A stretch of 24,161 nt of DNA from assembly GCA_019911985.1 (NCBI GenBank), contig JAIOJO010000067.1, positions 1 to 24,161 of the forward strand. Reading direction: 5' to 3'. Below the pieces are notes generated by a model that saw nothing but the letters and a program-made list of their open reading frames with translations, was not told the DNA's origin and made no database searches. The translations under genes and the position numbers were made by a program. Below, in pieces: positions 1 through 24,161 of this stretch. The stretch is from Sulfuricellaceae bacterium (lineage in GTDB: Bacteria > Pseudomonadota > Gammaproteobacteria > Burkholderiales > UBA9220). Each line of letters opens with the position of its first letter. Positions within the stretch are counted from its first letter, which is position 1.

Positions 1-4
1 GTAA

Positions 5-211
5 ATGGGTTCATTTAGCATTTGGCATTGGTTGATCGTGTTGGTTATCTTCGGCACCAAGAAACTGCGCAATGTCGGCAGCGATTTGGGCGGGGCGGTG
101 AAAAACTTCAAGGAGGCGATGAAGGAAGGGGAAAAGGAACCCGCGCAACTGGATTCCCACGGCCAGGGGCAAACCATCGAAGGCGAAGTGAAGGAGAAGG
201 TGAAGTCCTAA
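5..211 (+). CDS. tatA: Twin-arginine translocase subunit TatA (N-terminal TM helix looks 4 residues short)
   Basis: MGSFSIWHW...[21 protein letters not shown] is the typical TatA N-terminus, hinge and amphipathic helix; first gene of the tatABC order. Confidence 0.95.
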
Positions 212-245
212 GCGGCTTCCCTCTTTATACGGACTACCTCAGACT

Positions 246-620
246 ATGTTCGATATCGGTTTTTCGGAATTGCTGGTCATCGGCGTGGTGGCGCTGGTGG
301 TAATCGGGCCGGAGCGCCTGCCTAAAGTGGCGCGCACCGCCGGCCTGCTGCTTGGACGCATGCAGCGCTACGCCGCCCAAGTGAAGGCGGAGGTCGATCG
401 CGAAATGAAACTGGAGGAGTTGCATAAGCTGCAAGATCAGTTCCGCCAAGCCGATGCGACGGCCCGGCATGTGATCCTGGAAGAAAAGCAGGGTATCGAG
501 CAGCAGGTTCAAGCCCTGGGTGAATCCGTTCACGCCGAGCCCGGCCATGTTCCACCGGCGCCGGACAAATCGCCTTCCCTTACGGAAACGCCGGCCGCGC
601 CGGGCGAAAAACAGGTTTAA
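246..620 (+). CDS. tatB: Twin-arginine translocase subunit TatB
   Basis: [26 protein letters not shown] signature; lies between tatA and tatC. Confidence 0.96.
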
Positions 621-629
621 AACGGCGCC

Positions 630-1448
630 ATGAACGACGAGCTAGCGGGCGCGACCGAATCCTTGATTACGCATTTGCTGGAATTGCGTACCCGTTTGAT
701 CCGTTCGATGATCGCCGTCGGACTGATATTCGTCGCGCTATTCCCTTTCGCCTCGAAGCTCTACGCGCTGCTGGCAAGGCCTCTTCTGGCGGCCCTGCCC
801 AAGGGCGGGCAGATGATCGCCACCGAAGTCACCACGCCCTTTCTCGTGCCGATGAAAGTGGCGATGATGACGTCCTTCGTGATCGCGCTGCCTTACGTGA
901 TGTATCAATTGTGGGCTTTTGTCGCGCCGGGCTTGTATGCCCATGAAAAACGGCTCGCCGCGCCGCTGGTCGCCGCCAGCACCTTCTTGTTTCTGTGCGG
1001 CATGGCTTTCGCTTACTTCCTGGTGTTTCCCACGGTTTTCCACTTTATTACCGCTACCGCGCCTCAAGGGGTGGCGGTGATGACCGACATCAACAAGTAT
1101 TTGGATTTTGTGCTGACCTTGTTCATGGCTTTCGGCGTCACCTTCGAGGTGCCGATAGCCGTTGTGTTGCTGGTGCGTATGGGTTTTGTCAGCACGGCTA
1201 AGCTCAAGGAAATCAGGCCCTATGTGTTTGTTGGCGCGTTTGTTGTCGGCGCGGTTTTTACGCCGCCGGATATCGTCTCCCAGTTCATGCTGGCGATACC
1301 GCTGTGGCTGCTGTATGAATTGGGTATTTGGGCGTCCGTGCTGATTGCGCGTCCGGTCGAGGGGGACGCCTACCAGCCCCTCAGCGAAGACGAGATGGAG
1401 CGAGAGCTGGACGCCATCGAGGTAAGGCAGAAGAATAGCGGCGAATAA
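630..1448 (+). CDS. tatC: Twin-arginine translocase subunit TatC
   Basis: HLLELRTRL N-terminus, multiple hydrophobic segments, FVAPGLY, FEVP and TPPD motifs. Confidence 0.97.
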   Translation: MNDELAGATESLITHLLELRTRLIRSMIAVGLIFVALFPFASKLYALLARPLLAALPKGGQMIATEVTTPFLVPMKVAMMTSFVIALPYVMYQLWAFVAPGLYAHEKRLAAPLVAASTFLFLCGMAFAYFLVFPTVFHFITATAPQGVAVMTDINKYLDFVLTLFMAFGVTFEVPIAVVLLVRMGFVSTAKLKEIRPYVFVGAFVVGAVFTPPDIVSQFMLAIPLWLLYELGIWASVLIARPVEGDAYQPLSEDEMERELDAIEVRQKNSGE

Positions 1449-1637
1449 GGCTTGCCCGAAAATTCGGCGCTATGTTGGAGTATAGAGCGCAGGCCAAGGA
1501 ATAAGGCCGGCGCTGGTGCGTTTCACTACAAGCGGTTTGCGATTCCACACATTCGCGGCCCCGCTCCTCGTGTTTTACATCCATCGCGGATTAGCGGTCA
1601 AGGCTGCGTCTATGTGGGTTCTCTCAGTCGGCTGGTT

Positions 1638-2783
1638 TTATTCGCTTGGCCGGGCGGTGGGCGGCGGACGTTTGCCGATTTTGATCCGCAACTCGAGTTC
1701 GGACCGATTGCGCCGCACGGCGAATTCGGCCGTGCTGCCGGGGGCGAGCGCCGAGATCATGTTCAATAGGGCCGAGGAGTCGTTTACGGCCTTGCCGTTT
1801 ACCCTGAGCAAGATGTCCCCCGGCTTCATGCCTGCCCGATCCGCTGGGCCGCTACGAAGAACGCCGCCGATTAAGGTTCCCTGGGCAGACGGAAAATTGA
1901 GCGCCTGAGCGAGTTCCGGAGTGATGTCCTGCATCTCCACACCGATCCAGCCGCGCGTGACGCTGCCATGCTGGATAATCTGCTCCATCACTTTTTTGGC
2001 AATGCTGACCGGTATGGCGAATCCGATCCCCAGCGAACCGCCGCTGCGGGAATAGATCGCGCTGTTGATGCCCACCACGTTGCCGGCTTCGTCTATGAGA
2101 CCACCGCCGGAATTGCCCGGGTTGATGGCGGCATCGGTTTGGATGAAGTTTTCGAAGGTATTGATGCCCAGGTGGGAGCGCCCCAGAGCGCTGACGATAC
2201 CCATCGTGACCGTCTGCCCGACGCCGAAGGGATTGCCGATCGCCAGCACCACGTCGCCTACCTCAAGCTTCTCCGACTGGCCGAAGGTGGCGAAAGGGAG
2301 ATTGGGCAAGTCGATTTTAAGTACCGCCAAGTCGGTATCGGGGTCGCCGCCGACAATGCGAGCGGACGCGCTGCGTCCGTCGCCTAGCGCCACTTCGATT
2401 TCATCGGCGGACTCGACCACATGGTGATTGGTCAGGATATAACCTTGGGAGCTGACGATCACACCCGAACCCAAGCTCGATACGCGCTGTGGCATGGCAT
2501 CGAGTTGCTCGCCAAAGAAACGGCGGAACAGCGGATCGTCTAGTAAAGGGTTGCGCGGCGCGCGTGTTTCCTTGCTGGTATAGATGCTGACCACGGCCGG
2601 CATGGCTCTTTTGACGGCACGGCTGTAGGATTGAACCTGGGCAACGCGTTGCGGCGCTTGGGCTTCCTGAACCGTAACGGTGCCGCCGCCTTCTTGCGGC
2701 GTGGGATGCCAGTAGGAGAGGGCGAACAACACAGCTAAGCTGATTGTTACGGTTTGTGCGAAAATAAGCCAAAGTTTACGCAT
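1638..2783 (-). CDS. degS: HtrA/Do-family serine protease, DegS/AlgW-like (N-terminal anchor, single PDZ)
   Basis: Catalytic motifs TNHHVV, DLAVL and GNSGG; one C-terminal PDZ-like domain. Start taken at ATG 2783 (MRKLWLIF). The degS versus degQ label is inferred from architecture. Confidence 0.88.
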   Translation of the reverse strand: MRKLWLIFAQTVTISLAVLFALSYWHPTPQEGGGTVTVQEAQAPQRVAQVQSYSRAVKRAMPAVVSIYTSKETRAPRNPLLDDPLFRRFFGEQLDAMPQRVSSLGSGVIVSSQGYILTNHHVVESADEIEVALGDGRSASARIVGGDPDTDLAVLKIDLPNLPFATFGQSEKLEVGDVVLAIGNPFGVGQTVTMGIVSALGRSHLGINTFENFIQTDAAINPGNSGGGLIDEAGNVVGINSAIYSRSGGSLGIGFAIPVSIAKKVMEQIIQHGSVTRGWIGVEMQDITPELAQALNFPSAQGTLIGGVLRSGPADRAGMKPGDILLRVNGKAVNDSSALLNMISALAPGSTAEFAVRRNRSELELRIKIGKRPPPTARPSE

Positions 2784-2865
2784 GGTGCGTTTATGGGCAG
2801 TTGTTGACAAGGTTGCGAGTGGCTCTGAAGAGGCGTGCCATTCTGTTGAAAGCTTGAACCGAACT

Positions 2866-3612
2866 ATGTTGCTATACGACCTGGAAAATTATACCGGACA
2901 ACTGCTGGCAACGGCGGATTTCCACGATTACTGTCCCAACGGCTTGCAGGTGGAAGGGCGTAGCGAGGTGCGCTCGCTGGTGAGCGGCGTGTCGGCCGGC
3001 TTGGATTTGCTGCAGGCGGCTTTGGCTCTGGGCGCTGACGCGGTGTTGGTGCACCACGGCTATTTCTGGAAAAACGAGGATCCCTGTGTGGTCGGCGTCA
3101 AGCGGCGGCGCCTGGAGCTGTTGCTGCGTCACGATATTAGCCTGCTGGCCTACCATCTCCCTCTGGATGCCCATCCCGGATTGGGTAACAACGCGCAACT
3201 GGCGGCGATGCTGGGCTTGGTGGATGAGGGCGGCTTCGAGGAGCAGAATATCGGGCGTCACGGTGTGCTGGAGCGCCCGCAGACTTTGGCCGAATGGACC
3301 GCTTTGGTGGCCGGCCAATTGCAGCGCGCTCCCCTGGTGATCGGTGACGAGAGCCGGCTCATTCGCCGCGTTGCCTGGTGTAGCGGCGGAGCGCAAGATT
3401 ATTTCACCGAAGCGGTAAAGCTGGGCGTGGATGCTTTCCTCACCGGTGAAATATCCGAGCACAACGTACATCTTGCGCGAGAGTCCGGCGTGGCTTTCAT
3501 CAGCGCCGGGCACTACGCGACCGAGCGTTATGGCGTGCAGGCATTGGGCGATCATTTGGCACGTCATTTCGGCCTGCAGCACCAGTTTGTCGATGTGCCC
3601 AATCCCGTTTAA
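2866..3612 (+). CDS. ybgI: Nif3-like dinuclear metal centre protein (YbgI family)
   Basis: DYCPNGLQVEG, VHHG, YHLPLDAH, TGE and GHYATE motifs. Start taken at ATG 2866. Confidence 0.93.
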   Translation: MLLYDLENYTGQLLATADFHDYCPNGLQVEGRSEVRSLVSGVSAGLDLLQAALALGADAVLVHHGYFWKNEDPCVVGVKRRRLELLLRHDISLLAYHLPLDAHPGLGNNAQLAAMLGLVDEGGFEEQNIGRHGVLERPQTLAEWTALVAGQLQRAPLVIGDESRLIRRVAWCSGGAQDYFTEAVKLGVDAFLTGEISEHNVHLARESGVAFISAGHYATERYGVQALGDHLARHFGLQHQFVDVPNPV

Positions 3613-3852
3613 AAAGTTGTTCCTAAAGAAAAAATAATTTATTCGAATGGCGTCATGGCTTGCGGGCTATGCGCATTTCCGGCAGGAAATCCGCTCCCGT
3701 AAAAGTCCGCGTTGAGCATTCCGAAGCGCCATGCGTGGCAGTCTATTTAGACTTAAAATAAGCCAAATTTTCACGAGGGGCTTAAGTTTCCGCTGAAAAC
3801 GGGTTACAATGCGACGGTTTAATTTTGGCTACCTTCTACAGGAAATTGGGCT

Positions 3853-4446
3853 ATGAGCAATGACGCAGTAGATCGCAATAAACGGCGGTTTCTAGTTGCC
3901 GCGACAACCGCCATGGGTGGCGTGGCCGCAGCAGCAGTGGCTGTTCCCTTTGTATCCAGCATGTTACCCAGCGAGCGCGCCAAAGCGGCCGGTGCCCCGG
4001 TGGAGGTCAACATCAGCAAAGTCGAGCCGGGCATGCTCCTGGCCGTCGAGTGGCGCGGCAAGCCGGTATGGGTGGTAAACCGCACCAAGGAAATGCTGGA
4101 TATGTTGTCTAAGCACGACGACAGGCTGGTGGACCCCACCTCGGATCAGCCGCAGCAACCCGAGTATTGCAAAAATCCAACGCGCTCGATCAAGCCCCAG
4201 TACCTCGTAGCGGTAGGTATCTGCACCCACCTCGGCTGCTCGCCGACCTACCGCAAGGATGTAGCGGCGGCGGATCTCGGCGCCGATTGGCCCGGCGGCT
4301 TCTTCTGCCCCTGCCACGGTTCCCGTTTCGACCTGGCGGTGCGCGTATTTAAAGGCTCTCCGGCCCCGACCAACCTGGTCATTCCTCCGTATAAATATCT
4401 CAGTGATACCCGCCTTTTAATTGGCGACGACAGTAAGGGAGCCTAA
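3853..4446 (+). CDS. petA: Cytochrome bc1 Rieske iron-sulfur subunit
   Basis: CTHLGC and CPCHGS boxes; twin-arginine KRRFL signal/anchor. Confidence 0.97.
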   Translation: MSNDAVDRNKRRFLVAATTAMGGVAAAAVAVPFVSSMLPSERAKAAGAPVEVNISKVEPGMLLAVEWRGKPVWVVNRTKEMLDMLSKHDDRLVDPTSDQPQQPEYCKNPTRSIKPQYLVAVGICTHLGCSPTYRKDVAAADLGADWPGGFFCPCHGSRFDLAVRVFKGSPAPTNLVIPPYKYLSDTRLLIGDDSKGA

Positions 4447-4449
4447 TCG

Positions 4450-5685
4450 ATGAATAGCATGACCCGTCTGCTTGGTTGGATTGACGACCGCTTTCCTCTG
4501 ACGTCCAACTGGAAAACGCATCTATCCGAGTACTATGCGCCGAAGAATTTCAATTTCTGGTATTTCTTCGGTTCTCTTGCGCTGTTGGTTTTGGTTATCC
4601 AAATCGTCAGCGGCATTTTCCTGACTATGAACTACAAGCCGGATGCAAACCTGGCCTTCGCCTCGGTCGAATACATCATGCGTGATGTGCACTGGGGCTG
4701 GTTGATCCGCTATGTTCATTCCACCGGCGCCTCGATGTTTTTCGTGGTGGTGTACCTGCATATGTTCCGCGGACTGATTTACGGCTCGTACCGCAAGCCG
4801 CGCGAATTGGTATGGATATTCGGCATGCTGATTTATTTGGCGCTGATGGCGGAAGCCTTTATGGGTTATTTGCTGCCTTGGGGCCAAATGTCCTACTGGG
4901 GGGCGCAGGTGATCATTAACCTGTTCACCGCGATTCCCTTTGTCGGACCCGACATCTCCGAATGGATCCGCGGCGATTTCGTGATTTCCGATGCCACCTT
5001 GAATCGCTTTTTTGCCTTCCACGTCATAGCCGTGCCCCTGGTGCTGCTGGGCTTGGTCGTGGCGCACATTATTGCGTTGCACGAAGTGGGTTCCAACAAT
5101 CCAGACGGCATCGAGATCAAGAAGAACAAAGACCCCGTTACGCACATCCCGCTCGATGGGATTCCTTTCCACCCGTATTACACGGTGAAGGATATCGTCG
5201 GCGTGGTCGTGTTTTTAATGGTGTTTTCCGCGATCCTGTTCTTCGCTCCGGACATGAACGGATTCTTCCTGGAGGCCAACAACTTTATCCCGGCCGACTC
5301 CTTGAAGACGCCGCCGCACATTGCGCCGGTCTGGTATTTCACGCCGTTCTACGCCATCTTGCGCGCCGTCCCGCCCTTGTTCGGCTCTCAGTTTCCGGGC
5401 GTGGTCGTGATGGGCGTGGCCGTGGTTATCCTGTTCTTCCTGCCTTGGCTGGATCGTGCGCCGGTTAAATCCATTCGTTACCGCGGTCCGATCTTCAAAG
5501 TCGCGCTGGCCTTGTTTGTCATCAGCTTCTTTGGTTTGGGGTATCTCGGCGTGCAGCCGGTAACGCCCACTTATACCCTGTTTTCCAGGATCTTCTCGGT
5601 GATTTATTTAGCCTTTTTCATCCTGATGCCGTGGTATACCAAAATCGACAAATCCAAACCAGAACCGAAACGGGTTACGGGGTAA
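4450..5685 (+). CDS. petB: Cytochrome b
   Basis: YVHSTGAS, YLHMF, FHVI and AHII heme-ligand segments; PWGQMSYWG; PVWY Qo-site motif. Confidence 0.98.
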   Translation: MNSMTRLLGWIDDRFPLTSNWKTHLSEYYAPKNFNFWYFFGSLALLVLVIQIVSGIFLTMNYKPDANLAFASVEYIMRDVHWGWLIRYVHSTGASMFFVVVYLHMFRGLIYGSYRKPRELVWIFGMLIYLALMAEAFMGYLLPWGQMSYWGAQVIINLFTAIPFVGPDISEWIRGDFVISDATLNRFFAFHVIAVPLVLLGLVVAHIIALHEVGSNNPDGIEIKKNKDPVTHIPLDGIPFHPYYTVKDIVGVVVFLMVFSAILFFAPDMNGFFLEANNFIPADSLKTPPHIAPVWYFTPFYAILRAVPPLFGSQFPGVVVMGVAVVILFFLPWLDRAPVKSIRYRGPIFKVALALFVISFFGLGYLGVQPVTPTYTLFSRIFSVIYLAFFILMPWYTKIDKSKPEPKRVTG

Positions 5686-5699
5686 TGATAATGAACATA

Positions 5700-6428
5700 A
5701 TGAAAAAACTTTTGTTATTGGCCTTGTTGGTGCCGAGCCTCGCGCTGGCTAACGAAGAAGGGCCTAACCTGGATCAGGCCCATTACGATCTAGGCGATCA
5801 GGCCTCGCTGCAGCGCGGTGCCAAAGTCTTCGTCAACTACTGCTTGAGCTGCCATAGCGCGAACTATATGCGCTATAGCCGTCTGGAGCAGATCGGTCTG
5901 AGCGAAAAGCAAATCAAGGAAAACTTGCTGTTCGCGGGCGAAAAAGTCGGCGAGACCATGAATGTGGCCTTGAACCCCAAGGAAGCGAAGGGATTTTTCG
6001 GTGCCACGCCGCCCGACCTTAGCGTGATAGCGCGCTCCCGCGGCGCCGATTGGCTCTATACGTACCTGCGCGGCTTTTACCGTGACGATACCCGCCCGAC
6101 GGGCTGGAACAACACGGTATTCGACAAGGTCGGCATGCCCCATGTGCTATACCAGTTGCAGGGCGAGCAGGTATTGCACGTCGAAGAGCATGAGGATAGC
6201 CACGGCGTCAAACATGAAGTCAAAACGCTAGTCCTGGCTAAGCCGGGCACCATGAAACCCGCCGAATACGATGCCCTGGTAGGCGATCTCGTCAACTACC
6301 TGGTGTTTATGGGCGAGCCCGCGCAGCAACAGCGCAAGGCGCTTGGGATCGTGGTTTTGCTATTCCTCGGACTTTTCTTCGTGGTGGCTTACTACCTTAA
6401 GAAAGAATACTGGAAAGATATTCACTAA
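5700..6428 (+). CDS. petC: Cytochrome c1
   Basis: Signal peptide MKKLLLL, CLSCH heme motif, PPDL, C-terminal TM and EYWKDIH. Alternative in-frame ATGs at 5685 and 5691. Confidence 0.96.
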   Translation: MKKLLLLALLVPSLALANEEGPNLDQAHYDLGDQASLQRGAKVFVNYCLSCHSANYMRYSRLEQIGLSEKQIKENLLFAGEKVGETMNVALNPKEAKGFFGATPPDLSVIARSRGADWLYTYLRGFYRDDTRPTGWNNTVFDKVGMPHVLYQLQGEQVLHVEEHEDSHGVKHEVKTLVLAKPGTMKPAEYDALVGDLVNYLVFMGEPAQQQRKALGIVVLLFLGLFFVVAYYLKKEYWKDIH

Positions 6429-6448
6429 GCTCTCATGCTGGTGACATG

Positions 6449-6486
6449 TCGGCCCGCGGAAAGTTTACTCCGCGGGCCGATTTTTT
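6449..6486 (+). terminator. Rho-independent terminator of petABC
   Basis: 12-bp stem TCGGCCCGCGGA/TCCGCGGGCCGA, 8-nt loop, followed by TTTTTT. Confidence 0.88.
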
Positions 6487-6621
6487 AATTTCCCCATGAA
6501 TCTTTTTTTATAAGCGAATTAACGGCTTAGGCTGTCGGGCTTGAAATTTATTTTCGATCCGGCTAAGTTACTATTTTTTCCTGGTAACCAAGCCCCTCTT
6601 CTTAAGTGGCAGCAAAAAATT

Positions 6622-7221
6622 ATGATGACACTCTATTCCGGCACAAGCTGCCCATTCAGTCAGCGTTGCCGTATCGTTCTGCATGAAAAAGGTATGGACT
6701 TCCAGGTGATTGATGTGGATATGCACAACAAGCCTGAAGACCTCGCCGCTATCAATCCGTACAATAAAGTCCCCGCTCTGATAGAGCGCGATTTGGTACT
6801 GTATGAAGCCAATATCATCAACGAATATATCGACGAGCGCTTCCCTCACCCGCAACTGATGCCGGCCGATCCGGTGATGCGCGCGCGGGCTCGCCTCTTG
6901 CTGCATAATTTCGAGCAAGAGTTGTTCGCTGAAATCGAAAAACTCGAAAGCGGCACGCAAAAAGTAGCGGACAAGGCACGTGTTGAAATTCGCGATAATT
7001 TGAGCCAAATCGCCCCGATATTTGCGAAACAAAAATATATGCTGGGCGAAGAGTTTTCCATGCTCGATGTCGCTATCGCGCCGTTGCTGTGGCGCTTGGA
7101 TCATTACGGCATCCAACTGCCTAAGCAGACGGCTCCTCTGCTCAAATATGCCGAACGCCTGTTCAGCCGCCCGGCGTTTATCGATGCCTTGACGCCATCC
7201 GAGCGAGTCATGCGTAAATGA
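6622..7221 (+). CDS. sspA: Stringent starvation protein A (GST fold)
   Basis: MMTLYSGTSCPFSQRCR, NPYNKVPAL, EYIDERFPHPQLMPADP; petC-sspA-sspB order. Confidence 0.95.
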   Translation: MMTLYSGTSCPFSQRCRIVLHEKGMDFQVIDVDMHNKPEDLAAINPYNKVPALIERDLVLYEANIINEYIDERFPHPQLMPADPVMRARARLLLHNFEQELFAEIEKLESGTQKVADKARVEIRDNLSQIAPIFAKQKYMLGEEFSMLDVAIAPLLWRLDHYGIQLPKQTAPLLKYAERLFSRPAFIDALTPSERVMRK

Positions 7222-7637
7222 GCGACGTGACGACCAAGCCCTATTTGATACGCGCGATCTACGAATGGTGCAGCGACAACGGCTATACCCCCTATTTGGC
7301 CGTACAGGTTAGCCCGCGCACGCAAGTTCCTCTAGAGCACGTCAAAGACGGCCAAATCGTCCTGAGCTTAAGTTCTACCGCTGTCCGTAATTTGCTGATG
7401 GGTAACGAGTTCGTTGAATTTTCGGCGCGTTTTTCCGGAACGGCACGGCAGATTCTCGTCCCTATTGCTTCCGTTATCGGTATCTACGCGCGTGAAAACG
7501 GCCAGGGTTTATTCTTTGCTGCCGAAGAAGAAACCGAGCAGGCCGACGCGGAAGCGAGGAGCGAAACGCCGACGGCGGATAAGCCCGGCGAGCCAAGCCC
7601 TCCCCGCGGCAGACCTTCCCTGAAGATCGTAAAATAG
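7218..7637 (+). CDS. sspB: ClpXP adaptor SspB
   Basis: KPYLIRAIYEWC, ARFSG, YARENGQG, C-terminal PSLKIVK ClpX-binding tail; ATGA overlap with sspA. Confidence 0.95.
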   Translation: MSDVTTKPYLIRAIYEWCSDNGYTPYLAVQVSPRTQVPLEHVKDGQIVLSLSSTAVRNLLMGNEFVEFSARFSGTARQILVPIASVIGIYARENGQGLFFAAEEETEQADAEARSETPTADKPGEPSPPRGRPSLKIVK

Positions 7638-7660
7638 TTCTCCAGAACGGTTTTTAGTGG

Positions 7661-7689
7661 TTTTACGGCTAGTTTAAAACCTCTATAAT
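7661..7689 (+). promoter_or_regulatory. Sigma70-like promoter of tRNA-Thr
   Basis: TTTTAC-17 bp-TATAAT (7684-7689) ending 9 bp before the tRNA. Confidence 0.6.
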
Positions 7690-7698
7690 CCGTCTCTC

Positions 7699-7774
7699 GC
7701 CGGCATAGCTCAGTTGGTAGAGCAGCTGATTTGTAATCAGAAGGTCGAGGGTTCGATTCCTTTTGCCGGCACCA
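7699..7774 (+). tRNA. tRNA-Thr(TGT)
   Basis: 76-nt cloverleaf: acceptor GCCGGCA/TGCCGGC, D arm, anticodon loop TT-TGT-AA, TTCGATT T-loop, encoded CCA. Confidence 0.97.
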
Positions 7775-7775
7775 A
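7756..7775 (+). repeat. attL core (tRNA 3' end)
   Basis: Direct repeat partner of 15280-15298. Confidence 0.88.
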
Positions 7776-7800
7776 ATAACATTCCAAGCAGTACCGAAAT

Positions 7801-7842
7801 AGGCCGCAAACCACGATAAACAGAGGGTTTGCGGCCTTTTTT
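7801..7842 (+). terminator. Element-supplied terminator downstream of the tRNA
   Basis: 12-bp stem AGGCCGCAAACC/GGTTTGCGGCCT followed by a T run. Confidence 0.75.
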
Positions 7843-7873
7843 ACGTCCTAACCAGTCCGAACCGGGCCTATTG

Positions 7874-7946
7874 ATACCCCCGAAACATGGGGGTATATTC
7901 TGGGGTACATCACATGCCAATGTGATTTACAGAAGGATATACCCCC
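7874..7946. repeat. Left cluster of GGGGGTAT motifs (probable integrase arm sites)
   Basis: ATACCCCC 7874-7881, GGGGGTAT 7889-7896, TGGGGTAC 7901-7908, ATACCCCC 7939-7946; matched by a pair at the right end. Confidence 0.65.
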
Positions 7947-7949
7947 ACC

Positions 7950-9188
7950 ATGGCACTTAAAGACCTGGAAATACGCAACGCCAAGCCACTCGATAAGCCC
8001 TATAAGCTCGCAGACAGTGGGGGTATGTACCTTGAAATCAGGCCCAACGGCTCGAAGTATTGGCGCCTGAAATACCGCTTCGGAGGAAAAGAGAAGCTGC
8101 TGGCGCTGGGGGTATATTCAGCACCAGGGCGCCCAGCTTCCGAAGCCGTCACATTGACCGAGGCGCGCAAGCGGATGGCCGAGGCCAAGAAACAGATTCG
8201 GGACGGCATAGACCCCTCCCACCAGCGCAAGGTGGAGAAGATCACCAAGACACAGAACACAGCAAACACCTTTGAAGGCGTGGCCGATGAATGGCTGGAA
8301 AAGTTCGGCGTCAAGAAAGCAGCGTCAACCATGGAGAAAACCCGCTTTATCCTCCGGCGTGATGTGTTCCCGTGGCTGGGGGCGCTACCCATTGCGGAAA
8401 TCAAGCCTTCCGACCTACTGGCAGTCCTGCAAAGGATTGAAAGCCGTGGCGCCCTGGAGACTGCCCACCGTGCGAAGCAATACGCTGGGCAGATATTCCG
8501 CTACGCCGTGGGCACCAAGCGAGCCGAGCGGGATATAACGCAAGACCTCAAGGGCTCACTGCCCGCCCCCAACGTGAAGCACCGAGCAGCCATTACCGAC
8601 CCCGTAAAGTTCGGTGAACTGATCCGCGCCATTGATGGCTTCAATGGAACATTCACGGTCAAGTGTGCCTTGAAGTTGGCACCTCTGATCTTTGTGCGCC
8701 CCGGCGAGCTGCGACAGACGGAATGGTCCTGGGTGGATATGGACGCCGCGACGATCTGCTACCCAGCTTCCGTGATGAAAATGCGAGAGGATCACATAGT
8801 CCCGCTATCCAACCAGGCGCTTGAAATCCTGCGAGAGATTCAGCCGCTTACCGGGCGCGGCAAGTATGTATTCCCCAGCATCCGAACCGGAGAACAACCC
8901 ATGAGCGAGGCGTCGATTAACGCGGCACTTCGGCGCCTTGGGTACGACAAGACGGAAATGACCGGCCACGGATTCAGGGCAGCCGCCAGGACGATCATGG
9001 ATGAGGTGCTGGGCTTCCGTGTTGACCTGATAGAGCATCAGCTCGCCCATGCCGTCAAAGACCCCAACGGACGGGCCTACAACCGCACGGCGCACCTTCC
9101 CCAACGGAGGGAAATGATGCAAGGCTGGGCAGATTATATTGACGGGCTGGCGAGCGGCGCGAAGGTGTTGCCGTTCAAGGCTGCGTAG
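7950..9188 (+). CDS. int: P4-family tyrosine integrase with N-terminal arm-binding domain
   Basis: KPYKLADSGGMYLEI..NGSKYWRLKYRFGGKEKLLALG N-domain; catalytic R (VRPGE), HGFR, QLAH and AYNR all intact. Confidence 0.97.
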   Translation: MALKDLEIRNAKPLDKPYKLADSGGMYLEIRPNGSKYWRLKYRFGGKEKLLALGVYSAPGRPASEAVTLTEARKRMAEAKKQIRDGIDPSHQRKVEKITKTQNTANTFEGVADEWLEKFGVKKAASTMEKTRFILRRDVFPWLGALPIAEIKPSDLLAVLQRIESRGALETAHRAKQYAGQIFRYAVGTKRAERDITQDLKGSLPAPNVKHRAAITDPVKFGELIRAIDGFNGTFTVKCALKLAPLIFVRPGELRQTEWSWVDMDAATICYPASVMKMREDHIVPLSNQALEILREIQPLTGRGKYVFPSIRTGEQPMSEASINAALRRLGYDKTEMTGHGFRAAARTIMDEVLGFRVDLIEHQLAHAVKDPNGRAYNRTAHLPQRREMMQGWADYIDGLASGAKVLPFKAA

Positions 9189-9287
9189 GAGCATCACCGC
9201 CGCCTGACGGTTTCAGGTAAAAGCGGCGGCAAGGGTGCGTGAACACCCGAACCGCCTGACCATAACGCAACTGCAAGGAGTTACATC

Positions 9288-9371
9288 ATGGCTACCGCCG
9301 ATTCTACATCACGCAACATCGCCGCATCGCAAAGCACGGACCGCGAAGTCAAGAAAGGAGGTGCGGAATGA
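9288..9371 (+). CDS. Putative 27-aa leader peptide (MATADSTSRNIAASQSTDREVKKGGAE)
   Basis: AAGGAG RBS before ATG 9288; TGA overlaps the ATG of the next ORF (ATGA). Too short for the supplied ORF track. Confidence 0.5.
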   Translation: MATADSTSRNIAASQSTDREVKKGGAE

Positions 9372-9715
9372 GCGGCGAAAATCCTTATTTTTCACACGGC
9401 ATAGAATTTTCTGGCCTTTGTCACAACCTGCAAAACCAGCCGCCAGAATGGGCTGGTGGCTTATTTACAAAAGAATATGACCCTCTTCGGCTTATTGCGA
9501 TTGAACGGCAAGCTGACAATATCGAACAATCGGCGCTTTCGGGTGCTAAGGCTGTTGGAGAACTTCTGGCTGTTGCCATTCGAACCGGCGAGCTGGACAA
9601 GAACACGATTGAAAGTGCCGGCTGGCTGATTAAGTTTCTTGCTGATCTTGCACAAGAAACCGGAGTTATTTCTTCAAGCGCCAGACATACTGTTGAACAT
9701 GGCGCATTAATCTGA
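9368..9715 (+). CDS. Hypothetical element protein (115 aa)
   Basis: AAGGAGG RBS upstream; co-oriented with the element; helical C-terminal half; no family recognised. Confidence 0.7.
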   Translation: MSGENPYFSHGIEFSGLCHNLQNQPPEWAGGLFTKEYDPLRLIAIERQADNIEQSALSGAKAVGELLAVAIRTGELDKNTIESAGWLIKFLADLAQETGVISSSARHTVEHGALI

Positions 9716-9722
9716 CCGTTTT

Positions 9723-9787
9723 GCCGCGCCTAGCCCGAGGCTGATCCCCGAGGGCGAAAACCGGGCACCTTCACCCGGCGGCGCGGC
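9723..9787 (+). ncRNA. Candidate cloverleaf regulatory RNA (c4/CI-like)
   Basis: 8-bp closing stem GCCGCGCC/GGCGCGGC enclosing two hairpins, in an intergenic gap. Function inferred only. Confidence 0.4.
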
Positions 9788-9822
9788 TCCTGATTGAAGG
9801 CTGCACTTTGAAGGGGTGTGAA

Positions 9823-10296
9823 ATGCCGAGACTAGATATTTCACCTGAGATCGAATCAGAACAACTTGATTATTTTCGAACAACGTTCGAGATGATGACG
9901 GGAAATAGCCGCGTAAGTGCATTATTTGGCGCAATCAGGTTTTGTGGAAATCAGGAAATACCCATGCCGCAATGGGTTGTAAATGCTTTTTACTCTGCAA
10001 CCAACGAGTGGCTTGGTATGCGTGCCTGTAGTCTTGATGAATCCTTTGGAGCGAAACCACGCACCATAAAAAGAATGGCTCAAATGAAGCTGAGAAGCTT
10101 GGCTTTTCATAAAGTGCAGATTGCTGCTAGAGCAGCAAAACAACATGGCAATTCAATTAACATTTCCTTTTTCGATGAACTGAGCGAAAAGATTGGGCTG
10201 GGCAAAACGGCACTTCAAGAACTGTATTACGGCAAAAGAAACAGAAAACCCCTAACCCGCGAAAAATCAAAAAAACGCGGGATTACTAAAAAATAA
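9823..10296 (+). CDS. Hypothetical AT-rich protein (157 aa) with possible C-terminal HTH
   Basis: AAGGGG RBS before ATG 9823; FFDELSEKIGLGKTALQELYY resembles an HTH; basic tail. Confidence 0.7.
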   Translation: MPRLDISPEIESEQLDYFRTTFEMMTGNSRVSALFGAIRFCGNQEIPMPQWVVNAFYSATNEWLGMRACSLDESFGAKPRTIKRMAQMKLRSLAFHKVQIAARAAKQHGNSINISFFDELSEKIGLGKTALQELYYGKRNRKPLTREKSKKRGITKK

Positions 10297-10363
10297 CAAA
10301 CATTCATGCTTGCCGCCATGAGCTTATCCAGTCCCGGATGGGCCGTACCGAAAGGACGAAATC

Positions 10364-10606
10364 ATGGCAGCCCAACTTGCAGAACTCAACACCCAGCGCC
10401 TCACCATCCTTCGCCGTCGAGAAGTTGAACGGCGCACCGGACTTTCCAGAACGTCCCTGTATGAACGCATTGCAGCCGGAACCTTTCCGCGCCCTGTAAA
10501 TCTTGGCGGAGGGCAGAGTGTTGGCTGGTATGAACACGAAGTAGAAACGTGGATTTCCAGCCTCCCCCGTGCCCGTGCGGGCGAACGCGCCGAATCCGCC
10601 AAGTAA
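10364..10606 (+). CDS. alpA: AlpA-family regulator / recombination directionality factor
   Basis: ILRRREVERRTGLSRTSLYERIAAGTFPRPVNLG..SVGWYEHEVETWI is the AlpA pattern. Confidence 0.95.
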   Translation: MAAQLAELNTQRLTILRRREVERRTGLSRTSLYERIAAGTFPRPVNLGGGQSVGWYEHEVETWISSLPRARAGERAESAK

Positions 10607-10616
10607 GGCGGGCGCA

Positions 10617-10820
10617 ATGAAAAATCACTCCAAAACCAACTACAGAAACGTTCCTGGCGGCAGCGGACTAAACCCTAACACCCGAGGGCCAATGATTCCC
10701 GTTGCGCTTGAGGACTTGCTAACCAGCGGCTCCCGTACCCAACGCCGTTGGGCATCAAAAGAGCTGCGCAAGTTGTCCCGCGAGAAGGTGAAAGCGAGTA
10801 GCGAAGGGAGCGCGGCATGA
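10617..10820 (+). CDS. Small basic hypothetical protein (67 aa)
   Basis: Fills the alpA-primase gap; stop overlaps the primase ATG (ATGA). Confidence 0.55.
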   Translation: MKNHSKTNYRNVPGGSGLNPNTRGPMIPVALEDLLTSGSRTQRRWASKELRKLSREKVKASSEGSAA

Positions 10821-11647
10821 TTAGCTTCGAGCGTAAGTTTCTTGATGCTCTCCGATCTGCCGGACTGGAGCCAGTGAAGGCCGACATTGACGCTGATGGC
10901 GTATTGCACCGTTACCGAGTAACGGGCGACAAGGCAGGCAGCATGAACGGCTGGTACGTGCTCCACGCTTCCCCTGTTCCTGCTGGCGCTTTCGGCTCCT
11001 GGAAAACAGGCGAAACTCACTCCTGGCGTGATGATGTAACCAGGACTGCCACCCCGGCAGAGCGTGCCGAGTTGCAGCGACAAATGCAGGCCATGAAAGC
11101 GGCGCGTGCCGAGGAGGAAAGGCGCGTGCGGGATGCTGCCAGAGCCAAGGCCGCCAAGCTGTGGCTGATGGCCAAGCCTGCACCGGGCGATCATCCCTAC
11201 CTGGCGCGAAAGCGGGTCAAGGCATGGGGTCTGCGGCAGTTGAACAACATGCTGTTGATCCCGGCTCGCGATGCCGCCGGGCAGCTCCATACCCTGCAAT
11301 TCATCGGCGCTGATGGCAACAAGCGGTTCCTGACAGGCGGGCGCATTCAGGGCTGCTATTACGCAATTGGACGGGTTCGCGGCGCGGTGCTGGTGGCAGA
11401 GGGCTATGCCACGGCAGCAAGCATATTTGAGGCGTCTGGCCATGCCGTGGCGGTGGCCTTCAACGCCGGGAACCTGGAGCCAGTGGCGCGTGCAATACGT
11501 TCAAAATTCCCAAAATTGCACATTGTCATTTGCGCCGATGATGACACGGCGACACCCGGCAACCCCGGACTGACCAAAGCGACCGAGGCGGCACGCGCTG
11601 TGCATGGCTGGGTGGCAAAGCCTGATTTCAGCGGGGTGGCGGCATGA
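10817..11647 (+). CDS. Toprim-domain DNA primase (TraC/P4-alpha-like, no zinc finger seen)
   Basis: LQFIGADGNKRFL.GG, VAEGYATA, VAFNAGNL and ICADDD Toprim motifs. Confidence 0.9.
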   Translation: MISFERKFLDALRSAGLEPVKADIDADGVLHRYRVTGDKAGSMNGWYVLHASPVPAGAFGSWKTGETHSWRDDVTRTATPAERAELQRQMQAMKAARAEEERRVRDAARAKAAKLWLMAKPAPGDHPYLARKRVKAWGLRQLNNMLLIPARDAAGQLHTLQFIGADGNKRFLTGGRIQGCYYAIGRVRGAVLVAEGYATAASIFEASGHAVAVAFNAGNLEPVARAIRSKFPKLHIVICADDDTATPGNPGLTKATEAARAVHGWVAKPDFSGVAA

Positions 11648-13212
11648 GCGCCGTCATGACTGATTTTAATGACCTGGCGCTTGCTGCTGGCCCTGATGTG
11701 CTGCTTCAGCAGTTGGGCAAGGCGAAGCCAGCAACGCCACTCAATAACCCGGCTGAATGGCCTGATCCGCTGCTCCCCGGCAAGATCAACGTTCCCGACA
11801 TTCCAACGTCCATTCTCCCTAGCTGGGCTGGCGCGATGGCGCAGGCGGTGGCGGATAGTACCCAAACCAGCCCCACGCTGGCGGTGATGCTGACCCTTTC
11901 CGTTCTTGCCACTGTGCTGCAACGCCGCTTCGAGGTGGCCCCATATGGCGCTGATGATGACTACAGCGAGCCGTTGGCGGTATGGACCTTAACCGGGCTG
12001 GGCAGCGGGAACCGCAAGACGGCGGTAATCAATTCCCTCGCCGCCCCGCTGGTGTATTGGGAGAAGTTGGAGCGCGACCGTATGCGGTCCGAGATTGCAC
12101 GGGTAACAGCGGCGCGGGCGGTGGGAAAGAAGCGTATCGAGAAACTGCTCAAGGACGCCAGCAACGCGGACAACGACGATTCCAGAGCACGGATTCAGGC
12201 GCAGATTCAGCAGGAGGAGGAAGCCATGCCAGCCGAGGTTAGAGCGCCACGGCTTTACACCGGGGACTGCACGGCGGAGCGTTTGCAAGGGCTGCTGGTA
12301 GAACAGGGCGAACGCATGGCGGTTTTGTCTGATGAGTCTGGCATATTCCTGATTATGGCCGGCATCTACTCGGGCGGCATTGCCAACCTGGATGTATTCC
12401 TACAGGGACATGCCGGGACGCCCATGCGCGTGGATCGTGCCGAGCGATCCGCCCATATCGACAAGCCCGCCTTGTCCTTCGGCCTGGCGCTGCAACCCGG
12501 CGTGATGGCTGACGTGGCCAGCTCACGGCGCTTTCGGGATAGCGGCCTGCTGGCGCGATTCCTGTTCGCCATGCCTGAATCAAACGTGGGCAAGCGTGAC
12601 GTGCGGAGGCGCGTGACGATCCCCGAGCATGTCCGGGCGGCTTACGCGCGCGGTCTGTTCGCCCTGCTGGAACAGCGCCCTGCAGTACCAGGAAACCCAA
12701 GGATCATTCCATTTACTGAACAGGCGCTTGATTGCTGGATAGATTTCGCTGAGGAGATCGAGACCCAGCAGGGCGAGGGCGGAAAGCTGGAAGGGATTGC
12801 CGATTGGTCATCAAAGTTACCCGGTGCGGCGGCGCGGGTTTCGGCGCTGCTGGAGTTGGCAGAAGTGGGCCTGCACGCCGAAAGCGTAAGTCACCAGTCA
12901 GTGGCGCGGGCGGTGGAGTTGGGCGGCCTGCTGATCCCACACGCTCAGGCGGCATTCGGCCTGCTGGGTGCGGACGCTACTGAGGCAGACGCCAGCGCCA
13001 TTGTGAAGTGGCTACGCGAGAACAGCAGCGGTTACTTCAAGCGCAGTACATGCCAGAAGGCGATGGAGGGGCGATTCCGTACCGTGGACAAGCTCAAGAA
13101 GGCGCTGGATAGACTGGTCCAGTGTGATGTGCTCAGAGAGGAAAAGCTACCAAACAAAGGTGCACCGCCAAGCATTTGCTATCGAGTCAATCCGAAGTGT
13201 CTGTCTACATGA
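11644..13212 (+). CDS. DUF3987/YfjI-family replication (helicase-like) protein
   Basis: Degenerate P-loop GLGSGNRKT, TAERL, VLSDE, SGLLARFLF, winged-helix-like C-terminus; coupled to the primase by ATGA. Confidence 0.85.
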   Translation: MSAVMTDFNDLALAAGPDVLLQQLGKAKPATPLNNPAEWPDPLLPGKINVPDIPTSILPSWAGAMAQAVADSTQTSPTLAVMLTLSVLATVLQRRFEVAPYGADDDYSEPLAVWTLTGLGSGNRKTAVINSLAAPLVYWEKLERDRMRSEIARVTAARAVGKKRIEKLLKDASNADNDDSRARIQAQIQQEEEAMPAEVRAPRLYTGDCTAERLQGLLVEQGERMAVLSDESGIFLIMAGIYSGGIANLDVFLQGHAGTPMRVDRAERSAHIDKPALSFGLALQPGVMADVASSRRFRDSGLLARFLFAMPESNVGKRDVRRRVTIPEHVRAAYARGLFALLEQRPAVPGNPRIIPFTEQALDCWIDFAEEIETQQGEGGKLEGIADWSSKLPGAAARVSALLELAEVGLHAESVSHQSVARAVELGGLLIPHAQAAFGLLGADATEADASAIVKWLRENSSGYFKRSTCQKAMEGRFRTVDKLKKALDRLVQCDVLREEKLPNKGAPPSICYRVNPKCLST

Positions 13213-13229
13213 TCGAGTTATTCGCCATA

Positions 13230-13377
13230 AAGCTTATTTAAGACTATTTATATTTAATATCAATTACATAGTGAGATAGAGCATGACACCCAATCGAAAA
13301 AGTCGAATAAGTCGAAGAAGCCAAATAAATCAACCAGGGCCATTTTTCGGTAATTCGACTTTTTCGACTTATTCGAT
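13230..13377. repeat. AT-rich tract plus inverted 9-bp iteron-like arrays (putative ori)
   Basis: TCGAAAAAG/TCGAATAAG/TCGAAGAAG tandem at 13294-13320; reverse-complement copies at 13359-13376. Confidence 0.65.
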
Positions 13378-13420
13378 AGGGGTTAGTCGCCGGGATAGGG
13401 AGGTGCGAATAGTACCCATA

Positions 13421-13508
13421 GGGGGTGTAAATCCCTGGAGCGCAAAGCCTATAGACCGGCTGTGTAGTCATATTTTTGCGTGCGCGAGTTTAGTGGGGGG
13501 GGTATCCC
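13421..13508 (+). other. cos-like packaging signal candidate
   Basis: GGGGG...ACCG...GTCA-TA-TTTTT-GCGTGCGCGAG...G8 layout, resembling cos regions of HK97-like phages (recalled, not aligned). Confidence 0.4.
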
Positions 13509-13545
13509 GTGGAGAAAGTCATCAATTCCAATGATTGGAGGTTTT

Positions 13546-13812
13546 ATGAGTACCTGTTTGAAGTGCGGTTTACCCATTGAAGGGCAGGCTGAGACCGGAA
13601 GGCCGAAGTCCTATTGCTCTGTTGGATGTAGGCGATCGGCAGAGCATGAAGTGAGGCGCATCAATTCGCTGCTTCAAAAACTTGAGACTGATCTGAGCAA
13701 TGCTTTGCTGGGCCGTGTATGGGCCGACCAGGTTCCCAAGATCGAGGCCGAGATTTCACGACAAGAAACGCGGTTGCGGATTCTGCTTGATACCGATGAA
13801 TTTGAAAAATAA
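13546..13812 (+). CDS. Hypothetical zinc-finger/coiled-coil protein (88 aa)
   Basis: GGAGG RBS; CxxC...CxxxC (CLKC, CSVGC) followed by an amphipathic helix. Confidence 0.75.
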   Translation: MSTCLKCGLPIEGQAETGRPKSYCSVGCRRSAEHEVRRINSLLQKLETDLSNALLGRVWADQVPKIEAEISRQETRLRILLDTDEFEK

Positions 13813-13887
13813 TTTTCACCACCAAGGCGACATGGGCCGCCCTGGATGGATTATTTAGCCCACAACAACCAAAAAGGAATGCAAAAA

Positions 13888-14169
13888 ATGTTAGGACAAT
13901 CACTACTTATCGACGGCGCATTGGCCGGGGCAATTTCAGATGCAAGCCAGGTTAGCGTTTTAGGCCTGGGCATCAAATCCGCGCTGACCGGCTCTTTAAC
14001 TATCACTGGAATGGCAAACACGGATGGCTCACCGGCAACCTGGACGATTGCGCCGGGAGGTTCTGGCGCTTATTCGCCGCCCGCTGCTGGTCTCGCAAGT
14101 CACCTGAGTTATGCCCTGAGCAGTGCCGCAGACTTGGGAAAAGTGTTTATCGCATTCCGCCCAATTTAA
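13888..14169 (+). CDS. Hypothetical small Gly/Ser/Ala/Thr-rich, beta-strand-like protein (93 aa)
   Basis: AAGGA RBS suits ATG 13888 (alternative 13879); alternating hydrophobic pattern. Confidence 0.65.
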   Translation: MLGQSLLIDGALAGAISDASQVSVLGLGIKSALTGSLTITGMANTDGSPATWTIAPGGSGAYSPPAAGLASHLSYALSSAADLGKVFIAFRPI

Positions 14170-14183
14170 CAAAGGAAAATATT

Positions 14184-14921
14184 ATGCAATTAGCAAACCT
14201 GATTAAAAATCTGAAACTCGGCCCCGATGCCCGCGAAGAACTTGATCGCGTACTGGCGCTACCAGAGGTGGAAGCGATCCTCTCTCGTGAGGAGCATAAA
14301 ACCATCGCTCACCGCCGCGAACTGATGAAGAAGTTGGCAGGCGTGCCAGGGCGTCACTCGAAGTCGATTGAAATCGCCAACCGGAAACTGGCAGAAGCCC
14401 ACCACCTGGCCGAAAAACTGGAAGCCGAACTCATCGAGGCGAAGGCCGCGCACCGCATGGCCGGAATGCTCGCCGATGGCGCGAAACGCGAACAGGAAAA
14501 CGAGCAGGCCGAACTGGTCGCGGAACTTCACGCCGGGAGAGATCGCCGTCTGGATGATCTGTATTTGGCCTTGGACAAGCTCGCCGACCAGGCGCGCGGG
14601 CTGGTGCGAATCTGGCCTCAAACTTACAAAAGTCCACTTGGCTCCCGTGAGGTGCGTTACGTCGGTAACTCTGTCGAGGTGGAAGATGCCCGCAGTTCCA
14701 TACTCGCGGCTCAGCGCAAACTGGAGGCTTTCGCCCTTGGATCAATGACCCGGCAGGAAATCACTGACAGTATGGCGGAAATCTGCGCCAATCTGGTCAA
14801 GCCGCTGGATGCGCTGGACTTGGTGGCACCTTCCATTGATGAAAGTGGCGCAGTAACACAACCCAAAGTCAAAACGGGGGTTGATCTTACGTCCAAACGC
14901 ATCGAGGAGGCCGCCGCATGA
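14184..14921 (+). CDS. Hypothetical coiled-coil protein (245 aa)
   Basis: AAGGA RBS; long E/A/K/L-rich heptad-like N-terminal half; stop overlaps the next ATG. Confidence 0.8.
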   Translation: MQLANLIKNLKLGPDAREELDRVLALPEVEAILSREEHKTIAHRRELMKKLAGVPGRHSKSIEIANRKLAEAHHLAEKLEAELIEAKAAHRMAGMLADGAKREQENEQAELVAELHAGRDRRLDDLYLALDKLADQARGLVRIWPQTYKSPLGSREVRYVGNSVEVEDARSSILAAQRKLEAFALGSMTRQEITDSMAEICANLVKPLDALDLVAPSIDESGAVTQPKVKTGVDLTSKRIEEAAA

Positions 14922-15121
14922 GTCGAGATTTCGAAATTTCGCACAAGAGCGCCTGCGATGCCCTTGGGCTTCAAGCAAATGCACTTGCTTGTATCCCTTT
15001 GGCGTACAGGATAAACCCAGACGGCAGCCGGGTTTCCTGGGCAGCCGACATTGCGCGGCATTTGCGATTGAAGTACCCAGCCCGCGCCTTGGCGAAGATG
15101 AGTTTGAGCCTAACCAAGTAA
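14918..15121 (+). CDS. Hypothetical protein (67 aa)
   Basis: GAGGAGG upstream, ATGA coupling with the previous gene, followed by a hairpin and T run. Confidence 0.55.
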   Translation: MSRDFEISHKSACDALGLQANALACIPLAYRINPDGSRVSWAADIARHLRLKYPARALAKMSLSLTK

Positions 15122-15143
15122 ATCCAAGCACCCACCAACTGAC

Positions 15144-15165
15144 CCGGCCTTTGCGCCGGCTTTTT
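15144..15165 (+). terminator. Weak terminator after the last element gene
   Basis: CCGGC/GCCGG stem followed by CTTTTT. Confidence 0.45.
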
Positions 15166-15202
15166 CATTTTCCAACTAAACAAGGGGTAGCAAAATGAAA
15201 GT

Positions 15203-15222
15203 GGGGGTATATTTGGGGGTAT
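15203..15222 (+). repeat. Right pair of GGGGGTAT motifs (probable integrase arm sites)
   Basis: GGGGGTAT at 15203-15210 and 15215-15222; 12-bp period, same as the left pair. Confidence 0.65.
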
Positions 15223-15279
15223 AAATTGGGCAAAATATTTTTGCATCTAAGCCTATGGCTGTTCTCAGGCAATTATTTC

Positions 15280-15298
15280 ATTCCTTTTGCCGCACCAA
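15280..15298 (+). repeat. attR core (displaced, damaged tRNA 3' fragment)
   Basis: 19 of 20 nt match to 7756-7775 with one G missing. Confidence 0.85.
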
Positions 15299-15305
15299 CA
15301 TCATC

Positions 15306-15340
15306 AAATGGCTTACCGGAAATCCGGTAAGCCATTTTTT
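15306..15340 (+). terminator. Strong terminator, probably the original tRNA terminator displaced by integration
   Basis: AAATGGCTTACCGGA/TCCGGTAAGCCATTT perfect inverted repeat plus T run, 7 bp after attR. Confidence 0.85.
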
Positions 15341-15381
15341 ATCTAAGTGATTGCGGTAGCTTCTTTCCAACGCTGCTTTGA

Positions 15382-16332
15382 TTACTGTTCCTGGCTCAGT
15401 CCGGGAAAGCCCTTTAATCCCCGTAGATAATTTTCACCCAGCAGCTTGCTCTCCTCGCGCAGAAAGTCGAGAAAGGCCTGCGCGACCACGGATAGCTGCT
15501 TGTCCTTGGGGTAGGCCAGATACCAGTTTCGGCGGATCGGAAAGCCCTCGACATCGAGTATGGCGAGTTCGTCGCCGCCGCGTTCCAATGCGAGGGTGTG
15601 CGCCGAAAGCACGGCGATTCCAAGGCTGCCTGCGACCGCCTGCTTGATCGCCTCGTTGCTGCCGAGTTCCATTCTGACCTTGAGCTTTAGCCCGCGTTCC
15701 TGGAAAAACTGCTCGGTGGCCAGGCGGATGCCGGAGCCCGGCTCGCGCATCAGAAACGGCTCTTCCACCAGCCGCTGCGGCGTAATGCGCTTTTTTCCTT
15801 GCAGCGGATGGCTGCTGATAGCCACGACCACCAGCGGATTTTCCAGAAAAGGCTCGAATTCCACCTCCATTCCTTCAGGCGGCTGGCCGAGCACGTACAG
15901 GTCGTCCTGATTGTCGGCCATGCGCTGCAATACCCGCTCGCGGTTGGTCACCTTGAGCGACACGTCGATGCCGGGATAGCGCTGGCAGAACAGTCCGAGC
16001 AGGCGCGGTACGAAATATTTGGCGGTGGTGATCACCGCCAGCCGCAGTTTGCCCGCCTTCACGCCCTGCATGTCGGATATCCGCATTTCGAAACGGGACA
16101 GTCCCTCGAAAATATCGTTGCAGACCTTGAGCAGTTCGGTTCCGGCGGCGGTCAGGAATATACGCTTGCCGATTTGTTCCAGCAGCGGCAGGCCGACGAT
16201 GTCGCTCAATTGCTTGAGCTGGATGGAAACGGTCGGTTGGGTTAGGTGCAGTTCTTCGGCGGCGCGGGTGAAGCTGAGGTTGCGCGCCACCGCCTCGAAT
16301 ACCTTGAGCTGGCGCAAGGTGGCATGTTTCAT
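15382..16332 (-). CDS. cbbR: LysR-family regulator CbbR
   Basis: TLRQLKVFEAVARNLSFTRAAEELHLTQPTVS HTH; AVITTAKYFVP; divergent from cbbL. Confidence 0.95.
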   Translation of the reverse strand: MKHATLRQLKVFEAVARNLSFTRAAEELHLTQPTVSIQLKQLSDIVGLPLLEQIGKRIFLTAAGTELLKVCNDIFEGLSRFEMRISDMQGVKAGKLRLAVITTAKYFVPRLLGLFCQRYPGIDVSLKVTNRERVLQRMADNQDDLYVLGQPPEGMEVEFEPFLENPLVVVAISSHPLQGKKRITPQRLVEEPFLMREPGSGIRLATEQFFQERGLKLKVRMELGSNEAIKQAVAGSLGIAVLSAHTLALERGGDELAILDVEGFPIRRNWYLAYPKDKQLSVVAQAFLDFLREESKLLGENYLRGLKGFPGLSQEQ

Positions 16333-16348
16333 GAGTATTTCCTTGCGG

Positions 16349-16383
16349 GATAATCATAGACGATTATCTATTATTACCCTTGA
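16349..16383. promoter_or_regulatory. Putative CbbR operator
   Basis: Palindrome GATAATC-N6-GATTATC (16349-16368); TNA-N7-TNA boxes at 16354-16366 and 16371-16383 in the AT-rich cbbR-cbbL gap. Confidence 0.6.
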
Positions 16384-16499
16384 AAATTACAATTATTATT
16401 TATGCATTAATGCGCTTAAAGTGTCAACACGCTCCCCCGAGCCACACGTTTTCCCTAAGCGGAAAATAATTGTTTTAACCTGAAATTAAGGAGCTTGCA

Positions 16500-17921
16500 A
16501 TGGCAGTCAAGACCTACAACGCCGGTGTAAAAGAATACCGGCAAACCTATTGGACGCCGGAATACACCCCGCTGGATACCGACATCCTTGCCTGTTTCAA
16601 AATCACCCCGCAGCCTGGCGTGCCCCGCGAAGAAGTCGCTGCCGCCGTGGCTGCGGAATCTTCCACCGGCACCTGGACCACGGTGTGGACCGACTTGCTG
16701 ACCGACCTGGACTACTACAAGGGCCGCGCCTACCGCATCGAAGACGTGCCCGGCGATGATACCTGTTTTTACGCTTTCGTGGCCTACCCGATTGACTTGT
16801 TCGAAGAGGGCTCCGTGGTCAACGTGCTGACCTCGCTGGTGGGCAACGTGTTCGGCTTCAAGGCGCTGCGCGCGCTGCGCCTGGAAGACGTGCGCTTCCC
16901 GATCGCCTACGTGAAGACGTGCGGCGGGCCTCCCCAGGGCATCCAGGTCGAACGCGACAAGATGAACAAGTACGGCCGTCCGCTGCTGGGCTGCACCATC
17001 AAGCCCAAGCTGGGCCTTTCCGCCAAGAACTACGGCCGCGCCGTATACGAGTGCCTGCGCGGCGGCCTGGACTTCACCAAGGACGACGAGAACGTCAACA
17101 GCCAGCCGTTCATGCGTTGGCGCGATCGTTTCGAGTTCGTGCATGAAGCCATAATGAAAGCGCAGCGTGAAACCGGCGAGCGCAAGGGCCACTACCTGAA
17201 CGTAACCGCGCCGACCCCGGAGGAGATGTACAAGCGGGCCGAGTTCGCCAAGGAAATCGGCGCGCCCATCATCATGCACGACTACCTCACCGGCGGCTTG
17301 ACGGCCAACACCGGTCTGGCCAACTGGTGCCGTAACAACGGCATGCTGCTGCATATTCACCGCGCCATGCACGCCGTGCTCGACCGCAACCCGCACCACG
17401 GCATTCATTTCCGCGTCTTGACCAAGGTACTGCGTCTGTCCGGCGGCGACCACCTGCACTCCGGCACCGTGGTCGGCAAGCTGGAAGGCGACCGTGAAGC
17501 GACGCTGGGCTGGATCGATACCATGCGCGACGAGTTCATCAAGGAAGACCGCAGCCGCGGCCTGTTCTTCGACCAGGACTGGGGCTCCATGCCGGGCGTG
17601 ATGCCGGTCGCTTCCGGCGGCATTCACGTGTGGCACATGCCCGCGCTGGTGAACATTTTCGGCGACGATTCGGTGCTGCAGTTCGGCGGCGGCACGCTGG
17701 GCCACCCCTGGGGCAATGCCGCCGGCGCGGCGGCCAACCGCGTCGCGCTGGAAGCCTGCGTGGCGGCGCGCAACCAGGGCGTTGCCATCGAGAAGGAAGG
17801 CAAGGAGATTCTGACCAAGGCAGCCGCCAGCAGCCCGGAACTGAAAATCGCCATGGAAACGTGGAAGGAAATCAAGTTCGAGTTCGACACCGTCGACAAA
17901 CTGGACGTGGCGCATAAATAA
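16500..17921 (+). CDS. cbbL: RubisCO large subunit, form IA
   Basis: [14 protein letters not shown] catalytic motif, [27 protein letters not shown]; form IA-like termini. Confidence 0.99.
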
Positions 17922-17926
17922 GCAAT

Positions 17927-18023
17927 GTAGGGTGGGTTAGCCGCGTAGCGGCGTAACCCACCGGAAAAATGGCGGGTTACGGCCTTGCGGCCCTTGTCCC
18001 CGAATGGGGGTAACCCACCCTAC
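17927..18023. repeat. BIME 1: inverted pair of GTAG-family REPs
   Basis: GTAGGGTGGGTTA...TAACCCACC and its inverse ending AACCCACCCTAC. Confidence 0.85.
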
Positions 18024-18044
18024 GACTACCTAAGGAGTTTTCAA

Positions 18045-18401
18045 ATGAGTGAAGTAATGGATTACAAATCTCGCCTGTCCGACCCGGCCAGCCGCAAGTT
18101 CGAGACTTTTTCCTACTTGCCGGCGATGGCGGCGGACGAGATCAAAAAGCAAGTGGAGTACCTGGTATCGAAGGGCTGGAACCCGGCCATCGAGCACGTC
18201 GAGCCGGAACATCTGATGGATTCCTACTGGTATATGTGGAAGTTGCCGATGTTCGGCGAAACCGACGTCAGCAAGGTGCTGACCGAAGCGGAAGCCTGCC
18301 ACAAGGCCAATCCCAACAACCACGTGCGCCTGATCGGGTATAACAACTTCAATCAGTCGCAAGGCGCGGCGATGGTGATTTTCCGCGGCAAGACCGTTTG
18401 A
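18045..18401 (+). CDS. cbbS: RubisCO small subunit
   Basis: [28 protein letters not shown]; AAGGAG RBS before ATG 18045. Confidence 0.98.
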
Positions 18402-18416
18402 GTCGAGCCAGTCCCT

Positions 18417-18550
18417 GTAGGGTGGGTTAGCGCAGCGGTGCGTGGTTGTTGTCGCTTTAGCGGCATTACAACCACGGCCTACCCCTTACGGGTATAGCCC
18501 ACCGCACCATCAGAACGGTGGGTTACGGCCTCCGGCCTAGCCCACCCTAC
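18417..18550. repeat. BIME 2 with a nested second-family REP
   Basis: Same GTAG REP pair; the first REP is interrupted by a 57-nt insert (18438-18494). Confidence 0.85.
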
Positions 18551-18571
18551 CTATTCTGAGGAATGACCGTC

Positions 18572-19375
18572 ATGAGCGACATCATCCAGCAGTACCGTAT
18601 CGAAAAAGAACCCTATTACCGCCCCGTCTCGGACGAGGTGGAATTGTACGAAGCCGCCTACGGCGTGCGCATGCCGATGATGCTGAAAGGCCCGACCGGC
18701 TGCGGCAAGACCCGCTTCATCGAGCACATGGCGTGGAGGCTAGGCAAGCCGCTAATTACGGTGGCTTGCAACGAGGACATGACCGCTTCCGACCTGGTCG
18801 GGCGCTTCCTGCTCGACGCCAACGGCACGCGCTGGCAGGACGGCCCGCTCGCCATCGCCGCCCGCTACGGCGCGATCTGCTACCTGGACGAAGTGGTGGA
18901 AGCGCGCCAGGACACCACCGTGGTAATCCACCCGCTGACCGACAACCGCCGCGTTCTGCCGCTGGAAAAGAAGGGCGAACTGGTGCACGCCCACCCCGAT
19001 TTCCAACTGGTGATTTCCTACAACCCGGGCTACCAGAGCCTGATGAAGGATTTGAAACAGTCCACCAAGCAGCGTTTCGGCGGGCTCGATTTCAACTATC
19101 CCGAGCATGCCGTCGAAACCGAGATCGTCGCCCATGAAACCGGCGTCGACGCGGAGGTCTCCGGCAAGCTGGTGTCCATTGCGGAACGCGCGCGCAACCT
19201 CAAGGGGCACGGGCTGGACGAAGGCATCTCGACGCGCATGCTGATTTACGCCGGCAGCCTCATCGCCACCGGAGTCGATCCGGTCAAGGCGTGCCGCGTG
19301 GCCCTGGTGCGTCCGATAACCGACGATCCCGACATGCGCGATGCGCTCGACGCGGCGGTCACCACGTTCTTTTGA
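18572..19375 (+). CDS. cbbQ: RubisCO activase AAA+ subunit CbbQ (MoxR/NirQ family)
   Basis: Walker A GPTGCGKT, Walker [13 protein letters not shown]. Start 18572 fits RBS spacing (alternative 18563). Confidence 0.97.
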
Positions 19376-19378
19376 TAT

Positions 19379-19452
19379 GTAGGGCGGATTAGCGCAGCGT
19401 AATCCGCCGAATGGATGGTGGATTACGCCGCTGTGCGGCTAATCCACCCTAC
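19379..19452. repeat. BIME 3: inverted pair of GTAG-family REPs
   Basis: GTAGGGCGGATTAGCGCAGCGTAATCCGCC and inverse ending TAATCCACCCTAC. Confidence 0.85.
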
Positions 19453-19465
19453 TTGAGGGCTAACC

Positions 19466-21856
19466 ATGTCGATCAATCTAGAAGACTACCGGGAACTGAC
19501 AAGCTCGCTTTCCCCGGAACTGCAGGAAAGCCTGCATTCCGCGTGGTTGGAAGCCGCCAAGGTTTTCAGCGCGCGCGGCCTGGACAATTACCTCAAGGGC
19601 GCCGCCGCGCTGAAGAGCTTGGGCAAGGGCGACGGCCTGGTCGCCACCTGGATAGACCATGCGCCGCTGGTGGCCAAGGAGATCGGCGAGGACGCCGTGC
19701 CGGATTTGGTGCAAACTGCATTGTCGCTGGCCTCCAAGACCTCGGGCGGGGTCATCGAACTGGTGCTTAGCACCGCGCCCACGGCGGCCAACCGTCTCGG
19801 CGACGAGCATTTGTTCGGCGCCTACCTGCAATTTCTCAACACCCTATTGTCCCAGGCGCCGCGCGGCGTGCGCCCGATGCTGGAAAACTTGGAGACGCTG
19901 TTCAGCCAGCTCACGCTGGGCGGCCTGCGCCGCTGGGCGCTGTGGGGCGCCCATGCCCATCGCACCGATTACCCGGAACAGGCCAGCTACTTCAGCCTGC
20001 AATCCAAGGAATCGCTGGCGATGCTGCAGAAGGAGCGCAAGGGCACGCTGTTCGTCGACGTGCAGCGCCGCATCAACATGTATCTGCGCGCCTTGTGGGC
20101 GCGGGACTTTTTCATGAAGCCGACATCCGGCGACTTCGAGACGCGGGAAGGCTACCGGCCTTATGTGGAGGGCTATTTCATCCACCTGCCCGACGCTTAC
20201 GATGATTTCATTCCCCCCGCAGGGGGGCATTCGGCCCCTCTCCCGCTCGCGGGAGAGGGTTCGGGAGAGGGAATGCGCATCTCCGGCGTGGAGCTTTATC
20301 GCGCCGCCGCCGCCCATAGCGCCGCCCATATCGTTTACACCCGCGACCCGATCTCGGCCGAGGCGCTCAATCCATGGCAGATGGCGGTGATCGGCGTAAT
20401 CGAGGACGCCCGCGTGGAAACCCTGGCGGTGCGCAAGTTTCCGGGCCTGAAGCAGCTTTGGGCCGCTTTGCACACGATAGAGGCGGATCGGGACAAGTCG
20501 GCGGGGGATTACCTCAACCGCTTGGCGCGCGCGCTGCTGGACGGCAACTACCGCGACGACGACCCGTGGATCGCCCAGGCACGGCTGCTGTTCAAGCAGG
20601 CGGCGGAGCGCCTCGACAGCAATCAGGTATCCTGGGACATCGGAGTGCAACTGGCGCATGAATTCATGAGCAAGCGTATCCCGTTCAATCCGCGCAGCGA
20701 CTTGCTCAGCGCGCCTTACCGTGACGACAACCGCTATTTCTGGGAATTCGAGGAGTTCGATTTCGACCGGGCCATGGCGGCGGGTTACGAGGCGCCTAAG
20801 CAGGTGCGCAAGCACGTCAGCCTGATGGAGTTCGCCAACGAAATCGAGGTCGAAACCGCCGGCGACGACGCGGAAGAAATCTGGGTGCTGGGCACGGAGC
20901 TCTTCCCCTACGAGGACATGGGCAAGTCCTTCAACGAGCTGGAAGGCCGGGAGCCGGTTTCCGAGCCTTATCATTACGCGGAGTGGGATTACCAGATCCA
21001 GCTCGAACGCCCGGCCTGGGCCACCGTGCTGGAGAAGCGACCGAAAGCCGGCGATTTGCAGCTCATCGACGACATCGCCGCGCAGCACAAGCGCACCATC
21101 GGCCGCCTCAAATTCCTGCTCGATGCCTTGCAGCCCCAGGGCGTCACGCGCATCCGCAAGCTCGAAGACGGCGACGAAGTGGACGTCAACGCCGCCATCC
21201 GCGCCATGATCGACATCCGCATGGGGCAGCAGCCCGACCCGCGCATCATGATGCGCTCGGTGCGCAAGGTGCGCGATATTTCGGTGATGGTACTGCTGGA
21301 CCTGTCGGAGTCCACCAACGAGAAAGTGAGCGGGCAGGACTACAGCGTGCTCGACCTGCAGCGCCAAGCCACCGTGCTGCTGGCGGATGCGATTCACAGG
21401 ATCGGCGACCCCTTCGCGATCCACGGTTTCTGCTCGGACGGGCGCCACAATGTCGAATACTCCCGCTTCAAGGATTTCGACCAACCCTACAACGAAGTGC
21501 CGAAGTCCCGCCTGGCGGGCATGAGCGGCCAGCTTTCCACGCGCATGGGCGCGGCCATCCGCCATGCCGGGCATTATCTGAAGTTGCAGAAATCGGCCAA
21601 AAAGCTGCTGCTGGTGATCACCGACGGCGAACCGGCCGACGTGGATGTGCGCGATCCGCAGTATCTGCGTTACGATACCAAGAAAGCGGTGGAGGAAATG
21701 GCCCGTTGCGGCGTGACCACTTTCTGCATGTCGCTCGATCCGCGAGCGGATCAATACGTTTCCCGGATTTTCGGGGCCAAGAACTACATGGTGGTAGACC
21801 ATGTGGAACGCCTGCCGGAGAAATTGCCGGTACTTTATGCGGGACTGACACGATGA
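19466..21856 (+). CDS. cbbO: RubisCO activation adaptor CbbO (VWA domain)
   Basis: C-terminal VWA with MIDAS DLSES, STRMGAAIRHA, ITDGEP; follows cbbQ. Confidence 0.96.
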   Translation: MSINLEDYRELTSSLSPELQESLHSAWLEAAKVFSARGLDNYLKGAAALKSLGKGDGLVATWIDHAPLVAKEIGEDAVPDLVQTALSLASKTSGGVIELVLSTAPTAANRLGDEHLFGAYLQFLNTLLSQAPRGVRPMLENLETLFSQLTLGGLRRWALWGAHAHRTDYPEQASYFSLQSKESLAMLQKERKGTLFVDVQRRINMYLRALWARDFFMKPTSGDFETREGYRPYVEGYFIHLPDAYDDFIPPAGGHSAPLPLAGEGSGEGMRISGVELYRAAAAHSAAHIVYTRDPISAEALNPWQMAVIGVIEDARVETLAVRKFPGLKQLWAALHTIEADRDKSAGDYLNRLARALLDGNYRDDDPWIAQARLLFKQAAERLDSNQVSWDIGVQLAHEFMSKRIPFNPRSDLLSAPYRDDNRYFWEFEEFDFDRAMAAGYEAPKQVRKHVSLMEFANEIEVETAGDDAEEIWVLGTELFPYEDMGKSFNELEGREPVSEPYHYAEWDYQIQLERPAWATVLEKRPKAGDLQLIDDIAAQHKRTIGRLKFLLDALQPQGVTRIRKLEDGDEVDVNAAIRAMIDIRMGQQPDPRIMMRSVRKVRDISVMVLLDLSESTNEKVSGQDYSVLDLQRQATVLLADAIHRIGDPFAIHGFCSDGRHNVEYSRFKDFDQPYNEVPKSRLAGMSGQLSTRMGAAIRHAGHYLKLQKSAKKLLLVITDGEPADVDVRDPQYLRYDTKKAVEEMARCGVTTFCMSLDPRADQYVSRIFGAKNYMVVDHVERLPEKLPVLYAGLTR
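20210..20272. repeat. Palindromic repeat inside the cbbO reading frame
   Basis: CCCCCC-GCA-GGGGGG plus CCCTCTCCCGC-TC-GCGGGAGAGGG plus a further GGGAGAGGG. Confidence 0.7.
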
Positions 21857-22155
21857 CTCAACAAACTTATGCCGGTGTAGACCGGGATACCCACGCCGGC
21901 CTGACCCATCTCGGACGCCTGGTGCGCGACGCCTGGGTATTCGGCCTGCTGCCCGAAACGGAAACCTGCGTGGGCTGGGACTCCGCGCGCATGCAGAACT
22001 TGTACGAGCAAGTCTATGCCGCCTGGGAACCCTATGCGCATCTGCCCAGCCGGCTGCCGGACGACCTGCGCGAGCGGCATGCCCGGTTTTATGCGCTAGC
22101 CATCGCGGCCGCGCGCGGCGAGGGTTGGGACCCGGAACTGGGCGAGGACGAATAA
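21853..22155 (+). CDS. Hypothetical protein coupled to cbbO (100 aa)
   Basis: ATGA overlap with the cbbO stop; globular-looking composition; acidic C-terminus. Confidence 0.82.
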   Translation: MTQQTYAGVDRDTHAGLTHLGRLVRDAWVFGLLPETETCVGWDSARMQNLYEQVYAAWEPYAHLPSRLPDDLRERHARFYALAIAAARGEGWDPELGEDE

Positions 22156-22162
22156 ACCCGGA

Positions 22163-22573
22163 TTATCGGCGCTCGGGAGCCGGAAACTTGAGCACCCGCG
22201 CCGGGCCGTCGAAGCGCCCCTTCGCGGCCAGAGCGTTCAGCGCGCGGGGCAGTTCCGCCTGCAGGCGCGCCATCAGGCCGGCGGCGGACGCCTGGTAGTA
22301 AACCGCCTCGTAGGCTACCGCGTCGTCCAGGGCGGTGCGATCCTGGGGCTTGAAGTTGCGCCAGGCGATATCGATCCAGCATTTGCGCGGGCCGTCGAGG
22401 AACACGAATTCCTCCGCATCGAGAATCGCCAGGTACTGCATGGCGCGGATCGGGACGAAGAGGCAGCCGGAAGCGCTGCGCGACAGCAGCGCATGCGCCA
22501 GATTATAGGTCGCGGCAGGCAAGAAACGGAGCTCGCGCGCCGTTTCGGGATCGCGATAGCAGGTGATTTCCAT
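22163..22573 (-). CDS. Hypothetical protein (136 aa)
   Basis: CAGGAG RBS before ATG 22573; convergent with the previous gene, divergent from the aldolase. Confidence 0.8.
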   Translation of the reverse strand: MEITCYRDPETARELRFLPAATYNLAHALLSRSASGCLFVPIRAMQYLAILDAEEFVFLDGPRKCWIDIAWRNFKPQDRTALDDAVAYEAVYYQASAAGLMARLQAELPRALNALAAKGRFDGPARVLKFPAPERR

Positions 22574-22726
22574 GCGCACTCCTGGAATTGTGGACGGGTT
22601 GCAATAATTATCCATGCTTTGCCCGACCTTGAGGAGGCGCGGGACGAAAAAACCAGTGCGGGCCTTCGAGCGGCATCGCGCACCGGCACCAGACGCATCA
22701 ACCGGATAAGGACGAAAGAACTCATC

Positions 22727-23950
22727 ATGCCCTTGGTACACATGAACGACATGTTGCATCACGCCTACCGCCACAACTACGCGGTGGGAGCTTTCGGCGT
22801 GGACAATCTGGACTTTCTGGAAGGCGTCATGCAGGCCGCGGAAAACTGCCGTGCGCCGGTGATTCTGAATCTGATCGAATCGCATTTCGGTCATTACGAT
22901 TTCGAGTTATTGATGCCCTCCGTCGTCGCGGCGGCACGCCGCGCCGCCGTGCCGGTGGCGATCAACTTCGATCACGGCACCAGCCTCGTATCCGCCGAAC
23001 ATGCCATCCGCGCCGGCTGCAACGGCGTGATGGTGGACACCTCGGCGCTGCCTTTCTCGGAAAACCTGCGGGAAACCCGCGACATCGCCGCCATGGCCCA
23101 CGCCTGCGGCGTCACGGTGGAGGGGGAATTGGGCTACGTGCCGGGCGTCGAGGGGGATAGCGCAGAGGAGCACCCCGGCGAACTGGCCTATACTTCGGCC
23201 GCCGAGGCCAAGGCTTATGTCGATCGCGCCGGCGTGGACTGCCTCGCGGTTTCAGTCGGCACCGTGCACGGACGGATGCGCGGCACGCCGAAACTGGACT
23301 ACGCCCGGCTGGCAAAAATCAACGAGGCGGTCGGGGTGCCGCTGGTGATCCACGGCGGAACCGGCCTGTCCGACGACCAGTTCCGGCGGCTGATCGCCAA
23401 CGGCGTGGCCAAGATCAACTACTACACGGCCCTGGCCGACGCGGCCGGACGCCGCGTCAGGGAAAATGCCGCCGTCGACCGGAAGGGCGGCCATGGCGCC
23501 TTGCTGGCGGGTGTCCGCGATGCGGTGCGGGTGGAGGCCGAGCATTGCATCCGTCTTTGGGGCAGCGGCGGGCGGGCGGCTGAAGTGCTGGCGCAATGCC
23601 GCCCCTGGCAGGAGGTGGAGCACGTGGTCTTCTACAATGTCCCCTCGGAACTGTCTGAAAGCGAAGTCGCCGCGATCATGCGCGAGGGCAAGGAATCCCT
23701 GAAATCTATTCCCGGCGTGCGCTCCATCCGCACCGGCCGGGCTATCCAGCCGGACGGGAAGTACCGTTACTGCTGGTTGATCGGACTGTCCAGCCCAGCC
23801 GCCGTCGAGGTTTACCGCAACCACCCGGCGCATCAGCGTTTTGCCAACAAGGTGTTCCGGCCTGCCGCCGCCGACCGGATTACGCTGGATTTCGAGGAGA
23901 TCGAACCGCAGCGGACCCTGCTTGCTACGTTGCCGGTAAGCGGCTTCTAG
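22727..23950 (+). CDS. fba: Class II fructose-bisphosphate aldolase-family protein fused to a C-terminal Dabb domain
   Basis: YAVGAF, DHG, VEGELG, GTVHG, VIHGGTG, KIN aldolase motifs; C-terminal ~100 aa with EHVV, IPGV and YRNHPAH Dabb pattern. AAGGA upstream of ATG 22727. Confidence 0.88.
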   Translation: MPLVHMNDMLHHAYRHNYAVGAFGVDNLDFLEGVMQAAENCRAPVILNLIESHFGHYDFELLMPSVVAAARRAAVPVAINFDHGTSLVSAEHAIRAGCNGVMVDTSALPFSENLRETRDIAAMAHACGVTVEGELGYVPGVEGDSAEEHPGELAYTSAAEAKAYVDRAGVDCLAVSVGTVHGRMRGTPKLDYARLAKINEAVGVPLVIHGGTGLSDDQFRRLIANGVAKINYYTALADAAGRRVRENAAVDRKGGHGALLAGVRDAVRVEAEHCIRLWGSGGRAAEVLAQCRPWQEVEHVVFYNVPSELSESEVAAIMREGKESLKSIPGVRSIRTGRAIQPDGKYRYCWLIGLSSPAAVEVYRNHPAHQRFANKVFRPAAADRITLDFEEIEPQRTLLATLPVSGF

Positions 23951-23956
23951 GATTTA

Positions 23957-24161
23957 AGGAGCCTCTGATTAAGTCGCACGGGGTCGCGACGGGGTTTTGC
24001 GGGAGGCCGGGCACGAAGCGGGGCGCGCGGTGTGGTCATTCCACACAAGCGTCGAGCGACACCGCCCGGCGCCCGCAAAACCCCGTCCCGTAAGGGTTGT
24101 GTCAAAAGCCGGCGTCTGCGGCGTTGCGCTCCTTGGCATCGTAGGCTGGCTACGACCGGCG
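23957..24161. repeat. MITE-like composite palindrome, truncated by the window end
   Basis: 16-bp perfect inverted repeat GACGGGGTTTTGCGGG (23988-24003)/CCCGCAAAACCCCGTC (24072-24087) with inner stems; no ORF. Confidence 0.6.

Follow-up and report, generated by a model that had tools for sequence, protein, structure and literature searches.

Phage satellites have so far been described mainly from Enterobacteria, Vibrio and Firmicutes. Cos-type SaPIs such as SaPIbov5 reportedly have the cos site of their helper and in this way parasitize HNH-dependent cos phages. The cos-type PICI EcCICFT073 is packaged into full-size heads (PMC6092414), and PICMIs are packaged as concatemers (PMC10803314). Several classes are recognized by their gene content. 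The P4-like model of SatelliteFinder comprises int, psu, delta, sid, alpA, epsilon and alpha and allows at most two of these to be missing, and its PICI model requires at least four of five core components (PMC10085698), int, alpA and pri-rep being joined by terS and/or a capsid-morphogenesis gene. The cf-PICIs are defined by portal, protease, capsid, head-tail adaptors and terS, plus terL in the SatelliteFinder model.

In the window, the 24,161-nt stretch of DNA analysed here, positions 7756-15298 constitute a discrete island of 7.5 kb inserted in the tRNA-Thr gene of an autotrophic, RuBisCO-bearing bacterium, with sspB on one side and cbbR on the other. As proposed in the first-pass annotation, both ends of the island are att repeats of the tRNA-Thr 3′ end, here of 19/20 nt. 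The two cores have 13 + 6 identical bases, attR having a 1-nt deletion, and further mismatches lie to the left of the attR core. The displaced tRNA terminator is a perfect 15-bp hairpin at 15306-15337, 3′ of the attR copy. The arm-type repeat occurs six times in the window versus 0.08 expected, and every copy is located at one or the other end of the element; the left cluster surrounds the int promoter and start and includes the inverted repeat I1. The predicted integration module is complete: the integrase is of the P4 type, core repeats are present, and arm-type repeats flank the future attP. No empty site (unoccupied attB) was found because relatives are too distant: their CbbR is ~58% identical and the neighbouring tRNA is different.

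The element's genes are all on the + strand, in the order P4-type integrase, int-alpA RNA, AlpA, Toprim primase, DUF3987 protein, iterons and four ORFs without assigned function (Table 1). The ORF list and the Pfam and PHROG domain matches agree with the gene order read from the sequence at first pass. The cloverleaf described there between the small ORFs is to be reassigned to a known Rfam family, the int-alpA RNA. This RNA lies immediately 5′ of the ~160-aa ORF, and occupies the equivalent position in the related loci L013, L014 and L015. Homologues of the ~160-aa ORF occur at the corresponding position in L010 and L013, and ESM Atlas matched it to unnamed clusters (0.95). The int-to-alpA interval may contain a 27-aa ORF in addition to the 115-aa and ~160-aa ORFs. 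Searches of Pfam, PHROGs, NCBIfam and PADLOC yielded no family match for the small ORF between alpA and the primase gene. The primase is 61% identical to that of L005 and 55% to that of L007, and its gene is overlapped by that encoding the DUF3987 protein by ATGA. Between the latter and the right-hand ORFs, 13213-13545 is non-coding, and the repeat-rich character noted for this block was confirmed: the iteron is present in five clustered copies versus 0.7 expected in the whole window. The element has its own predicted replicon, consisting of the Toprim primase, the DUF3987 helicase-like protein and, just 3′ of their genes, the iterons as a putative origin.

Table 1. Coordinates of the island, its target site and its predicted features.
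Feature	Position	Strand	Remarks
tRNA-Thr(TGT)	7699..7774	+	integration target, 3′ end = attL; ARAGORN; Rfam tRNA 70.9 bits
attL core, 20 nt	7756..7775	+	direct repeat with 15280-15298
Left arm-type repeat cluster TGGGGGTATAT	7888..8117		copies at 7888, 7937 (inverted), 8018, 8107
int, P4-type tyrosine integrase, 412 aa	7950..9188	+	Arm-DNA-bind_3, Phage_int_M, Phage_integrase; phrog_1 E 2e-58
ORF of 115 aa	9368..9715	+	weak PHROG matches only
int-alpA RNA, Rfam RF02996	9723..9800	+	61.8 bits, E 2.5e-11; gathering score 35.8
~160-aa ORF, conserved post-int gene	9808..10296	+	ATG at 9823
alpA, AlpA-family regulator/excisionase, 80 aa	10364..10606	+	PF05930 E 7e-16; phrog_2790
Small ORF between alpA and primase	10569..10820	+	likely ATG 10617 = 67 aa; ORF list
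Toprim primase, 276 aa	10817..11647	+	Toprim_3/4; phrog_2249 E 3e-70
DUF3987 helicase-like replication protein, 522 aa	11644..13212	+	PF13148 E 9e-94; phrog_2373 'DNA helicase' E 2e-51
Iteron block TCGAANAAG, 3 direct + 2 inverted	13294..13376		putative origin, after AT-rich tract
HK97-type cos motif, G5 - AAATCCCT - N17 - GACCGG - N35 - G8TA	13412..13511	+	model R1 63.5 bits
Zn-ribbon + coiled-coil ORF, 88 aa	13546..13812	+	CxxC...CxxxC in its sequence
ORF of 93 aa, all-beta sandwich (predicted)	13888..14169	+	AF2 pLDDT 89
245-aa helical protein, element-group marker	14184..14921	+	
ORF of 67 aa, partner of 245-aa gene	14918..15121	+	
Terminator-like hairpin ending right-hand operon	15144..15166	+	
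Right arm-type repeat cluster, 2 copies	15202..15224	+	
attR core, 19 nt	15280..15298	+	one G fewer than attL; direct repeat with attL

According to Pfam, PHROGs, NCBIfam and PADLOC, the element contains no match to capsid, terminase, HNH, Sid/Psu/Delta or defence genes, so the absence of hallmark genes reported at first pass stands. Neither virion nor lysis genes are present in the element, and the same four resources yielded no conjugation or relaxase gene. By gene content, the element would not be classed as a standard P4-like, PICI or cf-PICI element, as initially suspected. Only int, alpA and primase, 3/7 of the P4-like components, are present, the right-arm ORFs being without PHROG or Pfam match. 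The same three genes represent 3/5 of the PICI components; matches related to TerS, HNH and capsid are absent from the window, as are, according to Pfam and PHROGs, all of the cf-PICI head genes.

The strongest support for a satellite is the cos-like site, which the first-pass annotation had already noticed. It is a conserved ~100-nt DNA motif of which the genome has one copy. The left half of the motif can be aligned with the final ~50 nt of HK97, where the cos end of that phage has been mapped (for the biology of HK97 cos, see PMC11331095). In an nhmmer comparison of the motif model with the HK97 end-to-start junction, the match had an E of 1e-4 and the alignment stopped 5 nt short of the terminus. 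From this alignment, a cut is predicted near 13460-13480; the predicted cut-to-T-tract spacing differs from that of HK97, and the exact cosN and cosB are therefore not assignable.

The same motif sits between HNH and terS-terL-portal in HK97-like phages and prophages of many phyla, the helper-type phages having a P27-family TerS, a phrog_9 TerL and a gp74-like HNH. The arrangement HK97-gp74-like HNH, motif, (ParB-MTase), TerS, TerL was seen at 11 genome loci. In L025, L027, L028 and L035, the motif is 5′ of terS, terL (phrog_9) and portal (phrog_12) in the same orientation, and in two INPHARED phages it is directly 3′ of the HNH gene. A pattern scan of IMG/VR returned 14 matches versus 0 for the reversed control, and the upstream G-run, which lay outside the search pattern, was found in 14/14. 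Related int-alpA-primase islands, which have the 245-aa family in common, contain copies of the motif as well. It is kept in L005, L006, L007, L013 and L015; it lies directly 5′ of TerS in islands L012 (E 2.6e-6) and L011, whose copies were left out of model training; and it is just 3′ of the primase/DUF3987 genes in the window, L005, L068, L096 and L073. No RNA structure or covariation was seen in the motif. Overall, these comparisons indicate true homology between the motif and the HK97-type cos region, and the motif is a putative packaging signal in the element.

The 88-aa Zn-ribbon ORF adjoins cos, the place of terS in phages, and has weak matches to phrog_13372 (E 8e-4) and phrog_2308 (E 0.02). 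Its start, initially placed at 13480, is most likely 13546 instead, with GGAGG upstream. The 93-aa ORF is 77-78% identical in L002 and L003, and its predicted fold yielded only weak, nucleoplasmin-core-like matches. The 245-aa family comprises 210 cluster representatives at E≤1e-3; 80 members had no Pfam or PHROG match, the family was not found in Pfam, PHROGs or 50,697 phage records, and no link to known hijacking proteins was detected. The gene is always 3′ of the replication genes in int-primase islands, its position being the same in 13/13 contexts examined, and homologues of the 67-aa ORF are directly 3′ of it in L002, L003, L015 and L010. A synteny search with the right-hand ORFs, as recommended at first pass, accordingly revealed conservation: the 93-245-67 trio recurs in two contigs and the 245+67 pair in two more.

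Some relatives carrying the 245-aa gene additionally have an HNH, TerS, S49 protease, portal, tape-measure or gp10-like gene. The closest relative, L002, contains HNH (37.8 bits) and Terminase_4 (29.3 bits), and TerS is present in L011 and L012. Since L002 has both HNH and TerS, the wider group overlaps PICI-like designs. No relative carrying the 245-aa gene showed a full virion gene set, and no capsid gene was recognized in those with a portal, S49 protease or gp10-like gene. Pieces of the element itself are 96-99.5% identical in a landfill metagenome, and the int region is 97% identical in a groundwater metagenome. The occurrence of near-identical segments in unrelated samples argues for recent movement.

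Because the element encodes integration and replication functions of its own and carries an HK97-like cos, but no virion genes, it is most likely a satellite of such a phage. We consider it probable that the element is a PICI/PICMI/P4-like cos satellite, which would excise, self-replicate, and be cut and packaged at cos by the terminase of a helper; the subtype is most likely one not yet described. An HK97-like helper phage would switch on alpA, and the island would excise and then replicate into concatemers. The helper terminase, together with HNH, would cut at the satellite's cos, and the satellite DNA would be packed in helper capsids, which could be full-size heads holding multimers, as for EcCICFT073 and PICMI, or remodelled heads. 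The Zn-ribbon ORF beside cos and the 93-245-67 trio may represent a helper-exploitation module. Tentatively, the element may belong, as its minimal version, to a so far undescribed group of satellites defined by the 245-aa protein and the HK97-type cos, with the trio as a new hijacking device. Larger members of such a group would own a tape-measure protein and an S49 head protease, no capsid or large-terminase gene having been recognized in them, and the trio would be unrelated to Sid, CpmAB, Rpp and Ccm.

It is also conceivable, if somewhat unlikely, that the satellite carries the trio as cargo, such as an unrecognized anti-phage or interference system, rather than as a device directed at the helper virion. 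The trio swaps between replication modules: in L002 and L003, primase and DUF3987 have diverged, yet the trio is 61-78% identical. Moreover, no structural homology to any virion protein was found, and P4-like satellites and PICMIs have variable defence genes 3′ of the primase (PMC10803314). However, PADLOC returned no matches, and over 13 contexts the 245-aa gene is more constant than any other gene outside replication and usually comes first in a block with an S49 protease, tape measure or TerS, unlike hot-spot cargo.

An ex-satellite that is now immobilized and decaying, its parts recognizable but its excision and transfer lost, is an unlikely explanation. None of the 11-12 ORFs of the element is disrupted, and their starts overlap or follow closely; the arm repeats, iterons and cos are intact as well, and the landfill and groundwater segments argue for recent movement. 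The deletion in attR and the mismatches to its left are consistent with decay, but the attL/attR core retains 13 identical nt. Many tyrosine integrases need no more than such a core. In the source run, the depth of the element equals that of its flanks (~5-6), which is also consistent with decay. No attB or attP joint was seen among the contigs, and there was no sign of excision, circles or over-replication at the contig level, at which rare forms are dropped. Finally, the MAG (86% complete, 600 contigs) yielded no helper phage, HK97-like terS/terL or second cos copy. The attR deletion, the even depth and the lack of a helper in the MAG also count against the favoured reading as a mobile satellite.

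We regard as doubtful a satellite whose 245-aa protein acts in a Sid/CpmB-like manner, causing the helper to make small capsids that fit one 7.5-kb genome. The protein is close in length to Sid (244 aa) and has long helices, and ESM Atlas features gave a weak lead to Psu clusters (0.86, 17/100 matches). By contrast, hhalign of an 80-member profile with P4 Sid and Psu gave a probability of <1%, 0/80 members matched PF07455, and Foldseek found no match in PDB or BFVD. By our own rough estimate from head-volume/T-number scaling, even a T=3 head would be too large for 7.5 kb. Very improbable is a phage-independent, self-replicating integrative island in which the motif is a replication or regulatory site coincidentally common to phages: its location just 3′ of primase/DUF3987 in several islands is a possible place for an origin, but an iteron block distinct from the motif is available in the window for that role, no conjugation or relaxase genes are present, the motif abuts TerS in TerS-carrying islands, and it lies exactly at the HNH|terS boundary in phages and at the physical genome end in HK97.

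If correct, the reading as a cos satellite would widen the known range of satellites to include environmental chemolithoautotrophs as hosts and HK97-like phages of Gram-negative bacteria as helpers. With ~11 genes and one ~100-nt cos, the element is a very small system for working out the minimal requirements of a satellite. The cos consensus is of practical use: with a short DNA pattern, true sites were told from chance matches, and candidates were found in different phyla both for helpers (HNH-cos-terS prophages) and for satellites (int-alpA-primase islands with cos). Protein-based tools, SatelliteFinder among them, do not see minimal elements of this kind. For a new helper-interaction function, the 245-aa family is a concrete and testable candidate.

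Among described systems, satellite phage P4 resembles the element in its P4-type integrase with arm repeats, AlpA/Vis, Toprim primase-helicase with iteron origin, and a cos common to the helper. C4/CI-like antisense RNAs were seen in the element's relatives but not in the window; the element lacks Sid, Psu, Delta and epsilon, and its helper is presumably HK97-like rather than P2-like. SaPIbov5 and other cos-type SaPIs reportedly likewise carry the cos site of an HNH-dependent helper phage, but they are Gram-positive, have the Stl repressor and a Ccm capsid homologue, and lack AlpA and DUF3987. The PICMIs (Barcia-Cruz et al. 2024, PMC10803314) have a similarly minimalist size (6-7 kb), the core of int, alpA and DUF3987/DUF5906 primase that is also present here, a few small uncharacterized genes 3′ of the primase, and no recognizable capsid-remodelling genes. 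Their hallmark, according to those authors, is a site immediately 3′ of fis, and they occur in Vibrionaceae, whereas the element is in tRNA-Thr of a RuBisCO-bearing host, apparently betaproteobacterial to judge by the cos subtype and named relatives, and has a recognizable cos and the conserved 245-aa marker gene. Gram-negative cos-type PICIs (EcCICFT073; Fillol-Salom et al. 2018, PMC6092414; 2019, PMC6739421) have a lambda-type cos, whereas that of the element is of the HK97 type, associated with HNH-dependent terminases. Their median size is 9.5 kb versus 7.5 kb; the element has its primase and helicase split in two genes (Toprim + DUF3987), no detected homologue of Rpp or of capsid-morphogenesis proteins, and an unrelated, unnamed gene set as its right arm. 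A PICI in functional terms (Fillol-Salom 2018) is induced by a helper, replicates by itself and is specifically packaged into phage particles; of this, the element has only the sequence prerequisites, namely att, int, alpA, a replicon and cos. It nevertheless shares with these PICIs int at one end, an AlpA activator, its own pri-rep with an adjacent origin, a helper-type cos in the absence of terminase and virion genes and, possibly, multimer packaging in full-size heads.

The 24-kb window is an entire contig of the MAG (600 contigs, 86% complete) and carries a 7.5-kb insert. To the left of the insert are cytochrome bc1 genes, sspA, sspB and tRNA-Thr(TGT); to the right are cbbR, form I RuBisCO, cbbQ, cbbO and an aldolase-Dabb gene. 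These RuBisCO and cbb genes confirm that the autotroph context is real, as the first-pass annotation had proposed in placing the element in a chemolithoautotroph. Its att repeats at tRNA-Thr were likewise borne out. The final 20 nt of the tRNA are repeated at the right end of the insert; 13 + 6 bases match, and attR has a 1-nt deletion (a G) relative to attL. A perfect hairpin terminator directly follows this second copy. The right repeat and terminator appear as expected of a displaced tRNA 3′ end. An 11-nt repeat, TGGGGGTATAT, is present in six copies in the window (0.08 expected), every one of them at one or other end of the insert. Circularisation would place them on either side of the core, an arrangement resembling P4-type integrase arm sites; repeats of this kind are annotated in P4's own record. 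Empty-site comparison yielded no empty site: the nearest genomes belong to a different genus and their cbbR adjoins tRNA-Leu.

Every gene of the element lies on the + strand. According to Pfam, PHROGs, NCBIfam and PADLOC, the window contains no terminase, HNH, capsid, Sid/Psu/Delta or defence gene (PADLOC being negative on all ORFs), and the element's unknown ORFs had no match. The gene order and missing hallmark genes originally described were therefore correct. The four right-hand ORFs are also present, the first of them probably starting at 13546 and not at 13480. In whole-element blastn against phages, nothing matched beyond the integrase and short stretches of the primase. The DUF3987 gene overlaps the primase gene by ATGA. 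In related loci the two are fused, as one 834-aa protein in L006 and as ~990-aa proteins in L060 and L073; given these fused forms, the split is a natural arrangement, one among several, rather than damage. A sub-threshold Rfam match to an R1162-like plasmid antisense RNA (40.4 bits, gathering score 55; E 2.4e-4) lies between int and the 115-aa ORF and is overlapped by a 27-aa ORF that has a good RBS.

Features of the element and of related loci (L numbers denote other islands, phage contigs and genome loci)
Feature	Locus	Coordinates	Strand	Remarks
tRNA-Thr(TGT)	window	7699-7774
attL	window	7756-7775		tRNA 3′ end
TGGGGGTATAT copies	window	7888; 7937 (inverted); 8018; 8107; 15202; 15214
Integrase, 412 aa	window		+	Arm-DNA-bind_3, Phage_int_M, catalytic domains
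R1162-like RNA match	window	9224-9295		sub-threshold
27-aa ORF	window	9289-9372
115-aa ORF	window		+	between int and int-alpA RNA
int-alpA RNA	window	9723-9800	+	RF02996, 61.8 bits, E 2.5e-11
int-alpA RNA	L013; L014; L015	5027-5092; 3515-3579; 3064-3143
~160-aa ORF	window		+	homologues at same place in relatives L010, L013
AlpA	window		+	E 7e-16
Small ORF	window		+	between alpA and primase
Toprim primase	window		+	phrog_2249, E 3e-70
Primase/DUF3987 overlap	window	11644-11660		ATGA
DUF3987 protein	window		+	E 9e-94; phrog_2373 'helicase'
Non-coding block	window			330 nt, between DUF3987 and right-hand ORFs
Iterons	window	13294-13376
cos motif	window	13412-13511
Right-hand ORFs, 88, 93, 245, 67 aa	window	13546-13812; 13888-14169; 14184-14921; 14918-15121	+	terminator-like hairpin closes set
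attR	window	15280-15298
Hairpin terminator	window	15306-15337
Tape-measure-like genes	L005; L007; L010; L011; L013	11727-13922; 8036-10288; 5571-9302 (-); 10856-13627; 11626-14025
C4 antisense RNA	L011; L014; L015	5161-5251; 11140-11224; 5005-5087		RF01695
cos consensus	L039; L040	4001-4094; 4001-4094
Tandem cos motifs	L072	4940-5109
phrog_2308 after cos	L039; L040; L056; L080	4286-4765; 4228-4719; 1853-2161 (-); 815-1192

The non-coding block consists of two distinct parts, iterons and a conserved motif. The iterons, TCGAANAAG in three direct and two inverted copies, follow an AT-rich tract and correspond to the ori-like site of the first-pass annotation; from its usual look next to an initiator gene, we infer a putative origin. 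The motif comprises G5, a few bases, AAATCCCT, 17 nt, GACCGG, 35 nt and G8TA. Runs of G7-G9 recur in the related islands, where they are otherwise absent, and the surrounding DNA aligns. IMG/VR was searched with a pattern of only three blocks (ATCYCT, GACCGG and G7), which gave 14 matches versus none for the same pattern reversed; the upstream G-run, which lies outside the search pattern, was present in 14/14. In the phage-sized contigs L025, L027, L028 and L035, the motif sits immediately 5′ of terS (phrog_83/Terminase_4), terL (phrog_9) and portal (phrog_12) genes and in their orientation. A scan of GTDB genomes yielded 55 matches, about half of them counted as bona fide for having those extra features, and 11 bona fide loci had the order HK97-gp74-like HNH, motif, (ParB-methyltransferase), TerS, TerL. 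In two deposited phages the motif is directly 3′ of the HNH gene. A sequence model of the motif detected copies on which it had not been trained directly upstream of TerS in the islands L012 (E 2.6e-6) and L011.

The left half of this model aligns with the final ~50 nt of the HK97 genome (nhmmer E 1e-4), which ends in G10, ATCAAATCTTC, 18 nt, GACCGC and 7 nt to the physical end. In HK97, cos is located between terS and gp74, the HNH gene, and gp74 assists the terminase in cutting it (PMC11331095). The motif was rejected as an RNA gene because it had no Rfam match, consensus structure or covariation. Based on these negative RNA results, the terS/HNH context of the phage copies and the alignment to the HK97 end, we conclude from sequence that the motif represents an HK97-type cos region, which substantiates the cos-like site suspected earlier. 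By alignment, the cut would fall near 13460-13480; cosN and cosB are assigned no more precisely because the T-tract lies at a different distance than in HK97.

The cos consensus (G-run, AAATCTCT, N17-18, GACCGG, N34-36, G7-9) occurs in L039, L040 and L043-L097 (~28 loci) and is kept at the DNA level in phages and prophages across Pseudomonadota, Bacillota, Chloroflexota, Acidobacteriota and others. Such taxonomic breadth is unusual for a packaging site. In L072, from a Burkholderiales MAG, two tandem motifs lie ~100 nt apart beside an integrase gene resembling that of the window (46% identity); L005, L006 and L013 likewise have a second G-run unit or partial copy.

Downstream of the motif, the 88-aa Zn-ribbon/coiled-coil ORF holds the place that terS has in phages. 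It is weakly similar to phrog_13372 and phrog_2308 (E 0.02 for the latter). In Bacillota phages, the first gene after cos is phrog_2308 (HTH and Zn-ribbons, function unknown), the same post-cos place as that of the 88-aa ORF. As a weak lead, the product of the 88-aa ORF may bind the cos region. The 93-aa ORF gave a confident beta-sandwich model (pLDDT 89) whose only matches were weak, non-diagnostic nucleoplasmin-core-like beta sandwiches (E 2e-3). The 245-aa protein is predicted to be largely helical (AF2 model, pLDDT 73), and Foldseek searches of PDB and BFVD with this model found no match. Comparison with P4 Sid and Psu by hhalign was negative, and a lead to Psu from the ESM Atlas gained no support.

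A word-indexed search found only two close homologues of the 245-aa protein. A profile search of 1.84 billion representatives returned 210 family matches at E<=1e-3, nearly all of 230-270 aa. None of 80 members matched Pfam or PHROGs, and neither tblastn against 50,697 phage records nor an IMG/VR pattern search yielded a match. The family was also not found in 460 species representatives of the host's class (0/60 relatives, 0/400 genomes), and a metagenome scan yielded one locus. Named organisms with members are Burkholderia gladioli and Ralstonia mojiangensis.

The synteny search proposed for the right-hand ORFs showed the position of the 245-aa gene to be constant: in 13/13 contexts recovered, it comes shortly after the replication genes in a small island. 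These replication genes vary (Toprim + DUF3987, PriCT_2-Toprim-AAA_25 or Toprim-DUF927); most of the islands have int and alpA, and a tRNA adjoins four. The partners recur, the 67-aa ORF directly after the 245-aa gene in L002, L003, L010 and L015, and the 93-aa ORF before it in L002 and L003. The strongest candidate for a module of helper interaction or regulation is the 93-245-67 trio. L002, with a right arm 64-78% identical to that of the window, carries HNH and TerS, and TerS also occurs in L011 and L012. An S49 protease is encoded in L005, L006, L010, L011 and L013, and tape-measure-like proteins of 731-1243 aa (best PHROG E 1e-57) in L005, L007, L010, L011 and L013; in related int-primase islands of 13-15 kb the two are side by side. 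L005 also has a portal gene and L013 a gp10-like gene, and no recognisable major capsid or large terminase gene was found in any of these islands. The cos motif occurs in nine 245-aa loci, among those with enough sequence. One of the islands, L015, is a second minimal element of ~8 kb, with int, small ORFs, a gene for a 555-aa protein, the 245-aa and 67-aa genes and cos. Five further loci (L060, L068, L072, L073 and L096) have window-like int, alpA, primase or DUF3987 beside the motif and no 245-aa gene within 8 kb. Therefore, cos-bearing int-alpA-primase islands are wider than the 245-aa family.

The 'cloverleaf' of the first-pass annotation belongs to a known Rfam family, int-alpA RNA. In the window, L013, L014 and L015, this RNA is always directly 5′ of, and co-oriented with, the first post-int ORF (157-249 aa), which is homologous at least among the window, L010 and L013. 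This constant arrangement suggests that the RNA is a 5′ leader or cis-regulator of that ORF and not a free-standing sRNA. Three related islands also carry C4 antisense RNA, of the clan that holds the P4 CI-like immunity RNAs; the window had no RF01695 match, even at E<=1.

In assembled contigs of the source run, depth over the element equalled that of the flanks and no att junction was found. A contig of run X3 joining 10274 to 15841 was judged unreliable as evidence of excision. Searches of the MAG for an HK97-like terminase (Terminase_4, phrog_9 TerL) and for a second motif copy were negative; a helper may have escaped binning, or may be exogenous or virulent. A landfill metagenome contains segments that match parts of the right half at 96-99.5% identity. 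In groundwater run X5, from an unrelated sample, a 2.6-kb contig matches window 7767-9800 (int and the 115-aa ORF) at ~97% identity and differs from the window past 9800, indicating that the left arm is exchanged as a module. Together, these matches point to recent spread and modular exchange.

What the sequence shows is the set of parts described above. By analogy with EcCICFT073, PICMI and P4, an HK97-type helper would induce alpA, and Int, with or without AlpA, would excise the island. The primase and DUF3987 protein would replicate it from the iterons into concatemers, and the helper's terminase and HNH would recognise the island's cos and package the DNA, probably as a multimer of ~5 units in a full-size head. 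In EcCICFT073, AlpA is a helper-induced activator, and transfer is cos- and terS-dependent and uses full-size heads (PMC6092414). In PICMI, int, alpA and prim suffice and concatemers are packaged (PMC10803314). With satellite models as defined in PMC10085698 and PMC10803314, the gene content of the element corresponds to none of the P4-like, PICI and cf-PICI models (PMC10085698), and differs from PICMI in the absence of its fis hallmark (PMC10803314). We classify the element as a minimal satellite that has a cos of HK97 type and a conserved, as yet unnamed module, and that would work like a cos-type PICI, PICMI or P4.

Follow-up and report, generated by a model that had tools for sequence, protein, structure and literature searches.

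An int-alpA RNA upstream of a start codon in a tRNA-Thr island: a possible translation leader acting in cis

The window considered here, a stretch of 24,161 nucleotides from a Sulfuricellaceae bacterium (GenBank assembly GCA_019911985.1, contig JAIOJO010000067.1, positions 1 to 24,161 of the forward strand), carries a small cloverleaf RNA at positions 9723-9800 (+). It is confirmed as a real folded RNA and as a further copy of the catalogued int-alpA family, of which it is an ordinary representative. We put the chances at about even that it is a cis-acting translation-initiation leader, in which the loop of its third helix, P3, would pair with one or the other of two boxes (box 1 or box 2) in the leader of the next gene, ORF 9823. 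A preliminary description of the same DNA had proposed an RNA-based immunity switch; we consider such a free-floating immunity RNA less likely than one that controls, within its own transcript, how the following gene is translated. The cis reading is based on three properties of the family, namely that the spacings are conserved, that box 1 is contiguous with the hairpin holding the Shine-Dalgarno (SD) sequence, and that the genes placed downstream are unrelated.

The RNA is located in a 7.5-kb island at a tRNA-Thr (TGT) gene (7699-7774, +; found by ARAGORN, and by Rfam with 70.9 bits), which is the left-end integration site of the island. All genes of the island are on the + strand, in the order integrase, two small ORFs, the RNA, a 157-aa ORF, alpA, primase and DUF3987 helicase. 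The integrase is a P4-type tyrosine integrase of 412 aa (7950-9188, +) with the Pfam domains Arm-DNA-bind_3, Phage_int_M and Phage_integrase. According to the ORF list, it is followed by a small ORF of 27 aa (9289-9371, +), coupled to an ORF of 115 aa (9368-9715, +), which lies in the interval between integrase and RNA, matched no family in Pfam or NCBIfam, and has a stop codon ending 7 nt upstream of P1. The first gene after the leader, ORF 9823 (157 aa, 9823-10296, +, also from the ORF list), matched no family in Pfam, PHROG or NCBIfam, and its look-alikes in a protein atlas were unnamed clusters only, from Pseudomonadota and phages. Next come alpA (10364-10606, +), encoding an 80-aa AlpA-family regulator (Pfam PF05930 Phage_AlpA, 58.3 bits, E = 6.9e-16), a Toprim primase (10817-11647, +; Pfam, and DNA primase in PHROGs) and the DUF3987 helicase (11644-13212, +; Pfam, and DNA helicase in PHROGs). 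The chromosome resumes with LysR and RuBisCO genes from 15382 onward. This layout is the int-alpA-primase type of P4-like or PICI-like satellites. A chromosomal segment of E. coli D5 has the same order, with an integrase, the motif, a hypothetical protein, an AlpA-type HTH regulator, an antirepressor and an Icd-like protein.

Some further observations concern the island at large. Repeats of the form GTGGGGGTAT(AT) are grouped at both of its ends (7888-7907, 8013-8026, 8107-8126 and 15197-15233) and look like arm-type integrase binding sites. An 83-aa ORF with no family match (10569-10820) has its start overlapped by alpA and itself overlaps the primase start at 10817. At 9224-9295 (+), a sub-threshold match to RF00043, an R1162-like plasmid antisense RNA, was found (40.4 bits against a cut-off of 55; E = 2.6e-5 for an 851-nt stretch); it corresponds to a hairpin followed by AAGGAG and the ATG at 9289, and thus leads the 27-aa ORF.

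When the whole window was compared with Rfam, two matches exceeded the threshold, the tRNA-Thr and an int-alpA RNA. The latter match (RF02996) extends over 9723-9800 on the + strand and covers positions 1-71 of the 71 in the model, with 61.8 bits compared to a gathering score of 35.8 (E = 7.8e-11). The sequence and the Rfam alignment agree on the traits of the family: P1 encloses P2 and P3 in a three-way junction, the conserved CCUAG and GAAAA junctions are present, and a 3' purine box, UGAAGG at 9795-9800, aligns to model positions 66-71. The location, between a P4-type integrase and alpA, is likewise that of the family. The int-alpA RNA is widespread in phages and phage satellites, and no function has been assigned to it. 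We take the source of the motif to be the 224-motif survey of Weinberg et al. 2017 (PMC5737381), the main text of which contains no discussion of the int-alpA RNA. Elsewhere in the literature it appears as one entry among sRNAs predicted in genomes, and int-alpA-pri is used as a gene order for satellites.

Two features set the window copy apart from the family. Its P2 is a longer variant with a loop containing GGCUGAUCC, with no other structural difference, and the two small ORFs (9289-9715) stand between integrase and RNA; at 22 of 49 genome loci, by contrast, the motif directly follows a P4-type integrase gene in the same orientation. As for the family model itself, the Rfam consensus structure, as printed, omits three elements that are described below: the pseudoknot between P3 loop and box 1, the SD hairpin, and the second box.

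All parts of the leader are on the + strand. The 5' strand of P1, GCCGCGCC (9723-9730), pairs perfectly over 8 bp with its 3' strand, GGCGCGGC (9780-9787), as in the Rfam alignment. Inside P1, the UA of the CCUAG junction (9731-9732) precedes the P2 hairpin (9733-9755), in which GCCC (9733-9736) pairs with GGGC (9752-9755). The P2-P3 junction GAAAA (9756-9760) follows; both junctions are conserved in the Rfam consensus and fall in near-invariant alignment columns. The P3 hairpin (9761-9778; CCGGG at 9761-9765 with CCCGG at 9774-9778) is supported, like P2, by the sequence, Rfam and RNAfold, and bears the loop CACCTTCA (9766-9773; in RNA, CACCUUCA), a recognition element that covaries with boxes 1 and 2. 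The cloverleaf described earlier, with its 8-bp closing stem and two hairpins, is present in the sequence, and the minimum free energy and centroid structures returned by RNAfold both correspond to exactly this fold. The free-energy z-score of a 115-nt stretch was only -0.43, so that thermodynamics alone would not pick out the cloverleaf; the strength of the evidence for the fold comes from the comparison with relatives.

Downstream of P1, a pyrimidine-rich linker, UCCUGAU (9788-9794), follows the family pattern W-Y-C-Y established by position counts on 37 relatives. It leads to box 1 (UGAAGG, 9795-9800), with which the Rfam model ends. Box 1 is the partner of the P3 loop in the pseudoknot and a candidate decoy, and its duplex with the loop has an energy of -8.0 kcal/mol. 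Then comes P4 (9803-9819), a weak hairpin by RNAfold (-4.3 kcal/mol, four G-U pairs) which contains the SD region. Box 2, UGAAGGGG (9809-9816), is also complementary to the P3 loop (-9.2 kcal/mol) and is the SD sequence of ORF 9823; the second TGAAGG copy that it includes (9809-9814) is 8 nt upstream of the ATG at 9823. When tails of 35 nt after P1 were shuffled, one 6-nt loop complement occurred in 4.5% of them, and two separate ones in 0.05%.

A few other identities were considered for the cloverleaf. A terminator was rejected: P1 has no run of T behind it, and the + strand has no terminator-like site near 9787. A tRNA-like or RNase P substrate signature was not supported, since ARAGORN finds only the tRNA-Thr and no CCA follows P1. 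A hammerhead-like core, based on the GAAA of the junction and a CUGAU in P2, was also rejected: no ribozyme family matched at E <= 10, and the CUGAU sits in the variable loop, not in the junction.

The relatives were collected from genomes and from viral contigs. Of 151 genomes sampled from the same order, 27 gave the motif with the Rfam model, and so did 13 of 151 sampled from the class; the window's own genome is counted in each figure. A single genome had up to four copies. An exact 19-nt core pattern retrieved 74 IMG/VR viral contigs, many of them 10-15 kb long, in which 1.2-1.7 kb separate the motif from one of the contig ends; blastn of phage GenBank records with a consensus-like copy of 81 nt gave no matches. 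One of the IMG/VR contigs (L059) carries tandem int-alpA leaders 364 nt apart, the loop sequences of which differ.

In an alignment of 47 relatives, 88% of the cells were paired, and double (compensatory) changes were found in all 17 stem pairs. None of 500 shuffles reached the observed values, and slid registers were paired at 33-50%. Helix by helix, P1 was 94% paired with double changes at 8 of 8 pairs, P2 was 82% paired with double changes at 4 of 4, and P3 had double changes at 5 of 5. The preliminary description had listed a lack of covariation among the outcomes that would refute its reading; the stems do covary. Both G-U and U-G pairs occur among the stem pairs of relatives, as would be expected of a fold that forms on the + strand.

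We then examined the pairing of the P3 loop with the two boxes. Column-wise counting was not suited to the tails, which the MAFFT alignment leaves out of register, and a register-free permutation test was therefore used: loops and tails were re-paired among sequences, any register being allowed for native and permuted pairs alike. Relatedness among sequences is ignored in this test. In a set of 95 non-redundant relatives, drawn from both genomes and viral contigs and with kinship left aside, the longest Watson-Crick run between P3 loop and box 1 was 5.73, compared to 4.21 for permuted pairs (z = 14.7; 0 of 3000 permutations reached the native value). For the box 2 region of the same relatives, the signal was weaker, 4.59 compared to 4.07 (z = 6.1, 0 of 3000, kinship again ignored). 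Genome loci alone gave z values of 8.2 for box 1 and 5.3 for box 2.

A stronger argument than these permutations, uncorrected as they are for relatedness, is the variety of helices by which loop and box 1 are joined. More than 50 different helix sequences were counted, among them CCUUCA/UGAAGG, CCCUUG/CAAGGG, CCCUA/UAGGG, CCUUUCA/UGAAAGG, UCACUCAA/UUGAGUGA, CUCUAUC/GAUAGAG and ACUCGUA/UACGAGU, and some of them, such as UCACUCAA/UUGAGUGA, are unlike any SD sequence. The pseudoknot between the P3 loop and box 1 is therefore very well supported. In some relatives, box 2 also tracks the loop outside the SD core (UACGGAGG, GUAGAGG and UGAAGAGG). The complementarity to box 2 is in part forced, however, because many loops resemble an anti-SD sequence and every SD is purine-rich. 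Averaged over the family, the duplex energies are balanced, with -8.4 kcal/mol for box 1 and -8.5 kcal/mol for the box 2 region. The preliminary description had drawn attention to the complement of CCTTCA, TGAAGG, at 9795 and again at 9809 over the ribosome-binding site of ORF 9823; both copies are there, and since covariation has maintained both pairings, a regulatory pairing at the ribosome-binding site is plausible. Covariation does not discriminate between pairing in cis and pairing in trans.

The distances that separate these elements from the start codon were then compared. Throughout the family, the order is the same: after the three-way junction come a pyrimidine-rich linker, of 5-14 nt in most relatives, then box 1, P4 with the SD (box 2) in its loop, and the start codon. 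In 61 of 74 relatives, box 1 and P4 are 0-3 nt apart. The P4 loop is 90% purine, and the start codon falls within -3 to +5 nt of the 3' arm of P4. At about 40 of 49 genome loci, a start codon provided with an SD is found 14-26 nt past the end of the Rfam model, and the proteins encoded there are mutually unrelated.

Two cases illustrate how the leader is joined to different genes. A groundwater metagenome contig (run X2) matches 8900-9800 with about 21 differences, including the 3' end of the integrase, the two small ORFs and the RNA, and diverges directly past box 1 (9800) into another SD hairpin and another ORF. Two loci of a single genome (L037 and L046 in G238) have leaders that are identical through box 1 and for about 22 nt beyond; the identity ends a few nucleotides short of the start codon, and the proteins encoded behind it differ, with 447 and 280 aa. 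Judging from these breakpoints, the leader behaves as a transferable unit behind which genes can be exchanged.

Sequences upstream of P1 bear on where the transcript starts. Of 101 relatives, 54 have a -10-like hexamer (at least four of six matches) located 5-9 nt upstream of P1, compared to 16 when the search interval is shifted 12 nt further upstream. This suggests that in relatives the transcript may often begin at P1. TAA stop codons occupy the same site and confound this excess: hexamers such as CATAAT, TATAAT and GATAAT often contain the stop codon of the integrase (for instance at loci L064, L070, L081 and L121). The signal is weak in the window, where no sigma-70-like promoter was found directly upstream of P1, a point that counts against the leader reading.

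We propose the following mechanism for the cis-acting leader. If the P3 loop (CCUUCA) were paired with box 1 (9795-9800), a pseudoknot would form and the SD would stay free; if it were paired with box 2 (9809-9814), the SD would be masked. The alternation of the two pairings would set the level of translation of ORF 9823. Such a two-state model is favored by the fact that both boxes of the window contain the same 6-mer. As to what might throw the switch, two candidates can be put forward. The junction nucleotides and P2 are strongly conserved, which suggests a bound partner, and a protein or small ligand binding to the conserved junction could be the trigger. Alternatively, ribosomes terminating on the upstream ORF might open P1, given that its stop codon is 7 nt before P1 in the window and that an upstream ORF stops 6-16 nt before P1 at 27 of 49 loci.

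Known regulators offer a precedent of a general kind. Pseudoknot-forming translational riboswitches and leaders mask or expose the SD, and int-alpA resembles them in having a junction with highly conserved unpaired nucleotides and a pseudoknot from a loop to the 3' tail, placed directly before SD and start codon. The difference is that in int-alpA the 3' strand of the pseudoknot (box 1) is itself off the SD, and that it is the second, similar box that overlaps the SD.

The main rival of the two-state model is a static pseudoknot. The three-way junction and the loop-box 1 pseudoknot would be stacked on the SD hairpin in a single compact structure, either keeping translation at one level whatever the context or protecting the 5' end of the mRNA, and the whole would serve as a portable module for swappable cargo. 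The best argument for it is that pairing with box 1 is universal, whereas a large viral subgroup (loop UCACUCAA, SD GGAG) has a loop with no useful complementarity to its SD. SD masking cannot, therefore, be universal among int-alpA RNAs, and perhaps only the pseudoknot with box 1 matters. The short distance between box 1 and the SD hairpin would allow coaxial stacking, the end of homology at the 3' edge of the leader and the unrelated genes behind it fit a module, and the -10-like hexamers suggest that the RNA often forms the 5' end of the transcript, subject to the TAA confounding and to the weak signal in the window noted above. Against a static structure, the complementarity to box 2 exceeds that of permuted pairs and extends to flanking bases that are not part of the SD in several relatives, and two identical 6-mer boxes, as in the window, are rare in shuffled tails. 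On balance, we find a static leader rather doubtful.

The immunity model of the preliminary description places the action in trans. The excised cloverleaf would accumulate and, through its loop, pair with both boxes on other transcripts, from the same or an incoming element, thereby shutting off ORF 9823 and the alpA-primase genes. We regard this as unlikely. The analogy invoked was with the CI RNA of P4 and the c4 RNA of P1. The target boxes of P4 CI flank the RNA, and P1 c4 stops icd translation, thereby provoking premature termination. To our knowledge, no master repressor has been described for Gram-negative satellites of the int-alpA-primase type. In line with the earlier remark that the element has no evident repressor, none of the island genes scanned was repressor-like, AlpA being the sole recognizable DNA-binding regulator, and this speaks for an immunity RNA. 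So does the fact that Rfam types RF02996 as 'Gene; sRNA'. The diversity of loop and box sequences, far greater than that of P2 and the junctions and exceeding 50 types even when the 19-nt core is identical, would also suit determinants of specificity.

The likeness to the C4 RNAs of P1 and P7 and to P4 CI goes some way. In each case, a compact RNA with a long terminal closing stem has a loop complementary to two short boxes of the same transcript, one of them at the ribosome-binding site of the gene that follows, on a mobile element with primase-helicase replication genes downstream. This part of the analogy holds, and covariation has maintained the complementarity. The rest is not supported. 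A comparison of 9150-10000 with all 4227 Rfam families at E <= 10 (cmscan) gave six matches, none of C4 type, so that the Infernal search foreseen for the c4 and CI families leads to int-alpA instead. P4 CI and P1/P7 C4 are processed, hairpin-type substrates of RNase P, recognized partly via their 3' ends (PMC5499578). As a proxy for such processing, we looked for a CCA-like 3' signature downstream of P1, and it was absent: P1 is followed by W-Y-C-Y, and only 1 of 37 relatives has A at position +4. Moreover, both int-alpA boxes are downstream of the RNA and next to each other, and the leader precedes many unrelated genes.

Other observations also argue against action in trans. A trans target would not require the conserved linker length or the contiguity of box 1 and SD hairpin. 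Co-resident copies often have the same loop/box pair (for example L002/L028, L031/L048 and L032/L044). Extra trans targets within the island were looked for and rejected, TGAAGG and the 10-mer complement of the loop being absent from the other ribosome-binding sites. The bulged match at 9231 (AAGGGTGC, 9231-9238), cited earlier as a further target, does exist, yet it is indistinguishable from chance, TGAAGG being present 15 times in the window compared to 10.2 expected, and the site lies within a different hairpin. Finally, reads from the three metatranscriptomes of the source study included none on the stretch, and of the runs searched, those that matched it were DNA runs, with no RNA run among them; this result weighs on the cis reading as well.

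Action in cis and in trans might also be combined. The P3 loop would then be a bistable toggle, cleavage of the linker would free the cloverleaf to act in trans, and the more than 50 pairings would be specificity classes, amounting to an RNA code for immunity or cross-talk among satellites. This more elaborate scheme appears distinctly unlikely.

The position of the RNA at the boundary between the integrase and alpA-primase modules, all on one strand, might instead point to a device acting on transcription. Read-through from the integrase module into the alpA and replication genes would be controlled, either by put-like antitermination or by a c4-like block of translation leading to Rho termination; phage P1 C4 helps to block ant expression in the c4-icd-ant operon (PMC8198154). 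No intrinsic terminator-like site is present near the RNA on the + strand, however, and its tight coupling to SD hairpin and start codon suggests that it acts first of all on translation, which makes control of transcription very improbable.

Lastly, the motif could be a DNA element, that is, a folded single-stranded recombination site of attC type through which cargo cassettes would be swapped beside the integrase. The integrase genes adjacent to the motif at 22 of the 49 genome loci and the breakpoints of homology at its 3' edge would both fit, and the 224-motif survey states that motifs of single-stranded DNA and of RNA are hard to distinguish (PMC5737381). The breakpoints are explained equally well by homologous recombination within a conserved sequence, and the fixed spacing to SD and start codon on one strand suits an mRNA leader rather than a recombination site, as does the pseudoknot with the purine box. 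We find a DNA element hardly credible.

The window copy adds nothing unusual to the int-alpA family. Its anatomy, shared with its relatives, consists of a loop that covaries with two boxes, an SD that a hairpin presents next to the start codon, constant distances between these parts, and unrelated genes downstream, and it defines concrete targets for mutation. Mutating these parts would separate the gating of translation in cis from action in trans.

Follow-up and report, generated by a model that had tools for sequence, protein, structure and literature searches.

Positions 13421-13512 of the window, the 24,161-nt contig analyzed here (JAIOJO010000067.1, from the Sulfuricellaceae bacterium assembly GCA_019911985.1), form what we believe, with a probability of roughly 80%, to be a genuine cos site of the HK97-like, HNH-dependent type with a 10-nt 3' overhang, located on a 7.5-kb integrative satellite that has no terminase, HNH or capsid genes and is packaged by a helper phage. 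The homology of the site and the anatomy of the island can be read directly from the alignments and annotation. Very probably, the island lives as a small parasite of a helper phage, which would pack the island DNA into phage particles. The original prediction, made from the DNA letters alone, was that this segment is a cos-like packaging motif used by a helper cos phage, and that interpretation is largely supported.

The site lies inside a 333-nt gap between a helicase gene (11644-13212) and an 88-codon ORF (13546-13812). The six motifs originally named are all present at the positions given when read directly from the sequence: GGGGG at 13421-13425, ACCG at 13455-13458, GTCA at 13467-13470, TTTTT at 13473-13477, GCGTGCGCGAG at 13478-13488 and G8 at 13495-13502. 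Each of the six corresponds to one conserved block in the phage alignment. A profile, R1, built from 27 phage terS-upstream regions only (HNH gene to P27-family terS, with the window excluded) matches the window at 13421-13512 with 49.2 bits (E 3.7e-14 in 151 kb), and this is its sole match in the 2.97-Mb assembly (E 7.7e-13). The boundaries of the match are almost equal to those first flagged, 13421-13508. In a separate nhmmer run the window segment scored 47.5 bits (E 1.6e-14). All of the phage-invariant columns are kept in the window except one, a C to T change at first-row position 61 of alignment A2, and Rfam has no match inside the flagged segment. The parts of the site are as follows.

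13421-13512, + strand: cos site, homologous to the HNH-terS junction of HK97-like phages (R1, alignment A1, nhmmer)
13421-13439, + strand: left cos block, a G-run and then TAAATCCCTGG (alignments)
13457-13466, + strand: predicted 10-nt 3' cohesive end, CGGCTGTGTA (homology to the VarioGold cosR, CGATCGGTTC)
13467-13506, + strand: right cos block, composed of GTCAT, T5, GCGTGCGCGAG, TTT, G8 and TATCCC, kept across 27 phages

In the phages, the left block consists of a G-run and then CAAAAGTCTGG, and it overlaps the end of the HNH gene. The island keeps the left block without an overlapping HNH gene, which argues for selection on the DNA itself. The right block is presumed to be the terminase-binding side.

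The phage counterparts were found with an exact-word scan of IMG/VR. The word made of the T-run and GC-block returned a 5,982-bp viral contig, L032, and besides it three chance matches, and the G-run word returned chance matches only. Positions 13472-13508 of the window and the extreme end of L032 are identical at 35 of 39 bases. The match in L032 sits about 60 nt upstream of a Terminase_4 terS, which is followed in order by terL, portal, ClpP-type protease and HK97-fold capsid genes. With the TerS of this contig as query we obtained 80 viral loci, nearly all of which share ordered blocks upstream of terS: a G-run, CAAAAGTCTGG, CCGGAAAC-CGACCGnTTC-CCCAAA, T5-7, GCGTGCGCRGG, TTT, a G-run and TACCCC. 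The homologous phage segment lies between the HNH gene and the Terminase_4 terS (in L070, for example, HNH is at 2549-2899 and Terminase_4 at 3001-3573), and the VarioGold and HK97 records are likewise annotated in the order HNH-cos-terS.

The Variovorax phage VarioGold (OP296522) has its HNH gene at the right end and terS at 89-643, and the last 10 nt of its record are annotated as cosR. PhageTerm analysis of particle DNA gave 10-nt 3' cohesive ends, CGATCGGTTC, for this phage (PMC9658991). Its junction scores 62.2 bits against the phage profile. The alignment with experimentally mapped cos regions that had been proposed as a check is thus provided by the VarioGold termini, with the window at 47.5-49.2 bits against the profile. 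The layout had been likened to the region upstream of terS in HK97-like 3'-cos phages, and it is indeed homologous to that HNH-terS segment, which in VarioGold holds a mapped end.

Contig ends in public viromes bear on the same column. Among viral contigs ending near terS, ten independent ones begin at the VarioGold left-end column and two more begin within 1 nt of it; this common start column precedes the T-run's end by 11 nt. The linear contigs G006 and G007 (40,842 and 38,542 bp), both essentially complete, finish with ...GGAAAC or ...CAGGAC and start with GTCAAATTTTT or CCTCTTTTTTT. Compared with uninterrupted copies, about 10 nt (CGAnCGnTTC) are absent between the two ends, as expected from end repair of a 3' overhang. 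HK97 shares the left half of the site, a G-run and then TCAAATCT, and its record ends with ...GAC-CGCCGCCAAA and starts with GTTTG; its profile match is weak (11.4 bits), and we treat it as corroboration only.

The cohesive end in the window was placed by homology to the VarioGold cosR, and the placement is also backed by the 10 nt missing from G006 and G007 and by the contig starts. On this basis the top strand is predicted to be nicked after 13466 and the bottom strand after 13456, and the left end in the window would be 13467, that is, the GTCA motif of the original prediction.

Two further arrangements were noted in this group of sequences. The viral contigs L083 and L084 have about 0.5 kb inserted between the right cos block and terS, so cargo can be accommodated there in some members of this phage group. 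Two metagenome contigs have two closely spaced cos-model matches each (L145:1939-2145 and L156:1411-2292), the pair in L145 being in opposite orientation, and these could be rearranged or tandem elements.

The element that carries the site in the window is an island at 7756-15297, with a unit of 7524 bp, inserted at a tRNA-Thr gene. It has the gene set of a satellite, with int, alpA, primase, helicase, an iteron origin and att sites at the tRNA.

7699-7774, + strand: tRNA-Thr(tgt), the integration target (ARAGORN; Rfam tRNA 70.9 bits)
7950-9188, + strand: P4-type tyrosine integrase (Pfam Arm-DNA-bind_3, Phage_int_M, Phage_integrase; phrog_1)
9723-9800, + strand: int-alpA RNA motif, RF02996 (Rfam 61.8 bits against a gathering score of 35.8)
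10364-10606, + strand: AlpA-family excision/transcription regulator (PF05930, 58.3 bits)
10817-11647, + strand: Toprim DNA primase (Pfam Toprim_3/4; phrog_2249, E 2.6e-70)
11644-13212, + strand: DUF3987 replicative helicase (PF13148, 315 bits; phrog_2373)
13235-13381, no strand: probable replication origin, an AT-rich tract and then inverted AAGTCGAA iterons (inverted repeats)
13888-15121, + strand: three-gene module encoding 93, 245 and 67 aa, a block kept in L021 and L022 only
15280-15297, + strand: attR core, a copy of the tRNA 3' end minus one G (sequence comparison)

All of the island genes are on the + strand, with four small ORFs after the helicase gene. Terminase, capsid and HNH genes are absent from the island, which bears out the original statement that no terminase gene is present. 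Comparison with attR places the attL core at 7756-7774. Excision could alter the tRNA-Thr, depending on the crossover point, given the G missing from attR. Some 560 nt separate the int-alpA RNA motif from alpA downstream of it, and another ORF lies in this interval. The DNA shared with L012, L013, L018 and L019 ends with the iterons, which agrees with their being the cognate origin of the DUF3987 helicase, and a location just past the helicase is the usual place of the origin in satellites and PICIs. The island is flanked by ordinary chromosomal genes (tatC, bc1 complex, LysR, cbbQ/O and aldolase). The source assembly is a MAG of 600 contigs and 2.97 Mb that is 86% complete.

Against an expectation of 0.45, the window has 9 copies of the word GGGGGTAT; seven of these copies are in the att arms, and one is the cos G-run at 13498. 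The clusters are at 7874-8115 and 15203-15222 of the window, with a further copy at 7285, and they occur as TGGGGGTATA in direct and inverted orientation. The att-arm copies are probably arm-type sites of the P4-type integrase, which has the Arm-DNA-bind_3 domain. We set aside an integrase arm-type site as the primary reading of the copy at 13498 because the G-run followed by TAYCCC is conserved in the cos of the phages.

For the three-gene module there was no Pfam or PHROG match. Its 245-aa protein (P0003) has only two homologues among 5.8 billion clusters, its AF2 model is mediocre (pLDDT 73), and a fold search with it gave no informative match. No capsid-resizing gene is recognizable on the island. 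Among the island proteins there was one weak language-model lead to Psu (0.86).

A related helicase is encoded on ten islands, which lie in genomes of Sulfurimicrobium, Azonexus, Thiobacillus, Propionivibrio and Rhodocyclales. Their DNA likeness to the window ends at the iterons; the flagged segment and all that follows it are part of a variable module. A sister island, L021 (Logan ERR12814464), has its own HNH and P27-family terS genes at the slot of the flagged segment (L021:3244-4020), with a different G-rich inverted repeat between them, and it shares the 93/245/67-aa module with the window. The HNH and terS genes in this slot were the first sign that it is a packaging module, and packaging modules seem to be swapped within the satellite lineage. 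In three other related islands, from Azonexus and others, the cos model matches just past the helicase gene (L019, 35.5 bits; L020, 19.4; L011, 16.3), and an HK97-fold major capsid gene follows the cos-like site (L019:9388-10683, L020:8229-9332, L011:8090-9325). These three, whose downstream ORFs were scanned for the capsid fold only, are satellites that bring their own capsid protein. Among 150 sampled genomes of the same order, 8 have one cos match each, two of these matches being satellite-type and at least three phage-type (with terS). In 4 other genomes of the same taxonomic family we found no DNA match.

The gene that follows the cos site begins 33 nt past it, where phages have terS, and the original remark that this gene sits where terS usually lies is accurate. 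The two features concerned are listed here.

13509-13517, + strand: GTGGAGAAA box, between the cos G-run and the P0001 gene
13546-13812, + strand: P0001, 88 aa, four-Cys zinc knuckle and helical hairpin (translation)

The AF2 model of P0001 (pLDDT 89.9) shows the four-Cys zinc knuckle and then the helical hairpin. P0001 has four close homologues and belongs to a wider unnamed family of 607 representative clusters at E<=1e-3, whose members are nearly all 85-110 aa long and for which there is neither a Pfam model nor a solved structure. Searches with P0001 gave no match in isolated phage records, no relatives in IMG/VR and no significant Foldseek match. The original prediction had brought in the Rpp protein of Gram-negative PICIs, to which P0001 has no detectable homology: no PDB chain (and the PDB should include RppC) has a sequence match to P0001, and neither by sequence nor by Foldseek could similarity to Rpp or to TerS be detected.

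The family is linked to cos. In all ten distinct loci examined (the window, L127, L128, L129, L130, L169/170, L171, L172, L176 and L177), the family gene is preceded, at a distance of no more than about 100 nt, by a cos-model match. The cassette of cos and 88-aa-family gene recurs across these ten at 40-87% protein identity, and several of the loci are visible islands with int, AlpA/HTH_17, primase and DUF3987 genes. Family members were found at none of the 80 phage terS loci. The GTGGAGAAA box, as GTGGAGAA(A), is present in 9 of the 10 satellites that have cos with an 88-aa-family gene, and in 7 of those 9 its start is no farther than 10 nt from where the cos match ends. L127-L130, L171, L176 and L177 have the box at the position that it has in the window. 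The box may serve as an operator, as a binding site or within a leader.

That the 88-aa gene is so strictly linked to cos suggests a packaging role. Most likely, P0001 acts at cos as a packaging-specificity factor of the satellite. More tentatively, and at somewhat less than even odds, the family may be a hitherto unrecognized class of satellite packaging factors that binds near cos, possibly at the GTGGAGAAA box, and recruits or retargets the helper TerL, TerS and HNH proteins. If this were true, the family would be a functional analogue of Rpp or of the small terminase with a different fold.

From the homology and the anatomy we infer the following course of cleavage and packaging. A helper of the betaproteobacterial HK97-like group (38-41 kb, with P27-family TerS, TerL and HNH) would induce the island to excise and replicate. 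The terminase and HNH protein of this helper would then recognize the island cos and nick it at GAC/CGGCTGTGTA/GTCAT (13456/13466, slashes marking the nicks), and island DNA would be packed from cos to cos into capsids made by the helper. The cos-delimited unit is 7.5 kb and the capsid holds 39 kb, which sets multimer packaging against capsid resizing: the head may be filled by about five units (37.6 kb), or a smaller capsid may be used. Lambda cosmids and P4 packed in P2-size heads are precedents for multimer packaging. Alternatively, the 93/245/67-aa module might resize capsids; it is a candidate only, and we found no support for it in this role.

Several observations weigh against helper packaging, among them the lack of a recognizable capsid-resizing gene and of any detectable likeness of P0001 to TerS or Rpp. 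A co-resident prophage with a similar cos, which it had been proposed to look for, is not in the assembly; there is no second cos-model match in the 86%-complete MAG, none in the genomes of five relatives and none in the genomes holding L176 and L177. In a blastn search of the intergenic region against 50,697 records of isolated phages there were chance matches only. Of the 10 positions in the predicted island overhang, only about 5 agree with the phage consensus. An island-type overhang, GAC/CGGCTGTG.A/GTCAT, is common to the satellites (nick region pattern GACCGGCTGTG.AGTCAT), and this overhang word has three chance matches in IMG/VR, none of them with a cos-model match; a phage with such an overhang was not found there. 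The L032 contig ends at cos, so its own overhang is not visible there. Contigs from the source bioreactor metagenome place the island at the depth of the chromosome (about 6x), one of them runs through cos unbroken, and only the integrated form is seen. The contigs of four runs contain neither excision joints nor excess depth, these being assembler contigs, which are unable to show termini.

A rival explanation is that a phage cos region was captured by recombination and is now unused, with the island moving by other means or not at all. The lack of a helper cos in its own genome, the divergence of the overhang positions from the phage consensus, the attR copy minus one G, and an island depth equal to that of the chromosome all favor this explanation. 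It does not account for the retention of all phage-invariant columns but one, nor for a cassette with the island-type nick region (GACCGGC..G.G) that recurs in at least ten loci with a neighbor protein at 40-50% identity. A neutral remnant would not persist as an alignable cassette at that level of divergence, and we consider the explanation unlikely.

The segment might also have been copied from the late or terminase control region of a phage and serve the 88/93/245/67-aa operon mainly as promoter, operator or leader responsive to the helper, and not as a cleavage site. A co-oriented operon begins directly downstream of it, the satellite-specific GTGGAGAAA box follows it, and the family gene is always adjacent. 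Against this, no sigma-70-like promoter is predicted in 13150-13950, and the conserved part takes in the nick region and the left block. Since the left block is upstream of the phage genome end, it cannot be part of a terS promoter in packaged linear DNA. As a substitute for cos we find a regulatory role quite improbable; the promoter and cos roles are, however, compatible and not mutually exclusive. That the G-runs and the GC-rich, palindrome-like tract resemble cos by chance, single motifs being short and of low complexity, has next to no probability and is already refuted by the profile and nhmmer results, given an E of about 1e-14 with a window-free profile, a single match in 2.97 Mb and the 35/39 identity to a phage contig end.

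A helper-packaged cos satellite has several known relatives in strategy. One group is the cos-type SaPIs SaPIbov4 and SaPIbov5, whose helpers are phi12 and phiSLT (PMC5052747; Quiles-Puchalt 2014, cited there). They too are satellites without terS that have a conserved copy of the helper cos just past the replication module or origin, followed by obscure genes, and their helpers are cos phages that need an HNH nuclease beside TerS and TerL for packaging. The host here differs in being a Gram-negative betaproteobacterium, and the island differs in its size (7.5 kb against about 14 kb), in having no recognizable Ccm-like capsid homologue and in its distinct cos-linked zinc-knuckle gene.

The Gram-negative PICI EcCICFT073 has a replaced cosB that is read by Rpp-TerS (PMC6739421). 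Because both nick flanks of the island resemble phage cos, its strategy is nearer to that of SaPIbov5, which uses the helper's own cos (PMC5052747), than to that of EcCICFT073. The island resembles EcCICFT073-type PICIs in its int-alpA-primase core at a tRNA or similar site; these PICIs use the helper TerS/TerL through cos together with a small packaging-specificity protein, for which we predict a counterpart on the island. They have a lambda-type cos with a 5' overhang, whereas both flanks of the island site are phage-like. Rpp is a 139-aa protein with a lambda-TerS-like wHTH and a C-terminal coiled coil, in contrast to the 88 aa, zinc knuckle and hairpin of P0001, and no likeness between the two could be detected. 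The island does have the core of Gram-negative PICIs, that is, int, alpA, a primase-replicase, an origin after the replicase and no virion genes (Fillol-Salom 2018, PMC6092414; PMC10085698). At 7524 bp, it falls outside their size of about 10-15 kb (PMC6092414; SatelliteFinder, PMC10085698).

With VarioGold and HK97 the site in the window shares the G-run, CAAA..CT, GAC/CG, the 10-nt overhang (predicted in the window, and of the 3' type in both phages), the T-run, the GC-rich block and the G-run, and so has the homology that marks an HK97-like 3'-cos. VarioGold and HK97 are, in contrast, phages with complete genomes of 39-40 kb, which include terminase, HNH and virion genes. The homologous phage loci have the site between HNH and terS, and the island has neither gene. 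Cf-PICIs have their own capsid, portal, protease, terS, terL and HNH genes, and the island is not of this kind. P4 is like the island in its P4-type integrase, its primase-helicase replicon and its copy of the helper cos without a terminase, and differs in that its cos has a 19-nt 5' overhang while the island cos is of the HK97 type; Sid, Psu and Delta were undetectable on the island apart from the weak lead to Psu, Pfam and PHROG giving no match for the downstream genes, and the island is not P4-like by these proteins. The PICMIs of Vibrionaceae are also minimal satellites of about 6-7.5 kb without capsid-remodeling genes, and they are a precedent for multimer packaging, since a concatemer of 8 x 6.1 kb fills the full-size head (PMC10803314). 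They are found next to fis, have virulent helpers and random ends that suggest headful packaging, and have no recognizable cos (PMC10803314), in contrast to the island, which is in tRNA-Thr and has a cos.

The element is a small betaproteobacterial version of the known cos-type satellite strategy, and what is new is the in-silico cut site and the cos-linked protein family. Cos piracy of the SaPIbov5 type, which depends on an HK97-like terminase with HNH, would extend to small environmental betaproteobacterial satellites, and relatives of Sulfurimicrobium, Azonexus and Thiobacillus would be the hosts of a new satellite lineage. The cut site is predicted in silico at base resolution. The ends of public virome contigs mapped the cos termini of a whole phage group, in agreement with the one member that has been analyzed experimentally. 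Finally, a widespread, unnamed family of small proteins, which in satellites is strictly linked to cos and which the examined phages lack, is a candidate for a new packaging-hijack mechanism.

Follow-up and report, generated by a model that had tools for sequence, protein, structure and literature searches.

A tRNA-Thr-integrated phage satellite with a terminal four-gene operon and a candidate capsid-assembly module formed by two unnamed protein families

The window analyzed in this work, a 24,161-nucleotide contig of a Sulfuricellaceae bacterium, carries four small genes for proteins of 88, 93, 245 and 67 aa, which form the last operon of a phage satellite of the PICI/P4-like kind, 7.5 kb in size and inserted in tRNA-Thr. 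The families of the 245-aa and 93-aa proteins, both unnamed and designated here A3 and A7, co-occur in small integrase/primase islands with differing replication modules. Since these families are confined to such islands and usually lie beside a head-protease gene, the two proteins probably help the island to take over capsid assembly of a helper phage. An earlier note on this DNA had regarded all four genes as a possible helper-hijacking kit. Gene context backs this proposal for two of the four, the 245-aa and 93-aa genes; terminase redirection, decoration and external scaffolding, the functions named in the note, are candidate roles for the four proteins. Few routes of satellite capsid remodelling are understood (Sid, CpmAB, Ccm/Rcm and TcaP).

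The island and its terminal operon, which consists of the four small genes and a terminator, include the following features:

7699..7774, plus strand: tRNA-Thr(TGT), the 3' end of which is attL
7950..9188, plus strand: tyrosine integrase (Pfam Arm-DNA-bind_3, Phage_int_M, Phage_integrase)
10364..10606, plus strand: AlpA-like small DNA-binding protein, clustering with Phage_AlpA proteins of sister loci
10817-11647, plus strand: Toprim primase of the replication module (Pfam/PHROGs matches)
11644-13212, plus strand: DUF3987 helicase-like protein of the replication module (Pfam/PHROGs matches)
13230..13540, no strand: non-coding stretch 5' of the operon with inverted iteron-like repeats at 13294-13376 (I3, I16) and a stretch called cos-like
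13546..13812, plus strand: 88-aa gene, zinc-ribbon (CxxC ... CxxxC) plus helix protein
13888..14169, plus strand: 93-aa gene, all-beta single jelly-roll protein of family A7
14184..14921, plus strand: 245-aa gene, elongated helical protein of family A3, candidate scaffold/size determinant
14918..15121, plus strand: 67-aa gene, translationally coupled (ATGA) to the 245-aa gene
15144..15170, plus strand: intrinsic-terminator-like hairpin (15144-15159) and T run, end of the operon
15284..15303, plus strand: attR, an imperfect repeat of the tRNA-Thr 3' end (13 exact bases, one-base loss, then CACCAA)

An integrase, an AlpA-type regulator, its own primase/replicase and flanking att repeats identify this ~7.5-kb island as a satellite, and none of its ten scanned ORFs matched a capsid, portal, large terminase, tail or lysis gene in Pfam or PHROGs. 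Induction, packaging and transfer of the island by a helper phage are putative. In the assembled contigs, the depth of the island is about that of its flanks, and no excision or circle joint was seen. For the cos-like stretch, blastn against 50,697 phage records was negative, no second copy of it was found in the genome, and it has no similarity to the corresponding region of the sister loci.

The four genes are real. They are consecutive ORFs on the plus strand with ribosome-binding sites, within the span and with the sizes originally assigned to them; GGAGG lies 5 nt 5' of the ATG of the 88-aa gene, the ATG of the 67-aa gene overlaps the stop of the 245-aa gene as ATGA, as expected from the coupling proposed before, and the terminator reported after the operon was recovered as the hairpin and T run listed above. 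The start of the 93-aa gene was set at 13888, and not at 13846, from which a longer 107-aa frame exists, because every relative starts at MLGQ. Between the window and a sister island (L002), amino-acid identity is 78 % for the 93-aa, 64 % for the 245-aa and 68-71 % for the 67-aa protein, and the respective genes are under purifying selection (dN/dS 0.25, 0.22 and 0.42), while the primases of the two islands are only 41 % identical. Free variation among sister elements, which the earlier note had named as evidence against its proposal, is thus confined to the 88-aa gene, which is absent from L002, its position being filled by HNH, TerS and 130-aa genes, whereas the 93-245-67 trio holds and is better conserved than the primase. 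On another contig (P0006), a 73-aa gene occupies the position of the 67-aa gene.

This pattern bears on the reading of the 245-aa protein as a replication accessory, that is, a partner of the primase-helicase at a nearby iteron origin. Its gene is always found just 3' of those for replication, and the iteron-like repeats immediately precede it in the window, which would suit such a role. We nevertheless consider it very improbable, as the 245-aa gene is much better conserved than the primase and its family persists across replicase swaps, the A3 islands carrying Toprim+DUF3987, DnaB or AAA_25 replicases.

No match for any of the four proteins was found in Pfam, NCBIfam or PADLOC, and the only match in PHROGs was a weak one of the 88-aa protein to phrog_13372 (unknown function, E 7.9e-4); matches to unrelated known families, which would likewise have spoken against a common kit, were therefore not encountered. 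Neither the TerS profiles (Terminase_4 and the PHROG TerS families) nor any DNA-binding family of Pfam and NCBIfam was matched by the four proteins, and the 50,697 phage records held no tblastn match to the 88-, 93- or 245-aa protein. The zinc motif and helix predicted for the 88-aa protein are borne out, with CLKC at residues 4-7 and CSVGC at 24-28, and in the ESM Atlas the protein is matched by a cluster of hypothetical proteins of 91 aa, some of them from phages (score 0.96, TM 0.87). A helix/beta-wing/helix pattern is seen in the 67-aa protein. That these two proteins act in packaging or regulation is only a guess.

Regulation is also the subject of a second alternative, in which the 245-aa and 67-aa proteins would control the helper-satellite switch as antirepressor, late-gene activator or derepression sensor, like P4 epsilon/delta, instead of having a structural function. 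The pattern of the 67-aa protein and Atlas leads linking it weakly to the Cox and HTH families (score 0.89, below 0.9) point in this direction, as do an HTH_17 gene that directly precedes the 245-aa family gene in one island (L020) and the ATGA overlap of P4 sid/delta, which is like that of the 245/67 pair. Against this stand the lack of a DNA-binding family match for the four proteins, the lack of hhalign similarity between the 67-aa protein and AlpA-like proteins, and a 245-aa model with no recognisable DNA-binding fold; the steady adjacency to a head protease described below would also be unexpected for a regulator. Altogether, we consider a switch function quite unlikely.

A word-index protein search gave just two close relatives for each of the 245-aa and 93-aa proteins, and the A3 family emerged with the exhaustive profile search alone (210 representatives at E<=1e-3, 103 at E<=1e-10). 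Its members are nearly all full-length, at about 215-325 aa, a few listed matches being shorter fragments. Six-frame profile searches were extended to ~860 further species-representative genomes, drawn from samples of the class, the phylum and relatives, and revealed no member; weak matches in one of these searches were rejected as coiled-coil noise. Pattern scans found nothing in genome contigs and IMG/VR, and two loci in metagenomes.

The structure comparison suggested in the earlier note yielded confident AlphaFold2 models for both proteins, but no fold match for the 245-aa protein in PDB, BFVD or Atlas and fold-class matches only for the 93-aa protein. The description of the former as a long coiled coil captures the 91-residue helix (27-117) of its model (mean pLDDT 95.6) but misses the rest, in which a bundle of helices that includes a beta hairpin (121-209) is followed by a last helix. 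Searches with this model (Foldseek against PDB and BFVD, VIA wide, Atlas) returned generic helical-bundle matches only, none of them to a Sid-like chain or another solved scaffold; the best in VIA wide covered residues 118-222 with Z 8.8. In a profile search of the family against PDB sequences, no E value fell below 0.03. The similarity to Sid and Psu that the earlier note had refrained from claiming is indeed absent at the sequence level: hhalign assigned a probability of 0.5 % to P4 Sid, with a 133-sequence profile, and 0.15 % to Psu, there was no Pfam match to Psu (PF07455), and an Atlas lead to Psu ranked 21st with a score of 0.86, below the trust mark. Also by hhalign, the 245-aa family resembles neither a capsid protein of the helper type nor an S49 protein from a phage in which the C-terminal extension is present.

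For the 93-aa protein, the guess of a beta-rich fold proved right, the model being all-beta with 8 strands (mean pLDDT 90.8). Its best solved matches are the P31 penton protein of PR772/PRD1 (Z 6.7, rmsd 3.0, 81 aligned), the KHP40 cement protein (Z 6.0, rmsd 3.0, 82 aligned) and nucleoplasmin, all at Z <8, a level that indicates fold class only; in the Atlas, the model is matched by clusters of small, purely viral proteins at TM 0.74-0.82. No decoration or cement sequence family (e.g. lambda gpD, DUF2190) was matched in Pfam or PHROGs. The A7 family comprises 17 sequences and adjoins the 245-aa gene in 6 contexts. In another island (L007), a 147-aa protein replaces the 93-aa protein beside the 245-aa family gene. 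A phage homologue of this protein (56 % identity) is encoded directly 3' of the major capsid gene, in a phage with the gene order HNH-TerL-portal-S49-MCP.

The proposed co-occurrence analysis was carried out on 15 independent contexts of the 245-aa family, with family membership checked by hmmsearch. In all 15, the gene lies in a small island with an integrase, AlpA or replicase. A phage-type S49 head-maturation protease is encoded in 8 of them, as the immediate neighbour in 7 (gaps of -4 to 48 nt), a small terminase, which forms a separate gene in the sister islands, in 5, and a tape-measure-like gene likewise in 5, while major capsid and large terminase families were found in none. The order of these accompanying genes is shuffled between the islands. 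The match of the satellite S49 proteins to phrog_53 ('head maturation protease') is limited to about positions 11-350 of a profile of 583, and at 260-338 aa they are shorter than the 416-aa protein of a Ralstonia prophage; they therefore lack the C-terminal extension. The 11.8-kb record 'Ralstonia phage YO013_3' was rejected as a satellite, since it represents a lambda-like prophage fragment.

The gene neighbourhood, from which all functional evidence comes, leads us to prefer, tentatively and with slightly less than even confidence, a satellite capsid-assembly kit in which a size determinant resembling a scaffold is combined with an accessory protein of the capsid. The island in the window itself has no S49, TerS or tape-measure gene, and for this reason the interpretation is carried over to it from its relatives; no S49 remnant was found 3' of the 245-aa gene, and the island is best read as a minimal form that encodes neither a protease nor TerS of its own. 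Another contig of the same genome carries the single S49 match of that genome.

The same neighbourhood data can be set against the main rival, a reading of the operon as anti-phage defence or interference cargo, whose products would not contribute to satellite particles but prevent helper or competing phages from assembling. Defence genes of PICIs are documented to concentrate in an accessory immune region next to pri, among them those for Tai proteins that block tail assembly (PMC11364771), and the operon directly follows the DUF3987 gene. Restriction-like cargo just 3' of the module in one island (L025) and the difference of the 88-aa gene between sisters are in line with this view. However, the 245-aa gene is kept across three replicase types and tied to the head protease, like a core gene rather than swappable cargo. 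Moreover, no prophage moron position was seen for it, the tblastn search of phage records being empty, and no PADLOC-DB 2.0 model was matched, although Tai post-dates that library. A defence function thus appears unlikely.

A further possibility is that the 245-aa protein assists tail assembly as a chaperone or partner of a satellite-encoded tape-measure protein. This would parallel the PLE satellites, which build chimeric tails from their own TMP and tail assembly chaperone, and tmp genes are present in other satellites as well (PMC12987554). In one island (L014), the gene for a family member of 248 aa is immediately followed by a tape-measure-like gene of 750 aa, and genes of this kind occur in the 5 contexts counted above. 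They were not seen in 10 of the 15, including the complete island of the window, a figure that is an upper bound, as several contigs are short; in three islands (L013, L023 and L025), none was present in the several kb that lie beyond the module. Adjacency to the S49 protease is far commoner than adjacency to TMP, and the tail assembly chaperones with frameshift known to us are small, with a size and fold unlike those of the 245-aa protein. We therefore regard this role as highly unlikely.

Under the preferred capsid-assembly reading, the 245-aa and 93-aa proteins would form a capsid-assembly hijack module. The former would serve as a satellite scaffold or size determinant acting on the HK97-type capsid protein of the helper, with its 135-angstrom helix used for oligomerisation or spanning and its C-terminal bundle for binding. 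The scaffold would be removed by an S49 prohead protease, which most islands would supply themselves and the minimal island of the window would have to borrow from the helper, and the 93-aa jelly roll would act as a cement-like accessory that binds to the surface of the capsid or to its vertices. Of the remaining products, the 88-aa zinc ribbon is encoded at the site of the HNH-TerS genes of the sister island and the 67-aa protein after the 245-aa gene.

A broader version of this model is possible but rather doubtful. In it, the 245-aa family would represent a structurally unprecedented class of satellite capsid-size scaffolds working with an S49 prohead protease that is either encoded by the satellite or borrowed, the 93-aa jelly roll would cement the small capsid, and the pair would be a solution independent of the external cages of Sid and TcaP and of the internal scaffold CpmB, distributed among islands of the Burkholderiales type, which would refit the tail as well, with a tape measure of their own. 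Two conserved satellite-only families have been defined here, with confident structural models, no known relatives and a neighbourhood tie to a head-maturation protease. As A3 islands occur in the cultivable Burkholderia ubonensis (L024, encoding WP_060026674.1) and Ralstonia mojiangensis (L023, encoding WP_252691326.1), the candidate mechanism is directly testable, and both families could be used as markers to find a group of proteobacterial satellites, hitherto without a name, in metagenomic data.

Among the known systems, the SaPI proteins CpmA/CpmB, Ccm and Rcm are satellite proteins that alter helper capsid size, CpmB being a helical internal scaffold. The idea of satellite-encoded factors is the same here, where capsid resizing is a candidate role, but the 245-aa protein has no sequence match to any solved chain and differs from the SaPI redirection proteins in size and predicted fold; the hosts are Proteobacteria, and the helper would be of a type with an S49 protease. 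In lambda, the scaffold Nu3 is encoded within the same stretch as the protease gpC (Peptidase_S49), the type of protease found beside the 245-aa family (phrog_53). Unlike gpC, the satellite proteases are without the C-terminal extension (positions about 350-583 are unmatched), and the 245-aa family does not resemble the phage S49 protein that bears it. PLE of Vibrio cholerae (TcaP, own TMP and chaperone) encodes virion-assembly parts of its own but no capsid gene (PMC12987554), and the sister islands similarly carry tape-measure-like genes, which the island of the window lacks; the PLE helpers are virulent myoviruses, whereas the islands described here resemble parasites of temperate cos-type siphoviruses (HNH-TerS in L002). 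Tai of the pri-adjacent region of PICIs occupies the same island position, directly 3' of the primase genes (PMC11364771), but is a single gene mostly found in phages, while the 245-aa family was not found in the phage records and is linked to head-assembly genes.

The closest parallel in layout is the sid-delta-psu region of P4, also a terminal operon of a small integrated satellite. Sid is helical and, at 244 aa, almost equal in length to the 245-aa protein, the sid/delta overlap equals that of the 245/67 genes, and each operon includes a small capsid accessory, Psu in P4 and, putatively, the 93-aa protein here. The two modules have no sequence relationship by the hhalign probabilities given above, and their gene order differs. 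P4 has no S49 protease, TerS or tape-measure-like gene, whereas the relatives of the module in the window travel with such genes.

The 245-aa and 93-aa genes of the last operon of the island belong to families that are found only in islands and are linked to head-assembly genes. Tentatively, the two genes are proposed to form a pair that hijacks capsid assembly, with the island in the window as a minimal version; that the pair serves virion assembly, and not cargo, can be held somewhat more firmly. The 7.5-kb island extends from the 3' end of tRNA-Thr(TGT) to an imperfect repeat of it. Besides the operon, the island has genes for a tyrosine integrase, an AlpA-like protein, a Toprim primase, and a DUF3987 protein, and the non-coding stretch 5' of the operon contains inverted iteron-like repeats. 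The features are:

7699-7774, tRNA-Thr(TGT)
13546-13812, + strand, 88-aa gene, CLKC ... CSVGC zinc ribbon plus helix
13888-14169, + strand, 93-aa gene, start at 13888
14184-14921, + strand, 245-aa gene
14918-15121, + strand, 67-aa gene, ATGA overlap with the 245-aa gene
15144-15159, hairpin and T run, 3' of the 67-aa gene
15284-15303, imperfect repeat of the tRNA-Thr 3' end

The arrangement described in the earlier note, four consecutive genes followed by a terminator, was confirmed, each gene being preceded by a Shine-Dalgarno-like sequence. Pfam, PHROG, NCBIfam, and PADLOC gave no meaningful family match for any of the four proteins, and tblastn of the 88-, 93-, and 245-aa proteins against 50,697 phage records gave no match. 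The 88-aa zinc ribbon weakly matches phrog_13372 (function unknown, E 7.9e-4) and an ESM Atlas cluster whose members are hypothetical proteins of 91 aa, some of them encoded by phages. A shallow test (blastn against phage records, search for a second copy in the genome, and comparison with the sister loci) did not reproduce the reading of 13421-13508 as a cos site. TGGGGGTATA-type repeats, located at 7888-7947 just inside attL (a direct copy and an inverted one) and at 15202-15233 inside attR (two in tandem), are probably arm-type binding sites of the integrase. In public sequencing runs, the island is present just as low-depth contigs of a bioreactor metagenome, in which its depth equals that of the flanks and excision joints were not observed. 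In a landfill metagenome run (X4), pieces of contigs match parts of the 245-aa gene (window 14329-14915) at 96-99 % identity; an island very closely related to this one thus exists beyond the source bioreactor.

The sister element L002, a 5.7-kb metagenome contig, carries the same 93-245-67 trio with amino-acid identities of 78, 64, and 71 % and dN/dS values of 0.25, 0.22, and 0.42, respectively, and a third contig carries the gene order 93-245-73. This retention and the dN/dS range of 0.22-0.42 indicate that the genes are real. The Toprim primases of the two sisters are only 41 % identical (window 10817-15121 vs L002:1447-5659), which suggests that the module was either exchanged between islands or constrained far more than the replicase. 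The 67-aa protein, for which no relatives beyond the sisters were detected, is conserved and coupled to the 245-aa gene. Free variation among sister elements, which the earlier note had set against its own proposal, applies to the 88-aa gene and not to the trio: L002:3244-4409 has instead an HNH endonuclease and, beyond a gap of 135 nt, a Terminase_4 small terminase (TerS) and a 130-aa orphan. HNH beside TerS is the usual arrangement around cos sites of HK97-like phages.

A profile built from three close sequences was scored against 1.84 billion representative proteins, yielding 210 members of the 245-aa family at E<=1e-3, of which 103 reach E<=1e-10. Almost all of the 210 are full-length (about 215-325 aa), with a few shorter fragments among the listed matches. 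A six-frame search of about 860 other species-representative genomes did not find the family. In place of the long coiled coil expected earlier, the AlphaFold2 model (133-sequence alignment, mean pLDDT 95.6) consists of short N-terminal helices, an unbroken 91-residue helix (27-117), a helical bundle that includes a beta hairpin (121-209), and a C-terminal helix. Profile comparison with P4 Sid and with Psu gave probabilities <1 %; the profile found nothing among all PDB sequences, and Foldseek (PDB and BFVD), exhaustive VIA-align, and Atlas searches returned just generic helical-bundle matches over residues 118-230. The protein ends in AAA (window 14907-14921), and 23 of 133 aligned members end in AA vs about 3 expected from composition, a sequence ending that resembles an ssrA-type C-terminal degradation tag.

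In total, 15 independent genomic contexts of the family were collected, with membership verified by hmmsearch. Wherever the flanking DNA suffices, the gene is part of a small island that also carries an integrase, AlpA, or a replicase, and the replicase varies: six islands have Toprim+DUF3987, L018 has DnaB, L019 and L023 have AAA_25, L024 has a replication initiator of phage type, and L008/L009 has a partial ORF resembling a primase. Two carriers have been cultured, namely Burkholderia ubonensis (L024) and Ralstonia mojiangensis (L023). Accompanying genes are:

Peptidase_S49 (phage-type head-maturation protease), 8 of 15 contexts, immediate neighbour in 7, gaps -4 to 48 nt
small terminase, 5 of 15
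tape-measure-like, 730-990 aa (Tape_meas_lam_C), 5 of 15
portal, 1 of 15
major capsid or large terminase, 0 of 15

The tape-measure-like gene (730-990 aa) occurs together with S49, and often TerS, in L024:5800-20915 (Burkholderia ubonensis), L007, L014, L019, and L020, islands with integrase, AlpA, and replicase and no capsid, large terminase, or tail-tube gene.

The main rival, that the operon is defence cargo, is unlikely: it is favoured by the documented immune hot spot beside the primase gene pri in PICIs, of which Tai is an example (PMC11364771), but the 245-aa gene persists across replicase swaps and in a fixed link with the protease, and its family was not found in phage records. A tail role of the 245-aa protein is very unlikely, since 10 of the 15 contexts, several of them short contigs, have no tape-measure-like gene in the DNA covered; PLE satellites do make chimeric tails with their own tape measure and chaperone, and other satellites also carry tmp genes, with satellite-encoded tape measures proven so far only for PLE (PMC12987554). 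Regulatory and replication roles both fit the evidence worse, the former being distinctly unlikely and the latter most improbable.

The 93-aa family comprises 17 relatives (second profile search), whose members adjoin a gene of the 245-aa family in six contexts; the distant islands L018, L019, and L020 are among these. The protein, correctly recognized earlier as beta-rich, is modelled as an eight-stranded single jelly roll (pLDDT 90.8). Its best solved matches, led by the P31 penton protein of PR772/PRD1 (Z 6.7, rmsd 3.0, 81 residues) and including subunits of Ena pili, the trimeric cement protein of KHP40 (Z 6.0), and nucleoplasmin pentamers (Foldseek TM 0.58), all have Z <8 and thus indicate the fold class only; the top three Atlas clusters consist of small hypothetical proteins that are exclusively viral (TM 0.74-0.82). 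In L007, an unrelated 147-aa protein (phrog_28483) is encoded in the slot 5' of the 245-aa family gene. Because its phage homologue (56 % identity) lies directly 3' of the major capsid gene in Bradyrhizobium phage ppBdUSDA122-1, this slot can evidently hold a head-module protein, and the layout of that phage (HNH, large terminase, portal, S49 peptidase, major capsid) probably indicates the helper type. The helper-hijacking kit proposed in the earlier note (terminase redirector, decoration protein or adaptor, external scaffold) is retained in part: co-occurrence links the 245- and 93-aa families to head-assembly genes; the 88- and 67-aa proteins are left without an assigned function, the former varying between the sisters.

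Other module neighbours were also observed. At L024:9649-9945 (98 aa) and L025:3430-3693 (87 aa), the slot holds another small orphan family, mutually related, ending in ...GW.LAQ, and unrelated to the 93-aa jelly roll and phrog_28483. Directly 3' of the module, L025:6249-13403 carries on the opposite strand FRG-domain, N6_N4 methylase, and ResIII helicase genes, which look like restriction- or defence-type cargo. Related orphan proteins lie 3' of the module at L018:11862-13241 (459 aa) and L020:8556-9206 (216 aa); the latter matches phrog_13702 ('terminase large subunit', E 2e-9) and was rejected as a large terminase, being far too small and without a Pfam match.

In the proposed capsid-assembly hijack, the 245-aa protein would act as an elongated scaffold-like size determinant cleared by the S49 prohead protease, the 93-aa jelly roll would be a capsid accessory, and the island in the window would depend on its helper for protease and terminase. 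The island S49 proteins (260-338 aa) match phrog_53 'head maturation protease' (E 1e-69 to 1e-85) and align with just about positions 11-350 of the 583 in the profile; the version in a lambda-like prophage fragment from Ralstonia is 416 aa long. Lambda gpC holds the scaffold Nu3 in its C-terminal part, and the short island proteins therefore look like protease-only versions with a separate ~245-aa helical gene attached. No sequence similarity was found between the 245-aa family and this phage extension or a helper-type capsid protein, so that its proposed scaffold role derives from position, shape, and analogy.

In a literature search, no paper describing either family was found, and their named public records read 'hypothetical protein', except for one automatic 'efflux pump' label. 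A satellite module exploiting helper virion assembly is known in kind; what appears new is the 245- and 93-aa proteins and their linkage to a head protease carried by satellites.
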